Assembly: GCA_964574335.1 (NCBI GenBank)
Contig: CAZNNH010000009.1
Span: forward strand, 11,634-75,633
From: an uncultured Acidobacteriota bacterium
Lineage (GTDB): Bacteria > Acidobacteriota > Vicinamibacteria > Fen-336
Reading direction: 5' to 3'
DNA: 64,000 bases
The stretch's first letter is position 1, and each line of letters opens with the position of its first letter. The notes under the pieces are model-generated. The model worked only from the letters and a program-made list of their open reading frames with translations. It ran no database searches and was not told the origin of the DNA. The translations under genes were made by a program, and so were the position numbers. This document shows positions 1 to 64,000 of the stretch, piece after piece.

Positions 1-87
1 AGCGGGAGGGTCAGTTTGACCAGGCCGTCGGAAAGGCCAAACAGACAGCCGAGAAGATCCTCGACAAGGTCAACGACGCGGCGAAGT
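1..87 (+). CDS. 3' end of a small CsbD/YjbJ-like stress protein (partial; 5' end upstream of window)
   Basis: In-frame translation ...REGQFDQAVGKAKQTAEKILDKVNDAAK* ending at TAG 85-87; KAK/Q-rich C-terminus resembles CsbD-like proteins. Partial, weak. Confidence 0.3.
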
Positions 88-379
88 AGTCTCGACGGGT
101 ACGTCACCAGCCCGACCGCCAGCGCGGCCAAGGCGACGAGGATCCGTCGCAGGCCAGCCCCGGGTGTGCGCGAGATCCTCGCTCGCCATGCGAGCGGCAC
201 CGCAGGCGCCGCGCCAGGTCTACTAGCGGAGGACCGCGCCGCGTGCCCCGTTTCGATGCGCCCTGAGTGGCACGTGGCTTGCACCATTCCTCCCTGAGAG
301 CCCAGGCGAGGCCGGATCGCGGCGTCTCCCTGCCGTCCGAGCGCCGTCGCGGCCTCGAAGAGCAGCGGAGGATTCCTTC

Positions 380-1654
380 ATGCGTCTCCCAAAGACAGCC
401 GTCGTCCTCGGCGTTCTGGTGGCGGTCGTCGCCGTGGCGGCGCTCCTCATCCGCCAATTCGCCTTTGCGGAGCAGGCGCCTACGTTTCGCTACGCTACCG
501 TGGAGCGGGGCGACCTCCAGGCCCGCGTCTCAGCCACTGGGACGCTCCAGGCCGTCACGACGGTCAGCGTCGGCACACAGGTTTCCGGGCAGGTCTCCGC
601 GCTCCTCGTCGACTTCAACGACCACGTCCGAAAGGGCCAGCTCCTGGCACGAATCGACCCGACGCCCGCGCAGCAAGCGGTAGCCGACGCGCAGGCGAAC
701 CTCGAAAAGCTGCAAGCGCAGGCCAGCCAGGCCTCACGCGATCAGGCTCGCAGCCGCGAGCTCTCGTCAGCCGGGCTCATTGCGCCCAGCGAGCTCGAGC
801 TGGGCGGTGCCGCGCTGCAGGTCGCAGAGGCCAGCGAAAGATCCGCCCGCATCTCCCTGGAGCGGGCGCAGCAGAACCTGTCCTACACCTCCATCTACGC
901 GCCCATCGACGGTGTCGTCATCGAGCGCAACGTCGACGAAGGACAGACGGTCGCCGCCAGCCTGTCCGCTCCGCAGCTCTTCCTCATCGCCAACGACCTC
1001 ACGCACATGCAGATCCTCGCGCGGGTCGGCGAGAGCGACATCGATCAGATCCAGCAAGGCCAGACGGTGGAGTTCAGCGTCCAGGCGTTGCCGGGCCGTA
1101 CCTTCACCGGCAGTGTGCAGCAGGTACGTCTGCAGTCGACAACGGTGGACAACGTCGTCAACTACACCGTCGTCGTGACAGTGGAGAATCCCGACCGCAA
1201 GCTGCTGCCCGGAATGACCGCGCGCGTCGACTTTCTGGTGAGATCGGCGGTCAACATCCTCAAGGTGGCCAATGCGGCGCTCCGCTACAAGCCCAGCGAC
1301 GCGGTGCTGGCGCGGCTCGGCCCTGCAGCGACGCCCACCGAAGCCACGACGCCTGGCGGCGCGAAACGCGCGGTGAGTAGCGGGGGCGCATCCGGCGGGG
1401 TGCGTTCCGGGAGCCCGAACGGCGTCGGCACGCTGTACTCGCTCGACTCGGACGGCCGCCTGCAGGCCGCACGCGTCCACACGGGGCTGAGCGACGGGGC
1501 GTCGACGGAGGTTCGGGGGGGAGGCGTGAGAGAAGGCATGCAGGTCATCGACGGCCTCGCGCCGTCGACGAGCTCTGCGCTGCGGACGCCCTCGGCCAAC
1601 CCGCTAGGTGGTGCTCAGCAGGGCGCGCGCGGCCGAGGCGGCAGCGGCTTCTGA
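380..1654 (+). CDS. macA: Efflux transporter periplasmic adaptor subunit (MacA/HlyD family), with Gly/Ser/Pro-rich C-terminal linker insertion
   Basis: N-terminal TM anchor, then RYATVERGDLQARVSATGTLQAV...VSGQV...ARID (biotinyl/lipoyl-like and coiled-coil regions) and membrane-proximal domain LYSLDSDGRLQAARVHTGLSDG; directly upstream of MacB-type ATPase and permease. Confidence 0.8.
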   Translation: MRLPKTAVVLGVLVAVVAVAALLIRQFAFAEQAPTFRYATVERGDLQARVSATGTLQAVTTVSVGTQVSGQVSALLVDFNDHVRKGQLLARIDPTPAQQAVADAQANLEKLQAQASQASRDQARSRELSSAGLIAPSELELGGAALQVAEASERSARISLERAQQNLSYTSIYAPIDGVVIERNVDEGQTVAASLSAPQLFLIANDLTHMQILARVGESDIDQIQQGQTVEFSVQALPGRTFTGSVQQVRLQSTTVDNVVNYTVVVTVENPDRKLLPGMTARVDFLVRSAVNILKVANAALRYKPSDAVLARLGPAATPTEATTPGGAKRAVSSGGASGGVRSGSPNGVGTLYSLDSDGRLQAARVHTGLSDGASTEVRGGGVREGMQVIDGLAPSTSSALRTPSANPLGGAQQGARGRGGSGF

Positions 1655-1668
1655 AGAGGCAGAGCAAC

Positions 1669-2412
1669 GTGAACGACATCCTTATCCAGACCGACAAGCT
1701 CACCAAGACCTATGGCAGCGGCACGAACCAGGTGCATGCCCTGCGTTCCGTGGACTTGACCGTCACCCGGGGCGAGCTGGTGGCCATCATGGGGGCCTCG
1801 GGGTCCGGCAAGTCGACGCTGATGAACCTGCTCGGCTGTCTCGATACGCCCACGTCAGGGTCGTACACGCTGGATGGCGCGCGCGTCGACGGGCTCGGCA
1901 AGAACCAGCTCGCCGCGCTCCGCAATCAGAAACTGGGCTTCGTCTTCCAGGGATTCAACCTGCTGGCGCGCACCAGCGCCGTCAAGAACGTCGAGCTGCC
2001 GCTGCTGTACGACCGTAGCGGGCGCAAGCGGGACACCCGCGCGCTCGCCGTGGCGGCGCTCGAGCGTGTGGCGCTCGGCGATCGGCTCGATCATCTGCCG
2101 AACGAGCTGTCCGGGGGACAGCAGCAGCGAGTGGCCATCGCGCGGGCCCTGGTGGCCGAGCCTGCGCTGGTCCTGGCGGACGAGCCGACCGGGAACCTCG
2201 ACAGCCACACGACGATGGAGGTCGTGGCCCTCTTCCAGCACCTGAACCGGCAGGGCATCACGATCGTCGTCGTCACGCACGAACCCGACGTGGCCGTCTA
2301 CGCGACACGCATCGTCGCGATGCGCGACGGCCAGATCCTCAGCGACCAGCCGGTCACGAACCGCCGCAGCGCGGCCAGGGACCTGGAGGAGCGCGACAGG
2401 AGCGCGGCATGA
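1669..2412 (+). CDS. macB: ABC transporter ATP-binding protein, MacB/LolD type
   Basis: Walker [10 protein letters not shown], signature [15 protein letters not shown], Walker [14 protein letters not shown]-loop VVVTHEP; N-terminus [15 protein letters not shown] typical of MacB/LolD ATPases. Confidence 0.9.
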
Positions 2413-3629
2413 AGCTGTCGCTGGTGATGGTCGGCCTCGCGCTGCAGAGCATCCTGAAGAACAAGACGCGGGCGATGCTGACGATGCTCGGAGTCGTCAT
2501 CGGCGTGGCCGCCGTGATCGTGATGGTCGCGGTCGGCTACGGGGCGCGCTCACGCATTCGCGAGCAGATCGGCAGCCTCGGTACGAACATGATCGTCATC
2601 ACGCCCGGTGCGAGCAGCAGCGGCGGCGTGAGCCAAGGCGCGCAGGCCTTCGCCACGCTGACCCTGGCCGACGCAGACAAGATCCGCAACCAGGCGCAGA
2701 CCGTGGTGGCGGTGTCTCCCGTGGTCGGCGGCCGCAGCCAGGTCATCGGGCCCGCCGCCAACTGGCGTACCACGATCAACGGTGTCGACACCGACTACCA
2801 GACGATCCGCGACTGGCAGACAGAGGCCGGGGCGTTCTTCGGGCCCGATGACGTGCGCGCGGCGCGTGGCGTCGCCGTGCTGGGGCGCACGGTGGCGCAG
2901 CGTCTGTTCGCCGACAGCGACCCCGTCGGTCAGGAGATCCAGGTGGCGGCGCTGCGCTTCAAGGTGACGGGGGTTCTGGTGCCGAAGGGACAGACCGCGA
3001 GCGGCAGCGACTCCGACGACGTGATCCTGATCCCGTACACCACCGCGGTGACCCGCCTCGCGGGTAGGCTGCGCATTCCGCAGATCCTCGCCGCCACCGC
3101 CTCGGAGAGGGACATTCCGGCCGCGCAGGAGGAGGTAGCGGCGCTGTTGCGCGAGTCGCACCACATCAACCGCGATGACGAGGACGACTTCACGGTCCGC
3201 AATCAGACCGACCTCGCCACCGCGGCGGAGAGCAGCACGCGCGTGATGACGCTGTTGATGGCGGCGATTGCATCCATCTCACTGCTCGTCGGCGGCATCG
3301 GCATCATGAACATCATGCTCGTCTCGGTCACGGAGCGGACTCGCGAGATCGGCATACGCCTCGCGATCGGCGCGCGCGGCTCGGATGTGCTGACCCAGTT
3401 CCTCGTCGAGAGCATCGTGATGGGCATCCTCGGGGGCATGGGCGGTCTGGCTGTTGGGATCGCGAGCGCTGAGGTGCTGGCGCACTTCACCGGCTGGGAG
3501 ACGGTGATCTCGCCGCTCGTCATGGTCGTCGCGGTCGGCTTCTCGGGGGCGGTGGGCGTCTTCTTCGGGTACTATCCGGCCCGGAAGGCGGCGGCGCTGA
3601 ACCCGATCGAGGCGCTGAGGTACGAGTGA
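2409..3629 (+). CDS. ABC transporter permease, MacB/FtsX family (periplasmic MacB domain plus 4 TM)
   Basis: ATGA overlap with upstream ATPase; N-terminal TM, large periplasmic domain, C-terminal FtsX-like TM bundle (ERTREIGIRLAIGARGSDVLTQFLVESIVMG...); ends ...NPIEALRYE typical of MacB permeases. Confidence 0.9.
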   Translation: MKLSLVMVGLALQSILKNKTRAMLTMLGVVIGVAAVIVMVAVGYGARSRIREQIGSLGTNMIVITPGASSSGGVSQGAQAFATLTLADADKIRNQAQTVVAVSPVVGGRSQVIGPAANWRTTINGVDTDYQTIRDWQTEAGAFFGPDDVRAARGVAVLGRTVAQRLFADSDPVGQEIQVAALRFKVTGVLVPKGQTASGSDSDDVILIPYTTAVTRLAGRLRIPQILAATASERDIPAAQEEVAALLRESHHINRDDEDDFTVRNQTDLATAAESSTRVMTLLMAAIASISLLVGGIGIMNIMLVSVTERTREIGIRLAIGARGSDVLTQFLVESIVMGILGGMGGLAVGIASAEVLAHFTGWETVISPLVMVVAVGFSGAVGVFFGYYPARKAAALNPIEALRYE

Positions 3630-4426
3630 GCCCGAGCGCCTCGGCCGGACGTGACGTGTACGCGAGAACTCTCCGACGCGTCGCTCGTTGGATGCTCCTG
3701 AGCGCGGTGCCTGTGCTCGTCTTCCTGGCCTACCGCTGGACTGCGCGAAAGTTGGACCCCACCAGTACGGTCGAAGAGGGCGTGTTGGCGCAGCGGACCG
3801 TGGCGCTCCAAGCCCTGGTGGACGCTGCGGACCGCGGCGCGCTGTTGAGCTTCAGGCACGCCCTGGTGATCGTCGATCAGGGCCTGGTGCAGGATCTACT
3901 GCGAGCGGCGATGCCCATCGAGGGGCCCGTGGGCGCCTTCCAAGTCCGGCTTGAGTCGGCCGAGGCGTCCTTCGGCGACGGCCTTGCGCTCATCCACCTC
4001 AACGGCAAGGCGACCCTGATCCAGTCGTCGGTGGCTGCGGACCTCAGGGTCTACGGGACGCTCGAGGTCGTGAAGATCGACCCGGGCTCCGGGCTGTTGC
4101 GTTGCGAGGTGCGGGTGTTTGGCGTGGAGGCCGACCGCGCCAACGTACTGGGAATCGACGAGCCTTTGCGTGGGGTGGCGGAGGCGCTCAGTCAGGGCGG
4201 CCTCGCGGCGCTGCTGCGCTTCGTGGAGATCCCGGTGCGCATCGACGATCACCTCACGCTTCCCGCCGTGGACTGCGAGCGTCTGCGCATTCGCGCGGCA
4301 GAGGTCCCGATCCGGGTCGAGGTGGCCAAGGTGAAGGTATTCGGGGGCAAGCTCTGGGTGGCGCTCGCTGAGCAACCATCGACGCCGGCGCAGACGGCCT
4401 CGGCCGCGCAGCGGATGCGCCAGTGA
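3626..4426 (+). CDS. Membrane-anchored hypothetical protein, translationally coupled to MacB permease
   Basis: GTG start overlapping permease stop (GTGA); N-terminal TM WMLLSAVPVLVFLAYRW; no recognisable family motif. Confidence 0.5.
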   Translation: MSPSASAGRDVYARTLRRVARWMLLSAVPVLVFLAYRWTARKLDPTSTVEEGVLAQRTVALQALVDAADRGALLSFRHALVIVDQGLVQDLLRAAMPIEGPVGAFQVRLESAEASFGDGLALIHLNGKATLIQSSVAADLRVYGTLEVVKIDPGSGLLRCEVRVFGVEADRANVLGIDEPLRGVAEALSQGGLAALLRFVEIPVRIDDHLTLPAVDCERLRIRAAEVPIRVEVAKVKVFGGKLWVALAEQPSTPAQTASAAQRMRQ

Positions 4427-5769
4427 GCCTCGCGCGCACGCTCGCGCTCCTGGTGGCGGCAGGCCTGGCTGCGGGCTACGTCGAGTCGTTGACCCGCGGC
4501 GATTCGGCGGCGCGTGTGCTGGAGCTGCGGCGCCTCCACGACGAGTTGCACGGCCGGCTCGAGGCCGGCGTGGGACGCGATCCCATCGCCGCGCGCGCGT
4601 TCGCCGATCCGGGCCAGATCGCCATCGCCGTGCGCGCGGGCCTGATCGAAGACCTGACCGCGCGGGTAGCGCGCCAGTACCTCCAGCAGGTGACCGTCGA
4701 CTTGACAGGGGTGGAGGCGCACGCAGAGGGAGATCTCCGCAAGGACACGTTGATCGGCCGCAAGAGAGTCGGTGAGTGGGCGGTGGCGGTCGTGATCAAG
4801 GAGCTGGTCGGCCGGCTCAGCGCCGGCCAGCCACGGCTGACCTTCGCCAGCAACGTGCTCGAGGTCGAGTTGCCCTTGGAAGTGCAGCCGGCCTCGGGCC
4901 AGATCGGCCTGCACTTCTCCTGGGACTCGGCCGCCGTCTTGAACCTGGTGTGCAAGGATTTCGAGGTGGACTTGGACGTCGACGGCCGCGCCCTGCGCCA
5001 ACAGCACGTCCTGCGCGGCCAGATCGAGCTGGCGGCCGACGACGACGCGCTCACCGCCACGCCGGTGATCCACGAGCGTTCCTTTCCCTTCAAGATCGAG
5101 CTGACGCCGGACTCGTGGGGCAAGGTCGAGACGGCTCTTCGCTCACAAGACTCGCTCGGACGTTGCGGGATGTTCCTCGATCCGGAGAACGTGCTGCGAA
5201 GCCTGCGCGAGCGCGTCGCCGAGGGCATCGAGATCCGATTGCCACGCTCGCTCTTCCAACCGGTGCGACTGCCGGCGCGCTTCGAACGAACGGTGAAGGT
5301 CGACGACAGCGTGGTGCATCTGTCACTGGCCGGCGAACGGCTGCGCTCCAGCGAGTCCATGCTGTGGTCGAGCACCAAGGTCAGCGTGGCCCTGGCGCAG
5401 GCGGCCGACAAGGCCTGGATCTCGATGAAGAGCGAGAGCGCGCTGATGACCACCGACGGCGCGGGCCGCAACGCCGTCGAGGTCGAGGTGGACCACGGAA
5501 AGGTCAGGCTCCACGGGACGGTCGACAGCCAGACGGTGAAGGACAAGGGCGAAGCCACCGCTCGCAGCGTCGGTGACGTGACGGACGTCCGGAACCTGCT
5601 GCAGGTCGTGAAGGAGTCCCGCCAGGAGTCGGTGAAGACCGCTGACATCCTCGCGTTCCTGACGGGGTACACCACCAGCCTGGCACACGAGCGTGGTGCC
5701 ATCGAGCCCGCCTACGACTCGGCCCTCTCCGCCACGGCCCGCAGCATGCCGGCGAAGATGCGGCGGTGA
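4423..5769 (+). CDS. Hypothetical secreted/membrane protein with C-terminal BON domain
   Basis: GTGA overlap with upstream gene; N-terminal hydrophobic segment LALLVAAGLAAGYV; C-terminal VEVEVDHGKVRLHGTVDSQTVKDKGEATARSVGDVTDVRNLLQV matches BON (OsmY-like) domain pattern. Confidence 0.5.
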   Translation: MSLARTLALLVAAGLAAGYVESLTRGDSAARVLELRRLHDELHGRLEAGVGRDPIAARAFADPGQIAIAVRAGLIEDLTARVARQYLQQVTVDLTGVEAHAEGDLRKDTLIGRKRVGEWAVAVVIKELVGRLSAGQPRLTFASNVLEVELPLEVQPASGQIGLHFSWDSAAVLNLVCKDFEVDLDVDGRALRQQHVLRGQIELAADDDALTATPVIHERSFPFKIELTPDSWGKVETALRSQDSLGRCGMFLDPENVLRSLRERVAEGIEIRLPRSLFQPVRLPARFERTVKVDDSVVHLSLAGERLRSSESMLWSSTKVSVALAQAADKAWISMKSESALMTTDGAGRNAVEVEVDHGKVRLHGTVDSQTVKDKGEATARSVGDVTDVRNLLQVVKESRQESVKTADILAFLTGYTTSLAHERGAIEPAYDSALSATARSMPAKMRR

Positions 5770-7175
5770 AGGGGGTAGATCCCGTACCAGTAGATCAGGC
5801 CACCCAGCCCCACGGGATCGAATACAGCCGTCTGGCGGATCTCCGAGCCGTCGCCCGTCGGCTTCACCTCGAACTCCAGCCAGGCGCGGCCGGGGAGCTT
5901 CATCTCGGCGGCCAGCCGCAGCCGCCGGTCCGGCTCGCAGGCCTCCACGCGCCAGAAGTCGAGGGCGTCCCCCACCTGTAGCTGCTCGGGATCTCGGCGG
6001 CCGCGCCGCATCCCCACGCCGCCGACGAGCAGATCCATGAAGCCGCGCAGCCGCCACAGCCAGTTGGCGTAGTACCAGCCTCTATGTCCGCCCAGCCGGC
6101 GGATTGGCGCGAAGGCCGCCGCGGGACTCGCCGAAACGGTGGTCGTCCGGGAATCGACCAGTCGGGAACCAAACTTGACCCCGCCCCAGCTCTGGGGGTG
6201 ACCCGCCGAGGAGATGGCATCTGACCACCGCGTCACGGCGTAGCGCTGGTCTTCGTTGCTGATGGCGCGGGCGATGGCTTGGCTCAGGCCCATGGGACGC
6301 ACGGCGAAGGCGTCCCGAGCCTCGTCGTTGGACACCACAGTCGGATTGCGGACGCCCTCGATGAGCTTTCGGCCCACTCGGGCATAGACGGGGGTGGTCA
6401 GGCCCAGCCAGAGTGAGGAGAGCCAGGGGGTGAGCACCGGCACCGGCAACAGGAGCCGGCGAAGACCCCGCTGCCGGGCGTACTCCGTCATGATCTCCGC
6501 GTAGGAGACCGGGTCGGCACCGCCGATCTCGAACACTCTCGAGCCCTCGTCCGGCAGGTCGAGAGACGCCACCAGGTACGCGATCACGTCCTCGATGGCG
6601 ATCGGCTGTGCGCTGACGTGCACCCAACGCGGACAGATCATGACCGGCAGCCTCTCGACCAGGGCACGGATCAGCTCGAAGGACAAGCTCCCCGAGCCGA
6701 GGACGATCGAGGCGCGCAGCTCGACCACGGGGACACCGCAGGCGCGCAGCGCCTGGCCGGTTTCCTGACGGCTGCGCAGATGGGGGGAGAGGCTCCCCGT
6801 CGTCTGTCCCAGGCCACCGAGATAGATGATGCGTCGAACGCCGGCCCGGGAGGCCGCGGAGCCGAAGCTCTCGGCGGCCCGACGATCGAGATCCGCGAAG
6901 TCCCCGGTGGAGCCCATGGAGTGGACCAGGTAGTAGGCCACGTCGACGGCGGCCAGGGCTGGCTCGAGGGATTGTGGCTCCAGGCAATCGCCGCGCACCA
7001 CCTCCGTCTGCGGACCGACTCTCCGCTCGAGATACTCAGGGCGCCGGGCCAGGCAGCGCAGGGGGTAGCCCGCCTCCTCCAGTACCGGAAGCAGCCGTCC
7101 TCCCACATAGCCGGTGACGCCCGTGAGCAGGACCCGGGGCCGGATCATCCCCTCACCTCGTGGGTGGTGTGACAT
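5712..7175 (-). CDS. NAD(P)-binding SDR/NmrA-like oxidoreductase with C-terminal DUF2867-like domain (likely true start at Met near 7148)
   Basis: Rossmann motif RVLLTGVTGYVGGRL, NmrA/epimerase-like body, C-terminal ...WRVEACEPDRRLRLAAEMKLPGRAWLEFEV resembling DUF2867; 3' end overlaps convergent BON gene by ~58 nt. Confidence 0.7.
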   Translation of the reverse strand: MSHHPRGEGMIRPRVLLTGVTGYVGGRLLPVLEEAGYPLRCLARRPEYLERRVGPQTEVVRGDCLEPQSLEPALAAVDVAYYLVHSMGSTGDFADLDRRAAESFGSAASRAGVRRIIYLGGLGQTTGSLSPHLRSRQETGQALRACGVPVVELRASIVLGSGSLSFELIRALVERLPVMICPRWVHVSAQPIAIEDVIAYLVASLDLPDEGSRVFEIGGADPVSYAEIMTEYARQRGLRRLLLPVPVLTPWLSSLWLGLTTPVYARVGRKLIEGVRNPTVVSNDEARDAFAVRPMGLSQAIARAISNEDQRYAVTRWSDAISSAGHPQSWGGVKFGSRLVDSRTTTVSASPAAAFAPIRRLGGHRGWYYANWLWRLRGFMDLLVGGVGMRRGRRDPEQLQVGDALDFWRVEACEPDRRLRLAAEMKLPGRAWLEFEVKPTGDGSEIRQTAVFDPVGLGGLIYWYGIYPLHRRIFAGMLRAVAERAES

Positions 7176-7437
7176 CCGAGATGTCGCGCTTGCTGGTTCA
7201 GCATCCTCGCTCCGGTGGTCCAGCCCCTCCGAGGCGGCCAGGCTGAGGGGGCTTCATGCCCACAGCGTATCTGACCGCAACGGGAATCTCATTCGATTTC
7301 GACGGGGCCAAGGGGCCTCCCGCCCCATGGCTCGCCGCGAACACAGCCGCTGGCCAGATTGTGACCCTGCACCGCGTGGCTCCGTCCGGACCGTACGGTT
7401 CCGGACACCCGCTCGGGCAGGTAAGATTCCCGGAGAC

Positions 7438-8382
7438 ATGAGCGGCACACCGGCGGCTCCGGGGCACGGCTCGGCATCTCGGGGCCTCGACACCCCGATC
7501 CTCTTCTACAACCGGCATACCGGTCGGATCGAGGAGGAGGAGGTCTACGGGGGCCACGGCGTCTGGCTCGCCTATGCCTCGCCGATCGGCCCGCTGGTGA
7601 GGGTCGTCACGGCGCGAACCGCCTGGTTCTCCCGTCTGGTCGGCTTCTGGATGAGCCGGCCGTCGAGCCGGCGACGGGTGCGACCCTTCATCGAGCGCTT
7701 TGGCATCGATCCGGGCGAGCTCGAGAAGAGCGCCGAGGAGTTCGTCAGTTTCAACGACTTCTTCACGAGGCGCCTGCGCCCGGAAGCGCGTCCGATCGAC
7801 CCGGACCCGGACAGCGTCGTCTTCCCTGCCGACGGGCGCCACCTGGGCTTCCAGGACCTATCGAAGGTCGACGCGGTGTTCGTCAAGGGCCAGCGCTTCC
7901 GGCTGGACGTTCTGCTCCGCGATGGGACGCTGTCAGAGCGCTACCGGGACGGGACAGCCGTCCTCTCGCGCCTGTGTCCCGTGGACTACCACCGCTTCCA
8001 TTTCCCGGTGGCGGGCACGCCGGGCGCGGCCCACCCGCTCGCGGGCCGGCTCGACTCGGTGAACCCGATCGCCCTGCGCCGCCGCCTCCGCGTGCTCTTC
8101 GAGAACCGCCGCCTGCTGACCATCCAGGCCACCGAGAGCTTCGGGACGGTGACGATGGTCGAGGTGGGCGCGACCTGCGTCGGCAGCATCGTCGAGACCT
8201 ACGTCGCCGGAGCCCATGTGGAGAAGGGGGCGGAGAAGGGGTACTTCCAGTTCGGCGGCTCCGCCATCGTGACGTTGTTCGAGCGAGGTCGGGTCCGCCT
8301 GGCGGCGGATCTCCTGGAGCAGTCGGCCGAGCGACGGGAGCTCTACGCGCACGTCGGCGAGCCTCTGGGATCGGGGCGTTGA
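7438..8382 (+). CDS. psd: Phosphatidylserine decarboxylase family proenzyme
   Basis: C-terminal pyruvoyl-forming GGS(T) site FQFGGSAIV, plus LCPVDYHRFHFPVAG and VNPIALRR... motifs typical of PSD. ORF extends to 7114 but the N-terminal 108 codons are Arg/Pro-rich and likely untranslated, so start is set at Met 7438. Confidence 0.75.
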   Translation: MSGTPAAPGHGSASRGLDTPILFYNRHTGRIEEEEVYGGHGVWLAYASPIGPLVRVVTARTAWFSRLVGFWMSRPSSRRRVRPFIERFGIDPGELEKSAEEFVSFNDFFTRRLRPEARPIDPDPDSVVFPADGRHLGFQDLSKVDAVFVKGQRFRLDVLLRDGTLSERYRDGTAVLSRLCPVDYHRFHFPVAGTPGAAHPLAGRLDSVNPIALRRRLRVLFENRRLLTIQATESFGTVTMVEVGATCVGSIVETYVAGAHVEKGAEKGYFQFGGSAIVTLFERGRVRLAADLLEQSAERRELYAHVGEPLGSGR

Positions 8383-8468
8383 CCCCGGCGGCGCGACCGG
8401 TTGCCGACCAGGGCCGCCCGAGAAGCGACGGGTGGTTCCCGCGCCCGCTCGACTGGTAGGATGGGTGC

Positions 8469-9716
8469 ATGATTATCCTCGTCCTCAACAGCGGAAGCTC
8501 CTCCCTCAAGTTCCAGGTCATCGATACCGACCTCGAAGCCATCGAGAAGAACGCCGACGAGACCCTCGCCGAAGGAGTCATCGAGCGGATCGGCTCCGAG
8601 GCCCTCATCACCCTGCGGGCCGAGGGCAAGCCCTCGGCCCGCAGCACCGCGCCGCTCCGCGACCACCGGGCGGCCCTGGACAAGGTGCTGCGGTGGCTGG
8701 TGTCCCCCGACTCCGCCGTCCCCGGCGTGGCCTCCATCGGCGACATCGCCGCGGTGGGCCATCGGGTGGTCCACGGCGGCGAGAAGTTCACCAAGTCGGT
8801 GGCCATCGACGACGCGGTGGTGGACCAGATCGAGGACTGCATCGAGCTGGCGCCCCTCCACAACCCCGCCAACCTCAAGGGGATCTACGCCGCCCGTGAG
8901 ATCCTCGGCCAGGGGGTGCCCCAGGTCGCGGTCTTCGACACCTCGTTCCACTCCACCATGCCGGACACCTCGTACCTCTACGCTATTCCCTACCAGTTGT
9001 ACGTCCGGCACAAGGTCCGGCGCTACGGCTTTCATGGGACCTCGCACCGCTACGTGGCGTACCGCTACCGAATCCTCACCGGGAAGTCCTACGAAGACAC
9101 CCACATCATCACCGTCCACCTCGGCAACGGCTGCTCGGCCTGCGCGATCCAGAAGGGCAACTCCATCAACACCTCGATGGGCCTCACCCCCCTCGAAGGC
9201 CTGGTGATGGGCACCCGCGGGGGCAATATCGACCCCTCGATCCTGGAGTTCCTCCACCACAAAGAGGGGCTCACGCTGGATCAGCTCGACACCCTCCTCA
9301 ACAAGCAGTCCGGTCTCCTCGGCATCTCCGGGCTCACCAACGACATGCGGGACCTGCTGGAGGAGGAACGGCTCCACCAGGACCGGCGTGCCCGGCTCGC
9401 CATCGACATCTTCTGCGAGAGGGTGAAGTTCTACCTTGGGGCGTACATGGCGCAGATGAACGGGGCCGACGCCGTGGTCTTCACCGGCGGCATCGGCGAG
9501 AACTCCCCCGAGGTCCGTGAGCGGATCTGCAGGGACCTGGACGTCCTCGGGATCGCCCTCGACAAGAAGAAGAACAAGGCCACGGTGGGCCGCAAGGAGG
9601 GCGACATCTCCGCCGAGAAGGCGAAGGTGCGGGCCTGGATCATCCCCACCAACGAAGAGCTCCTCATCGCCCGCGACACCGTGCGCTGCATCAAGGACGC
9701 CCCGCGCCGCTGGTAG
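8469..9716 (+). CDS. ackA: Acetate kinase
   Basis: Canonical N-terminus [34 protein letters not shown]-terminal [10 protein letters not shown] motif. No pta adjacent. Confidence 0.9.
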
Positions 9717-9816
9717 CCCGCGGCTGCCCGTTCGGCTGGCTCCGGGACGGGGAGGTCGAGGAGGCATATGCTCGCCCCCGGGCAGAAGGGGCTGGTCATC
9801 GGCGGTGGGAGCAGAG

Positions 9817-10701
9817 ATGTCCCGTGACGGAAGGGCACCGGTCATCGGGCTGGCCCTCGTGAGCCTCGTCCTCGTTGCAGCGAGCTCGCTCGGCGGGATC
9901 CTGCTGGATGACGGCGGCGATCCCTTCCGGGTCACGTTCTGTTGGGGACAGGATGTCGAGGTATACGGCGGTCACGGGCTGTATCGCCTCGACAGCATGG
10001 CCAAGGCCGTCGCCTTCCGCGGGTTCGACTGGGCGGGCCTGCTGATCTGCCTGCCGCTGTCCGTGCTGGGGATGCTCCTGTTCTCGCGCGGCTGGCTGAG
10101 AGGACGGCTGATCCTGGCGGCTGTCTTCACGTACCTCGCCTACAACTACCTGGTCGGGGTGATGGGCCACGCCTTCAACAGCATGTCCCTGCTCTGGACG
10201 GCGCTCTTCTCGACCGGCGTGCTCGGGGTGGCGGTCACGCTTCACCGGCTCGACACCGCGGCCCTCCCCGAGAAGCTGGCCACGGGCTTTCCCAGGAGGA
10301 GCCTCGCCGTCTACATGCTGGGGGTGGCGGTCGCGCTGCTTTCGCAGTACCTGGCTCAGGCCCTCACCGTGCACGACACCGGCCGGCTACCGGTGGCGCT
10401 GGAGAACGGCACCACGCTCGAGCTGGCCGCCCTCGAGCTGGGTCTGATGGCGCCGCTGCACGTCGTCGGAGGAGTGCTGCTGTGGCGGCGCCGGGCCTGG
10501 GGCTACGTGATGTCCATCATCCTCGTGTTCGCCGCGGCGATGACGCTCCTGCCGCTGACGGTTGGGCAGGTGTTGCAGCACGTGTCGTTCGGCGCCGACA
10601 ACGTCTGGGGCATCGCGCAGGTGAGCCTGCTCACGCTGGTCGCGTGCGCGCTGTCGTTCCTAGCCTGCCAGCGGGCCGAGACCTTGCCGCCAGGGGGGTG
10701 A
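9817..10701 (+). CDS. Polytopic membrane protein of unknown function
   Basis: Internal Met of ORF 9517..10701; ~7 predicted hydrophobic helices; no family motif recognised. Confidence 0.45.
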   Translation: MSRDGRAPVIGLALVSLVLVAASSLGGILLDDGGDPFRVTFCWGQDVEVYGGHGLYRLDSMAKAVAFRGFDWAGLLICLPLSVLGMLLFSRGWLRGRLILAAVFTYLAYNYLVGVMGHAFNSMSLLWTALFSTGVLGVAVTLHRLDTAALPEKLATGFPRRSLAVYMLGVAVALLSQYLAQALTVHDTGRLPVALENGTTLELAALELGLMAPLHVVGGVLLWRRRAWGYVMSIILVFAAAMTLLPLTVGQVLQHVSFGADNVWGIAQVSLLTLVACALSFLACQRAETLPPGG

Positions 10702-10844
10702 GGGTGAGGTCTGGAGTGGCCGGCGCGCATCGAGCGCCGTCGCAACGCGGCGAGGCCTTCCAGCCGGTCGTGTCGAGCCGAAGCTGCTGACCGTGAGATG
10801 ATGCTCCTGCCGTCCAGTGCCCCCGACCACCCGGAGATGTCGCC

Positions 10845-11129
10845 ATGAACGCCGCGACCTCGGTCCCGTCCACGGAGCTGGCGGTCCGCTTCGCTCTCAC
10901 CTTCCTGCTCGCCTTCGCCTTTGGCTACGCGCGCCAGCGCGGCCACAAGCCGATCGGGTTCGGCACCTTCAACTTCGTCGCCACCTGGCGCCGGCTCGAG
11001 TACCGCCTCGACCGGGAGACGGGCAACGTCGTCGGAGTCTTCGCGCTCCAGGGAAGCGGGGAGCGGCTGGAGGCGATGCTGGCGCGGCTGGGCCGGCTCG
11101 ACGGGTTGTCCGCGCTCGATCTGGTCTGA
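10845..11129 (+). CDS. Small membrane protein (weak MgtC/SapB N-terminal-like), hypothetical
   Basis: 94 aa, single hydrophobic helix LAVRFALTFLLAFAFGYARQRGHKPIGFGTF reminiscent of MgtC N-terminal ER...K.aGlRT motif; weak. Confidence 0.3.
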   Translation: MNAATSVPSTELAVRFALTFLLAFAFGYARQRGHKPIGFGTFNFVATWRRLEYRLDRETGNVVGVFALQGSGERLEAMLARLGRLDGLSALDLV

Positions 11130-11188
11130 GGCAGAACCCGAGGGCGGTCCATCGGGGCCATGCCGCGCTATCGGTTGGAGGTCATCAC

Positions 11189-11875
11189 ATGCCCCACGGG
11201 GAACGGCACCGAACCCAACGGATCGCCTGGCTTCGCGCTGCCGTTCTGGGCGCCAACGACGGCATCGTGTCAACGGCGAGCTTGCTGGTGGGCGTCGCCG
11301 CGGCGAGCGCGGCGCACGGCGAGGTGCTGGTGGCCGGGCTGGCCGGCCTGGTCGCGGGATCCATGTCGATGGCCGCTGGAGAGTACGTCTCGGTCAGCTC
11401 CCAGGCCGATACCGAGCGGGCGGATCTGGAGCGTGAGCGCCGGGAGCTAGCCGCCGACGGCCGGGCCGAGCACGCGGAGCTGGCTGCCATCTACGCGGCG
11501 CGCGGACTCGAGCCAGCGCTTGCCAGGCAAGTAGCAGAGCAGCTCATGGCGCACGACGCCCTCGGCGCACACGCCCGCGATGAGCTGGGCCTGTCCGACG
11601 TCACGGCGGCGCGTCCGCTGCAGGCGGCCCTCGCGTCCGCCGCGAGCTTCGCCCTCGGCGCTCTGCTGCCCCTTCTCGCCGCGGTCGCGGCCCCGCCCCG
11701 GCTGATGGTCCCGGTGGTCTCGGTCGGGTCCCTGGCCTGCCTGTCCCTGCTCGGGGGCCTGGCGGCGCAGGCCGGCGGCGCGCCGAGGGCCGCTGGCGCG
11801 CTGCGGGTCGCTATCTGGAGCGCCCTCGCGATGGGCGTCACGGCGCTGGTGGGGACGCTGGTCGGGCCGACCTGA
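11189..11875 (+). CDS. VIT1/CCC1 family iron/manganese transporter
   Basis: AVLGANDGIVSTASLLVGV and AGEYVSVSSQ motifs characteristic of VIT family; internal Met of ORF 10817..11875 chosen as start. Confidence 0.75.
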   Translation: MPHGERHRTQRIAWLRAAVLGANDGIVSTASLLVGVAAASAAHGEVLVAGLAGLVAGSMSMAAGEYVSVSSQADTERADLERERRELAADGRAEHAELAAIYAARGLEPALARQVAEQLMAHDALGAHARDELGLSDVTAARPLQAALASAASFALGALLPLLAAVAAPPRLMVPVVSVGSLACLSLLGGLAAQAGGAPRAAGALRVAIWSALAMGVTALVGTLVGPT

Positions 11876-11965
11876 TCTGAGCCGCCGACCGGCTTGGCTC
11901 TCCCAGTGCCGCACGTCGCGAAGGATCGATCAGTGCGGCCGTCCGTGCCTCGCCGGAGCCCCCGT

Positions 11966-12520
11966 CTACAGCGGGTAGACGCTCACGCGGGCCGCGGCGG
12001 GCTCCACCAGGGACCGGGCCTCCGCGATCGCCGGCGACGAACCGGAGCTGATCAGCAGGAACTCGTCGTTGCGTACGGCGCTCTCGAGCTCGAGCATGTC
12101 CTCCGCGGCGACGCCGTTGGCCACGAGGGCCGCCCCCAAGGGGCTGAGACCGTGGACCATCTCGCCCGTCTTCAGCGTCCCCACCAGCCAGCCCACCACT
12201 GGACCCGCCATCAGCAGCGGACCGACGCCGGGGATGAAGAAGAAGCCCTTGCCGGTGAGGGCCGCCCACACGCCGCTCCAGAAGGCGCCGAAGCTGCCCC
12301 AGGCCTCGAAGCGGCGGCCGGCGGAGTAGTAGCCGTAGACGTTCTCCTCGGTGTGGGAGTCCGCGCCCACCACGGACACCTGCCGAAGATCGAGATGCGC
12401 GCGCGCCATCCTGTCGAGGGCCTTCTGCACATCGAGGTGACCGCGGTAGACCGCCACCAGGATGCCGCGAGCCGAACCGTCGCCGGGACTCCGGCGGTCG
12501 GGGCTTCGGATTGGCGCCAT
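11966..12520 (-). CDS. DUF1269-like membrane protein (general-stress-type), hypothetical
   Basis: Start ATG 12520 preceded by GGGGAGGAG RBS; Gly-rich TM region FWSGVWAALTGKGFFFIPGVGPLLMAGPVVGWLVG followed by soluble tail; pattern resembles DUF1269. Confidence 0.45.
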   Translation of the reverse strand: MAPIRSPDRRSPGDGSARGILVAVYRGHLDVQKALDRMARAHLDLRQVSVVGADSHTEENVYGYYSAGRRFEAWGSFGAFWSGVWAALTGKGFFFIPGVGPLLMAGPVVGWLVGTLKTGEMVHGLSPLGAALVANGVAAEDMLELESAVRNDEFLLISSGSSPAIAEARSLVEPAAARVSVYPL

Positions 12521-12685
12521 GGCTCCTCCCCTCGTGGCACCGGGTCGCAGCGCAGGTGCCGGACGCGCCTCCATCGTACAGCAGAAGCCCTCATCGGAAG
12601 AGGCGCCGACAGCGCTTCACCGCGTCCGCGGGCGTTGCCGCCGGGGGACCAAACAACGGAACCGCCATTCCCTGCACGGTCCGGC

Positions 12686-14248
12686 TCAGTGCATCGCCGC
12701 TGGCCCACGTCCCGTCCGCGGCATCCTCAGCATGAGGAGCAGGGGCAGCAGGCAGGCGAAAAGCAGCCCCATCAGCCGAAACGCGTCCATGAACGACAGC
12801 ATGGCCGCCTGACGTTGGACCAGGCCGAAGACGGCGGCCCGGGCTTGCTCGCCGGCGGTCGTGAGATCGGACCCGCTGGCCAGGAACCCGGCGCGGAGCT
12901 GCTCGAGCAGCGCCCGCGCCTCGGGGTTGTAGACGTCGACGTGCGCACCGAGGATGTTCGTGTGGACCTGTTGCTGCCGGGCCAGGACGGTGGTGGCCAC
13001 CGCGATGCCGAGGCTGCCGCCGATGTTGCGCATCAGGTTGAAGATGCTGGTCGCGTTGCCCATCGACTCGCGCGGGATGGGGTCCATGGTGATCGTGGTG
13101 AGAGGGACGAAGAGCAGGGCGAGCGAGATGCCCTGCATGAACTGCGGCCAGAAGACGTCCCAGTAGCCGGCGCTGAGATTCAGCGAGCCGAGCCAGAACA
13201 GCGTCAGCGAGCCTCCGATGACCCCCAGGGCGAGGAGCCGGCGGGCGTCGAAACGGCCCAGGGCCATGCCCACCAGAGGCATGGCGAGAAAGGAGCCCAT
13301 GCCCCGCGGGGCGAGCGCGATCCCGGCCTGTAGCGATGGGTAGCCGAGCAGGGTCTGGAGGAAGATGGGCACCAGCACCATGCTGCCGTAGAGGGCGAAG
13401 CCCACCATCGTGATCAGGAAGACGCCCGTCGCGTAGGTGCGAAGGCGGAAGACGCGCAGGTCCACGACCGGTTGATCGACTCGCAGCTCGTGCGCGAGGA
13501 AGGCGGCCAGGGCGACGGCGGACACCACCGCGAGAGCCGTCATCGGGCGCGAGGCGAACCAGTCGTCCTCCTGGCCCTTGTCGAGGAAGATCTGCAGCGC
13601 GCCGATGCCCAGGGCGAGCAGGCCGATCCCTGTCCAGTCGACGCGCTCCCCGCGCCTCCCGAAGTAGGCAGGGTCGAAGACGAACGTCTTCATCATCGCC
13701 AGCGCCACGATGCCGACCGGCAGGTTGATGTAGAAGACCCAGCGCCAGCTGTAGCTGTCGGTCAGCCAGCCCCCGAGCACCGGGCCGAAGATGGGCGCCA
13801 CCACGATGCCGAGGCCCCAGAAGGCCATCGCCTTGCCGCGCTGCTCGGGGGGAAAGGCCTCGAGCAGGACCGCCTGCGACAGCGGCTGCAGGGCCCCGCC
13901 GGCGGTGCCCTGGATCACCCGGAAGATGACGAGAAAGGGGAGGCTCGGCGCGAGCCCACAAAGCAGCGACGCGAGGGTGAAGCCGCTCACCGAGAGCATC
14001 AGCAGCCGCTTGCGTCCGAAGCGGTGCGAGAGCCAGCCGGCCAGCGGCAGGACGATGGCGTTTGCCACCAGGTACGACGTGAGCGCCCAGGTGGACTCGT
14101 CGATGGTGGCCGAGAGGTCGCCCGCGATGTGCGGGAGCGAGACGTTCACGACCGTCGTGTCCAGCACCTCCATGAAGGTGGCGGACATCACCGCCACCGC
14201 CACGATCCATGGGTTGATCACCGGGCGAACGACGTCGTCGCCGGTCAC
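12686..14248 (-). CDS. emrB: MFS transporter, DHA2 (EmrB/QacA) drug-efflux family, 14 TM
   Basis: FMEVLDTTVVNVSLPHIAGDL, GWLSHRFGRKR, VIQGTAGGAL motifs; GTG start 14248 forms GTGA overlap with upstream gene stop; ORF frame extends to 14563 but the N-terminal part is Arg/Pro-rich non-protein-like. Confidence 0.8.
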   Translation of the reverse strand: MTGDDVVRPVINPWIVAVAVMSATFMEVLDTTVVNVSLPHIAGDLSATIDESTWALTSYLVANAIVLPLAGWLSHRFGRKRLLMLSVSGFTLASLLCGLAPSLPFLVIFRVIQGTAGGALQPLSQAVLLEAFPPEQRGKAMAFWGLGIVVAPIFGPVLGGWLTDSYSWRWVFYINLPVGIVALAMMKTFVFDPAYFGRRGERVDWTGIGLLALGIGALQIFLDKGQEDDWFASRPMTALAVVSAVALAAFLAHELRVDQPVVDLRVFRLRTYATGVFLITMVGFALYGSMVLVPIFLQTLLGYPSLQAGIALAPRGMGSFLAMPLVGMALGRFDARRLLALGVIGGSLTLFWLGSLNLSAGYWDVFWPQFMQGISLALLFVPLTTITMDPIPRESMGNATSIFNLMRNIGGSLGIAVATTVLARQQQVHTNILGAHVDVYNPEARALLEQLRAGFLASGSDLTTAGEQARAAVFGLVQRQAAMLSFMDAFRLMGLLFACLLPLLLMLRMPRTGRGPAAMH

Positions 14249-14892
14249 GCTGGACAGGCCGGGCCCAGCGTACCCGTCTCGAGGGCGGCCAGGATGGCGG
14301 ACACGGCCGCCTCCTCGCCGAGTGCGGCGTTGATCATCAGGTGGTAGAGGTGGGGATCGAGCCGGTTCTCGCCGAAGTGGCGACGGATGTAGGCCGTACG
14401 TTCGCGGTCGGTCTCCTCGAAGGCCAGCTCGACGTCGGCCCCTGGCCCGAGCCGGGACCGGAGGCGTTGCAGGCACGCGGCTCGCGGGGCGCAGACGAAC
14501 ACGTGGAAGACGTCGGGCCGGCCGCGCAGCAGGCACTGGCCGCCCCGGCCGACGATGACGCACTCGCCCGCCGCCGCCGCCGCCTCGACGATCCGTCCTC
14601 CGAGGGCGGCCACGCGGTCGGAGTCCACCACGTCGTTCTCATGGACGACCGCGACCGCTTCGAAGCCGCCGTACCAGAGGGCCCGACCGATACGCCGCAC
14701 CCACGGGTCGACGCGCTCGTCGAGCCTGGCGGCGACATCGTGGTGGACCCGCGCCTCCTCCGCGATGCGCTCGACCAGCCCGCGGTCAAGCAGTTGGTAG
14801 CCGAGGCGCTCGGCAAGCCGGCCCGCGATCGCCGCCCCCCCGCTGCCGTACTCGCGGGCCACGGTGACGACGCGGAAGCGCGAGGTGCTCAT
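14245..14892 (-). CDS. Cytidylate kinase-like (AAA/P-loop NMP-kinase fold) family protein embedded in efflux operon
   Basis: MSTSRFRVVTVAREYGSGGAAIAGRLAERLGYQLLDRGLV matches cytidylate kinase-like family N-terminus; ATGA overlap with upstream emrA stop and GTGA overlap with downstream emrB start. Confidence 0.6.
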   Translation of the reverse strand: MSTSRFRVVTVAREYGSGGAAIAGRLAERLGYQLLDRGLVERIAEEARVHHDVAARLDERVDPWVRRIGRALWYGGFEAVAVVHENDVVDSDRVAALGGRIVEAAAAAGECVIVGRGGQCLLRGRPDVFHVFVCAPRAACLQRLRSRLGPGADVELAFEETDRERTAYIRRHFGENRLDPHLYHLMINAALGEEAAVSAILAALETGTLGPACPA

Positions 14893-16076
14893 CGCGTGAA
14901 GACGGTGGGGACGACGGACAGACCCGGGCGCAGGAGGTGCGCGGGATCCTGCCCTGGCTCCAGGGCGATCTTCACGGAGATCCGCTGCACCACCTTCACG
15001 TAGTTGCCGGCGGCGTTCTCGGGGGGCAGCAGGCTGAACCGGGAGCCGGTGGCGGCGGCGATGCTGTCCACCCGGCCCCGGTAGGTGCGGCGGTAGGCGT
15101 CCACCGAGACCTCGACGGGCTGGCCGGGGCGGATCGACTTGAGCTGGCTCTCCTTGAAGTTGGCGGTCACCCACACCTCGTCGAGGGGGACGATCGCGAG
15201 CAACGGCTGGCCAGGCTGGACCACCTGCCCCACCTCGACCGTCTTGCGGCTCACCACGCCGCTGACCAGCGCCTTCACCTCGGTGTAGGAGAGGTTCAGC
15301 TTCGCCTGCTCGAGGGCGGCCTTGGCCATCTCGACCTTGGCTGCGGCCGAGGCCGCGCGGGCGGAGACGATCTCGACCTGCTGGCGGCTGGTGCCGGCCT
15401 GGGCGAGCCGCGCCCGCGCCGCCTCGACCGCCTGCTCCGCCCCGTGCACCCCGGCTTCGGCCGCCTGGCGAGAGGCGCGCGCCGAGTCGGCGGCGGTCGA
15501 GACGGCGTCGAAGTGCTGCTTCGAGATCTCGTCCTTGGCCAGCAGGGGCCGGAAACGCTTGAGGTCGCCCACCGTTTGCCGCTCCCGGGCCTGGGCGTCG
15601 CGCAGGTCGGCCCGGGCGGCGGCGAGCCGCGCCTGCGCACCGGCGAGGTCGCTGTCGGCGGCGGTCTCCTGCGAGGTGGCGGTGGTGGAGGTGAGGGGCA
15701 CCGTGGTGTGCGCTGCCCGCTCGCTGGCCAGGTTCTCCTCCAGATCGGCCTGGGCCCGGGCCAGCGCCACCTCGTAGTCGCGGGGGTCGATCCGGACCAG
15801 CAGCGTGCCCTTCTCCACCTGCTGGTTGTCGGCGACCAGGACGGACAGGACCGTCCCCCCGACGCGGGCCGCCACCGGGTTCACGTGCCCGTCGATCTGG
15901 GCGTCGTCGGTCGACTCCCGGCCGGAGAAGTGCCAGAAGGCCAGCAGCCCAGCCAGCAGGACGGCGAGGGCGGCGAGAACCACGACGGCGCGGGCCTGGC
16001 CGCTCCGGCGCAGCCGTACGCGCAGGCCGGGTCGCGGCGGGCCGGGCTCTGGTGCGGGGGGCAGGCTCTCGGCCAT
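14889..16076 (-). CDS. emrA: HlyD family secretion protein / EmrA-type periplasmic adaptor
   Basis: N-terminal TM anchor, DDAQIDGHVNPVAARVGGTVLSVLVADNQQVEKGTLLVRIDPRDYEVAL, long coiled-coil, C-terminal beta-barrel; heads emrA-CK-like-emrB operon. Confidence 0.8.
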   Translation of the reverse strand: MAESLPPAPEPGPPRPGLRVRLRRSGQARAVVVLAALAVLLAGLLAFWHFSGRESTDDAQIDGHVNPVAARVGGTVLSVLVADNQQVEKGTLLVRIDPRDYEVALARAQADLEENLASERAAHTTVPLTSTTATSQETAADSDLAGAQARLAAARADLRDAQARERQTVGDLKRFRPLLAKDEISKQHFDAVSTAADSARASRQAAEAGVHGAEQAVEAARARLAQAGTSRQQVEIVSARAASAAAKVEMAKAALEQAKLNLSYTEVKALVSGVVSRKTVEVGQVVQPGQPLLAIVPLDEVWVTANFKESQLKSIRPGQPVEVSVDAYRRTYRGRVDSIAAATGSRFSLLPPENAAGNYVKVVQRISVKIALEPGQDPAHLLRPGLSVVPTVFTR

Positions 16077-16331
16077 CTACCGTCCTTTCAGGAGCTCCGG
16101 GTGGCTCGTCAGCAGGACCAGCGCAGCAAAGGAGCGGGCTCCGACGGGGTCAGAAGCGTGCATGGGAAGACCGAAGAACCACTCCTGCTGGAACGATAGC
16201 ACGACACCGATGGTAGCCTTCTCCCGGGTCCAACGAGGCCCGCCTTGGCGGCGCGACCACGGATCCCCAGCGGCGGCGCTCTGGACCGCTCGCCGTGTCC
16301 TCGTCCGTGTGTCGGACCATTGGAGGCAGTC

Positions 16332-16814
16332 ATGACCAGACACGTATCTCCGTTTCACCTCAGCACCCAACACCTGCACGGGGCCTTCGGATCGGATACC
16401 TTCGGCCGCGGGGCGGAGACCTTCGCCCGCTGGTTCGGCACGCCCACCTTTCTCATCATGCAGACCGTCATCGTGCTGATATGGATCGTGCTCAATGGGC
16501 TGGCGGCCACGCTCCGCTGGGATCCTTACCCGTTCATCCTGCTCAATCTGGCGTTCTCGCTGCAGGCGGCCTATGCCGCCCCCCTCATCCTGCTTGCGCA
16601 GGCACGTCAGGCCGATCGGGACAAGGCGCTCAGCGAGGCGGACGCCAGCCATCGGGAGGCGCTTGCCACGGCCGCCGTCGAGCGCCAGGAGATCGCGCTC
16701 CAGCAGACGCAGCGCCTCGAAGAGCTGCTGGCGGCCAACACCGCCCTCACCGAGGAGGTGCGGAAGCTGACCCGCCAGATCCACGAGCGGGTCGTGCCGG
16801 CCGCCCCGGCCTAG
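16332..16814 (+). CDS. DUF1003 domain-containing membrane protein
   Basis: GGAGG RBS 7 nt upstream of ATG 16332; two TM helices plus C-terminal coiled coil, pattern typical of DUF1003. Confidence 0.55.
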   Translation: MTRHVSPFHLSTQHLHGAFGSDTFGRGAETFARWFGTPTFLIMQTVIVLIWIVLNGLAATLRWDPYPFILLNLAFSLQAAYAAPLILLAQARQADRDKALSEADASHREALATAAVERQEIALQQTQRLEELLAANTALTEEVRKLTRQIHERVVPAAPA

Positions 16815-16990
16815 GGTCGGAACGTCATGCTAGACCCGCTTCCGGTGGACACTGAGCGACAGGACATCGACGCGGCCCGCGCCTTCTGCGACCGCGTCAG
16901 CCGCGTCTACAATGGTCTCGCCCACGCCAGCGAGCACGAGAGCTGCCGGCGCGGCCTGGAGCTCCTGGCGGAGCCTCGGGAAGCACGCCC

Positions 16991-17455
16991 ATGAGCACTC
17001 GCCGAACCGCGGCGGCCGGGCTCCGAACCGTGGCCGCCCTCGAGGCCACCAAGGGAGCCCTGGTGATGGTGGCCGGGCTTGGCCTTCTATCCCTCGTCCA
17101 CCACGACGTCCAGCGAGCGGCGGAGTCGGTCGTCCGCCATCTCCACTTGAACCCCGCGCGGGAGTACCCGCGGGTGTTCATCGAGGCGGCGACGCGGGTG
17201 ACCGACGCGCGGCTGTGGTGGCTCGCCTCGGGAGCCTTCGCCTACGCGGCGGCTCGGGGCATCGAGGCCTACGGCCTGTGGCGGGCGCGTGCCTGGGCCG
17301 AGTGGTTTGCGATCCTTTCCGGCGCCATCTACCTGCCGATCGAGGTCTTCGAGCTCATCCACCGCGCGACCGCGCTGAAGGCGGCCATCCTCCTCATCAA
17401 CACGGGGATCTTGGGTTATCTCGGCTACCTCCGGCTGGTCAGACGGTCGGAGTAG
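16991..17455 (+). CDS. DUF2127 domain-containing membrane protein
   Basis: 154 aa, four hydrophobic helices, EAYGLWRARAWAEWFAILSGAIYLPIEVFEL motif typical of DUF2127. Confidence 0.5.
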   Translation: MSTRRTAAAGLRTVAALEATKGALVMVAGLGLLSLVHHDVQRAAESVVRHLHLNPAREYPRVFIEAATRVTDARLWWLASGAFAYAAARGIEAYGLWRARAWAEWFAILSGAIYLPIEVFELIHRATALKAAILLINTGILGYLGYLRLVRRSE

Positions 17456-17506
17456 GCCTTCCATGCCCGCGCTTCCCTCCACGAGGGGCGATGGGGCCAG
17501 GCGGTG

Positions 17507-18904
17507 TCACTGGGGCCCGTCCTTGGGCTTGGGGTTGTGCCAGCCGCCGTCCGCCGCGATCAGCGCGTCGGCCTCCTTCGGGCCCCAGCTCCCGCGCCTG
17601 TAGGGACGGACCCGGTGGTGGGCCTTCAGGACCCGGTCGACCACCGCCCAGGCAGCCTCGACCGCGTCCTCACGGGTGAAGAGCGCTCCGTTGCCCGCCA
17701 TGGCGTCTTCCAGGAGTCGCTCGTAAGGCGCTTCCTCTCCCGGCTGCTCCTTGAGCAGGTAGAGCTCGCGCTGGTCGCCGACGAACTCCTTGCCAACGCG
17801 TTTGACGCGAGCGGCGAGGGCGACGGCGGAGCTGGGGGAGAGCCGGAAGCGCAGGTAGTTGGCTCGTCCGGCCGCCGGCTGCGAGTCGGCGAACAGCCTC
17901 TGCGGCGGCGGTTTCAGCTCCACCAGGACCTCGGTTGCGGTGTCGCTCAGGAACTTGCCGGAGCGCAGGTACCAGGGGACTCCTTGCCAGCGCCACGAGT
18001 CGATGAAGAGCCTGAGGGCGCAGAAGGTCTCCACATCCGATCGCTTCGCCACGTTGGGTTCGCTCCGGTAGCCCGCGTACTGGCCGCGCACCAGGTCGTC
18101 GCTTCTCAGGGGTCGCATCGCCTGGAAGACCTTGGCCTTCTCGGTGTGCACGGCGCCAAAGCTCCTGTAGGCGGGCGGCTCCATGGCCAGCAGCGCGACG
18201 ATCTGGAAGAGATGGTTCTGGATCACGTCGCGCAGGCAGCCGGCCGTCTCGTAGAAGGCACCGCGGCTCCCCACGCCGAAGTCCTCGGACAGGGTGATCT
18301 GGACGCTGGCCACGCAGTTGCGGTTCCAGATCGGCTCCAGGAAGGAGTTGGCGAAGCGGAAATAGAGGACGTTCATGATCGCCTCCTTCCCGAGGAAGTG
18401 GTCGATGCGGAAGATCGAGGCCTCCGGAAAGACCGCCCGAGCAACGCGGTTGAGCTCCCGCGCGGAGGCCAGGTCGCGTCCGAACGGCTTCTCGACGATG
18501 ACGCGTGCACCGTCCGCCAGGCCGGCGTCCCCGAGCCCCCGGATCACCGTGGCGAAGAGCGAGGGCGGGATAGCCAGGTAGTACGCGGGTCGCCGGGCTC
18601 CGGCCAGCGCCTTCTTGATCTCGGTGAACGTGCCAGGTTCCTGGTAGTTCCCGCTCACGTAGCGGAGCGAGGCGAGGAGACGGTCGAGGGCGCGCGGGTT
18701 GTCGATCCCCCCCGATCGCTTCAGGCTGTCCTTGGCGCGCCGGCGCAGACGCGCCAGACTCCAGTTCGGGAGGGCGACGCCGATGACCGGGACCTCGAGG
18801 GCGCCCCGTTTCGCCATCGCGTAGAGGGCCGGGAAGATCATCTTGTGGGCGAGATCGCCGGTCACGCCGAACACCACCAGCGCGTCTGAACGGGTGGCGG
18901 CCAT
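17507..18904 (-). CDS. zwf: Glucose-6-phosphate 1-dehydrogenase
   Basis: ALVVFGVTGDLAHKMIFPALYAM NADP-binding N-terminus and active-site RIDHFLGKE motif. Confidence 0.9.
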   Translation of the reverse strand: MAATRSDALVVFGVTGDLAHKMIFPALYAMAKRGALEVPVIGVALPNWSLARLRRRAKDSLKRSGGIDNPRALDRLLASLRYVSGNYQEPGTFTEIKKALAGARRPAYYLAIPPSLFATVIRGLGDAGLADGARVIVEKPFGRDLASARELNRVARAVFPEASIFRIDHFLGKEAIMNVLYFRFANSFLEPIWNRNCVASVQITLSEDFGVGSRGAFYETAGCLRDVIQNHLFQIVALLAMEPPAYRSFGAVHTEKAKVFQAMRPLRSDDLVRGQYAGYRSEPNVAKRSDVETFCALRLFIDSWRWQGVPWYLRSGKFLSDTATEVLVELKPPPQRLFADSQPAAGRANYLRFRLSPSSAVALAARVKRVGKEFVGDQRELYLLKEQPGEEAPYERLLEDAMAGNGALFTREDAVEAAWAVVDRVLKAHHRVRPYRRGSWGPKEADALIAADGGWHNPKPKDGPQ

Positions 18905-19935
18905 CAGGCGCCTCGTCTCGTAGGAGCATCCTTCTCTGCGTGTCCGCCGAACTCGTAGCGCAACGCGGACAACATCTTGTCGGCGAAGTCGGCCTCTCCG
19001 CGCGAGCCGAAGCGTTCGTACAGCGCCGCGCTGAGGACGGGCGCCGGAACCGCCTCGTCGATGGCTGCCTGGATCGTCCAGCGCCCCTCACCGGAGTCCG
19101 AGACCCGGCCGGCGAACCTCGCCAGGTCGGGGCTCTCGAGAAGCGCCCGGGCGGCCAGATCCAGCAGCCACGAAGCGATCACGCTGCCGCGGCGCCAGAC
19201 CTCGGCGATATCCGCCAGGTTCAGGTCGAAGGCGTAGTGCTCGGGGTGCCGCAGCGGCGTGGTTTCGGCATCGACGGAGCGCTGGCGCGTGCCGACGTTG
19301 GCATGGTGGAGGACGTTCAGCCCCTCCGCGTAGGCGGCCATCACCCCGTACTCGATGCCGTTGTGGACCATCTTGACGAAGTGACCGGCGCCGCTTGGCC
19401 CGCAGCGCAGGTAGCCACGCTCCGCGGTGCCGGGGGCGTTCTCACGTCCCGGCGTGCGCGGCGCCGACTCGAAACTGGGGGCGAGGGCGGCGAAGATCGG
19501 CTCGAGCCGCCGGACCGTCTGCTCGTCCCCCCCGATCATCTGGCAGTATCCTCGCTCCAGGCCCCAGACTCCGCCGCTGGTCCCGACGTCCAGGTAGTGG
19601 ATGCCGAGCGGTTCCAGCTCGGCCGAGCGTCGAATGTCGTCTTGGTAGTAGGAGTTGCCGCCGTCGATCACCGCGTCGCCACTCGCCAGGAGCGGAACCA
19701 GCGTGCGCAGCGTGGGATCGACCACGGCCACCGGCAGCATCATCCACAGGGCGCGGGGCCGGGTCAGCCTGTCGACCAGGTCCTCGGGTGACGTCGCGCC
19801 GACCGCGCCCTCCGCGACCAGTGCCGCAACGGCTTGCGGATCGAGGTCGTGCACCACGCACCGATGACCGGCTCGGAGTAGGCGCCGCACCATGTTGGCG
19901 CCCATCCGCCCCAGTCCGATCATGCCGAGCTCCAT
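18904..19935 (-). CDS. gnd: 6-phosphogluconate dehydrogenase, decarboxylating (short ~340-aa form)
   Basis: [20 protein letters not shown] Rossmann motif, [15 protein letters not shown]; stop overlaps zwf start by 1 nt. Confidence 0.85.
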
Positions 19936-20159
19936 GGCGTCTCCTTGTCTGGCAGGACCGCGAGCGGCCCACGCGGTTCACGGCTGTCGAGGAGCTCGCC
20001 CTAGCACCGACGATGCTCCAACGGCTCATCAAAGGCAGCTCACTCCCGTCTGGTAGTGGTGGCCTGGTGCCGGAAGCTCCGCTTGCCGCTATCCGCAGTC
20101 TAGGGAAGCGGTGGCGGCGGGATCCAATAGGTTTGTGGCGGGTATTCCATAGGCCTCGA

Positions 20160-20748
20160 TCACCCGCGATTTGCCAGCACCACGTTCTGATACGGATAGG
20201 GGATCTCGATCCCTGCCTCGGAGAATCGGGCTTTCGCCCGCTCCAGCAAGTCGTACTCCAGTCGATGGGCGGCCAGGGCATCCTGGCACCAGGCCCGGAG
20301 GCGAAGGACGATGCTGGAGCTGCCCAGCTCGACCACGGGGCAGTCCAAGGCCTCGATCACGTCGGGATGGTTTCGAGTGATGCCGAGGAGGATCTCTCTG
20401 GCCTGCGTGACGTCCGACGTGTAGCTGATTCCGACATGAACCGCCGCCATCACCCGAGGATCGACGCTGGTGAGGTTCACGGTGGTCTGTGTTCCCGCCA
20501 GGCTGTTGGGGAGCACGACCCGCCGGTTGTCGAAGGTACGAAGGACCGTGTAGCCCAGGGTGACGCTCTCGACCACCCCTGTCTCCGGTCCGCCGGGCGC
20601 TTGCACCTGAAGTCGGTCCCCGACTCGGAACGGCCGGTAGATGAGCAGGGCGAGGCCAGCCAAGCAGGATGATCAGCGTGGCGTAGGTGAGGGCTCCCGT
20701 CAGCGTGTTCGGGTGGATCCTGGCGAGGGCGTGCTCGAGCTGCTGCAT
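20160..20748 (-). pseudogene. Mechanosensitive channel MscS-family remnant: frameshifted, lacks TM1-TM2
   Basis: Frame A (from ATG 20748) encodes MQQLEHALARIHPNTLTGALTYATLIILLG (TM3-like). After a 1-nt frame change near 20660, frame B encodes LAGLALLIYRPFRVGDRLQV...GVVESVTLGYTVLRTFDNRRVVLPNS, the MscS pore-proximal/beta domain, and the full C-terminal domain. No upstream TM-encoding sequence. Confidence 0.5.
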
Positions 20749-21133
20749 GGCCTGCTCTCCTTGGTCTACGGTGAACGGCCGGGCGGCGGTATCGGCATTC
20801 CGCTGCTGCCGGACCGGCAGGGTGTGGACGATGCCCCCGTCCTGCGCCGGAGGCCGACCAGCTCGGCGCTACCCGAACGCGGCACGCACCGCGCCAGGAA
20901 GAGGCGATGGTCGGTGACGCGGCTGACGGAGGCGGCCCCCTCAGAACCGAGTGCCCAGCGTTCCGACGGGTGGGCGCGGGCGGGGCCCGCGGCGGGACGC
21001 GCGACAACGGCCGGCAGCGTCGCGATGCCGCACGCGCAGATGGTGGCGGCCACGCCGCCACGGTGCCGGCGGGCTCGATCAGGCGACGCCGTCGCTGTCT
21101 CCATGACACGCCTCGTCACGAGGGTCTTGGTGC

Positions 21134-21667
21134 TTGCACCCGGCGGCCCGCGCCCCGGAGCCAGGCACACGGCTGGACGCCAAAGCATACCAGGGCGTCT
21201 GGCGGGTGATTGCCTTCCTGGTATCCGCACCTCCCGGCTCGCGCGAGCAGGCGGGCCTGCTCGAACGGGGCGGCCGGAAGAAGCTCTCGGACACGGTTGG
21301 AGCCCCGGTGAAGCGGCTCGACGCGCCGCCGGAACGGCTCATCCGACCGGGGGACGTGGTCGAGGGGGAGATCGAGCTCGAGGACGGCCGCCGGATGCCG
21401 GTGAGAGTCGCACAGACCGGGTGGAAGGACGACTTCGATCCGATCGACTACCGCTTCTCGATCCTCGACGTCGAGTGGCTGGTGCGACGCGCCCTCGTGG
21501 ATGAGCTCCCGGACCTCGCCGCGGTGAAGTGCGCGGCGCCGGTCGTTCCCGACCGGGGCGAGACCCTCTGCACCGCGACCGGCCGGCAAGGAGAACGCCT
21601 CGACGTCGTGGTCAGCCGCTCGGGTGGGGAGCACCGGATGCGCCGGCGCGCGCCGCCGGGGAGCTGA
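21134..21667 (+). CDS. Hypothetical protein
   Basis: ORF with protein-like composition in C-terminal two thirds; no motif recognised; start uncertain. Confidence 0.3.
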   Translation: MHPAARAPEPGTRLDAKAYQGVWRVIAFLVSAPPGSREQAGLLERGGRKKLSDTVGAPVKRLDAPPERLIRPGDVVEGEIELEDGRRMPVRVAQTGWKDDFDPIDYRFSILDVEWLVRRALVDELPDLAAVKCAAPVVPDRGETLCTATGRQGERLDVVVSRSGGEHRMRRRAPPGS

Positions 21668-21733
21668 TCGGATCTAGCCCGCACCATTCACCGGCGACGC
21701 CGCTCCGCGCCGTGTCGCTTCTGCCGGGGCCCG

Positions 21734-22195
21734 CTACTCGGGGCAGGCGGGGCAGCCGGAATCGATGACGATCAGCCAACGACCGCTCGGCTCTCGGCGC
21801 CAGGTCGAGATGTACGTTCCCACGCGTTTGCCGTCAGGGTCGAAGACGGGGCCCCGGCTGATCGCCAAGTCGCCGGATCCGACGACCTCCACGATCTCAG
21901 GAGTCCACGAGAATGGCGCCTTGGGACCCTGGTAGCGCGTCCGCCAGCCCTCCACGATCGCCTCGCGGCCACGAAGCGGACCCTGGCCCCCGACGAAGAC
22001 GGCATCCTCGGCCACGAAGCGGGCGAAGGCCTCGAGATCCCGGTCCGCCATCGTCTTGGCGAAGGCGATCTCCGTCTCGCGCACCTGCTGTGCGAGATCG
22101 TCGGATGCGGAGGGCGGCAGAGTCTGGGCCGCGAGACCCAGCGCCGACCCTACACCCACGACCACGATTCCCGCCCATGCTACGGTTCCCTTCAC
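21734..22195 (-). CDS. Secreted SnoaL-like/DUF4440 (NTF2-fold) domain protein
   Basis: GTG start giving signal peptide KGTVAWAGIVVVGVGSALGLAAQ; body FAKTMADRDLEAFARFVAEDAVFVGGQGPLRGREAIVEGW typical of NTF2-like DUF4440. Confidence 0.45.
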   Translation of the reverse strand: MKGTVAWAGIVVVGVGSALGLAAQTLPPSASDDLAQQVRETEIAFAKTMADRDLEAFARFVAEDAVFVGGQGPLRGREAIVEGWRTRYQGPKAPFSWTPEIVEVVGSGDLAISRGPVFDPDGKRVGTYISTWRREPSGRWLIVIDSGCPACPE

Positions 22196-22353
22196 GCTGC
22201 CTCCTGATTCGGGCCTGCCCGAGCCGCAAGCGTACCATCCAAGAGCGCGCCGTCCACGCGTTGCCCAGGCCAGCCCCGGCGCTCGAGGACGGTCCGGGCG
22301 CTGTCTGTGTCCCGATCGGCGTATCATCAGCGGCGACAGGGGAGACGAAGCGG

Positions 22354-25300
22354 ATGAGGCAGCCGCGCCACCAGCCCGCTGATGCTCCGAGAGGGCCGCG
22401 CCGGGTGGCCCTCGGCCTCTGCCTGTTGCTCCTGCCTGGCAGCGGCCTGGCCCTGGAGACTCCCGAGCGGTCCCTCGACGAGACGGCGATCCGCCTCGAG
22501 CTGGGCGAGGAGCGCTCGTGGCTCATCCTGCCGGTGGTGAACGCGGGACCCACGACCGGGGCCCGGTTTCGGGTCGAGACCCTCACCCCTGAAGGCGACG
22601 TGGGCCTGAGCCTCGAGCGGGACCTCACCCTCGAGGCGGGCGAGCGTTCTCTCCGCGTGGAGCTGCCCGCCCGCCTCGGCCGGCCCCGGGGCACGCCCCA
22701 GAACGAGCTGCTGCTGGACCGGCTGCGCTTCGAGCTGAAGACGGACGACGGCTGGGTCGCCAGTGGTGTGCGTGGGCTGTCCGCCATCGTGGGGCTGTTC
22801 GAGCTGCGGGTCATCGCGCCCTACACGGCTCGGAGCGGCTCGCGGGTCACGGTGCACGTACTGGCGAGGCGTGTGGCGACGGGCGAGCCGCTCGAAGGCG
22901 TCGCGGTCGAGACGCGGCTCGCTGAAACGGACGAGGGCGACGTCGGGCGAGGGCGGACGGACGCCCGCGGTCGGGCGACCGTGTCGCTTCGGCTTCCCTC
23001 GGATCTCGAGGACGCCGAGCACGAGATCCGGGTGCAGGGACAGCTCGGCGGGATCGGGGCCGAGGCCGTGAGCGAGCTCTGGACGAGCTCCAACCTGAGG
23101 GCCCTGGTCACCACGGACAAGCCCCTCTACCAGCCCGGCCAGCCCCTGCGGGTGCGCCTGCTGGCCTTCCACCCGCGGGAGCGCGTGGCGGCGGGCCTTC
23201 CGGTGAGCTTCAGCCTGAGAGCGCCCGACGGAGAGGCCGTCCTGGAGCGGACGCTGACCACGTCGGGCAACGGCGTGGCCAGCCTGGAGTGGTCGATCCC
23301 CGAGCGGGCGGCGCTGGGCGACTACCACCTGGAGGTGCATGGCGAGGGGGGCCGGAACCTCGGGCCCGGCCGGACGGTACGCGTGAGCCGCTACGAGCTG
23401 CCCGTCCTTCGTCTCGATGCCCGCAGCGAGCGGCCGTTCTACCTGCCCCGGCAGCGAAGAGCGCGCGTGGTCGTGCGGGTCGAGACGCTGACCGGCGAGC
23501 CCGTCGAGGGGGCGCGCGTGACCGTGCGTGGAGGCGTCGCCGAGTCCGACGAGGACCAGGCCGAAGACGAGACGGATGCCAGGGGCAGGGCCGTGTTGAG
23601 CGTCGACCTGGCCGACGCCCACAGACAGCTCCGCGACGAGGACTGGCGGCAGTTCGCGGACCTGGGCTACGAGGCCCACGTCGTGGATCCCATCTCGGGG
23701 CGGTCGGAGGCGCGCCGCTTCGACATCCGCATCACCCGCCATCCCGTGCACGTCTACTGGCAGGAATCCAGCGGAGGGCTGCCTGTCGGCTTCGGTGTCG
23801 ACGGGTTCGTCGCCACCTACTCCGCCGACGGGACGCCGCTGGCCTGCGACGTCCGCTTCTCCGGGACCTTCAAGGTCCGGGTGCGCACCAACGAGCGGGG
23901 GCAGGCGCGGGTGCGCACCGAGCGCCCTCCGGGCGAGGACGCGCCCCGGGAGCTGCGCGTCGAGGCCCGCGACGACCAGGGACGCAAGGGCCGCCTCGAG
24001 GACCACGTCTACGTCAACACCGACCCGGTCGTGCGGCTTCGGGCGGCGGCCACCCTGCTCCGACCGGGCGACCCCGTGCGCATCCGGGTCCAGGCGGACC
24101 CTCCCGGGGAGGTGCTGCTCCACCTGCAGCGGGGGGACCAGCCGGTCGCGGCCCGCGAGGTGATGGCCGACGCCGAAGGGGTGTTCGTCGACTTCGCCTA
24201 CCAGGAGGGGTGGGCGGACGAGCTGTGCGTTGGAGCCATCCGATCGGACGGCGAGCGGTGGCAGGGGATCGACAGCCTGTGCGTCTTCTACCCGCGGGCG
24301 CGGGCGCCCGAGCTGAAGGTCGAGGCGCAGCCGGCACGGGCCCGACCGGGCGAGCGCGTGCGGGCGCGCTTGCAGCTCCGCGATAGGCGAGGCGCCCCCC
24401 GCGCCGGGGTCGTGGGTCTGGTCGGAGTGGACCAGGCGTTGCTCGATCGCGCGCGTTCACAGGAGGAGTTCGGCGACTTCTGGTACTCCCACGGGCTCTT
24501 CGAGGACGACCCCATCGGGGCCCTCGATCTCGACGCCCTGGACGCACAGCAACCCTGGGAGCCCAGCCTCGAGCTGGCCGCCGCATGGGGGCTGCGCGAC
24601 GGGGACTTCTACCTGAACCGGGCCACCAGCGAGGGCCCGGACCTCCAGCGCGCCTACCAGCCGGTGGTTCTAGTCGCGATGGCGCCGATTCAGGAGGCGC
24701 TGGACGACAGGCACTGGCCGGACCCGGGCTACCCGGTGCGCGTCGAGGCGCTGCTGGACGAGCTCGCGACCCACGGCTTCGAGGCGCGGGGGCTTCTCGA
24801 CCCATGGGGTCGGAGATACCGGTTTCGTCTGGCCCCCGGTCGGGAGCACATGCAGCTCGAGGCCGTCAGCGCGGGTCCGGACGAGCTGTTCCACAGCCCG
24901 GACGACCTCACCGTGACGGTCCGCTCGTGGCCCCTCTACGCCCGCCTGGCCAAGAAGCTGCGCCGGGCGCTGGAGCGCTACGTGGACACCCACGGCACCC
25001 TGCCGAGGAACGTCCGGGGCCTGCGGGACGTGCTGCGCCGCGAGGGCGTCGACCCCGGCTCGCTCGAGGACGCCCACGGCGAGCGGCTGCGGCTGGAGCT
25101 GAGGCGGGAGGGCCGGCACGGTGTCCTGGCGTGCGCGAGCGATCTGGCTCTCTTCGAGGTCAAGCTGGATCTCTACGCCGACGCCGAGCGGCGGGTGCGC
25201 GAGGCGCTGGCGGCGTTTTCTGCCGAGGCAGGGGGCCTGCCGCAGGACGAGGCCACGTTCTGGAAGGCGCTGTCCGACGCCGGCATCGAGACGCGGTCGA

Positions 25301-28011
25301 TTTGCGACCCTTGGGGTCACGCCCCCTGGCCGGTGTTTCGCCTCGAGTCGCGCCACGGGGATCTGCTGGGGCTTCGCGTCGCCGAAACGGGCGCCGCAAC
25401 CCGGGAGCGCATCAGCGCCGTGTCGCAGGACGTCGAGGCCATCGAGCTGCGAAGCGCGGGGCCCGACGGGAAGAGGGGCTCCCGCGGCGACGTGCACCTC
25501 GCCGACTTCAGCCGGCTGGCCCGCGAGCTGTCCCCGACGCGGACCAGGCCGCGCCGCGGCGCCGTCGTGAGCGAAACCACGGGAGCCATCCTCGGGCAGG
25601 TGACCGACCACGAGGGCGGGGTGCTTCCGGGCGCCACCGTCGCCGTCGAGGATATCGATGGCGACCACGAGGCGGTGACCGTCACCGATGGTGACGGCGA
25701 GTACGTGGTCGGCGCCTTGCCGCCGGGCAACTACCGGGTGGTCGTCTCTCTCCCGGGGTTCAAGAACCTCGAGACGCACGTACGGGTCCTGGCGGGCCGG
25801 GCCACCGTCGTCGATGCGGAGCTGGAAGTGGGGGAGGTGACCGAGTCGATCTCCGTGACGGCCTCGGAGAGGCCTACTGGGACGACGTCGGCGGAGGTGG
25901 CTCCCAGGGAAGAGATTCGGCTGTCGCTGCGGCCGCCGGCGACGCCACGGCTGCGCGAGTACTTCCCCGAGACGCTGCTGTGGGAGCCCGAGGTGGAGAT
26001 CGGCCCGAGCGGCGAGGCCGAGGTCGCCTTCACCCTGGCCGACAGCCTCACCACCTGGAAGCTGAACGCCCTGGCCTCCACCGACGACGGCTTCGTGACC
26101 ACGGCCGAGACCGAGGTGGTGGGCTTCCTGCCCTTCTTCGGCGAGCTCGACCCGCCGCCGGTCCTCACCGCCGGCGATCGCCTCGAGCTGCCCCTGGTAG
26201 TGCGCAACCAGCTCGAGACGGAAGAGCGGGCAGAGGTGAGCCTGGAGGCCAGCGCCGGCCTGGCCATCGGCCCGGCCTCGGCGACCCGCCTGGACGTCCC
26301 GGCCGGTGGCACGGCCGTCGCCACCTTCCCCGTCCGTGCCGAGGCCCCCGCAGCCGAGGTGGCCCTCACCGCCACGGTGCTCGGCGGTGACTCGGGAGAC
26401 CGCGTTCGCAAGCGGCTGCGGGTGCGCCCCGACGGCGAGGACGTGGAGGGCGTGCAGGCGGACCTGCTCAGCGGCGATGCCGAGCTGAGCTTCACCGTGC
26501 CGCCCGAGGCGCTGCCCGGCACGGCCTGGGGGGAGCTGCGGATCCTTCCCGGGCTGCGCGCGCAGATCGTCGACGCCATCGAGGGCTCGCTGCACCGGCC
26601 GTACGGCTGCGCCGAGCAGACGGTCTCCGCGGGCTTTCCGAGCCTGCTCTTCCTGGAGCTGGCCGGCGAGGAGGCGCAGGGACCGCAGGTTGAACGGGCG
26701 CGCCTGTACCTGCGACGGGCCGTGGAGCGGCTCGAGGCCTTCCAGGCAGCGGGTGGGGGCTTCGGCTACTGGTGGGCAAGCGAGGCCGACACGGCGGTGA
26801 CAGCCCACGGCCTGCGGCTGCTGGTCCGGGCACGGGGGCTCGTCGAGGGGCCCGAGAGGCTGGTGGCGAGCGCCCTGAAGCTGCTGCTGAAGCGCCAGGG
26901 TCCCGACGGGCGTTGGGGCGGGTCCTGGGCACTGACGGCCTTCGTCGCCCGGGCCCTGGCCCAGCTTCCCTCGCCGGGAGAGCGGCCGGACGGCGCGCTG
27001 CTCCGGAGCCTGGAGGCGCTCCGCGGCGAGGTCGGCGAGACGCAGGAGCCCTACGTGCTCGCCACAGCGGCGCTCGTCGGTCTGGAGCTGGACGACGGCG
27101 AGCTCGTCGGGGCGGCGCTCGAGCGGCTGCGAGGTCTCGAGCATCGCGAGGGCGAGGGGTCGTTCTGGCACCCGCAGACCAACACGCCTTTCTTCGGCTG
27201 GGGACGCGCCGGTCGCCTGGAGACGACGGGTCTCGTCGCCCAGGCACTGGTGGGCTCCGGACAACCCGGAGACGAGGCACGAAGGGATCGCGCCCTGCTG
27301 TTCCTGCTACGTCATCAGGACGCCTACGGCGTCTGGTGGTCGTCGCAGGCCACGGTGAACGTGCTCGAGGCGCTGGCCGCCCGGGCCCGTCAGGAGCCGG
27401 CGGTGACCTCGCCCCGCGGGCCGGTCCAGGTGCGGCTCGACGGAGCCGACGTGGGCTCGGTCGACTGGGACGAGGGCGATGATCCCGCGAGGACCGTGCC
27501 GTTGGGCTCACCTGCCGCCGGGACGCATCGGCTCGAGCTGCGCGGCCTGCCGCCCGGCTCGAGCATCGTGCGCCTGGTCACCGGACACGCCCGCCCCTGG
27601 CCGGAGACCGCTTCGGGGATCTCTGCCTCGGGCACGCTGCGGCTGGCCGTCGACTACGACCGGACGGACCTCCAACGACTCGGCTCGGTCACCGCGCGGC
27701 TGGAGGCTCGCCGCGTCGGCTTCCGCGGCTACGGCATGATGCTGGCCGAGGTGGGCCTGCCCCCCGGCTCGGACGTGGACCGCTTCTCGCTCGAGGACCA
27801 GCTCTGGCGATCGGGGCTGTGCCGCTACGAGGTCCGCCCGGACCGGGTGGTGCTCTACCTGTGGCCGTTCGGCGGCCAGGCGAAGGTCGACGTCCGCTTC
27901 CGGCCGCGGCTGGCTCTGGACGCCAAGAGCGCGCCCTCCCAGCTCTACGACTACTACAACCCCGACGAGCGCGTCCGTCTGCCGCCCAAGCGCTTCACGG
28001 TCCGTCCGTAG
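22354..28011 (+). CDS. Alpha-2-macroglobulin family protein (~1885 aa) with thioester motif, inserted GspG-pseudopilin-like DPWG modules and CarboxypepD_reg-like domain
   Basis: ATG 22354 with GGGGAG RBS and signal peptide VALGLCLLLLPGSGLA; MG-domain hallmarks (TTDKPLYQPGQPLRVR), thioester-type GCAEQ at ~aa 1417, C-terminal TED/receptor-binding-like region. Modules with LLDPWGRRYRFRL...SAGPDELFHSPDDL and ICDPWGHAPWPVFRL...RSAGPDGKRGSRGDVHLADF resemble the T2SS GspG C-terminal domain. GQVTDHEGGVLPGATVAVEDIDGDHEAVTVTDGDGEYVVGALPPGNYRVVVSLPGF is CarboxypepD_reg-like. Confidence 0.85.
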   Translation: MRQPRHQPADAPRGPRRVALGLCLLLLPGSGLALETPERSLDETAIRLELGEERSWLILPVVNAGPTTGARFRVETLTPEGDVGLSLERDLTLEAGERSLRVELPARLGRPRGTPQNELLLDRLRFELKTDDGWVASGVRGLSAIVGLFELRVIAPYTARSGSRVTVHVLARRVATGEPLEGVAVETRLAETDEGDVGRGRTDARGRATVSLRLPSDLEDAEHEIRVQGQLGGIGAEAVSELWTSSNLRALVTTDKPLYQPGQPLRVRLLAFHPRERVAAGLPVSFSLRAPDGEAVLERTLTTSGNGVASLEWSIPERAALGDYHLEVHGEGGRNLGPGRTVRVSRYELPVLRLDARSERPFYLPRQRRARVVVRVETLTGEPVEGARVTVRGGVAESDEDQAEDETDARGRAVLSVDLADAHRQLRDEDWRQFADLGYEAHVVDPISGRSEARRFDIRITRHPVHVYWQESSGGLPVGFGVDGFVATYSADGTPLACDVRFSGTFKVRVRTNERGQARVRTERPPGEDAPRELRVEARDDQGRKGRLEDHVYVNTDPVVRLRAAATLLRPGDPVRIRVQADPPGEVLLHLQRGDQPVAAREVMADAEGVFVDFAYQEGWADELCVGAIRSDGERWQGIDSLCVFYPRARAPELKVEAQPARARPGERVRARLQLRDRRGAPRAGVVGLVGVDQALLDRARSQEEFGDFWYSHGLFEDDPIGALDLDALDAQQPWEPSLELAAAWGLRDGDFYLNRATSEGPDLQRAYQPVVLVAMAPIQEALDDRHWPDPGYPVRVEALLDELATHGFEARGLLDPWGRRYRFRLAPGREHMQLEAVSAGPDELFHSPDDLTVTVRSWPLYARLAKKLRRALERYVDTHGTLPRNVRGLRDVLRREGVDPGSLEDAHGERLRLELRREGRHGVLACASDLALFEVKLDLYADAERRVREALAAFSAEAGGLPQDEATFWKALSDAGIETRSICDPWGHAPWPVFRLESRHGDLLGLRVAETGAATRERISAVSQDVEAIELRSAGPDGKRGSRGDVHLADFSRLARELSPTRTRPRRGAVVSETTGAILGQVTDHEGGVLPGATVAVEDIDGDHEAVTVTDGDGEYVVGALPPGNYRVVVSLPGFKNLETHVRVLAGRATVVDAELEVGEVTESISVTASERPTGTTSAEVAPREEIRLSLRPPATPRLREYFPETLLWEPEVEIGPSGEAEVAFTLADSLTTWKLNALASTDDGFVTTAETEVVGFLPFFGELDPPPVLTAGDRLELPLVVRNQLETEERAEVSLEASAGLAIGPASATRLDVPAGGTAVATFPVRAEAPAAEVALTATVLGGDSGDRVRKRLRVRPDGEDVEGVQADLLSGDAELSFTVPPEALPGTAWGELRILPGLRAQIVDAIEGSLHRPYGCAEQTVSAGFPSLLFLELAGEEAQGPQVERARLYLRRAVERLEAFQAAGGGFGYWWASEADTAVTAHGLRLLVRARGLVEGPERLVASALKLLLKRQGPDGRWGGSWALTAFVARALAQLPSPGERPDGALLRSLEALRGEVGETQEPYVLATAALVGLELDDGELVGAALERLRGLEHREGEGSFWHPQTNTPFFGWGRAGRLETTGLVAQALVGSGQPGDEARRDRALLFLLRHQDAYGVWWSSQATVNVLEALAARARQEPAVTSPRGPVQVRLDGADVGSVDWDEGDDPARTVPLGSPAAGTHRLELRGLPPGSSIVRLVTGHARPWPETASGISASGTLRLAVDYDRTDLQRLGSVTARLEARRVGFRGYGMMLAEVGLPPGSDVDRFSLEDQLWRSGLCRYEVRPDRVVLYLWPFGGQAKVDVRFRPRLALDAKSAPSQLYDYYNPDERVRLPPKRFTVRP

Positions 28012-28015
28012 CAGG

Positions 28016-29338
28016 CTACTCCTGCAGCACGAAGGGGAGCGTGTACGGCCCGGCGGGCAGTCCGAGAGCCGAGAAGGTCGTCGGGCTGAGCTGCCATCCC
28101 GACCGGCTTCCCACGTTGGTGTTGCAGGTCGGGTTCTCGAGCGTCGCCGCAGCGAACGAGACCGACGTAGAGAGACCGGTGGTGACGGTGGTCGGGATCA
28201 TGAAGGCGCCGAGCCTGGCCGACCAGTAGGCCTGCTTGCCGCGGCTGAGGCTGCCGCCCCCGCTGCCGCCGTCGTTCTTGTAGGCGTCGCCGGTGCAGCC
28301 CACCCCCGACCAGAAGATCTGGGCGGGGTACGGGCTGTGGGCGGCGTCTTCGAAGGTGCTTTCCCAGGCCAGATCCACAAAGTAGCCGTTGCTGGTGATC
28401 ACCGTGAAGCCGTACGAGTCCGCCGAGACCAGCCTGCCTAAGAGGTTCGGGGTGCCGGAGCTGTCGTAGACCGAGAGTCCGGCGGTACCGGCTGGACCTT
28501 GAGGTCCCTGAGCTCCCTGAGGTCCCTGTGGACCCTGAGGTCCGGTCGGTCCGGCAGGTCCCGTCGCCCCGGTCGCTCCGGTCGCCCCGGTGGGTCCGAT
28601 TGGCCCTTGGGGGCCAGTCGGTCCGGCAGGCCCGGCAGGCCCGGCGGGTCCGGCTGGTCCAGCGGGGCCGGTCGGTCCCTCCGGTCCGGTCGGTCCGGCG
28701 GGCCCCGAGCTGGCCAGGGCCACCTCGATCTGCATCTCGTGGGCCTTTGTGGTCTCCTTGCTTCCCAGGTTGGCCCGGATGCCCGACGGCGCGAGCAGGA
28801 GCCCGTTGTTGTCCAGTCCATCGACCCACTGGCGCACCGCGTCCGTGACGTCGACCGTCACGAAGTGGCCCTCCGAGCCAGACGGGATGGTGAGGTTGTA
28901 GGCCAGCGGAGCCCCGAGGGTGAGACTGGCCGCGGTCGTCGCGGTGAGCGTGTCTTCATCCCATGGGTCGGCGACCATGCTGAGGTCGATGGTTCCCGCG
29001 TCGAGGACGCTCACCACCCAGACTCGCAGGGTGGCCTTGTCGATGTCCGAGCCGGTGATCCCGCTCGGCAACGGAGAAAGATCGAACTTGACGTAGCCGT
29101 CCTGGTGCCTGGCAGCGAACCCGATGTCGTCCCTGATGCCGATTACTGCCGCGGCACCGTAGTTCACGTCGGGCTTGCTGGCCCTCGTGTAGGTGTCAGC
29201 GGCCACGTTCAGCGTGTCGGCGAAGGCCTTAGGCGACAGGATCGGAAGGGAGAGCAGGCAGACCGCCCCCAAGACCGGGACGAGGTCTCTCCTCCGAATG
29301 TAGGTCGTGCGGCCAGCACTCTCGATCGTTCGTTTCAC
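28016..29338 (-). CDS. Secreted DNRLRE-domain protein with collagen-like triple-helix (G-X-Y) repeat region and C-terminal globular domain
   Basis: Signal peptide; YVKFDL...ATLRVWV pattern of DNRLRE domain; ~25 consecutive GXY triplets ([23 protein letters not shown]...[19 protein letters not shown]). Confidence 0.8.
28490..28705. repeat. Nucleotide-level tandem 9-bp (GGN CCN NNN) repeats encoding the collagen-like GXY tract
   Basis: Visible as reiterated ggtccggcaggtcc / ggcccggcgggtcc units on + strand; generates multiple spurious + strand ORFs (28499..29476, 28528..28848, 28590..28901). Confidence 0.6.
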
Positions 29339-29504
29339 TCAAGTCCCCCCAAGTTGGCTCGCGGCCGCGCTGCGGCCACGGGCCCAACTGCCCCGGATCG
29401 TCTCTGGCGGGCCGAAGGCGAACCATCCCCTCCTCGGTCCGGACCGGCTCCGCTGTCTTCCGTATGCTCTCGATGATAGCGCCCGGGGACGGAGCCTGTC
29501 CAGC

Positions 29505-30737
29505 TCAGGACGGCGCCTGGCGGCTGGCGGGCCAAGGGTGGCTCATCAAGCGATGCACCACCGCCAGGCCCGATGCGATGACCACGCCCATGGCGCCCAC
29601 CCCGAACCAGAGCACGTCGGATCCCAGGCTCGAGTAGACGCGGGTGCCCAGGCCGGGGCCGACCGTCATCGCCACGGCGAAGGCCAGGCTGAACAGACCC
29701 TGGTAGCGTCCCTGGGAGGCCGGGTCAGCGCGATTGGCGGCGATGGTGCTGATGGTCGGCGAGACCAGCATCTCCCCGAGCGTCCAGACGACGACGGTGC
29801 CGGCGGCGTAGCCGAAGCCGCGGCCCAGGGGCATCAGCGCGAAGCCCCCGCAGAGGAACAGGGCTCCCACCGCTGCCAACAGCGCCTCGGGGTGGTTTCG
29901 CAGCCGGTGGATCAGCAGCATCTCCACGGCGACGATGAGCAGCGTGTTGATCGCCACCAGCGCGCCGATGCTGCTCTCGGGCAGGCCGTAGACCTCGTGC
30001 AGGTAGAGCGGGAAGGTGGACAGGAACTGAGAGAAGACCAGGGCCACGCCGAAGACCTGGACCAGGAAGAACAGGAAGGCGCGGTCCCGCCACGGGGAGC
30101 GCGCCGCGTCCGAGACCGGCGGCCGGCCGTGCCCGTGGGGCCCGGCGGTGGGGAAGACGCGGAAGACGATGACGGCGGCGGCCAAGCCGGTCAGGCCGTC
30201 GACCCAGAACAGGGAGCGGTAGCTCCACAGCGCCAGATAGCCGCCGGCAACCGGGCCGATGCTGATGCCGAGGTTGGCGGCGAGGCGGTTCAGCGCATAG
30301 CCGCGGGGGCGCAGCTCCGGCGGGCAGATCTGCGCGTAGGCCGTGGCGTTGGCGGGATGCAGCGCCTCGGATGCGGTCGCGGCCAGGAACATGAGCGCGG
30401 CGATGGCCGGAAGCGAGCGTGGGAAGGAGAGCAGAATGAGCAGCACGCCGCTCGCCGAGAGGCTCAGCTTCTGGATGGTGTAGGCGCCCAGCCGATCCGA
30501 GAGGCGGCCGCCGAAGTAGGTCCCGAGCAGCGAGCCGAGCCCGAACGCGCTCATCACCCAGCCCGCCTCGGGCACCGTGTAGCCGAGCTCCCGCGTCAGG
30601 TAGAGCGTCATGAAGAAGAGCACCATCATGCCCGAGCGGTTCACGAACACGGCGAGAGCCAGCAGCCAGGCGGCACGCGGTAGTCCGGCGTAGGCGTCGC
30701 GGTAGCTTCGGGCGAGGCGGCTGAGCATGGCCCCCAT
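29505..30737 (-). CDS. MFS transporter (12 TM)
   Basis: Hydrophobic 12-helix pattern, MFS motif GRLSDRLG between TM2-3, second-half repeat. Confidence 0.8.
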   Translation of the reverse strand: MGAMLSRLARSYRDAYAGLPRAAWLLALAVFVNRSGMMVLFFMTLYLTRELGYTVPEAGWVMSAFGLGSLLGTYFGGRLSDRLGAYTIQKLSLSASGVLLILLSFPRSLPAIAALMFLAATASEALHPANATAYAQICPPELRPRGYALNRLAANLGISIGPVAGGYLALWSYRSLFWVDGLTGLAAAVIVFRVFPTAGPHGHGRPPVSDAARSPWRDRAFLFFLVQVFGVALVFSQFLSTFPLYLHEVYGLPESSIGALVAINTLLIVAVEMLLIHRLRNHPEALLAAVGALFLCGGFALMPLGRGFGYAAGTVVVWTLGEMLVSPTISTIAANRADPASQGRYQGLFSLAFAVAMTVGPGLGTRVYSSLGSDVLWFGVGAMGVVIASGLAVVHRLMSHPWPASRQAPS

Positions 30738-30981
30738 TGAGCGCCGCGCGGGTGCGGCGGCCGGCTGGATTCTACGCGAGGAAGACTCTCGGCCAGGCGA
30801 TACCGGCGATGGCGTCCGCCGCCGCCGATCCGGAATCCGGCCGATTCTCTTCGAGTATCATGATCCGAGACGGTCCGTGCCAGGGAGGTTGTGGATGAGC
30901 CGAGCATGGAGCTGGGGAGCAGCTCTCGCACACTGGACGGCAGCGCGTAGCCGACGCCGAGTAGCCTGACGAGAGCCGCCG

Positions 30982-31455
30982 ATGATCGGCCGCCGAGCCC
31001 GCCACGACCTGCTCGTGGTCGGCGTCGGAAGCTCGCTGCGTGGTGACGACCGGGTCGGCCTCGAGCTGGTCCGTCGGGTTCGCGAGCGCTTCGGCGCCGG
31101 CCTCGTTTGCCTGGAGCTCAACGAGCCCGACGTCTCGCTGGCCGAGCGCCTGGCCGGCTTCGAGGAGCTGTTGGTGGTCGACGCCGCCGTCGGGCAGGGC
31201 GACCAGCCGTACACGTTGGTCGACCTCCCGGCCAGCGACCGGCTGGTTCCGTCCGGCGGGCTCAGCTCGCACGTCTTCGACTGGGGGGTGATCCTGGCGC
31301 TCTCCCACCGGCTCTACGGAGGACACGCGCGGGGCCGGCTGCTCGGGGTCAGCGCGTCCTGCTTCGAGCTCTCGGAAGCGCTGTCCGAGCCGTGCGCCCG
31401 CAACGCCGAGCGGGCCTTCCTGTTCCTCATCGACTATTGCTCCCGGCCGGCGTGA
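30982..31455 (+). CDS. Hydrogenase maturation protease family (HyaD/HybD-like) protein, orphan
   Basis: LLVVGVGSSLRGDDRVGLELV matches the conserved (I/L)LV(L/V)GVGNxLxxDDGxG motif; LLVVDAAV and SHVFDWGVILALSHRL align to HybD; no hydrogenase structural genes in window. Confidence 0.6.
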   Translation: MIGRRARHDLLVVGVGSSLRGDDRVGLELVRRVRERFGAGLVCLELNEPDVSLAERLAGFEELLVVDAAVGQGDQPYTLVDLPASDRLVPSGGLSSHVFDWGVILALSHRLYGGHARGRLLGVSASCFELSEALSEPCARNAERAFLFLIDYCSRPA

Positions 31456-31487
31456 GCCGGGGCGACGGCGCGCTATAATCCCCGCGC

Positions 31488-32639
31488 ATGTCCACTCGCA
31501 CCGAGATCGCCCACTCCACCGCGGTCGCCGTCCGGGCAGCCGCCGGCTCGCTCGCCGACTGCCGCTGCCTGATCGGGTTCGACGGCTTCGTCGACAGCAT
31601 CATCGACGTCGTCGACGAGCGCCACAGCCCCGATCGCTACGACCGCATGAAGACCATCGACCAGCTCGGCCGGAAGCTGGTCGCGGCTGCCGGCCAGAGC
31701 TCCAACTACGAGCTGGTGACGCGTCTGCAGAAGCTGGGCGGCAACGGTCCGATCATGTCCAACGCGCTGGCCACGGCCGGCCTGCCGGTCACCTACGTGG
31801 GGGCGCTTGGGTTTCCGACCATCCACCGGGCCTTCGAGGCCTTCTCCCAGCGAGCCGAGTGCGTCTCGTTCTGCGAGCCGGGGCTGACCGACGCGCTCGA
31901 GTTCGACGACGGCAAGATCATGCTCGGCAAGCACGAGACGCTGGCCGGGGTCAGCGCCGAGCGGCTCCAGGAGCTGGTGGGCACCGAGAGGCTCCGGCAG
32001 ATCGTCGGTGGCAGTCGGCTGCTGGGGATGGTCAACTGGACCATGCTGACGCGGATGGACGGCATCTGGGACTACCTGATGCGGGAGGTGCTACCGGGAC
32101 TGGAGCAGCCGCGGGGCGGACGGCGCGTGGTCTTCGTGGATCTTGCGGACCCGGAGAAGCGGACCCGGGACGACCTGCGTCGCGCCCTCGCCACCTGCGC
32201 CCGCTTCCAGGAGCAAGCGGACGTGATCCTCGGCTACAACCTGAAGGAGGCGCTGCAGGTGACCGACGCCCTCGGCCTGGCTCGGCCCGAGCGGCCGGAA
32301 GCCGGGATCGAGGCGCTCTCCCGCGAGCTGCGGGGCCGGCTCGACGTTCACACGGTGGTGGTCCACCCGCGAAGCGGGGCGGCGGCCAGCGCCCGCAAGG
32401 GTGAGGCGGTCGAGACCGCGGCGTTCGCCGGACCGCTGGTGCGGCACCCGAAGCTCTCGACGGGGGCCGGCGACAACTTCAACGCCGGCTTCTGCATCGG
32501 CCACCTCGCCGGCCTCTCCCTGGAGCAGAGCCTGTGCCTGGGTACCGCCGCAAGCGGCTACTACGTCAGGGCCGCGCACAGCGGGAGCCTGCAGGAGCTG
32601 GCCTCGTTCTGCGAGGAGCTGCCGGAACCCGAGGCGTAG
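31488..32639 (+). CDS. PfkB-family carbohydrate/ribokinase-like kinase
   Basis: LGGNGPIMSNALATAG (ribokinase N-terminal Gly motif) and C-terminal TGAGDNFNAGF (GAGD anion-hole motif). Confidence 0.55.
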   Translation: MSTRTEIAHSTAVAVRAAAGSLADCRCLIGFDGFVDSIIDVVDERHSPDRYDRMKTIDQLGRKLVAAAGQSSNYELVTRLQKLGGNGPIMSNALATAGLPVTYVGALGFPTIHRAFEAFSQRAECVSFCEPGLTDALEFDDGKIMLGKHETLAGVSAERLQELVGTERLRQIVGGSRLLGMVNWTMLTRMDGIWDYLMREVLPGLEQPRGGRRVVFVDLADPEKRTRDDLRRALATCARFQEQADVILGYNLKEALQVTDALGLARPERPEAGIEALSRELRGRLDVHTVVVHPRSGAAASARKGEAVETAAFAGPLVRHPKLSTGAGDNFNAGFCIGHLAGLSLEQSLCLGTAASGYYVRAAHSGSLQELASFCEELPEPEA

Positions 32640-32877
32640 CGCCCCAGCCGCCAGGCGGCACCTGCCCGAAAAGTCAAAAGTCTAGACCTGACCCCTCAGG
32701 CCCTCGTCGCCTCGCCTCGGCAGATGGTGTCTGGGGGCGGCGGCTGGCGGGCAACGTGGTAACCTTCCCCAGCACGGCGACTCCAAGGAGGTCGCGCATG
32801 CCGAGAGCGCTCCCGAGTACGACCGGCTGGAGCCTGTTTCAGGAGCCCGTCGACCGTCCGGCGGGGGGAGAACGGGG

Positions 32878-33228
32878 ATGAGGTTCTTCTTCCACGAGAA
32901 AGACAAGGACGTGCTGGTGCTCGCCCTCGACGCGCAGATCAACGCCTACGGCGCCGACGACATGCTCGACGATCTCGACCGGTTCACCGAGGCCGGCGTG
33001 CGTCTCCTGATCGTCGACTGCAGCCAGCTCAGCTACATCACCAGCCAGGGGATCGGCCGGCTGTTCCGGGTCCACAAGCGGGTCTGGGAGAAGCAGGGCG
33101 AGGTCCGGCTGGCGGCCGTCGGCCGGGTGGTGGCGCGGATCCTCGAGATCACCCGGCTGAACGTGGTCTTCCAGGCCGACCCGACCCTCGACGAGGCGCT
33201 TCGCTCGCTGAAGGAGGGTGAGGGCTGA
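32878..33228 (+). CDS. STAS domain protein (anti-sigma factor antagonist-like)
   Basis: 116 aa; VLVLALDAQINAYGADDMLDDL...LLIVDCSQLSYITSQGIGRL...VRLAAVGRVVARILEITRL typical SpoIIAA/STAS layout. Confidence 0.65.
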   Translation: MRFFFHEKDKDVLVLALDAQINAYGADDMLDDLDRFTEAGVRLLIVDCSQLSYITSQGIGRLFRVHKRVWEKQGEVRLAAVGRVVARILEITRLNVVFQADPTLDEALRSLKEGEG

Positions 33229-33275
33229 GCGGGGGACGTGAGAGTGACCGTCTCGGCCACGGGACGTCGCTCTGG

Positions 33276-33767
33276 TTGGCCCCCGAGCCCCCGTGGCGGG
33301 AGCGCTTCGCGCGGACCATCCGCGATCTGGCCGGGCGGCTCGGTACGGACCCTTTCGAGCCCCACGTGACGCTGCTGCCCGGCCTACCCGGCGAACCGGG
33401 GCGGCTCTCGGAGACGGCCAAACGGCTGGCCGCCGAGCTCGGTCCCGTCGACCTGGTCTTCCGCGGGGTGCGGCACCAGCCTCGGTTCTTTCGCTGCATC
33501 TACCTGGAAGCCGAAAAGGGAAAGGCGCTGGTGGCCGCGCACCGGCGCGCGGCCGAGCTCTTCGACCGGGCGGCGGACCGGTCGTTTCTGCCCCACCTCA
33601 GCCTGGTCTACGCCCACCTCGGACCGGAGGTGGCGGCCCGCCTCTGCGCCGAGCTCGGCTCCGAGCACCCGGCCTGCCGCGCCACCGCCCTGGAGGTGGT
33701 CCACACCGAGGGGCCCCCGCAGGAGTGGCGGGTGGTGGCGTCCCATCGGCTGAGCCTCCCGTCGTAG
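33276..33767 (+). CDS. 2H phosphoesterase superfamily (LigT/2'-5' RNA ligase-like) protein
   Basis: Two H-x-(T/S)-x motifs (HVTLL and HLSLVY) separated by ~85 aa; TTG start (alternative GTG 33240). Confidence 0.55.
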   Translation: MAPEPPWRERFARTIRDLAGRLGTDPFEPHVTLLPGLPGEPGRLSETAKRLAAELGPVDLVFRGVRHQPRFFRCIYLEAEKGKALVAAHRRAAELFDRAADRSFLPHLSLVYAHLGPEVAARLCAELGSEHPACRATALEVVHTEGPPQEWRVVASHRLSLPS

Positions 33768-33879
33768 CGCGAGCGTTCCCATCGCCAGACGGTCGCCGAT
33801 CCCGCGTCGCCCCGCGACACCACGGCCTGCGGGCCGGTAGAATGAGTACTTCGCGTCTTTGGTCTTCCAGGGAGAGAGC

Positions 33880-35508
33880 ATGGCGAAGCTGGAGCTGGGT
33901 CGTCTGTCGGGGTACACGCCGTATCCCGGTCCGTTGGTGACGGTGATCCTCGACGGGGTGGGGATCGGCAAGCAGGACGAATCGGACGGCGTCTTCACGG
34001 CACGCACGCCGGTGCTCGACGCGCTCTTCGGGGAGCCCCTCTACACCCGGCTGCGGGCCCATGGAACGGCGGTCGGCCTGCCCTCCGACGACGACATGGG
34101 CAACTCCGAGGTGGGCCACAACGCCCTGGGGGCGGGGCGGGTCTTCGCCCAGGGCGCCAAGCTGGTCAACCGGGCGATCGAGTCGGGACGGATCTTCGAG
34201 GGGGCGGCCTGGAAGGCCATCGGCGAGCGGCTGCAGAGCGGTGGGACCCTCCACCTGATCGGCCTGGTCTCGGACGGGAACGTCCACAGCCACATCGACC
34301 AGCTCTACGCCCTCGTCGACCGCGCCGCCCGGGACGGCGCGAAACGCCTACGGGTTCATTGCCTGCTGGACGGGCGCGACGTCGGCGAGAGGAGCGCCCT
34401 GCAGTACGTCGAGCCGCTCGAGAAGCGGCTGGCCGAGCTGTCGCAATCGGGACGGGACTTCCGGGTCGCCTCGGGCGGCGGACGTATGGTGACCACCATG
34501 GACCGCTACAACGCCAACTGGGCGGTGGTCGAGAAGGGGTGGCAGGCGCACGTGCTGGGCGAGGGTCGCGGGTTCGCCTCCGCCGCCGAGGCGGTGCGCA
34601 CCTACTACGCCGAGGACCCGAAGATGACCGACCAGTACATGGACTCGTTCGTGGTCACGGAGGGGGGGCGGCCGGTCGGCACCATCGAGGACGGTGACGC
34701 GGTGGTCTTCTTCAATTTCCGCGGCGACCGGGCCATCGAGATCTCGCTCGCCTTCACCGAGGTGGACTTCAAGGCCTTCGACCGTAAGCGGGTCCCCGAC
34801 GTCTTCTACGCCGGGATGATGGAGTACGACGGCGACGCCAAGATCCCCCCCAACTACCTGGTGGAGCCGCCCGCCATCGACCGGACCCTCGGCCAGTACC
34901 TGTGCGCCGCCGGGGTGACCTCCTTCGCCACCTCCGAGACCCAGAAGTACGGTCACGTCACCTACTTCTGGAACGGCAACAACTCCGGCTACATCGACCA
35001 GAAGCTGGAGCGGTACCTCGAGGTGCCGTCCGACGTGGTGCCCTTCGACCAGCGCCCCTGGATGAAGGCGGCCGAGATTAGCGACGCGGTCAGCGCCGAG
35101 GTCCGGAAGGGCGAGCGGAAGTTCATCCGCCTCAATTTCGCCAACGGCGACATGGTCGGCCACACCGGCATCGTCGACTCGGTGCTGATCGCGATGGCCG
35201 CGGTCGACCTGAGCCTGGGCCGCCTGCTGCCGGAGATCGAGAAGGCGCGGGGAGTGCTGATGGTGACCGCCGACCACGGCAACGCGGACCAGATGTTCAC
35301 CGAGAAGAAGGGCGTCCGCACCCCGATGGTGGCCCACACCTTGAACCCGGTCCCCTTCCTGGTCAAGGACTACTCGGGGGCGAACCCCTGGAAGATGGCG
35401 GGGGTCGAGGGGCCAGGGCTCAGCAACGTGGCCGCGACCATCTGCACCCTGCTCGGATTCGACCCTCCCGGGGACTACGACCGGGCCCTGATCCGATTGG
35501 GGACATGA
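33880..35508 (+). CDS. gpmI: 2,3-bisphosphoglycerate-independent phosphoglycerate mutase
   Basis: TVILDGVGIG, MGNSEVGHNALGAGRV, VTADHGN motifs of iPGM; ATG 33880 with GGGAGAG RBS (ORF extends to TTG 33859). Confidence 0.9.
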   Translation: MAKLELGRLSGYTPYPGPLVTVILDGVGIGKQDESDGVFTARTPVLDALFGEPLYTRLRAHGTAVGLPSDDDMGNSEVGHNALGAGRVFAQGAKLVNRAIESGRIFEGAAWKAIGERLQSGGTLHLIGLVSDGNVHSHIDQLYALVDRAARDGAKRLRVHCLLDGRDVGERSALQYVEPLEKRLAELSQSGRDFRVASGGGRMVTTMDRYNANWAVVEKGWQAHVLGEGRGFASAAEAVRTYYAEDPKMTDQYMDSFVVTEGGRPVGTIEDGDAVVFFNFRGDRAIEISLAFTEVDFKAFDRKRVPDVFYAGMMEYDGDAKIPPNYLVEPPAIDRTLGQYLCAAGVTSFATSETQKYGHVTYFWNGNNSGYIDQKLERYLEVPSDVVPFDQRPWMKAAEISDAVSAEVRKGERKFIRLNFANGDMVGHTGIVDSVLIAMAAVDLSLGRLLPEIEKARGVLMVTADHGNADQMFTEKKGVRTPMVAHTLNPVPFLVKDYSGANPWKMAGVEGPGLSNVAATICTLLGFDPPGDYDRALIRLGT

Positions 35509-35526
35509 CCGGGTTTCCCCCGCCCG

Positions 35527-36927
35527 CTAGGAGAGCGCGCCGATCCGCCGGACTGCGTCGGCCACCGTGATGTCTGCGGTGACCGCGCTCGAGGCGGCCT
35601 CGGAGCGATCCATCACCTCCTGGACCAGCCGGGCCACCGGGTCCTGGGGAAGGGCCTCGTCGCTCGATGGCGGGCTGCGACGGAACTCGTCGATGACCTG
35701 CTTCAGGGAGATCAGCGCGGCGTCGCGGGCGAGGAAGTAGCGGTCGACGTGCTCGTCGCGACCCTGCGGCGTGTGCTCGGTCGGCCAGTGCCCGTTGTCG
35801 GGGACCGAGAGCAGCAGCCCCGCCTCGACCAGCCGGTTGAGCACCTCGTGGGTGGTCTCGAACGAGACCGGGCTCTGGGCCGCGATCTGCTCCGCGCTGG
35901 GCGGCGCCTCACCGCTCGAGTAGGCGCGCGCCACCTCGACCATGGCGCGGAGCGCCAGCATCTCGCGGACCACCGGGCCGTCCATCAGGCGGATCCTCTC
36001 CTCCTGCAGGGCCCGTGAGTACTGCAAGCCATAGGTCACCTTGCAGCAGAAGAGCACGATCTGCCAGCCGATCTGCAGCCAGAGCAGGAACAGCGGCAGG
36101 GTCCCCAGCGAGCCGTAGACCTGGCTGTAATCGATGAGCTGCCGGGAGGCCCAGATGAAGCCCAGCTTGCCCACCTCCCACAGCGAGCCGGCCACCAGGC
36201 CGCCTCCGAGGGCGGCGAACCAGCGTACCCGGGTGTTGGGAACCACCAGGTACAGGAGCGTCATGCCGATCCAACTGAAGATCCAGTGCGACTGCTGCAG
36301 CAGGACTTCGAGCAGGCCGCTGGCCTGGGGCAACGAGGCGCCGAGCCGCGCCAGCAGCGCCTGGGAGTTGGCCGGGGAGGTGATCGAGAAGGACAGGGCC
36401 GCCACCACCGGACCCACCGTGACGATCGCCCAGTAGATGGCGAAGCGCTGGAAGAAGGGGCGCACCTTCTCGACGTTCCACAGGTCGTTGAAGGTCTTCT
36501 CGATGTAGGTGAGCAGCGAGACCACGATGAAGAACAGCCCCACCACGCCGATGCCGCCGACGGCGCCGGTCTGCCGCCAGACGAAGGTCTTGATGCTCTC
36601 GTCGAGGGCCGAGGCGGCGCCCGGAGCCAGGTTCTCGAGGATCTTCTCCTGGAGCTGGCGCTGGGCGGCCTCGAGCCCGCCGAAGGCGTGGAAGAGCGAA
36701 AAGGCGACCGCCAGGAACGGGATCACTCCCAAGAGGGTCCGGAACGTCAGGGCGTGGGCCCGCATCGCCATCTGGTCCGACTCGTAGGACCGGACCGCGT
36801 TCTCCCAGGCGCGCACCCACACCAGGAAGTGGGCACGTAGCGCGGAGGTCTCCCGGCGGGGCAGCTCCCAGACGGTACGGACCCACCAGGTGGCGAAGCG
36901 GGCCGGCCAGCTCGTGATGTGCACCAC
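35527..36927 (-). CDS. YihY/virulence factor BrkB family inner-membrane protein with C-terminal cytoplasmic extension
   Basis: AHALTFRTLLGVIPFLAVAFSLF, YGSLGTLPLFLLWLQIGWQIVLF motifs typical of YihY; ~150-aa hydrophilic tail. Confidence 0.75.
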   Translation of the reverse strand: MVHITSWPARFATWWVRTVWELPRRETSALRAHFLVWVRAWENAVRSYESDQMAMRAHALTFRTLLGVIPFLAVAFSLFHAFGGLEAAQRQLQEKILENLAPGAASALDESIKTFVWRQTGAVGGIGVVGLFFIVVSLLTYIEKTFNDLWNVEKVRPFFQRFAIYWAIVTVGPVVAALSFSITSPANSQALLARLGASLPQASGLLEVLLQQSHWIFSWIGMTLLYLVVPNTRVRWFAALGGGLVAGSLWEVGKLGFIWASRQLIDYSQVYGSLGTLPLFLLWLQIGWQIVLFCCKVTYGLQYSRALQEERIRLMDGPVVREMLALRAMVEVARAYSSGEAPPSAEQIAAQSPVSFETTHEVLNRLVEAGLLLSVPDNGHWPTEHTPQGRDEHVDRYFLARDAALISLKQVIDEFRRSPPSSDEALPQDPVARLVQEVMDRSEAASSAVTADITVADAVRRIGALS

Positions 36928-37028
36928 GGGAGCCTACTCTAGCGCTTCTCGGACTGCTCGAGCAGCCGCGGGGCCGACCCCCCGGGCTCCGGGAGCGGGC
37001 GTTCTGCCCGTCGCTGACATGGCCTCGA

Positions 37029-37320
37029 ATGATAGGCCACAAGGTGGGCGGCGGGCCAGCGGTGCCGCTATCATGTGGCGTGCCCTACGTCTACATCCTG
37101 CGCTGCGGCGACGGCTCCCTGTACACGGGGGCCACCAAGGACCTGGCCGCCCGCCTGCGCCAGCACCAGGCCGGGCGGGCCTCGCGCTACACCCGTGCCC
37201 ATCAGCCGGTGACCCTGGTCTGGTCGCGCCGGCTTCGTACCTGGAGCCAGTCGCTGCGCGAGGAGCACCGCATCAAGCGGCTGCGTCGCGCCGGCAAGGA
37301 GGCCCTGGTCGCGTCCGGAG
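37029..37320 (+). CDS. GIY-YIG nuclease family (UPF0213/YhbQ-like) domain; no stop codon before downstream TonB-dependent receptor (approximate 3' boundary)
   Basis: VPYVYILRCGDGSLYTGATKDLAARLRQHQAG...HRIKRLRRAGKEALV matches YhbQ-like GIY-YIG proteins (~95 aa), but the frame reads through into the receptor ORF ending 39569. Confidence 0.5.
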
Positions 37321-37370
37321 CGGACGGCGGCGTCGGTCGGCGCGCCCCAGCTCGGCGTGACGGGGCCGGG

Positions 37371-39569
37371 GTGCGGAGCGCGGTGCGAGGCCTGGCGGGC
37401 CTTCTGGTCGGTCTGCTGGTGGCCACGCCGGGACTGGCTTCGGTCCTCGAGGGCCGGGTCTCGTTCTCCGACGGTCGCGCCGTCGCCCGAGCCCGGGTGT
37501 CGATCCTCGGCCGGACCGGCAGCGTGCTCACGGACGAGCAGGGGCGCTTCTCCTGGTCACCGCTGCCGCAGCCTCCGTTCGAGATGATGGTGGCGCTGGC
37601 CGGCGGCGGCTACCTCAAGCCGGTCCGGATCGAGGCCTTGCCCGAGGGTCCCCCCCTCGAGATCGTCGTGGAGCCGACGATCGACGAGAACGTGACCGTC
37701 ACCGGGGGGCTCGCCCCGCACCTCCTACCTCCTCCCGCCGCCGGCACCAACTTGCTCACCGCGCGGGAGATCGGGGCGCGCGCGCCGGTGCACCTGACCC
37801 AGGCGCTCGAGAACGTGGCCGGCGTCGCCAGCATCTCGGAAGGCCAGGCCGCGGTCCCGGCGATCCGGGGTTTCGCCCACGGACGCACCCTGATCCTGCT
37901 CGACGGGACTCGGGTCACGGCCGAGCGCCGGGTGGGGCCGAGCGCGACCTTCCTCGACCCGGTGACCCTGGAGAGCGTCGAGGTGGCCCGCGGACCGGGG
38001 TCGGTCGCCTACGGCTCGGACGCCTTCGGTGGCGTGATCGATGCCCGCACCCGCCGTACCGCCCCGGGCTCCGGGACCGCCGGGCGCTTCGTGGGCGCCC
38101 TGGGTGCCGGGGTGCCTCAGGAGCGAGCGGCGATCGAGGTCGGGCACGGCTTCGCGAGCGGCGGCCTCATCTTCCAGGGCCACTATCGCAACCTCGACGA
38201 CTACACGAGCCCCGGGGGGGAGGTCCCCAACTCCGGCTCCCGCGACTTCGGGGGGCGGGCCCGCCTCGACCGTCGGATCGGCGCCGGGACCCTGAGCCTC
38301 GCCTGGCAGAGCGACCTGGGCCGGGACATCGAGCGGCCTCGCACCAACTCGACCACCACCCGCTTCTTCTATCCCAGCGAGGACTCGCACCGGCTGGTGG
38401 CGGACTGGAGGAGCGGCCCCGTCTCTGGCTTCAGCCAGCTCGGCGCCAGCGCCTTCCTGGGCAGCTACGCGATCGTCACCGACCAGGACCGCTTCGCGAC
38501 CGAGACCGCGCCACGCGGGGTGGAGCGGGCCGACGTCTCGGCCCGGGACTTTCACCTCCGCGGCTTCGCGGCCCGGACGGTGGGCCCGGCCCGCCTGGAG
38601 CTGGGCCTCGACGTGAACGGGCGCTTCGGCCTTCGGGCCCTCGACATCGACCGGGTCTACGACGCCGCCGGCACTCTCGCCGATGAGGAGGTCAGCGTCT
38701 CGATCGACGACGCCAGGCGCACCGACTACGCCGCCTTCTCCAGCGTCGAGGCGGCGGCCGGGAGTCGCGTTACCCTCCACGGCGGGCTGCGTCTGGACCA
38801 CGTGGTCACCCTCAACGTGGGGGGCTACTTCGGCGACCGATCGACTGGCCATGACGCGGCGTCGGGCTTCGCCGCGATCGCGGTTCTGCTGGCACGCGGG
38901 CTCTCGGCGACCGCCCAGGCTTCGAGCGGCTTCCGCGACCCGCTGCTCTCGGACCGCTACTACCGAGGGCCCACCGGCCGCGGCTTCATCACCGGCAACC
39001 CCGACCTCGATCCCGAGCGGAGCTGGCAGCTCGACCTGGCGCTGCGCTACGTCGCCGCCAGGTGGAGGGCGGCAGCCCACGCCTTCGACTACCGGGTCGA
39101 GGGCCTGATCGAGCGCTACGAGACGGAGCCCGACTACTTCTACTTCAGGAACCGGGGCCGGGCCCGAATGCGCGGCGTCGAGCTGGAGGTCCAGGTGGTG
39201 GCGCCGGGTGAGGTCTCCGTCGAGTTTTCCGGGCACCTGATCCGAGGCCACGCAGAGGAGGACGGTTCCCCCCTCGACGACGTTCCGCCGCCGACCCTGA
39301 CGCTCAGGCTGAGCCGCGACTTCGGGAGGGGCTTCGTGCTGGCGCGGGGGGCGCTCTACGCCGAAGACGATCGGCCGGGGCCCACCGAGCAGGCCCGGCC
39401 CGGCTACGGCCTGCTCGACCTGACCCTGGGTCTTCGTGTCGGCGAGCGGCTCGAGCTGCGTCTGCTCGGCCGCAACCTCCTCGACCACGCCTACCTGGTG
39501 AGCCCCGATCGGCGGGCGGTGCTGGCCCCCGGCCGCTCGCTGCTGGTGACGACGGTCCTGGCCTTCTGA
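37371..39569 (+). CDS. TonB-dependent receptor with CarboxypepD_reg-like N-terminal domain
   Basis: GTG 37371 gives signal peptide VRSAVRGLAGLLVGLLVATPGLASV, then LEGRVSFSDGRAVARARVSILGRTGSVLTDEQGRFSW (CarboxypepD_reg-like). Plug-like region ISEGQAAVPAIRGF...ILLDGTRV, beta-barrel. C-terminus ends ...SLLVTTVLAF with terminal F. Confidence 0.75.
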   Translation: MRSAVRGLAGLLVGLLVATPGLASVLEGRVSFSDGRAVARARVSILGRTGSVLTDEQGRFSWSPLPQPPFEMMVALAGGGYLKPVRIEALPEGPPLEIVVEPTIDENVTVTGGLAPHLLPPPAAGTNLLTAREIGARAPVHLTQALENVAGVASISEGQAAVPAIRGFAHGRTLILLDGTRVTAERRVGPSATFLDPVTLESVEVARGPGSVAYGSDAFGGVIDARTRRTAPGSGTAGRFVGALGAGVPQERAAIEVGHGFASGGLIFQGHYRNLDDYTSPGGEVPNSGSRDFGGRARLDRRIGAGTLSLAWQSDLGRDIERPRTNSTTTRFFYPSEDSHRLVADWRSGPVSGFSQLGASAFLGSYAIVTDQDRFATETAPRGVERADVSARDFHLRGFAARTVGPARLELGLDVNGRFGLRALDIDRVYDAAGTLADEEVSVSIDDARRTDYAAFSSVEAAAGSRVTLHGGLRLDHVVTLNVGGYFGDRSTGHDAASGFAAIAVLLARGLSATAQASSGFRDPLLSDRYYRGPTGRGFITGNPDLDPERSWQLDLALRYVAARWRAAAHAFDYRVEGLIERYETEPDYFYFRNRGRARMRGVELEVQVVAPGEVSVEFSGHLIRGHAEEDGSPLDDVPPPTLTLRLSRDFGRGFVLARGALYAEDDRPGPTEQARPGYGLLDLTLGLRVGERLELRLLGRNLLDHAYLVSPDRRAVLAPGRSLLVTTVLAF

Positions 39570-39582
39570 GGCCGGGACATCG

Positions 39583-40437
39583 TCAGGACGCTGCCCGGCA
39601 GACCTGTCGCTGCCGCCCCAGGCCGGTGACGGCCAGCTCGGTGACGTCGCCCGGCTTCAGGAAGCGGGGCGGCTTCCGGCCCATCCCCACGCCGGGCGGG
39701 GTGCCGGTCGAGATCACGTCGCCGATCTCGAGCGGCATGATCTGGCTCAGGTAGTGAATGATGAAGAAGGGGTCGAAGACCATCGTCGCGGTGGACCCCT
39801 CCTGCATCCGCTCCCCGTTCAGGTCCAGGGTCAGCCCCAGCGATCGGCAATCCACCTCGTCGGGCGTGACCAGCCACGGCCCGAGGGGATTGAAGCCTCG
39901 GCAGCTCTTGCCCTTGGTCCACTGGCCGCCCCGCTCGAGCTGGAAGTGACGCTCCGAGACGTCGTGGCTGATGGTGAAGCCGGCGACCGCCGAAGCCGCC
40001 CCGTCCGGGCCCTCGAGGTACTCCACGTCCCGCCCGATCACCACGCCCAGCTCCACCTCCCAGTCGGTCTTCTGCGAGCCGCGGGGGAGCACGATCGGGT
40101 CGTTGGGCCCCACCACCGTGTGGGAGGCCTTCAGGAACACCACCGGCTCGTCGGGGATCGGCATGCCCGACTCCCGGGCATGGTCCGCGTAGTTGAGGCC
40201 GATGCCGATGACCTTGCCGGGGCGGGGTACCGGCGCGTCGTACTCGGGCTCTCCCGGCAGCGCGGGGTAGCGCTCGGGGGCCTTGGCGAAGCTCCGTTTC
40301 AAGCCTTTTGCCCCTTCGCCGGAGAAGAAGCCGCGGTCGTAGTCGGCGCAGAACGAGGAGGCGTCGCGGAAGGCGCCGCTCGGGTCGATGAACCCCGGCT
40401 TGACGGATCCCGCGGTTCGGTAGCGGAAGAGCTTCAT
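39583..40437 (-). CDS. Fumarylacetoacetate hydrolase (FAH) family protein (2-keto-4-pentenoate/2-oxohepta-3-ene-1,7-dioate hydratase-like)
   Basis: KVIGIGLNYADHA, EVELGVVIG, GDVISTGTPPGVG motifs characteristic of FAH family. Confidence 0.85.
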   Translation of the reverse strand: MKLFRYRTAGSVKPGFIDPSGAFRDASSFCADYDRGFFSGEGAKGLKRSFAKAPERYPALPGEPEYDAPVPRPGKVIGIGLNYADHARESGMPIPDEPVVFLKASHTVVGPNDPIVLPRGSQKTDWEVELGVVIGRDVEYLEGPDGAASAVAGFTISHDVSERHFQLERGGQWTKGKSCRGFNPLGPWLVTPDEVDCRSLGLTLDLNGERMQEGSTATMVFDPFFIIHYLSQIMPLEIGDVISTGTPPGVGMGRKPPRFLKPGDVTELAVTGLGRQRQVCRAAS

Positions 40438-40559
40438 CTGTCTCTCCTTCTCGGGGTGAGTCGCGCCGCAGCCGGCGTCCTTCAGGCATTCACTTTCAAA
40501 ACGTCGCCCAGGTCAAGCCGCGACGGGCGGGCGGTGGGGCGTAGAATCAGGGGCCGAGG

Positions 40560-42311
40560 ATGAAGAAGCCCACCAGGCCAGCGGCGTTCGCCTCCGTCCT
40601 CGTGGCGGCGGTGGCGTGGAGCGGCGGGTGCGGGGCCCCCGCGCCGCCGGGCGCCCCCTCTCGAGCCCCACACGCCAGCGCCGGATCGAGCAGCGCCTAC
40701 CTCTCGGGTGATGCCGACCTCGACGGGCTGCAGCTCTACTTCTGGACGGCGCTGGAGGCGAACCGGAAGCAGCTCGACGGCCGCACCGGGACCGTGGTGG
40801 GCTTCGGCGCCGGGGACCTGTACCCGCAGATCTGGCTGCGGGACAGCGCCACCCTGGTCCCCCTCACCCGCTACCACTACCCGCGCGACTACCTGACCCG
40901 TTGGCTGGAGGAGCACCTGGCCCACCAGCGTGAGAGCGGTGCGCTGTTCGACTGGGTGGCGGCGGGGGAGCCCTCCGATTTCCCATACGCGCCCCACGCC
41001 GAGGAGGTGTTTCGCTCGGGAGCGGTGGTGCTGACGGCGGACAAGAACACCTGCGAGGCCGACCAGGAGACGAGCGCCGTGCTGGCGGCGGGCCACGTGC
41101 TCGACGCGCTGGGCGACCCCGCCTGGTTGAAGCAGCCGGTGGTGGGCCGCCCGCTGGTCGACCGGCTCGACCAGGCGCTGTGGTTCGTGCGGCGCGAGCG
41201 ACTCGACCCGGAGCGAGGTCTGCTGGTCAACGCGCTGACGGCCGACTGGGGCGACGTCAGCCCGACCTACGCCGACCAGCGCGCCATCTACCTCGACGAC
41301 GCCACGCCGCTGGTGGCCGGGCTCTACACCAACGCCCTCTACCTCGGCGCCTGCCGAGTGATGTCGGACTTGCAGGGCGCGGTGGGGGCCACGGAGCGCG
41401 CGAAGGGCTGGGAGACGGAGGCGGCGCGCGTGCGCGGGGCCATGGAACGGGCCCTGTGGCAGGAGGACCGGGGATACTACCGCATCCACGTCCTGGTCGA
41501 GCCGCGCGGCGCCCCCCCCGTGGAGGCGGGGCGGCTAGCGGTGGGCGGACACGCCGTCGCCCTGCTGGCCGGTCTGCCCTCGGCCGAGCGTGCGCTGCGG
41601 GTGATCCAGGTGCTGGAGGAGCGCCATCGGCGGCTGGGCCTGACCATCCTCTCGGGAACGGTCCTGCCTCCGTATCCGACCGGCTTCTTCCGGCACCCGA
41701 TCCTGAGGGAGCCGTGGACGTACCAGAACGGTGGCCAGTGGGACTGGTTCGCCGGACGGCTGCTGCTGGCCATGTTCGAGGCGGGGCGGGCGGAGACGGC
41801 CTGCGAGCAACTGGTGGCGATCGCGAGACGGGTGCGCCAAAGCGGCGGCCTCTACGAGTGGTACACGCGGGAGGGGGCGGGCCGGGGCAGCCCCCGCTAT
41901 GCGGGCAGCGCCGGTGCCCTCGGACAGGCCGTCTACGAAGGGCTGTTCGGCGTCCGTCTGCGTGCCGACGGGCTCAGGCTTCGGGTCCGGCTGGGGGCGA
42001 GAAGCGGCTCGGTGCGCCTCCAGGAGCCGGCCTCGGGGCGCAGCGTCTACTACGAGCACCATGTCGGACCGGACCGCATCGAGATGCGGTGGCGCACCCG
42101 GCCCGCGGCAAGGGAGCTGGCTCTGCGGCTGCCGGAGGGGAGGCGCGCGGTCGCGCTGCGCGTGGCCGGCCAGCCGCGCGAGGTGGTCACCGAGACCGTG
42201 GGCCGCGACCGCTACCTGCTGGTGGGAGGCGTGGCCGCGGAAGGCGTTCTGGAGGTGGAGCTGCTCGGCCCGGGCTCGGGACCACAGGCGGTCCCGGGAG
42301 GCTCGAGGTAG
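40560..42311 (+). CDS. Lipoprotein, six-hairpin (alpha/alpha)6 glycoside hydrolase-like (GH15/GH63/debranching-enzyme-like)
   Basis: Lipobox VAWSGGC; IWLRDSA motif (W-x-RD of glucoamylase-like six-hairpin glycosidases), GGQWDWFAGRLLLAMFEAG; family assignment tentative. Confidence 0.5.
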   Translation: MKKPTRPAAFASVLVAAVAWSGGCGAPAPPGAPSRAPHASAGSSSAYLSGDADLDGLQLYFWTALEANRKQLDGRTGTVVGFGAGDLYPQIWLRDSATLVPLTRYHYPRDYLTRWLEEHLAHQRESGALFDWVAAGEPSDFPYAPHAEEVFRSGAVVLTADKNTCEADQETSAVLAAGHVLDALGDPAWLKQPVVGRPLVDRLDQALWFVRRERLDPERGLLVNALTADWGDVSPTYADQRAIYLDDATPLVAGLYTNALYLGACRVMSDLQGAVGATERAKGWETEAARVRGAMERALWQEDRGYYRIHVLVEPRGAPPVEAGRLAVGGHAVALLAGLPSAERALRVIQVLEERHRRLGLTILSGTVLPPYPTGFFRHPILREPWTYQNGGQWDWFAGRLLLAMFEAGRAETACEQLVAIARRVRQSGGLYEWYTREGAGRGSPRYAGSAGALGQAVYEGLFGVRLRADGLRLRVRLGARSGSVRLQEPASGRSVYYEHHVGPDRIEMRWRTRPAARELALRLPEGRRAVALRVAGQPREVVTETVGRDRYLLVGGVAAEGVLEVELLGPGSGPQAVPGGSR

Positions 42312-42513
42312 AGAGCCGGGGTCCGAAGCTGGCGCGCCTCGTAGAGCTGGGTACCCGGAAGCGGCGTGAGGATCGTGAAGGAGGAGAGCGCCGCCGCTCC
42401 GACGCGCTCCAGGCCGAGCGGCTCGCTGAGCATGACCCTCGTGACGCCGAAGTGTGTCGCCGGAGGAGGCTGGACCAGGAGGAGGTTCATTCGCTTCGCT
42501 CCCGTGCCGTTGC

Positions 42514-44883
42514 TCAGTCCCGGGCGAGGGCTCGCAAACGTGCCGCGAGCCTCGCCTGGGCCTCGGGGGGCAGCCGATCCGCCGCCTCCTGGTAGAGTCC
42601 GCGGGCCTCGGCCCGCCGCCCTTCCTCCTCGTAGATGGCGCCGAGCAGGAGGTAGGCGTCGCCGTAGGACGGGTGGCGCTCGATCAGGTGGCGCAGGGTG
42701 CCGGCGGCGGCCTTCCTCTCGCCGCTCCGGCGTTGGAAGAAGCCCAGGGTGTAGGCGTACCGGGGCTCGTCGGGAGCCAACGCATGCGCCTTCCGGCACA
42801 GCTTCACCGCCGCCTGCAAGTCCCGATCGGCGAGCAGGACGCCGAGATTGTAGGTGGCGGTGGCGTTCTCGGGGTCCGACTCGAGGGCCGTCCGGAGTGC
42901 CGAGACCGCCTCCTCCGGCCGGCCGAGCTCGCCCAGGAGCAACCCGAGATTGAGGTTGGCGGCGACGTTCTTCGGCTCGAGGGCGAGGGCGCGGCGCAGG
43001 GCACGCTCGGCGCGGTCGTTGTGGCCGAGCTGGCTGTGGGCCAGCGAAACGTTGACGAGGGGCGCCAGAAAGTCGGGACGCAGCTTGCTGGCGGTCTCGA
43101 AGCTGGCCACGGCGCCGGGGATGTCGCCGCGCTGTAGCTTCAGGTTGCCCAGGTTGTAGTGGGCGGTCGGGTCGTCGGGACGGCTCTCGAGCGCGGCCTC
43201 GGCCTCGGCCAGGGCGGCGGCCACCGCCGGCCGATCCGCCGGGCTCAGGTGCTCGTCGGGGAGGCTGGCCAGGGCGGCGGCGGCACGAACCCGTACCAGC
43301 CGGTAGTCGTCACGGGTGGCCGCTACCAGGGCCGCGAGGGCCGCTGGGTCGAGGTGGTCCCCGAGGGCCTCGGCCGCCGCCCCACGAACCAGAGGTGAGA
43401 CGTCCTGGATCGCCTGCAGCAGCGCCGCCCGCTTCTTTTCGGACTCGTGAGGGCGCAGCAGGCGGATCAGCGAAACGGCCAGCACCTCGTCACGCCCCTC
43501 GCCGACGATCTCGGCCAGCATCTCGCCCTCGCGCGCGAAGTTCCCCTTTCGCGCCGCCTCGATCAGACGGCCACGCCGCAGCACCTGGTCCGAGTAGTCG
43601 CTGTCGCCGAACCAGCGGCGCGTCCACCGCTCCGCCCAGGCCGGGGACTGGTCCTGGTGGCAGGTGTTGCAGGCGTTGGGAGAGCCGAAAGCCTCGGTGG
43701 CGGCGGGGACCGGCGGCAGCATCGAGTGGTCGTGGCGGACCATCCTGGCGAAAGACGTCTCTGGCATGTGGCAGGCGATGCAGCGGCCACCGGGGCCGTC
43801 GGCCCGGTGGTGGCTGTGCTTCGTCACCCGCGCCACCCGTTCGGCGTGGCAGGGCAGGCAGGCCTCGTTGGCCTTGTCCCCAGAGTGCCGGTCGCGTCCG
43901 CTCGAAGTGTGGCAGTGCATGCAGTCGAGCCGCTCCGCCTTCACGCACGGGCTGCGTCGCCACTGGGTGAAGGTGTAGTTCTCGCCCAGGTCGCGACCGT
44001 CCGGGTGGAAGTCGCGGCTCTCCAGCGCCACCAAGTCGAAGTAGTCGAAGAAGCGCCCGCCAGGGGGGAAGCTCGGCGCCACCGGCATCAGCTTGGCGTG
44101 GCAGGACGAGCAGGAGTCGTTGGCCTGCTCCACGGTAAAGGCCTTGGTGCTGACGAGGTGGAGCTCAGCCGGGGGCGTGCCTCCCTGGGCGGCGCGGAAG
44201 ACCCGCACGTGCTCCGACGCCGGGCCGTGGCAGGTCTCACAGTTGATGCCCGGCTCCCGCCAGGTGGTCCGGTAGCCGTCGGTGGCGAGATCGTAGCTGG
44301 TCTCGAGCTGGCTGACGTGGCAACCGTGGCAGGAGGTGTTGAAGGTCAGCGCCGGGTCGGTCCAGTCCACTGCCTCGTCGGTCACGTCCGAGAAGTGGCG
44401 CATGGCGCTCTTGGTGGTGTCATACCACTCCTTGCGGCGGACGTCGAACGCGATCGGCAGCACCTGCAGGCGTCCCCGCTCGGCCGGTGTGAGCAGGTAG
44501 AAGACGTTCTTGCCGCCGAGGACGTGCGCTACCTCGTGTCGCCGCGGCGGCGTCTCGCCCACCGTCTCGACGACGCCGCGATCTCCCTCGAGGACGAAGC
44601 GCCAGCGGACCCCGGCGATGGCCACCTCCTGCCCGAGGGGGGCGAGCTGGTCCCGGGCCAGCGCGGCGGTGAAGGCCTGCATCGCACGACCGTGGTGGGA
44701 GGGCTCCCACAGCTCGTAGAACCGGGCGTGGCAATCGCGACAGCTTCCCGAGCCCGAGAAGCCGGCGTCGGCCTCGGTGGCAGCCGGCGATGGGGGCAGC
44801 GCGGACGAGGAGCAGGCCGCCATCGCCCCCAGGGCGGCGAGCAGGCCCAACCTGGGCGTCCACCGGGAGCCCCGACTGCTCAT
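42514..44883 (-). CDS. Octaheme c-type cytochrome lipoprotein fused to HEAT-like and TPR repeat domains
   Basis: Signal/lipobox LGAMAACSSS; eight CxxCH motifs (CRDCH, CHGCH, CETCH, CSSCH, CMHCH, CLPCH, CIACH, CNTCH). HEAT-like repeats follow (LVRGAAAEALGDHLDPAALAALV..VRVRAAAALASL), then ~8 TPR repeats (AHYNLGNLKLQRGDIPGAVASFETASKLRPDF...). Confidence 0.8.
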   Translation of the reverse strand: MSSRGSRWTPRLGLLAALGAMAACSSSALPPSPAATEADAGFSGSGSCRDCHARFYELWEPSHHGRAMQAFTAALARDQLAPLGQEVAIAGVRWRFVLEGDRGVVETVGETPPRRHEVAHVLGGKNVFYLLTPAERGRLQVLPIAFDVRRKEWYDTTKSAMRHFSDVTDEAVDWTDPALTFNTSCHGCHVSQLETSYDLATDGYRTTWREPGINCETCHGPASEHVRVFRAAQGGTPPAELHLVSTKAFTVEQANDSCSSCHAKLMPVAPSFPPGGRFFDYFDLVALESRDFHPDGRDLGENYTFTQWRRSPCVKAERLDCMHCHTSSGRDRHSGDKANEACLPCHAERVARVTKHSHHRADGPGGRCIACHMPETSFARMVRHDHSMLPPVPAATEAFGSPNACNTCHQDQSPAWAERWTRRWFGDSDYSDQVLRRGRLIEAARKGNFAREGEMLAEIVGEGRDEVLAVSLIRLLRPHESEKKRAALLQAIQDVSPLVRGAAAEALGDHLDPAALAALVAATRDDYRLVRVRAAAALASLPDEHLSPADRPAVAAALAEAEAALESRPDDPTAHYNLGNLKLQRGDIPGAVASFETASKLRPDFLAPLVNVSLAHSQLGHNDRAERALRRALALEPKNVAANLNLGLLLGELGRPEEAVSALRTALESDPENATATYNLGVLLADRDLQAAVKLCRKAHALAPDEPRYAYTLGFFQRRSGERKAAAGTLRHLIERHPSYGDAYLLLGAIYEEEGRRAEARGLYQEAADRLPPEAQARLAARLRALARD

Positions 44884-44930
44884 CCATCGATCATGATAGC
44901 AGCAGAGCGAGATGCTATCCTGGCTCCGCC

Positions 44931-46349
44931 ATGGCCGCGAGCAGCCTCCTCGCCCTGATCGACGACATCGCGACCATCCTGGACGACGTCGCGCTCCTCA
45001 CCAAGATCGCGGCCCAGAAGAGCGCGGCGGTGGCCGACGACGTGGCCCTCTTGACCAAGGTCGCCGCCAAGAAGACGGCCGGCGTGCTGGGGGACGACCT
45101 GGCCCTCAATGCCGAGCAGGTGAGCGGGGTCAAGGCGGACCGGGAGCTGCCCGTCGTCTTCGCGGTCTTCAAGGGCTCCCTCGTCAACAAGGCGATCCTG
45201 GTCCCCGCCGCGCTCGTCATCAGCGCCGTGGCGCCGTGGGCGGTGATCCCGCTGTTGATGATCGGCGGCCTGTACCTGTGCTTCGAGGGCTTCGAGAAGG
45301 TGGCGCACGGCTTGCTGCACGGCCGGGCCGAGGACCAGGAACGTCGCGCCGAGCTGACCGCGGCGCTGCTGGCTCCCGGCGCCGACCTGGCCCGGGTGGA
45401 GCGAGACAAGATCAAGGGGGCGGTCCGCACCGACTTCGTCCTCTCCGCCGAGATCATCGTGATCACGCTGGGCACGGTGGCCACCGCGCCGTTCGTACAG
45501 CGGGTCGCCGTGCTGACCGGCGTCGCGGTCCTGATGACGGTGGGCGTGTACGGCGTGGTCGCCGCCATCGTCAAGCTCGACGACCTGGGCCTCTACCTGA
45601 GCCGGGGCGGCGGCGAGGCGCGCCTTTCGCGTCTCAGGCGCCGCCTGGGGGACGGGATTCTCGGCGCCGCGCCCTTCTTGATGCGCCTGCTCTCCATCGC
45701 CGGCACCGTTGCCATGTTCCTGGTCGGCGGCGGGATCCTGGTGCACGGCATCCCGCCCCTGCACCACCTCGCGGTGGACCTCACCGGTGGCGGCGGCGTG
45801 ATGGCGGGCCTGGGCTCGATGCTGGTCAACACCCTGGCGGGTGTGGCCGCAGGGGGCCTGGCGCTGGCGGCTGTCGCGGCCGGCCGGCGGCTGTCGGGCC
45901 GCAAGGGTCGGCCGGAGGCCGCCTCAGCGGAGCAGGCGGCCGACGCTGACGTAGACGCCGAACGCGCCCCGGTTGCCCAGGCTGGCACCCGCGAAGATCG
46001 GCCCCAGAAAGGTGTCGAGGGCCACGCCGGTGGTGAGGCATCCCTCGAGGCGCGCGGCGGAGGCGTGGTCGAAGGCGCTGCCGAGCTCGACCTGGGCCGC
46101 CAGGCGGACCGGTCCGCCGAGAAGGTCGGGGAGCCGTCCGACCGACAGCAGGTACCCGAGGTGAGCGTAGACGAAGTGCCGGCCCCGGAAGGTGTCGGGG
46201 GCGAAGGCGCCCAGCCGGAACGGTCCACCCAGGGTGAAGCGGTAGATGGGGGGCGGCGACTCGCGCAAGGCGGTGCCCCCGCGGAGGGTGGCGAAGAGGC
46301 TGTCCGAGCGGCGGACGGAGGTGGCGGCCACCATGGTTCCGGCCAGTAG
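44931..46349 (+). CDS. DUF808 (YedI-like) inner-membrane protein with extended low-complexity C-terminus
   Basis: MAASSLLALIDDIATILDDVALLTKIAAQKSAAVADDVALLTKVAAKKTAGVLGDDLALNAEQV closely follows the YedI/DUF808 N-terminus. First in-frame stop only at 46349, so the C-terminal ~140 codons overlap the convergent patatin gene. Confidence 0.65.
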   Translation: MAASSLLALIDDIATILDDVALLTKIAAQKSAAVADDVALLTKVAAKKTAGVLGDDLALNAEQVSGVKADRELPVVFAVFKGSLVNKAILVPAALVISAVAPWAVIPLLMIGGLYLCFEGFEKVAHGLLHGRAEDQERRAELTAALLAPGADLARVERDKIKGAVRTDFVLSAEIIVITLGTVATAPFVQRVAVLTGVAVLMTVGVYGVVAAIVKLDDLGLYLSRGGGEARLSRLRRRLGDGILGAAPFLMRLLSIAGTVAMFLVGGGILVHGIPPLHHLAVDLTGGGGVMAGLGSMLVNTLAGVAAGGLALAAVAAGRRLSGRKGRPEAASAEQAADADVDAERAPVAQAGTREDRPQKGVEGHAGGEASLEARGGGVVEGAAELDLGRQADRSAEKVGEPSDRQQVPEVSVDEVPAPEGVGGEGAQPERSTQGEAVDGGRRLAQGGAPAEGGEEAVRAADGGGGHHGSGQ

Positions 46350-48149
46350 CGGAAAGGCGCGCTCCGCCTCGGGCGCGCGAGTGTAGAAGGACGCCTGTGC
46401 CTCCAGGCGGAAGCCGGCCTCGGGGAGGATCGGCGTCCGCATCTTGTCGATGTCCAGACGGGCCAGGAAGCGGTCCTCGCGTCCGTGCGGCTCTCCCAGC
46501 ACCGGGTTGCCGACCCGGACGTCGGCGTCGACGTGGCTGGTCTCGAAGCCGGCCCGGAGCTCGAAGTGGCGACCCGGCCCGATCCCGACGTCGACTCCGG
46601 CGCCGGTGCGCCGGGTCCGGTAGGTGGCTACCAGGGCGTCGTCGTGGAAGAGGTTCTGGGAGGTCTCATCGAAGAAGACACGGGGCGCCAGGAAGAAGCG
46701 TGGCCGCCCCACCGGGCGGTACAGCTCGGTGGCCACTCCCCGGCTCGACCCGGCCGCCAGGTCGACCCGCAGCTCGGATCCGACTCCGACCAGATCCGTC
46801 ACCGTGACCCGCGCGCCGAGATCGATGACCACGGCGCCCGGCTCGGTGGCGAGGTCCAGGGAGAAGTCGACGAAGGGCGGCGCGTGGGCCTTCTCCTGGA
46901 ACCGGACCAGCAGGCCCGGCCTTCCCCCGGCCTCGGTCGCCTCGTAGGTGGCGCTCTCGTAGCGCCCCGAGCCGATGATGCGGGTGAGCCTGTCCTCGAG
47001 GCGATCGGCGTCGAGGGGCACGGTCAGGGAGCGGGTCAGCGACGGGCCGAGGGCCTCGGCTTGCGGCGAGGGGATGCCCTCGACGCTCACGAAGACGGGC
47101 TCCTCGAGCGGCGCCGGGCGACGGGCGCGACGGGCGGCGAGGTGCTGCAGCCAGGCGGCCTGGTCGAGGCGCAGCGGCAGCAGTTGCTGGCTGGCCGCCG
47201 CCGCCGCCTGGTAGCCGCGCCGGATCAGCTCGGCCGCACGTCGGAAATCCAGGGAGTCGAAACCCTCGAGCTGCGGCTCGAGCACCAGGTCGGCGTCCTT
47301 CAGGGTGCGCCGGGTCGCCGAGTCCATCATCACCACCACCGAGCGGTTGACCAGGCCGGTCATCGAGAGGCTGGTGGGCTGGTGCAGGTTCTCGCCCACC
47401 GACACCGCCACCACCACGTCGGCGCCCATGGCGCGGGCCACGTCGGCCGGGACGTTCTTCAACACGCCGCCATCCACCAGCAGCCGACCCTGGTAGCGGG
47501 ACGGCGCGAACACACCTGGGATGGCCATGGTGGCGCGCAGCGCCTGGACCAGCGAGCCCTCGTGGAGCGCCAGCGCCTCGCCCCGCTCGATGTCCACGGC
47601 CACGCATCGGAAGGGGATGGGAAGGTCGTCGAACGACTCCCGGGCGGCATGGGGGAAGGCGATGCGGCTGAGGAGGAGACCGATCTGGTGGCCGGAGCTG
47701 AGGCCGCTGGGCAGCGAGAGGCCGCCGCGCAGCCCGAGCTCGACGTCCACCGGGTACTGGCGCCGGTCCTGCTTGCGGCGGAAGGTCCGCTGCGGGTACG
47801 GGACGTCGCTCTCGAAAAGCCTGTCCCAGTCGGCCTCCAGCAGCAGGTCACGGATCTCGGCCGCCGACATCCCGGTGGCGTAGCCGCCGCCGATCAGCCC
47901 GCCCAGGCTGGTGCCCGCCACGTAGTCCACGGGGATCCGGTTCTCTTCCAGCCAGAGCAGCACGCCGGCGTGAGCGATGGCGCGCGCGGCGCCCCCACCG
48001 AGGGCCAGGCCCACCCGTGGCCGCGACGCGGGATCGGCGAGCACGCGCTGCCCGCCCGGCAACAGGAAGACCGCCAGCGTGGCCGCGACGACGGCCAGCG
48101 CGGGTCGTCGCCTCGGCTCGCCCTGGCTCATGGGCGTCCACGTTAGCAC
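45924..48149 (-). CDS. Patatin-like phospholipase with C-terminal Omp85-type beta-barrel (PlpD-like, type Vd autotransporter)
   Basis: Signal peptide; GLALGGGAARAIAHAGVL (GxGxxG oxyanion), GTSLG (GxSxG nucleophile), catalytic DGG; C-terminal ~350 aa with alternating beta-strand pattern and FTLGGPFRLGAFAPDTFRG Omp85-like motif. Confidence 0.8.
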   Translation of the reverse strand: MLTWTPMSQGEPRRRPALAVVAATLAVFLLPGGQRVLADPASRPRVGLALGGGAARAIAHAGVLLWLEENRIPVDYVAGTSLGGLIGGGYATGMSAAEIRDLLLEADWDRLFESDVPYPQRTFRRKQDRRQYPVDVELGLRGGLSLPSGLSSGHQIGLLLSRIAFPHAARESFDDLPIPFRCVAVDIERGEALALHEGSLVQALRATMAIPGVFAPSRYQGRLLVDGGVLKNVPADVARAMGADVVVAVSVGENLHQPTSLSMTGLVNRSVVVMMDSATRRTLKDADLVLEPQLEGFDSLDFRRAAELIRRGYQAAAAASQQLLPLRLDQAAWLQHLAARRARRPAPLEEPVFVSVEGIPSPQAEALGPSLTRSLTVPLDADRLEDRLTRIIGSGRYESATYEATEAGGRPGLLVRFQEKAHAPPFVDFSLDLATEPGAVVIDLGARVTVTDLVGVGSELRVDLAAGSSRGVATELYRPVGRPRFFLAPRVFFDETSQNLFHDDALVATYRTRRTGAGVDVGIGPGRHFELRAGFETSHVDADVRVGNPVLGEPHGREDRFLARLDIDKMRTPILPEAGFRLEAQASFYTRAPEAERAFPLLAGTMVAATSVRRSDSLFATLRGGTALRESPPPIYRFTLGGPFRLGAFAPDTFRGRHFVYAHLGYLLSVGRLPDLLGGPVRLAAQVELGSAFDHASAARLEGCLTTGVALDTFLGPIFAGASLGNRGAFGVYVSVGRLLR

Positions 48150-48238
48150 AGGGGTCGCGGCCGGATGGGCTGCTATACTCGCGCCGTCTGTCGCCTCTCG
48201 TCACGCGACTACCGTCGCCCTTCGTCGGAGGAGGAACC

Positions 48239-49552
48239 ATGACCGCCAAAGCCTCGAGCCGCCGGGACTTCGTCAAGGCCCTCGCCGTCGGTGCCGTGCT
48301 GGCGCCCACCGCCAAGAGCTACGCGCGCATCCTGGGCGCCAACGATCGGATCTCGGTGGGCATGATCGGGATGGGACGGATGTCCCGGGGCCATCTGCAG
48401 AACCTGCTACTGGAGCCGGACGTCGCCCTCACCGCGCTGTGCGACGTGTTCGAGCCCAACCTGAGCTGGGCCAAGGCCCAGGTTCCGGATGCCGAGACCC
48501 ATGGCGACTTCCGGAGGGTGCTCGACCGCAAGGACGTCGACGCGGTGGTGGTCGGGACCCCCGACCACTGGCACGCGCTGGCCACGGTCATGGCCTGCGC
48601 AGCCGGCAAGGACGTGTACGTCGAGAAGCCCACCGCGGTCGGCGTGGTCGAGAGCCGCAAGATGGTCGAGGCGGCGCGCCGGCACCAGCGGATCGTCCAG
48701 GTGGGGACCCAGCAGCGCTCCGACCCCCACTTCCGCTACGCGGCCGAGCTGGTGAAGGGTGGCGCGCTGGGCGAGGTCACCTTCGTCCGCACCTGGAACT
48801 ACGGCAACGAATACCCGAAAGGGATCGGCAAGCCCGAAGACGGCCCGCCGCCGGCCGGCCTGGACTGGGACCTGTGGCTCGGGCCGGCCCCCGAGGTCCC
48901 GTTCAACGAAAACCGATTCGGCGTGTCGCTCGACGCGCAGGGCGAGTACCAGCGATGGGCCAGCTTCCGCTGGTTCTGGGACTACGCCGGCGGGATGATG
49001 ACGGACTGGGGGGTCCACCTGCTCGACATCGTGCAGTGGGCGATGGGCGTAGACCACCCGCAGTCGGCGACGGCGATGGGGGGCAAGTTCCAGCTCCAGG
49101 ACAACCGACAGACCCCCGACACGTTGCTGGCCACCTTCCAGTACCCCGGCTTCGTGTGCACCTACGAGAACCGGAGCTGCAACGGCCGGCCGCTCGAGGG
49201 GCACGGCTACGGGATCATGTTCCACGGCACCCGCGCCACGATGTTCGTGGACCGCGGCGGCTTCGAGATCACCCCCGAAAGCGGCAGCGACGCGGTACCG
49301 ACCCAGGCCCAGAGCCTCCCCGGCAGCCACCACCGGCACATCCGCAACTTCCTCGACTGTGTCAAGAGCCGGCAGGCCCCGGTCAGCGACATCGAGGTCG
49401 GCCACCGTTCCAGCCGCACCGCGATGCTCGGCAACATCGCCTACCGCACCGGACGCCTCATCCAGTGGGACGGCGAGAAGGAGACGATCGTGGGCGACGC
49501 CGAGGCCGCCAGGATGTTGGACATCCCGTACCGGGAGCCCTGGAAGCTCTAG
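48239..49552 (+). CDS. Gfo/Idh/MocA family oxidoreductase, TAT-secreted
   Basis: Twin-arginine signal SRRDFVKALAVGAVLAP; Rossmann ISVGMIGMGRMSRGHL, EKP motif DVYVEKP, GGxxxDxGxH motif GGMMTDWGVH. Start coordinate taken from ORF-track frame (+/-1 nt uncertainty). Confidence 0.8.
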   Translation: MTAKASSRRDFVKALAVGAVLAPTAKSYARILGANDRISVGMIGMGRMSRGHLQNLLLEPDVALTALCDVFEPNLSWAKAQVPDAETHGDFRRVLDRKDVDAVVVGTPDHWHALATVMACAAGKDVYVEKPTAVGVVESRKMVEAARRHQRIVQVGTQQRSDPHFRYAAELVKGGALGEVTFVRTWNYGNEYPKGIGKPEDGPPPAGLDWDLWLGPAPEVPFNENRFGVSLDAQGEYQRWASFRWFWDYAGGMMTDWGVHLLDIVQWAMGVDHPQSATAMGGKFQLQDNRQTPDTLLATFQYPGFVCTYENRSCNGRPLEGHGYGIMFHGTRATMFVDRGGFEITPESGSDAVPTQAQSLPGSHHRHIRNFLDCVKSRQAPVSDIEVGHRSSRTAMLGNIAYRTGRLIQWDGEKETIVGDAEAARMLDIPYREPWKL

Positions 49553-49585
49553 CCGGAAGACACGCCGCAGCGCGACCTGGTTCAG

Positions 49586-50308
49586 CTAGAAGCGCAGGCT
49601 GACGCCGCCGGACAGCTCGATCTGGTTCGAGTACTCGCCGCTGCCCGCCAGGTAGCAGCCCCACTGGGCGCCCGCGAACTCCCTGGCCTCGGGCTGGCAC
49701 CACCAGCCCGTCCCGCGGGTGTTGGCGGTCCCGCCCCGGATGGAGGAGGAGTACCAGATGTAGGTGGGGGTCCAGCGGGCGCCGAGGTTCAGGCCGAGCG
49801 TGCGGTTGGGGTAGAGCTTGACCCCCAGCCCCCAGGTGGTCGAGAACTTGGTCTGGCTGTTGATCTGCCGCGTGCCCCCAGTGTCGGCGTAGTCGAAGTC
49901 GCCGTAGCTGGTGGCGCCGGCGCCGGCCAGCAGGTAGGGGCGGACCGTGGAGTTGTGGTCTCCCAGATTGAAGGCGACATAGAAGTGATAGTTGTTGACG
50001 GGCAGGTCGTCGATCTCGACGGTCCGCGTGCCACTGACCTCGATCTTCGACTGCTGGCGGGCCCACAGCAGCCCGAGCTCGATCTTCGGCGTGGCGAAGA
50101 AGCCGACCTGGGCGCCGAAAGAGAGAGAGTCCTGGAGGCTGACCCGGTCGTAGACGTTGCCGTCGTCGGCCGCGACCCGTCCGCCGCCCACACCGTCCGA
50201 GAGCGTCCACCCGAGCCGCCCGCTGAACTCGACGATGGGATCCTGGGCCCACGCCGAAGACCCGACCAACACGCCCAGCCCGACCATCACCGCCAGCTTT
50301 GCCTTCAC
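49586..50308 (-). CDS. Outer-membrane beta-barrel protein (OmpA/OmpW-like porin family)
   Basis: Signal peptide MKAKLAVMVGLGVLVGSSAWA, alternating amphipathic strands rich in G/Y/T, C-terminal ...SGGVSLRF with terminal Phe. Confidence 0.6.
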   Translation of the reverse strand: MKAKLAVMVGLGVLVGSSAWAQDPIVEFSGRLGWTLSDGVGGGRVAADDGNVYDRVSLQDSLSFGAQVGFFATPKIELGLLWARQQSKIEVSGTRTVEIDDLPVNNYHFYVAFNLGDHNSTVRPYLLAGAGATSYGDFDYADTGGTRQINSQTKFSTTWGLGVKLYPNRTLGLNLGARWTPTYIWYSSSIRGGTANTRGTGWWCQPEAREFAGAQWGCYLAGSGEYSNQIELSGGVSLRF

Positions 50309-50457
50309 GTCATGCCTCCCGGAGCCGGGGCCCCCAATTGCGCGCCCGGCCGCCGTCCTTGGCGGCCCGCTCCTGCGGTGGGGCGCCTCGGACCTGGTGT
50401 TGCCGGGGCCTACTGTACCTCAGCCGGCGACCCCGCGACACCGGACCGCTCGGCCCT

Positions 50458-51364
50458 TCAAATGCCCTTGTAGACCAGCACCGGTCGGAGCCGCCGGACG
50501 ACGCGGGCGAGGTCGCTCTGCGCCCGCAGCACACACCTCAGGTCCTTGTAGGCGGACGGCGCCTCCTCGCGCAATGCCCGTGCCAGGCGATGGTCGAAGA
50601 AGATGCCCCGCGACTCGCGCGCCAACCTGGCCACGGAGATCTCGCGTCGGGCGGCCGAGCGCGAGAGTTGCCGGCCCGCGCCGTGGGCGCAGGATCCCAG
50701 CGATGCCGGGTTCCCCAGACCGACGACGTGGACGCTGAACGTGCCCATCGAGCCCGGCACCAGCCCGATCACACCGGCTCCCGCCGGGATCGCCCCTTTG
50801 CGGTGGACCCACAGCGTTTCGCTGCCGTGGGTCTCGCGACGCACGTGGTTGTGGTGGCAGCTCTCGAAGGTGTCCCAGAGCGGAGTCGCCTCTGCCACGT
50901 GGCCGAGCACCTCGGCGACCGCCTCCACCATCCGCCGGCGGCTCGCGTCGGCGTAGGCGAGGGCCCAGTCGACATCAGCCAGGTAGGATCGGCCGAGATC
51001 GCTCTCGGCCTCCAGGAAGCGCAGGCCGTGCCTCCCCACGCGGCAGCGACGCAGGTGGTGGGCCCGAATCGCCGGGCCGAGCCCACGGGAGCCGCTGTGC
51101 AGCATCAGCCAGAGCCGCCGCCGCGGCCGCCGCTTGGACGTCGAAGGCGATGGCCGCCATGCCGCAGCCGATATCGCCTCCCACCGCGCTGGGATAGAGC
51201 GTTCCGGATGTCGCGAGGACCGCGCCGACGCACACGTCCTCCGCCAGGTGGGCGTCCGGCATCAGCGCCACGTGACGCACGTTCTCGCTCTGTGCGAGCC
51301 GTTGGGCTGAGGCTCGGACTCCTTGCGGCAACGGCCCGTCGTGCCAGACGCGAAGGTCACCCAC
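50458..51364 (-). pseudogene. rtcB: RNA-splicing ligase RtcB: internally deleted (~110 aa missing between GCGM and HSGSRG) and frameshifted
   Basis: N-fragment (GTG 51364, AGGAGA RBS 6 nt upstream) encodes VALMPDAHLAEDVCVGAVLATSG...VGGDIGCGM. After a frame change at ~51105 the C-fragment encodes MLHSGSRGLG...CHHNHV...GSMGT...SCAHGAGR...VYKGI. The segment containing the conserved GNHF metal-ligand region is absent. Confidence 0.6.
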
Positions 51365-51719
51365 GATCCATCTCCTGCTCGGGCACGACTCGAAACGCCA
51401 GGTCCGGCGCGCGCTTGCGGTGGACGGCCCGGGCGACCTCGGCGCGCAGCCACGGCTTCTTCTCGCCAAGGGCAACGAAGGCGGCCTCGATACCTGCGAT
51501 GCCCGCGCCGCTTGGCAGCACGAGGCTCACCAGCAAGCGCCGCCCTGGTGCCGGATCCACGGACGCCACCCAGGCACCGTCGAGACGCGGGTCCGACGTC
51601 TCTTGGGCCAGGGCCAGGACCAGCGCCTCCTGGGCCTGGCGGCAAAGCGCACGGTCACGATGTCGTGGCCGCGGCGACTCCAGGCCGAAGAACAGGCCCG
51701 CCGAGTCGACGTCCTGGCA
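51357..51719 (-). CDS. RbfA-like (ribosome-binding factor A fold) small protein, translationally coupled to rtcB remnant
   Basis: GTG 51719; GLESPRPRHRDRALCRQAQEALVLALAQETSDPRLDGAWVASVDPAPGRRLLVSLVLP...LRAEVARAVHRKRAPDLAFRVVPE parallels the RbfA pattern (GRPQRVAQEMQKEIALIL..IKDPRL...V.VS.D....KVYV...LR.ELAK.L.LR.VPEL.F). Stop overlaps rtcB start. Confidence 0.35.
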   Translation of the reverse strand, partial: CQDVDSAGLFFGLESPRPRHRDRALCRQAQEALVLALAQETSDPRLDGAWVASVDPAPGRRLLVSLVLPSGAGIAGIEAAFVALGEKKPWLRAEVARAVHRKRAPDLAFRVVPEQEMDRG

Positions 51720-52082
51720 CACGTCGTCCGAGTCCGGAGACCTCGGCCTCCGCCGTCTTTTGAAAGTCACAAGACCTCGTGGACGCCACGGGGCGCACGA
51801 ACGCGCCACGGACGCCGAGCTATGGGTTCGTAGTCAGGAGCCTGGCCCGGACTCGGGCCGGAGGAGTGCGACTACCGGCCGAGACGAGCGAGGCCCGATT
51901 CGGTCGCGCTGCAGTACGCAAGCATCCGGGGCCTCCTTTCCTGCACGCGCGGCATTGGCGCGCGGATCGCCACGATACGGCCCGGCGCGCTCCGGTGTCA
52001 AGAGATTTCTAGCCGTGGGTCACCGGACCGGCGATAAACCCTGGCCTCCCCCCGAGCGTCTCAGCTTCGACAGGAGGAGCGC

Positions 52083-52892
52083 ATGAGACAGCTTCTGGCC
52101 CTGGTAGTGCCCCTGGCCCTGCTGGCCGGGACGGCCGACGCCCAGCCCCTTTTCCGGACGATCGAGAACGACCCGTGGTGCCGCGAGGTGGGCCGCAACT
52201 CCCACCAAGAGACGTGGTGTGAGGTCCGGGAGGCGACGCTGCCGGCCACGGAGGGCCGGATCGAGGTGGACGCCAGCCCGAACGGCGGTGCCAAGGCGGA
52301 GGGCGCGGACCGCAGCGACATCCGGCTGCGTGTGATGGTCGTGGCCCGGGCCGACACCGAGACCGAGGCGCGTGAGCTGGCCTCGGAGGTCGAGGTGGTG
52401 ACCCGTCCCACGATCCGCACCGAGGGGCCCAGGACGCACCCGCGTGGCGCTCACTGGTGGGCCTCGTTCGAGGTCACGGTCCCTCGCCGTTCCAGCCTGA
52501 GGCTGACCTCGGTGAACGGGCCCGTCGCGGTCACCGGTGTCGACGGTCAGGTCGAGCTTGAGACCGAGAACGGTCCGGTCACCGTGTCCGGGTCGGGTGG
52601 CCACGTGAGGGGCCGGACCGAGAACGGCCCGGTGACCGCAGAGCTGACCGGCACCGCCTGGAAGGGTGAGGGCCTCGACCTCGAGACGGTCAACGGCCCG
52701 GCCGTGATCCGGATCCCCAGCGACTACAACGCCCGGCTGGAGACCGGCACCGTCAACGGTCCCCTCGACCTGTCGTTTCCGCTGACGGGCCAGCTCAGGT
52801 CCAAGGGCGACATCGAGGCGACGCTGGGCGACGGCGGCACCCTGCTGAGGGTGCGGACGACCAACGGTCCGGTTCGCGTGGGGCGGCCGTAG
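52083..52892 (+). CDS. Secreted DUF4097-like putative adhesin (beta-helix with repeated NGPV strands)
   Basis: Signal peptide MRQLLALVVPLALLAGTADA; six repeats of (V/E)NGP(V/L) every ~20 aa typical of DUF4097/YvlB-like proteins. Confidence 0.55.
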   Translation: MRQLLALVVPLALLAGTADAQPLFRTIENDPWCREVGRNSHQETWCEVREATLPATEGRIEVDASPNGGAKAEGADRSDIRLRVMVVARADTETEARELASEVEVVTRPTIRTEGPRTHPRGAHWWASFEVTVPRRSSLRLTSVNGPVAVTGVDGQVELETENGPVTVSGSGGHVRGRTENGPVTAELTGTAWKGEGLDLETVNGPAVIRIPSDYNARLETGTVNGPLDLSFPLTGQLRSKGDIEATLGDGGTLLRVRTTNGPVRVGRP

Positions 52893-52980
52893 CACCAGGT
52901 CCTCTTCGGCATCCTGGGGGGCCGGACGGGGCCCCCCGGTCCCTCGTCCGGGGCCGCTCAAGGTCATCACAGGTGAGAAC

Positions 52981-55470
52981 ATGACGAGCCAGCCTGCCCT
53001 CCTCGATGCCCTGCTCCAGGACCTTCGCTTCGGCCTGAGGCAGCTCCTGCGCTGGCCGGGCTTCTCTCTGCTGGTGGTGGCGACGCTCGCGGTGGGTATC
53101 GGGGCGAACGTGGCCATCTTCTCGGTGCTCAAGGGCGTCGTGCTCCGCCAGCTCCCCTACCCGGACCCCGAGCGGCTGGTCGCCGTCTGGGAGAGGCCCC
53201 CGGACAAGCACTGGCACCAGCCCTTCAGCTCTCCCGACTACCTCGACGTGCGCGAGCAGGCCGAGAGCCTCGAGGAGATCGGCGTGCTGCGGGGCCGCTT
53301 CTTCAACCTCGCCGGTGAGGCCGAGCCCGAGCGGGTCGCCGGGGGCGCCTGCACGCCGAGCCTGCTCAAGCTGCTCGGTGTGGCCCCGGCGCTGGGGAGG
53401 CTGTTCACCGAGGACGAGCAGGTCGAGGGGAACCACCGGGTGGTGATCCTGAGCCACCAGCTCTGGCAGAGTCGATTCGGCGGCCGGGCCGACGTGGTGG
53501 GTCGGTCGATCGACGTTGACGGGGAGCCCCACGTCATCGTCGGCGTCATGCCGGAGAGCTTCGAGTTCCCGACGCCCTGGGGCGGCCGGGACGAGAGCCG
53601 GCTGTGGGCGCCGCTGCTGCTCCCCCGGGAGGACTCGGCGCGCGGCAGTCATTCCTACGGGGCGGTGGCCCGGCTGGCTGACGGCGTCACGCCCGAGAGG
53701 GCAGAGGCCGAGCTCCAGGCCATCGCGGGCCGGCTGGCCCAGGCCCACCCGGACACCAACGCCCGCGTCACCATGTGGGTCGAGCCGGTGATGCAACGCA
53801 CCCTCGGCGGCATCCGCTCGGCCCTGACCTTCCTCTCGGCGGTGGTGGCGCTGGTGCTGCTGGTGGCCTGTGCCAACGTCGCCTCCATGCTGCTGGCCCG
53901 CGGCACCCAGCGGATGCCGGAGCTGGCGGTGCGCGCCTCCATCGGCGCGCCGCGGGGCCGGCTGGTCCGCCAGCTCCTCACGGAGAGCTCGATCCTCTCC
54001 CTGCTCGGCGGTCTTCTCGGGGTGCTGCTGGCCTACTGGGGCGTCTTTGGGCTCAAGGCGATCCTTCCGGGCACCGTCCCGCGGGTGGCCGGGATCCAGA
54101 TGGACCCGGCGGTGCTCGGCTTCGCGGCGCTGGTGACGGCCGCCACCAGCGTCTTCTTCGGCCTGGCCCCGGCCCTGGTCTCCTCCCGCACCGACCTGGT
54201 CTCCGACCTGGCGGGCCGCGCCGGACGTTCAGGTGGTCGCAGTCGCAGCCGGTTCCTGGCCTCCCTCGTGGTCATCCAGCTCGCCATCGGCTTCGTGCTG
54301 GTCAACGCCGCCGCCGTGCTGCTGGCCAGCTACGACAACGTCGTCTCCCAGCGGCTGAACTTCGAGACCGACAAGACCCTGGTCGCCGGCATCTCGGCCA
54401 CCGGGCCGGCCTACGAGGAGCCTCAGGCGCGCCTCGCCTTCTTCCAGGAGCTGCGCGAGCGGGTCCGAGCGCTGCCCGGCGTCGTCGCCGTCGGCATCAC
54501 GACCAAGCTGCCGCTGCGAGGCGGCAGCAACGGCGGGGTCCTGGTCAAGGACCAGGTCTTCGACCCGACGGTGGAGCGCGAGCTGGTGGAGCACTCCTTC
54601 GTCGACGACGGCTACCACCAGGCCATGGGGATCGCCCTGCTCGCCGGCAGGACCCTGGACCAGGCAGACCTGGACCACGCCTCCGCGGCCGCCGGTCTGG
54701 ACGTCTCGCCGGTCGAGCTGCCGCTGGTGATCAACCGGACCATGGCGGAGAAGCTGTGGCCCGGGGAGTCAGCCATCGGACAGGTGGTGCGCAACAACGG
54801 GGCGGAGGAGAGCTATCGGGCGCGAGTGGTCGGCGTCGTCGAGGACGTCCGGCAGTGGGGCGCCGAGAGAGAGCCGCTGCCCGAGATGTACCTCCCATAC
54901 ACCTCCGAGGCGTGGGGGGCGTACTGGGCGGCCCAGAGCAAGCTGGTGGTACGTGCCGGCGGCGACCCGCGGGGGCTCGTCTCCGGCATCCGGGCGACCC
55001 TGCATCAGGTCGACCCCCACGTCCCGCTTGCGGACGTCGCCACCATGGGCGAGGTGGTCCACCTGGTGACGGGCAGGCGGCGCTTCTCGGTGCTGCTGGT
55101 GGGGCTGTTCGCGCTGACCGCGCTGATCCTGAACGTCGCCGGCCTGTACGGAGTCATGTCCTACGCCGTGACCCAGCGCACCCACGAGATCGGCGTCCGG
55201 GTGGCGCTGGGCTCCAGCCGGGGCCGGCTGTTCCGTCTCTTCCTGACCGGCGCCTCACGCCAGCTCCTGGCCGGCCTGGCGGTCGGCCTCGCCGGAGCCC
55301 TCGCCGCGGCGACCACCCTGCGGAGCATGGTCTACGGGGTCAGCGTGTGGAACCCGACCTTCATGCTGGTGGCCGCCGCCGTGATGGCCGTGGTCGTCTT
55401 GGTGGCCGTCCTGGCGCCCGTGGCCCGGGCGGCCCGGGTCGATCCGGTCCAGGCGCTGCGAAACGAGTGA
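52981..55470 (+). CDS. ABC transporter permease, duplicated FtsX/MacB-type (ADOP-like) orphan permease
   Basis: 829 aa; two MacB-periplasmic plus FtsX TM modules (TM bundles at ~aa 290-420 and ~aa 700-829); ends ...VDPVQALRNE like MacB permeases; no adjacent ATPase. Confidence 0.85.
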   Translation: MTSQPALLDALLQDLRFGLRQLLRWPGFSLLVVATLAVGIGANVAIFSVLKGVVLRQLPYPDPERLVAVWERPPDKHWHQPFSSPDYLDVREQAESLEEIGVLRGRFFNLAGEAEPERVAGGACTPSLLKLLGVAPALGRLFTEDEQVEGNHRVVILSHQLWQSRFGGRADVVGRSIDVDGEPHVIVGVMPESFEFPTPWGGRDESRLWAPLLLPREDSARGSHSYGAVARLADGVTPERAEAELQAIAGRLAQAHPDTNARVTMWVEPVMQRTLGGIRSALTFLSAVVALVLLVACANVASMLLARGTQRMPELAVRASIGAPRGRLVRQLLTESSILSLLGGLLGVLLAYWGVFGLKAILPGTVPRVAGIQMDPAVLGFAALVTAATSVFFGLAPALVSSRTDLVSDLAGRAGRSGGRSRSRFLASLVVIQLAIGFVLVNAAAVLLASYDNVVSQRLNFETDKTLVAGISATGPAYEEPQARLAFFQELRERVRALPGVVAVGITTKLPLRGGSNGGVLVKDQVFDPTVERELVEHSFVDDGYHQAMGIALLAGRTLDQADLDHASAAAGLDVSPVELPLVINRTMAEKLWPGESAIGQVVRNNGAEESYRARVVGVVEDVRQWGAEREPLPEMYLPYTSEAWGAYWAAQSKLVVRAGGDPRGLVSGIRATLHQVDPHVPLADVATMGEVVHLVTGRRRFSVLLVGLFALTALILNVAGLYGVMSYAVTQRTHEIGVRVALGSSRGRLFRLFLTGASRQLLAGLAVGLAGALAAATTLRSMVYGVSVWNPTFMLVAAAVMAVVVLVAVLAPVARAARVDPVQALRNE

Positions 55471-57195
55471 CTACTCGATGTAGCCCAGCGCCCTGAGGGC
55501 CTCGTCCAGATCCCCCGTGGCCTCGGCGTCCGAGCCGCGGGACCGGGCACGCACCCGGCTCAGGTAGGCGACCACTCGCCGTCGGCCGCGCTCGAGGGCG
55601 TCCTTGTCCTCGAGGGGCGAGCGCTCCTGCGGGTCCTTCGACAGGTCGAACACCTGCTCGCGCAGGATGTGAGGCGGTATGCTCTCCCCGGGCTCCACAT
55701 CGGCAATGTACTTCAGCGGTCCTTCCCGGACCGCCACCCGGTCCACCGTGATCGAGTCCTTCAGCCGAGGGTTGGGCTTGGTCTCGGCGAAGAGGGGGAC
55801 CGTTGCCATTTGGCCGCCGCGCAAGAGCGGCAAGAGGCTGCGCCCCTGGAAGGAGGTCGGGATCGGGATCCCCCACACATCGAGCACGGTTGGGGCAAGG
55901 TCCACGAGCGAGACCGGTTGGGAGAACCGCCCACCCGGTAGGCCGGGGACCCGGAACGCCAGCGGCACACGGAGCATCTCCTGGAAGAGGGTCTTGGAGT
56001 GGAACCACCCGCCGTGGTCCTGGAACTCCTCGCCGTGGTCCGCCGAGTACACGACCAGGGCCTGGTCGTAGAGGCCGCGAGCCCGGAGCGCCTCGACCAG
56101 GCGACGGATCCGGTCGTCCGTGTAGGCGATCTCCGCGTCGTAGAGCGCCTCGGCTCGCACCGGGTCCGTGAGCTCCTCCGGCGTCGTGATCGGCCCCTTG
56201 TAGCCGGGGTCGAACCGGCGAGCGAAGGGCTCCGGAGGTGCGTAGGGAAAGTGGGCGTCCACGTAGTGCACGAAGATGACGAGGTCGTCGGCGGGCCACT
56301 CGTCGAGCGAGGCCAGGATCTTGCGGTTCACCTCGTCCGCCGAGTGATCCACGGAGGCGTACTTCAGGATGTCGAATCCCCTGAACCCGGACGCGCCCTG
56401 GATCAGGGCGTTGGCCGAGACGCCGAGGACCGTGAAGCCCGCGCTGCCCAGCAGGTCGAAGAGCTGGGGGACGCTCTGGTCGCACCGCCGGTAGGCCGAG
56501 TCGGCACCGTGGAACCCGGGGAAGCGCGCCGTGAACGCGGAGCCGAACGACGGCAGCGTCCAGGAGGCGGGCGCCACGACGTTCTCGAAGACCGCCCAGC
56601 CTTTCGCCAGCTCGTCGACCTCGGGAGTGGTGGGGCGGGCGTAGCCGTAGAGGCTCAGGTGGTCGGTGCGGACCGCATCCTGGGAGATCCAGATCAGCAC
56701 CCGCCGAGAACGGTGCTCCCTGGTCGGGGGCACCACCCGGGGCGAGCCGACCAGGACCGTAGGGTGGTTCTCGCTCGCGTCCCGGCTTCTCGGTGAGACG
56801 CTGATCTCGATCCGGGTCGGGCCGGACATCGCGAGCGGTACCGAGACCGCCTTCCAGTTCAGCCTCTCGCGGGAGAACATGTCCTTCCGAAAGAGGGTCT
56901 GCCCGTCGGCGGTGACCTCGAATCGCAGGTGCCCGGGAACCGTGCCCGGCGTGGTCCAGTGAAAGTCGAGGCGGCTGCCGTGGGGAACGTCCACCTCGAC
57001 CGAGCGCTTCTCGCCGCCGGCGACCTCGATGGCCGGTAGCTCGACCCGGTCCAGCATGTGGGGCTCCGCTGGACCGAGACCCGGCCAGAGGCGCTGCGGA
57101 CGTGGGGGGGCCTCGCCGCAGGAGGTCAACAAGCCGAGGGCGACGAGAGACGTGACCAGAAGGCCCCGCCGCGCGCGCGTCGTGGCGTTGGTCAT
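55471..57195 (-). CDS. Sulfatase-like (alkaline phosphatase superfamily) lipoprotein
   Basis: Lipobox LGLLTSCGEA; RVLIWISQDAVRTDHLSLYGYARPTTPEVDELA metal-binding region; C-terminal sulfatase fold motifs DHGEEF, HSKTLFQE. The position expected for the CxPxR formylglycine motif reads W-T-L-P-S-F (alignment uncertain). Confidence 0.7.
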   Translation of the reverse strand: MTNATTRARRGLLVTSLVALGLLTSCGEAPPRPQRLWPGLGPAEPHMLDRVELPAIEVAGGEKRSVEVDVPHGSRLDFHWTTPGTVPGHLRFEVTADGQTLFRKDMFSRERLNWKAVSVPLAMSGPTRIEISVSPRSRDASENHPTVLVGSPRVVPPTREHRSRRVLIWISQDAVRTDHLSLYGYARPTTPEVDELAKGWAVFENVVAPASWTLPSFGSAFTARFPGFHGADSAYRRCDQSVPQLFDLLGSAGFTVLGVSANALIQGASGFRGFDILKYASVDHSADEVNRKILASLDEWPADDLVIFVHYVDAHFPYAPPEPFARRFDPGYKGPITTPEELTDPVRAEALYDAEIAYTDDRIRRLVEALRARGLYDQALVVYSADHGEEFQDHGGWFHSKTLFQEMLRVPLAFRVPGLPGGRFSQPVSLVDLAPTVLDVWGIPIPTSFQGRSLLPLLRGGQMATVPLFAETKPNPRLKDSITVDRVAVREGPLKYIADVEPGESIPPHILREQVFDLSKDPQERSPLEDKDALERGRRRVVAYLSRVRARSRGSDAEATGDLDEALRALGYIE

Positions 57196-57306
57196 GAGCG
57201 CGATCGCCTCGCGCAGCTCTGCGGCCAGCGGGCTCTTGTCGGTTCCCATAGAGGCGGCAACGGTAGCGCATGGGCGCCCCGGAGGGCAACCGGCCATCAG
57301 CCCGTC

Positions 57307-58122
57307 CTACTGCCTGTCGTGGGAGTGACCATGCGAGCGGTGGCCGTGTGGATGGGAGTGGACCAGCCCCGAGGCGTGGCGGTGGCGGTGGGAGTGTTGC
57401 AGGCCGGTGCAGAGCAGCAGGGCCTCGTCCCCCAGGATGGCGGCGGGCGGGCCCTGGGCGGCGATCCGACCCCGTTCCAGCACCACGCACCGGTCGGCAA
57501 CGTCCTCGAGGATGCCCAGGTCGTGGATCGCCGCCACCACCGTGAGGCGGCCGCCCGAGGAGGCCAGGAAGTCGATCATGCCGCTCTGGCTGCGGGGATC
57601 GAGGCTGGCGGTGGGCTCGTCGAGCAGCAGGACCTCGGGCTCCATCACCAGGGCCGAGGCCAGGGCGACCCGCTTCTTCTCGCCCAGGGAGAGGCGGTGG
57701 GGCGACCGCTCGCGCAGCGACTGGATCCCGAGCGAGACGAGGGTGGCCTCGACCCGCTCCCGGACCTCCGGGGCGGGCAGGGCGAGCTGCAGGGGCCCGA
57801 AGGCCAGCTCGTCGAAGACGGTGGGGTTGAAGAGCTGCACGTCCGGATCCTGAAAGACGAAGGCCACCCGGCGTCGGAACTCCCTGGTGAAGCTCGGATC
57901 GGCGAGCCGTTCCTCACCGAGCACGCGGCCATCGAAGGCGACGCTTCCGCTCTGCGGAAGAAGAAGGCCGTCCAGGATCTGCAGGAGCGTCGACTTGCCG
58001 GAGCCGTTGGCGCCCAGCACCGCGACCCGCTCTCCCGCCGTCACCTGGAGATCCACCCCGTCCAGGGCCGGCGTCTCCGGATAGCGGTAGACGACACCCG
58101 CAAGCTCGAAGAGCGTGCTCAC
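57307..58122 (-). CDS. cbiO: ECF/ABC transporter ATP-binding protein (CbiO/NikO-like) with C-terminal His-rich tail
   Basis: Walker A GANGSGKST, signature LSLGEKKRVALASAL, Walker B LLLDEPTASLD; tail HSHRHRHASGLVHSHPHGHRSHGHSHD; ATGA overlap with cbiQ stop. Confidence 0.85.
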   Translation of the reverse strand: MSTLFELAGVVYRYPETPALDGVDLQVTAGERVAVLGANGSGKSTLLQILDGLLLPQSGSVAFDGRVLGEERLADPSFTREFRRRVAFVFQDPDVQLFNPTVFDELAFGPLQLALPAPEVRERVEATLVSLGIQSLRERSPHRLSLGEKKRVALASALVMEPEVLLLDEPTASLDPRSQSGMIDFLASSGGRLTVVAAIHDLGILEDVADRCVVLERGRIAAQGPPAAILGDEALLLCTGLQHSHRHRHASGLVHSHPHGHRSHGHSHDRQ

Positions 58123-58925
58123 CCGAGCCTCGTCACCAGGGCCGCCAGCGCCAGCAGGAGGCCGAGAGCGCTCCAGTCCCGGGGGCGCATCCGTAGCTCG
58201 TCGAGCGTCGGGAGCTCACCGTGGAAGCCCCGGGACAACATGGCGAGGTAGACATCCCCGCTGACGCGGAGGCTCTTGCTCAGCAGCACACCCGCCGTGC
58301 CCGCCGCCAGCCGGCGTCCTTCCCGTGGCGGCAGCGATCCGAGCAGGCGGCTGCGGCGGGCGATCAGCATGCTCTGGCCGAGGCCGCACAGCAGCAGCAG
58401 GTAGCGGTAGCTCATCCCAAGCGTGACGACAAGGATGGCGGGGGCTCTCAGGGCGCGAAGCGCCTCGAGGAGCCGAGGCCAGGGTGTCGACAGGACCAGC
58501 AGCGCGGCCAGGGTGGCCGCCGCCTCGGCCCGGACTAGGAGGCGCACCGCGGCGGTGAGGCCGGTCGAGGTGACGCTCCACGTCGTCCCCGGTAGGCGCC
58601 AGAGGGGCGGGCCCGGGGTCAGGACCACGGCCGGCAGCACCACCAGGCCCGTGAAGAGAAGAACGGCGATCCAGACGCGGGTGGCCAGCAGGCGGGGAGA
58701 GATCCCGGAGAAGAGGCCCAGAAGCACCCCGAGGGCGAGGACAGAGGCGCTCACGTCGATCCGCGAGGAGGCCACGGTGGCGACCAGCAGCGCCAGCAGG
58801 CCGCACAGCTTGGCTCGGGGGTCGAGGCGCTGCAGGAGCCCCCCGCGCCCCCCGAGCTCCTCCGACCGCTCGGCGTCCTCGAGGGCCGCGGACAGGTTGG
58901 CGAGCGTCCGCTCGAGAAAGCTCAC
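58119..58925 (-). CDS. cbiQ: ECF transporter transmembrane (T) component, CbiQ family
   Basis: GTG 58925 in GTGA overlap with cbiMN stop; LDPRAKLCGLLALLVATVA N-terminus typical of CbiQ/EcfT; 5-6 TM; conserved ARRSR-type cytoplasmic loop (MLIARRSRLLG). Confidence 0.7.
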   Translation of the reverse strand: MSFLERTLANLSAALEDAERSEELGGRGGLLQRLDPRAKLCGLLALLVATVASSRIDVSASVLALGVLLGLFSGISPRLLATRVWIAVLLFTGLVVLPAVVLTPGPPLWRLPGTTWSVTSTGLTAAVRLLVRAEAAATLAALLVLSTPWPRLLEALRALRAPAILVVTLGMSYRYLLLLCGLGQSMLIARRSRLLGSLPPREGRRLAAGTAGVLLSKSLRVSGDVYLAMLSRGFHGELPTLDELRMRPRDWSALGLLLALAALVTRLG

Positions 58926-60004
58926 CCGGCCTCGGCTCCCGCGCCCGGCGGGCGTGAGCCCGTGCCGCGGCGCAGCAGGGCTCCGATGACGAGGCAGAGG
59001 AGGATGACCAGCCCCGTGCCGAGCATACCGGACATCAGGTATCCGAAGCCGGCGCTCTTGAGGAAGGACGGGGCGTAGTCTGGAAACGGGGCCGTCCAGA
59101 AGGACGACAGACGGGCAAGACCGCGGGGCACGGACTCCGGCGGCGCGATTCCGCCCGAGGCGGCGGTGATGGCGGCCCGCCCGGCGGGATCGGCGAAGTC
59201 GTCCGGAGACCATTCGCCCCAGGCGGTGCCGGCGGCCAGTAGCCCGAGCGGTGCCGCGACCAGGAGCGCGGCCAGGCCGAGCCACAGGCGTCGCACCGCG
59301 TCGCCTCGGCCCTCCCGGGCCAGGCCGGCGACGCCTCCGGCGAGCAGCTCCGGCTCCGCCTTCTGCAGCCAGCGCACGATCCCCGCAGAGACCAGCAGCT
59401 CGGCCACGCCGGCCACGGTGAGGTGTCCCAGCATCATCGCCGGGACCGCGATGCTCAGCGGGTAGGGGGCAAACAGAGGCGCTCCGGTCGCGTCGTGGAA
59501 GAGGGCGGGCTGGATCCCGAACTCGAGCGCCGCCAAGAGCGCCGAGGCGTTGAGCGCCAGGTAGCCGGCGGCGCCGGCCGCGAGGGCCCTGCGCCGTGAG
59601 GTGATCGCCGAGCCTCCCGCGAGCAGACGGTAGGCGACAAAGGCCACCCCCGACCCGAGGATGGCCATGTTGAAGGCGTTGGCCCCGAAGGCGGTCACGC
59701 CCCCGTCGCCGAAGAAGAGGGCCTGGATCAGGAGCGCCACCGACAGCGCGAGCATGGCGCCCCAGGGACCCAGCACGACCGTCGCGATCCCGACCCCGGT
59801 CGCGTGGCCGGTGGTCCCTCCCGGCAGCGGGATGTTGAACAGCATCACCACGAAGGAGAAGGCCGAGAACAGGGCCAGCAGCGGTACCAGGCGGGCGTCG
59901 AGGCGGCGTCGCAGCCGCCGCAGGGCGACATACCAGAACGGCGTCGCGCCCGCGTAGAGCGCCGCACACGTCGAGGGACTCAGATAGCCGTCGGGAATGT
60001 GCAT
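58922..60004 (-). CDS. cbiMN: Ni/Co ECF transporter substrate-specific component, CbiM-CbiN fusion
   Basis: N-terminus MHIPDGYLSP (hallmark MHIxxG of CbiM/NikM); 7 TM CbiM body, then periplasmic segment and extra C-terminal TM (LMSGMLGTGLVILLCLVIGALL) consistent with fused CbiN. Confidence 0.8.
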   Translation of the reverse strand: MHIPDGYLSPSTCAALYAGATPFWYVALRRLRRRLDARLVPLLALFSAFSFVVMLFNIPLPGGTTGHATGVGIATVVLGPWGAMLALSVALLIQALFFGDGGVTAFGANAFNMAILGSGVAFVAYRLLAGGSAITSRRRALAAGAAGYLALNASALLAALEFGIQPALFHDATGAPLFAPYPLSIAVPAMMLGHLTVAGVAELLVSAGIVRWLQKAEPELLAGGVAGLAREGRGDAVRRLWLGLAALLVAAPLGLLAAGTAWGEWSPDDFADPAGRAAITAASGGIAPPESVPRGLARLSSFWTAPFPDYAPSFLKSAGFGYLMSGMLGTGLVILLCLVIGALLRRGTGSRPPGAGAEAG

Positions 60005-60158
60005 GGCGTGTCGCGGGGCCGCCGGTGACCCCACCTGGCCATTATCCAACAGCCGGGGGCCGCCGTGAGGCCACTCGGGCCGGGACACGCCGACGTGCCG
60101 CTACGGGCGTCGTTTGGCACTAGTTCGTACCGGGACGGCTTCGGAGGGCTACGGACCG

Positions 60159-60179
60159 AGGCGCTCGTAGAGGACGACC
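60159..60179. repeat. Left copy of 21-bp direct repeat (att-like), within orphan gene-3'-end remnant 60149-60185
   Basis: Exact match to 63515-63535; flanking 40 bp ~75% similar. Confidence 0.7.
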
Positions 60180-60320
60180 GTGAGGGTCGTCTCTGTTTCT
60201 GATGTTCGGGGCGGGCGACGGGGGGATCTCGCTGAGATCGGATGGCTGACTGAGGCACACGTCGCTTCGCGACGTGTGCGGCGGTGCCTACAGTAGAATC
60301 CGCGAGAAGCTCGCGGAGTA

Positions 60321-61502
60321 GTGGAGGGTATGGTGTTTGCCGTGACTACTAGCCGTCGGAGGGGAGGCGTGCTGCTTCTCTTCTTGCTGGCGCTCGCATT
60401 CGGGGGCATGGGCGATGCGAAGGCGGGCGAGGAGTACAAAGGACATCGCTGTCCTTTCGACCCACACGACATCCCAGCCACGGAAGTAGACAGGCGGATG
60501 GAAGCACCCATGTCACCGCTCGAGCGGGCAATCTGCGCGGCCTGGTGCCTGAAGGAGGTGGACGCGGCGAAGCGCGCTACGGGACTGCGGGCTTTGGTGC
60601 CAGAGCGGGGTCCCCTGGAGGCCGCCCTCCGAGACCTGGTGAGCGGCGACCGAGCATCCGAGTACGCGGCCCTTGAACCTAGTGAGCTGGAAGAAGAACT
60701 CGTCCGCCGGCTGTTGCCGCACCTGAGTTCCCACGATGCTGGCGTGAGGGCGGGGGCTGCGTCTCTCCTGGGGCTCCTGGGCTCACCGGATGCCGTCCCC
60801 GCTCTTGGTGGGCTCGTCTCGGATCGGGACGCGGATGTGCGAGTGGCTGTGGTAGGTGCTCTTCGGGAGATCCATGATCCCCGGACTTTGGGCCCCCTGG
60901 TTCGGGCGGCCCGTGGTTCAGACCCGTTTGTGGGAATATCAGCCGTCGCGGGAGTTGCTGAAGTCGGCGGGCGGGACGCCCGCGAGGCTCTCATTGAGAT
61001 TGTGGGCGACCGCAGGCTGGCCCGGAACGTGAGGCAGGCTGCGGCCGGACGGCTCCGTGCGACCAACGACCCGGCAGCACGGGCGGCGGCCGAGAGGTAT
61101 GTCGCAACGCTCCGTCCGCAGTGGCAGCGAGCGTTCTACTTTGCGGGTCTTCTGTATGTGATGGCCTTCTTCGCAAGCCGGCCCAACAGCGGGAAGGGAT
61201 GGCGGGTCGCGTACTACGCAGCCGTCGTGGGCTCAGTCATAGTGCTGGTGAACCCGGTATGGCTCATCGCTGGGGAAGAGACCGCGGTCTTCTGGGGCCT
61301 GGCTGTTCTGTACCCCCTCGGGCTTGGGCTTGGGGGGGTTCCGATCCTGTGGCTCCTGAAGCGGCTCGGGCACGTGGAGACCGCTCAGGCTATGGGGAAG
61401 CGCCTCTGCCGGAGCATCTTCGTCATCTGGGGGTCGCTGGCGGTCTGGGTTGTCGTCGTATTCCTGCTCATGCTCGTGGGCCTGGCCCTCGCTTGGCGAT
61501 GA
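60321..61502 (+). CDS. HEAT-repeat (PBS-lyase-like) protein with N-terminal signal/TM and C-terminal 4-TM membrane domain
   Basis: HEAT-like repeats (DAGVRAGAASLLGLLGSPDAVPALGGLVSDRDADVRVAVVGALREIHDPRTLGPLVRAA...); C-terminal hydrophobic helices; lower GC than surroundings. Confidence 0.55.
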   Translation: MEGMVFAVTTSRRRGGVLLLFLLALAFGGMGDAKAGEEYKGHRCPFDPHDIPATEVDRRMEAPMSPLERAICAAWCLKEVDAAKRATGLRALVPERGPLEAALRDLVSGDRASEYAALEPSELEEELVRRLLPHLSSHDAGVRAGAASLLGLLGSPDAVPALGGLVSDRDADVRVAVVGALREIHDPRTLGPLVRAARGSDPFVGISAVAGVAEVGGRDAREALIEIVGDRRLARNVRQAAAGRLRATNDPAARAAAERYVATLRPQWQRAFYFAGLLYVMAFFASRPNSGKGWRVAYYAAVVGSVIVLVNPVWLIAGEETAVFWGLAVLYPLGLGLGGVPILWLLKRLGHVETAQAMGKRLCRSIFVIWGSLAVWVVVVFLLMLVGLALAWR

Positions 61503-61535
61503 TGAAGGGGGTGGCCGGCAGTTGGTGAGACGGGC

Positions 61536-61572
61536 GCCGCCCTCAGGATGACACCCGGGCCTGACCCGGCGA
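61536..61572. repeat. Solitary copy of CCCTCAGGATGAC-core repeat (related to tandem array at 63308-63425)
   Basis: gccctcaggatgacacccgggcctgacccgg shares the 14-nt core ccctcag(a/g)atgac(a/g) with the three tandem units downstream of the HNH gene. Confidence 0.5.
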
Positions 61573-61859
61573 CGCCCAGGTGCTCAGGCTCCGCGACGGA
61601 CAACGGAGGCCCTCGGTGCAGAGCTCTTCTGTTCCCCGGAAGGATCTGCTCTCTTCACTTTCTTCAACTTTCCACTTGACAGGTTCTCGGAAACGGGTTC
61701 ATGGAGAAGACGGACGCCTACCAGAACGCCGCTCTCGCCGCGTGACGTGGCCGATGGAAGAGGCAGTGACGCGAGGGATCTCCGCGACGCACCCCAGGCG
61801 CGTAGCGCCCAACGCTCGGCCTCTCCGACGGTCGCGAAGGGGCCGCCTATATTCCAGGC

Positions 61860-63221
61860 ATGAGCATCACACCGACGACCACGCTCGAGGCGCTCGAGGA
61901 TGACGTGCTGCTGGAACGGGTCCGCGTTCTGGCGAAGGACTCGCGGCGCATCGAGGCCGATCTCATCGCCCACCTCGCCGAGGTCGACGTGCGTGGGCTC
62001 CTGGCACGGCACGCCGCGTCGTCGACGTTCGGCTACTGCCGGGAGACCCTGAACCTCTCCGAGTCCGAGGCCTATCTCCGAATCGCGGTGGCGCGGGCTT
62101 CGCGGCGGCACCCGATGCTGCTGGAGATGCTGGCCGACGGGCGGCTGCACCTCACCGGGGCCGGCAAGCTGGCGCCCCACCTGACGGTGGAGAATCGCGA
62201 CGGACTGCTCGCCCGCGCCACCCGCCAGTCGAAGCGCCGGATCGAGGAGCTGATCGCCGAGGTGTGCCCGCAGCCCGACGTCCCGGCACGGATCCGGAAG
62301 CTGCCCGTTCGCCAACTGCGTCCGGACGCAGTTGGCGGTCGGGCAGACGGTCCTGAAGGGTGCCGTCTTGCTGGCCCGACGCCGGAGGCGTTGGAGGACG
62401 CTGCTCGTCCAGCGACTGTGCCGGCGCAGGCATCACCGCCGTCCCCGCGGGGCGCAGTCGATGCGGCCGTCCCGTCGCCGCCCCTGGATGCCGCCCTTGC
62501 CGCGGTCGCTGCGGCGCAGGCGCCACCCGTCGCCCCGGCGCTGGTCCGACCGGCACCGACGGCGGCAGCGCGGATCTCGCCGCTGGCGCCGGCACGCTTC
62601 AAGGTCCAGTTCACGGCTTCGGGGGAGCTCCGCGACAAGCTCGAACGCCTGCGGGAGCTGATGCGCGCCAGCGTGCCAAGCGGGGACCTGGCGGCGGTGA
62701 TGGAGGCGGCGGTGACGGAGAAGCTGGAGCGGCTCGAGGCCCGGCGCTACGCGCAGACGAAGGCTCCCCGGAAGACGATGGCCGACACCGATACCTCGCC
62801 GAGCTCACGGAAGATCCCGGCAGCCGTCCGGCGGGCGGTGTACGAACGGGACGGGGGCCGCTGCACCTTCGTGGACGCGCAGGGCAAGCGCTGCACGGAA
62901 CGCCACCGACTGGAGTTCCACCACGCCGGCAAGGCCTGGGCGCGCGGCGGCGACCACAGCGTGAGGAACATTCGGCTGGCGTGTGTCCGCCATCACCAAC
63001 ACCTGGCCGACCTGGAGTTTGGTCGCGCATGGATGGATCGGTGCCGTCGATCGGACGCTGGCGTTCCGGAGCGCCATCGCCCGGTTGAGGCTGACCCGGC
63101 GGCGCCGCATCGTCAGTTTCCTCGGCGCGCATCGTGTGCCACGACATCCCGCAGGGAGGCATCTCGGGTGCGCAGCTATGCGGCGGCCTCTCGAAGAGCG
63201 CACGGCCAGTCGGCGATGTGA
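61860..63221 (+). CDS. DUF222 plus HNH endonuclease domain protein
   Basis: N-terminal DUF222-like region (LEDDVLLERVRVLAKDSRRIEADLIAHLAEVDVRGL...GYCRETLNLSESEAYLRIAVAR). C-terminal HNH motif IPAAVRRAVYERDGGRCTFVDAQGKRCTERHRLEFHHAGKAWARGGDHSVRNIRLACVRHH; Ala/Pro-rich linker; true stop may be effectively earlier (C-terminal 60 aa low complexity). Confidence 0.75.
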   Translation: MSITPTTTLEALEDDVLLERVRVLAKDSRRIEADLIAHLAEVDVRGLLARHAASSTFGYCRETLNLSESEAYLRIAVARASRRHPMLLEMLADGRLHLTGAGKLAPHLTVENRDGLLARATRQSKRRIEELIAEVCPQPDVPARIRKLPVRQLRPDAVGGRADGPEGCRLAGPTPEALEDAARPATVPAQASPPSPRGAVDAAVPSPPLDAALAAVAAAQAPPVAPALVRPAPTAAARISPLAPARFKVQFTASGELRDKLERLRELMRASVPSGDLAAVMEAAVTEKLERLEARRYAQTKAPRKTMADTDTSPSSRKIPAAVRRAVYERDGGRCTFVDAQGKRCTERHRLEFHHAGKAWARGGDHSVRNIRLACVRHHQHLADLEFGRAWMDRCRRSDAGVPERHRPVEADPAAPHRQFPRRASCATTSRREASRVRSYAAASRRAHGQSAM

Positions 63222-63307
63222 TCCTGAGTGCTTCTTCGACGCTGCGCCCCGGAAGGATCTCGGCCGCGTCGCCTGAGTCCCGGATTCTTCGGGCGCTCGC
63301 AGACCGG

Positions 63308-63425
63308 CTCCCTCAGAATGACGTGTCAGGCCTGAGGCCAGCGGCGCCCTCAGAATGACGCGTGTGGCCTGAGGCTCGCGGTGCCCTCAGGATGACGCTC
63401 TGGTCCGATCCGGCGCCGCGAAGGT
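63308..63425. repeat. Three tandem ~38-39-bp repeats, each with internal inverted repeat (CCTCAG...CTGAGG hairpin), REP/MITE-like
   Basis: Units tccctcagaatgacgtgtcaggcctgaggccagcggcg / ccctcagaatgacgcgtgtggcctgaggctcgcggtg / ccctcaggatgacgctctggtccgatccggcgccg; first two have perfect 6-7-bp stems. Confidence 0.65.
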
Positions 63426-63504
63426 CGGTTCCCCGACTGCGAACGGAGAGCGTCGCCGGCTGGTGTCTTGGGTGGCCGCTCACGGGGCACTTCCTTCTGG
63501 AAGG

Positions 63505-64000
63505 TCACCGAGCCAGGCGCTCGTAGAGGACGACCTTCAGGCTGGTCAGCGGGCTGAGCGAGTGGAACGATTGCTCCTCGACCTTTCGGTACGCGTCGAG
63601 GAACTGGTCAGGGAAGGTCCTGAATTGCTCGTGGTGCAGCACGACGAAGAGCCGCGGGTGGCCGGCGCTGGCCTTCTCGAGGCCGTCCCGGCTCGGCACC
63701 AGGCGTGTCCCCTTGGGCCCGCCCGGGACGTCCGGCAACGGAAAGATGACGGTCGGCGTCGAGAGCGGGTCGGCGCCGGCCTGGCGGAGGTAGTAGTCGT
63801 AGGCGTGGATGCCCCCTGCGGCATGGAACAGGATGGCGTCGCCCGGCCGGCTGTGGCCGACCACGAATCGTGTCGCCGACTCCCAGTCCCCATCCCAGTT
63901 GGCCATGGTCCGGTAGTAGCCTCCGTTGAGGACGACGTTGAAGCCGAGGGCCAGGACGGCCGCGGCGATGATCGCCCTCTTGACCCTGGGGGACGCGTGT
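63505..64000 (-). CDS. 3' portion of membrane protein gene (TM helix plus ~130-aa periplasmic-type C-terminal domain); 5' end beyond window
   Basis: Reading frame open to window edge (...RVKRAIIAAAVLALGFNVVLNGGYYRTMANWDG...); ends ...LKVVLYERLAR*; possibly C-terminal region of a large polytopic glycosyltransferase-like protein (speculative). Confidence 0.4.
   Translation of the reverse strand, partial: HASPRVKRAIIAAAVLALGFNVVLNGGYYRTMANWDGDWESATRFVVGHSRPGDAILFHAAGGIHAYDYYLRQAGADPLSTPTVIFPLPDVPGGPKGTRLVPSRDGLEKASAGHPRLFVVLHHEQFRTFPDQFLDAYRKVEEQSFHSLSPLTSLKVVLYERLAR
63515..63535. repeat. Right copy of 21-bp direct repeat (att-like) at 3' end of intact gene
   Basis: Exact match to 60159-60179. 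Confidence 0.7.

Follow-up and report, generated by a model that had tools for sequence, protein, structure and literature searches.

A probable orphan cluster of CGTC-tagged REP/Ssn-related-motif hairpins beside an HNH gene in an Acidobacteriota contig

The CGTC-tagged REPs were defined in 2013 by Di Nocera, De Gregorio, and Rocco, with families named CGTC-1 to CGTC-4 (PMC3733652). They consist of an unpaired CGTC, TGTC, or CCTC tag, an 8–9-bp stem that starts with A-T, a loop of 4–5 nt, and a CCA tail, and they include Neisseria dRS3 and Rickettsia RPE-4 and RPE-6 (PMC3733652). These repeats were found in 5 phyla, Acidobacteriota not among them, and occur mostly as head-to-head dimers with the tags outside; head-to-tail arrangements were described as “negligible” and clusters as “rare”, and the repeats “apparently lack a dedicated transposase” (PMC3733652).

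The second closely comparable system is that of the Ssn nucleases. Chenal et al. (2025) showed that the Neisseria Transformation Sequence (NTS) CGTCATTCCCGCGMAVGCGGGAATCYRG and the Ssn-related motifs (SRMs) flank genes for 94-aa single-domain GIY-YIG proteins (PMC11893778). In the same study, SsnA is reported to bind the NTS hairpin only as single-stranded DNA and only on one strand, to cut a few nucleotides upstream, to be inactive on double-stranded DNA and RNA, and not to bind RNA (PMC11893778). Cleavage is controlled by the 3 nt located 5′ of the palindrome and binding by the C just 3′ of it, and in N. meningitidis the Ssn system limits the integration of transforming DNA (PMC11893778).

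The repeats described here are located in the window, that is, the whole 64-kb stretch of an Acidobacteriota contig that was analysed, which has a GC content of ~70%. The original prediction read them as REP/MITE-like elements; this reading is correct, the units belonging to the CGTC-tagged REP/SRM superfamily, and the repeats probably constitute an orphan cluster of such hairpins. The 13-mer core CCCTCAGRATGAC occurs exactly in three tandem units (63310, 63347, and 63384) and in a solitary upstream copy (61540), all on the plus strand, and at no other position of the window. Because these 4 exact matches compare with 0.003 expected from base composition, the array and the upstream copy are real, as had been proposed. 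Tandem Repeats Finder (TRF) reported one array (63305–63398; 2.5 copies, 85% matches) with a period of 37, so that the tandem arrangement stands, but not the unit length of 38 bp given originally. The inverted repeat CCTCAG...CTGAGG, previously assigned to every unit, is present only in units 1 and 2, and unit 3 has a different tail. The solitary copy, likewise real, is not a plain unit of ~38 nt: ~90 nt (61526–61615) resemble 63370–63455. The pairing partner of the first 13-mer (GGATTCTTCGGGC, 63282–63294) lies just outside the region originally delimited, and a second complete hairpin in the opposite orientation (GTGATCCTGAGTGC...GCCCCGGAAGGATC, 63218–63259) overlaps the stop codon of the HNH gene. 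Copies of the hairpin family are present only on the two sides of this gene, with none in the remaining ~60 kb of the window. The features are as follows:

61526–61615, no strand assigned: half-site plus “tail” segment of ~90 nt, 75% identical to 63370–63455.
61540–61553, minus strand: solitary tag-proximal half-site, CCCTCAGGATGACA on the plus strand and TGTCATCCTGAGGG on the tag strand, with the exact 13-mer.
61637–61646, plus strand: tag-distal half-site CGGAAGGATC standing alone, immediately ahead of the conserved 5′ region of the HNH element.
61860–63221, plus strand: HNH-family ORF, context rather than part of the repeat system.
63218–63259, plus strand (tag strand): complete hairpin 1, GTGATCCTGA-GTGC...GCCCCG-GAAGGATC.
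63260–63282, no strand assigned: 23-nt spacer of the head-to-head dimer.
63283–63323, minus strand (tag strand): complete hairpin 2, the first array unit, GATTCTTC-GGGCGC...GGCTCCC-TCAGAATGACG.
63324–63360, minus strand: half-site unit 2, 37 nt, in which the inverted outer half is degenerate (GTCAGGCCTGAGG); it also includes a spacer and CCCTCAGAATGACG but no distal half of its own.
63361–63397, minus strand: half-site unit 3, 37 nt, ending in CCCTCAGGATGACG.
63398–63455, no strand assigned: “tail”, common to the upstream copy and to the related locus L203.

The window thus contains a head-to-head dimer (63218–63323) with its GTC tags pointing outward, followed by two tag-proximal halves that also point outward (63324–63397). 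In each hairpin of the family, the (C)GTC tag is unpaired and is followed by a 5-bp stem, A-YYYY/RRRR-T, and by a 2-nt mismatch that is conserved (GA facing GA on the tag strand and TC facing TC on the other one); the apical stem-loop is rich in GC and varies in length, and the C that follows the palindrome is invariant. The stems begin with A-T (ATTCT/AGAAT and ATCCT/AGGAT). In the window, the stem is composed of 5 bp, the 2×2 mismatch, and an apical stem of 3–6 bp with a 10–20-nt apical region; a short canonical form found elsewhere, GTCATTCTGAGCGAAGCGAAGAATC, has 9 stem positions when two G-A pairs are counted. On the tag strand, the tags read CGTCATTCTGAGGG at 63323–63310 and 63360–63347, CGTCATCCTGAGGG at 63397–63384, and TGTCATCCTGAGGG at 61553–61540. 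Hairpin 2 and every half-site carry both GTC and the 3′ C, and the tails following the two palindromes are CCG (hairpin 2) and CTC (hairpin 1), of which the first C is the invariant one.

Comparison of the individual copies with those of related loci revealed that (i) hairpin 1, found as a 2-mismatch match to CCCTCAGRATGAC on the minus strand, has a degenerate tag (GTG for GTC) that reads TGTGATCC, with its 3′ C at 63259, and the homologous copies in L203 and L204 read GTCATCCTGAG; (ii) in hairpin 2, GATTCTTCGGG at 63283 pairs with the first unit, and the predicted fold consists of 5 bp, a 2×2 internal loop, and an apical stem, the counterpart in L202 (97% identical) having a perfect GGGCGC/GCGCCC apical stem and a folding z of −2.9; (iii) the AGGAT of unit 3 no longer complements the ATTCT of the single distal half; (iv) no GATYCTTCGG is present within 70 nt upstream of the half-site at 61540 that could serve as its distal half; and (v) the segment 61526–61615 is 85% identical to the tail that follows the hairpin dimer in L203, which is arranged likewise at the distal half-site, where the tail ends in CCGGAAGGATC. 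In L203, the same dimer is present and its complete hairpin is directly followed by the tail, with neither of the two additional 37-nt units in between; it follows that the tandem expansion to units 2 and 3 is particular to the lineage of the window.

Folding of the single units, which had been suggested as a check, gave energies no better than those of shuffled sequences (z from −1.4 to +0.8), and the whole cluster was likewise not significantly below shuffles in its context of 70% GC. Thermodynamics was therefore not used, and the pairing rests on covariation across genomes. The Y of GATYCTTCGG and the R of CAGRATGAC were paired as T:A in 82 cases and as C:G in 79, with 0 other combinations. 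For generalised stems, 116 of 138 half-site pairs were perfectly complementary, compared with 24 on average, and 40 at most, when the partners were shuffled.

Other genomes, one per species, were scanned for two 13-mers 15–45 nt apart, and at least 119 motif loci were obtained from ~15 phyla, with locus GC contents ranging from 29% to 68%. The phyla among the matches listed are Planctomycetota, Bacillota, Chloroflexota, Acidobacteriota, Gemmatimonadota, Cyanobacteriota, Patescibacteria, Bacteroidota, Desulfobacterota, Nitrospinota, Omnitrophota, Synergistota, Armatimonadota, and Actinomycetota, together with Alphaproteobacteria. The anatomy common to these loci is GATYCTTCGG, a short GC-rich stem-loop, CCCTCAGRATGAC, and then copies of the right half only, with periods of 21–57 nt. 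The arrays are strongly polar: of 240 arrays with at least two units, 216 had a distal half belonging to the first unit, and 465 of 517 later units lacked one. The same polarity was found in loci that had not been selected for the motif (first unit with a distal half, 29/31; later units without one, 44/50). Tags-outward dimers, with 118 pairs, are the commonest adjacency elsewhere. Their spacers are bimodal, being either shorter than 60 nt and empty, which is the commonest arrangement, or 200–450 nt long and holding the GIY-YIG gene described below.

The two hairpins of a head-to-head dimer differ in their basal stems in 88 of the 118 cases (loci L001–L119 and L122–L201), as in the window, where ATCCT is combined with ATTCT. 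With stems that differ in this way, each hairpin would be more likely to fold on itself than to pair with the other; heterodimers of this kind were noted in 2013 without explanation (PMC3733652). In a Dehalococcoidia chromosome (OZ253489.1; L045, 3600–5500), several tandem copies of a ~550-nt higher-order repeat were observed, each with one complete hairpin, then up to 8 half-site units, plus related hairpins of the form GTCATTCCGAAC...GAGGAATC; the 8-kb stretch of this locus contains 21 half-sites. Complete hairpins (CTTCGG...CCCTCAGRATGAC) are also present in 41 stretches of IMG/VR viral contigs (L205–L245), in which a tblastn search found no Ssn-type gene.

All-against-all clustering of the ORFs within 2.5 kb of the arrays gave no family common to most loci. 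A RAYT-like family common to the array loci was not among the clusters, and the sole shared family was a small GIY-YIG ORF (Pfam PF01541) with one hairpin ~15 nt ahead of the start and a second immediately behind the stop. We therefore turned the selection around in a set of 80 metagenome loci picked only by similarity to the ~92-aa GIY-YIG protein, 77 of which could be evaluated on each side. A complete hairpin was located within 80 nt upstream of the gene in 46 of the 77 (60%), with the tag pointing away in 36 of these 46, and within 80 nt downstream in 53 (69%), with the tag pointing away in 44; hairpins on both sides with their tags outward were present in 27 of 77. The background count was 31 hairpins in 128.8 kb. 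The GIY-YIG partner is 44% identical (E = 7e-28) to an SsnA-type gene of N. gonorrhoeae situated amid NTS repeats, and a sequence search of the PDB with the protein gave no match. The layout of a gene between hairpins also exists in cultured Planktothrix and Spirosoma and, with uninterrupted stems, in Rhizobium, Azospirillum, Aeromonas, Novosphingobium, and Neisseria gonorrhoeae. The specific gene partner of the hairpin family is thus the ~92-aa GIY-YIG (Ssn-type) nuclease, not the HNH protein. On plasmid AZO_p3 of Azospirillum lipoferum 4B (L252, 255118–256190), an Ssn-type GIY-YIG gene lies between sufB and sufC, is flanked at both ends by complete head-to-head CGTC-REP dimers, and looks like an insertion into an operon.

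The window hairpins share with the CGTC-tagged REPs the unpaired CGTC tag, a stem that begins with A-T and then T-A, an intergenic location without a nearby transposase, and the head-to-head heterodimer with tags outside, here with a 23-nt spacer. By contrast, the uninterrupted 8–9-bp stem of those REPs is replaced in the window by 5 bp, a mismatch, and 3–6 bp with a 10–20-nt apical region, and the window has a head-to-tail array of half-sites. In comparison with the SRM/NTS system of Chenal et al. (PMC11893778), the window has the same GTC 5′ of a palindrome starting with AT, the same invariant C 3′ of it, and a directional hairpin; the subfamily repeats flank a ~92–94-aa single-domain GIY-YIG gene (SRM-gene-SRM) and are widely spread phylogenetically. 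The differences from that system are that the stem is interrupted by a conserved 2-nt mismatch, that its apical part is long and variable, and that the window lacks an ssn gene. Polar arrays of tag-proximal halves are a feature of the present subfamily and do not appear in the sections of that study drawn on here (PMC11893778). The SRM pattern HGTCWYN(0-2)YYVSBRHN(0-5)WNVSBRGN(0-2)RNCYNB matched neither window hairpin, because the 2-nt mismatch interrupts the stem, and had three unrelated matches elsewhere in the window. It matched the classical proteobacterial copies of L249, L251, L252, and L255, but, owing to the same interruption, not the mismatch-bearing copies of L099, L082, L248, and L250.

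Similarities to two further systems are more general. GTAG-tagged REPs, BIMEs, and REPINs with their RAYT proteins (TnpA-REP, HUH Y1) also combine tagged palindromes, inverted dimers, and a small gene flanked by its own repeats with recognition of single-stranded DNA hairpins, whereas the tag here is (C)GTC rather than GTAG and the protein has a GIY-YIG rather than an HUH tyrosine fold and chemistry. Imperfect single-stranded DNA hairpins with conserved mismatches, strand-specific recognition, and cleavage beside the hairpin are likewise features of IS200/IS605 elements; both ends of those elements are in the same orientation on one strand, whereas the hairpins here are inverted with their tags outward and are not accompanied by TnpA or TnpB.

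The HNH ORF (61860–63221) is conserved with its homologues over ~61653–63060, its last ~55 codons are not conserved, and its stop codon (63219–63221) lies inside hairpin 1. It had no match in Pfam, and residues 322–388 weakly matched the IscB model of NCBIfam. Its neighbours are a HEAT-repeat gene (60321–61502) and the gene ending at 63505; the loci retrieved included no orthologous HEAT-gene locus lacking the HNH gene. The family is large and multi-copy, with 2376 matches, often several per genome, some of them named Vicinamibacteria HNH proteins; no relatives were found in viral contigs. Its non-coding leader (window 61653–61859; also in L120, L121, L203, L204, L246, L256, and L257) is conserved, with a T-rich stretch ending in CTTGACA and with CCTATATT ~10 nt before the start codon, and the copies often adjoin tRNA genes (downstream in L121, upstream in L246). 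Inside the ORF, a 46-nt near-perfect palindrome (62301–62346; 23-nt arms, 91% complementary, no spacer) is kept in the homologues L202, L203, and L204, and a solo copy is located upstream of the L204 gene (L204 188–248). Judged by the leader and the adjoining tRNA genes, the HNH family has the look of a stand-alone mobile cassette that brings its own promoter. In the metagenome contig L202, positions 1–1511 are 97.4% identical to window 61812–63323 and end exactly at the first array unit, which looks like an assembly break at the repeat.

The original prediction had offered the repeats as the boundaries of an HNH cassette or as recognition or processing sites of the HNH nuclease, an explanation that we consider improbable. 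Among 8 independent HNH homologue loci, complete hairpins are nearby in 4 (the window, L203, L204, and L121), at variable distances and on either side of the gene: downstream in the window and L203, upstream in L204 and in L121, which has two. The other loci have a lone half-site (L246) or none (L120, L247, and L256/L257). The closest homologues, L203 (67% aa identity) and L204 (74% aa identity), do have the same dimer, with 74–83% DNA identity, and the only family copies in the window bracket the HNH gene; this co-occurrence at half of the loci deserves weight, yet it is loose and lacks the precise nesting of the GIY-YIG gene between hairpins. DNA similarity between HNH copies is confined to ~61653–63060 and stops before the hairpins, which therefore lie outside the shared element, and tblastn found no relative of the HNH protein in the 119 motif loci listed. 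In the preferred reading, the HNH gene is a separate multi-copy selfish element in the same intergenic region as the hairpins. Even less probable than hairpins belonging to the HNH element is an action of the array as RNA, either as a terminator, as also proposed originally, or as a 3′-end mRNA stabiliser between the convergent HNH gene and a minus-strand gene ending at 63505. The array does lie between two convergent 3′ ends, and roles in transcription termination or in mRNA stabilisation have been suggested for REPs as a class (PMC3733652), but no terminator-like or promoter-like site and no GC stem with a T-run was found in 61000–64000. In addition, 101 arrays had no strand preference relative to their flanking genes (38 (+,+), 40 (−,−), and 10 + 13 mixed pairs), and an orientation this random points to an element that acts as DNA and not to an RNA tied to one strand. 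Also against a role as RNA are the strictly Watson-Crick covariation (0 T:G among 161), the folding energies no better than shuffles, the inability of SsnA to bind RNA (PMC11893778), and the searches of Rfam, in which no family covered the hairpin (window region at E ≤ 10; 18 motif loci at gathering thresholds; 13 GIY-YIG loci at E ≤ 0.1). A self-cleaving ribozyme and a CRISPR-like array were considered separately and rejected, given the lack of an Rfam match, the periods of 21–57 nt, the lack of unique spacers, and the random strand.

Compatible with the family assignment is a third explanation, in which the cluster would be an inert relic: the repeat would first have decayed, would then have been duplicated by ordinary slippage, and would now lack both activity and a partner enzyme. 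We regard this as possible but doubtful. Signs of decay are the degenerate GTG tag at 63218, a G-to-T change that breaks the apical stem of 63283–63323 (relative to L202), and the mismatched unit 3; moreover, the 64-kb window has a single cluster and no Ssn-like gene. Against these stand the core 13-mer, which is perfect in all four copies, and the polar arrangement of the half-sites, which is that of active-looking arrays elsewhere.

The reading of the repeats as an orphan cluster of CGTC-tagged REP/SRM hairpins is accordingly preferred. What is established directly is how the hairpins are built, that their stems covary, that they occur across phyla, that they are linked to Ssn-type genes, and that the arrays are polar; the events at the window copy may be sketched by analogy with the Ssn system (PMC11893778). 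The tag strand would fold into the hairpin when the DNA is single-stranded, and a small single-domain GIY-YIG Ssn nuclease would bind this hairpin and cut a few nucleotides 5′ of the tag; for the window hairpins, the nuclease would be encoded elsewhere in the genome, if present at all. The half-site array may have arisen by tandem duplication on the cleavage (tag) side of the hairpin, in connection with cleavage. The window copy would thus be, or have been, an Ssn substrate, and the half-site with its tail on the other side of the HNH gene would be a decayed remainder.

A more tentative proposal, which we think rather unlikely, is that the polar arrays are footprints of repeated Ssn cleavage and repair and that the mismatch-bearing subfamily is a large cross-phylum Ssn/SRM clade beyond the published SRM consensus. 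If true, the footprints would offer a clue to the way in which CGTC-type REPs increase in number without a transposase, and the clade would span Acidobacteriota, Chloroflexota, Bacillota, Cyanobacteriota, Patescibacteria, and ~10 more phyla. A still weaker addition to this proposal is that the multi-copy HNH element of Vicinamibacteria-like genomes may preferentially settle beside, or travel with, SRM dimers. The repeat class itself (CGTC-tagged REP/SRM) is already known; new is the member of a mismatch-interrupted subfamily that the published SRM pattern does not detect. The window array, being an orphan and partly decayed, says nothing on how the HNH gene works. Of possible interest for the study of Ssn proteins and REPs are the subfamily in ~15 phyla that is invisible to the SRM pattern, the presence of its hairpins at 60–69% of independently selected Ssn-type gene loci, and its polar arrays on the cleavage side.

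Two minor observations concern other parts of the window. The only GIY-YIG domain in the window (37068–37340; Pfam E = 3.8e-15) is 25–30% identical to Ssn-type proteins, lacks the GFTxKYN and NPxWxDL motifs, and has no adjoining hairpins. It is in frame, with no stop between, with a TonB-dependent receptor composed of CarboxypepD_reg, Plug, and β-barrel domains (ORF 37029–39569, plus strand), which represents an unusual fusion unless the boundary between two genes was missed. In addition, at 28500–28715, GGTCCGGTC and its variants are repeated in tandem over a long stretch with a period of 9 nt (periods of 18, 36, and 54 were scored as well), much as in a minus-strand sequence coding for collagen-like Gly-X-Y repeats.
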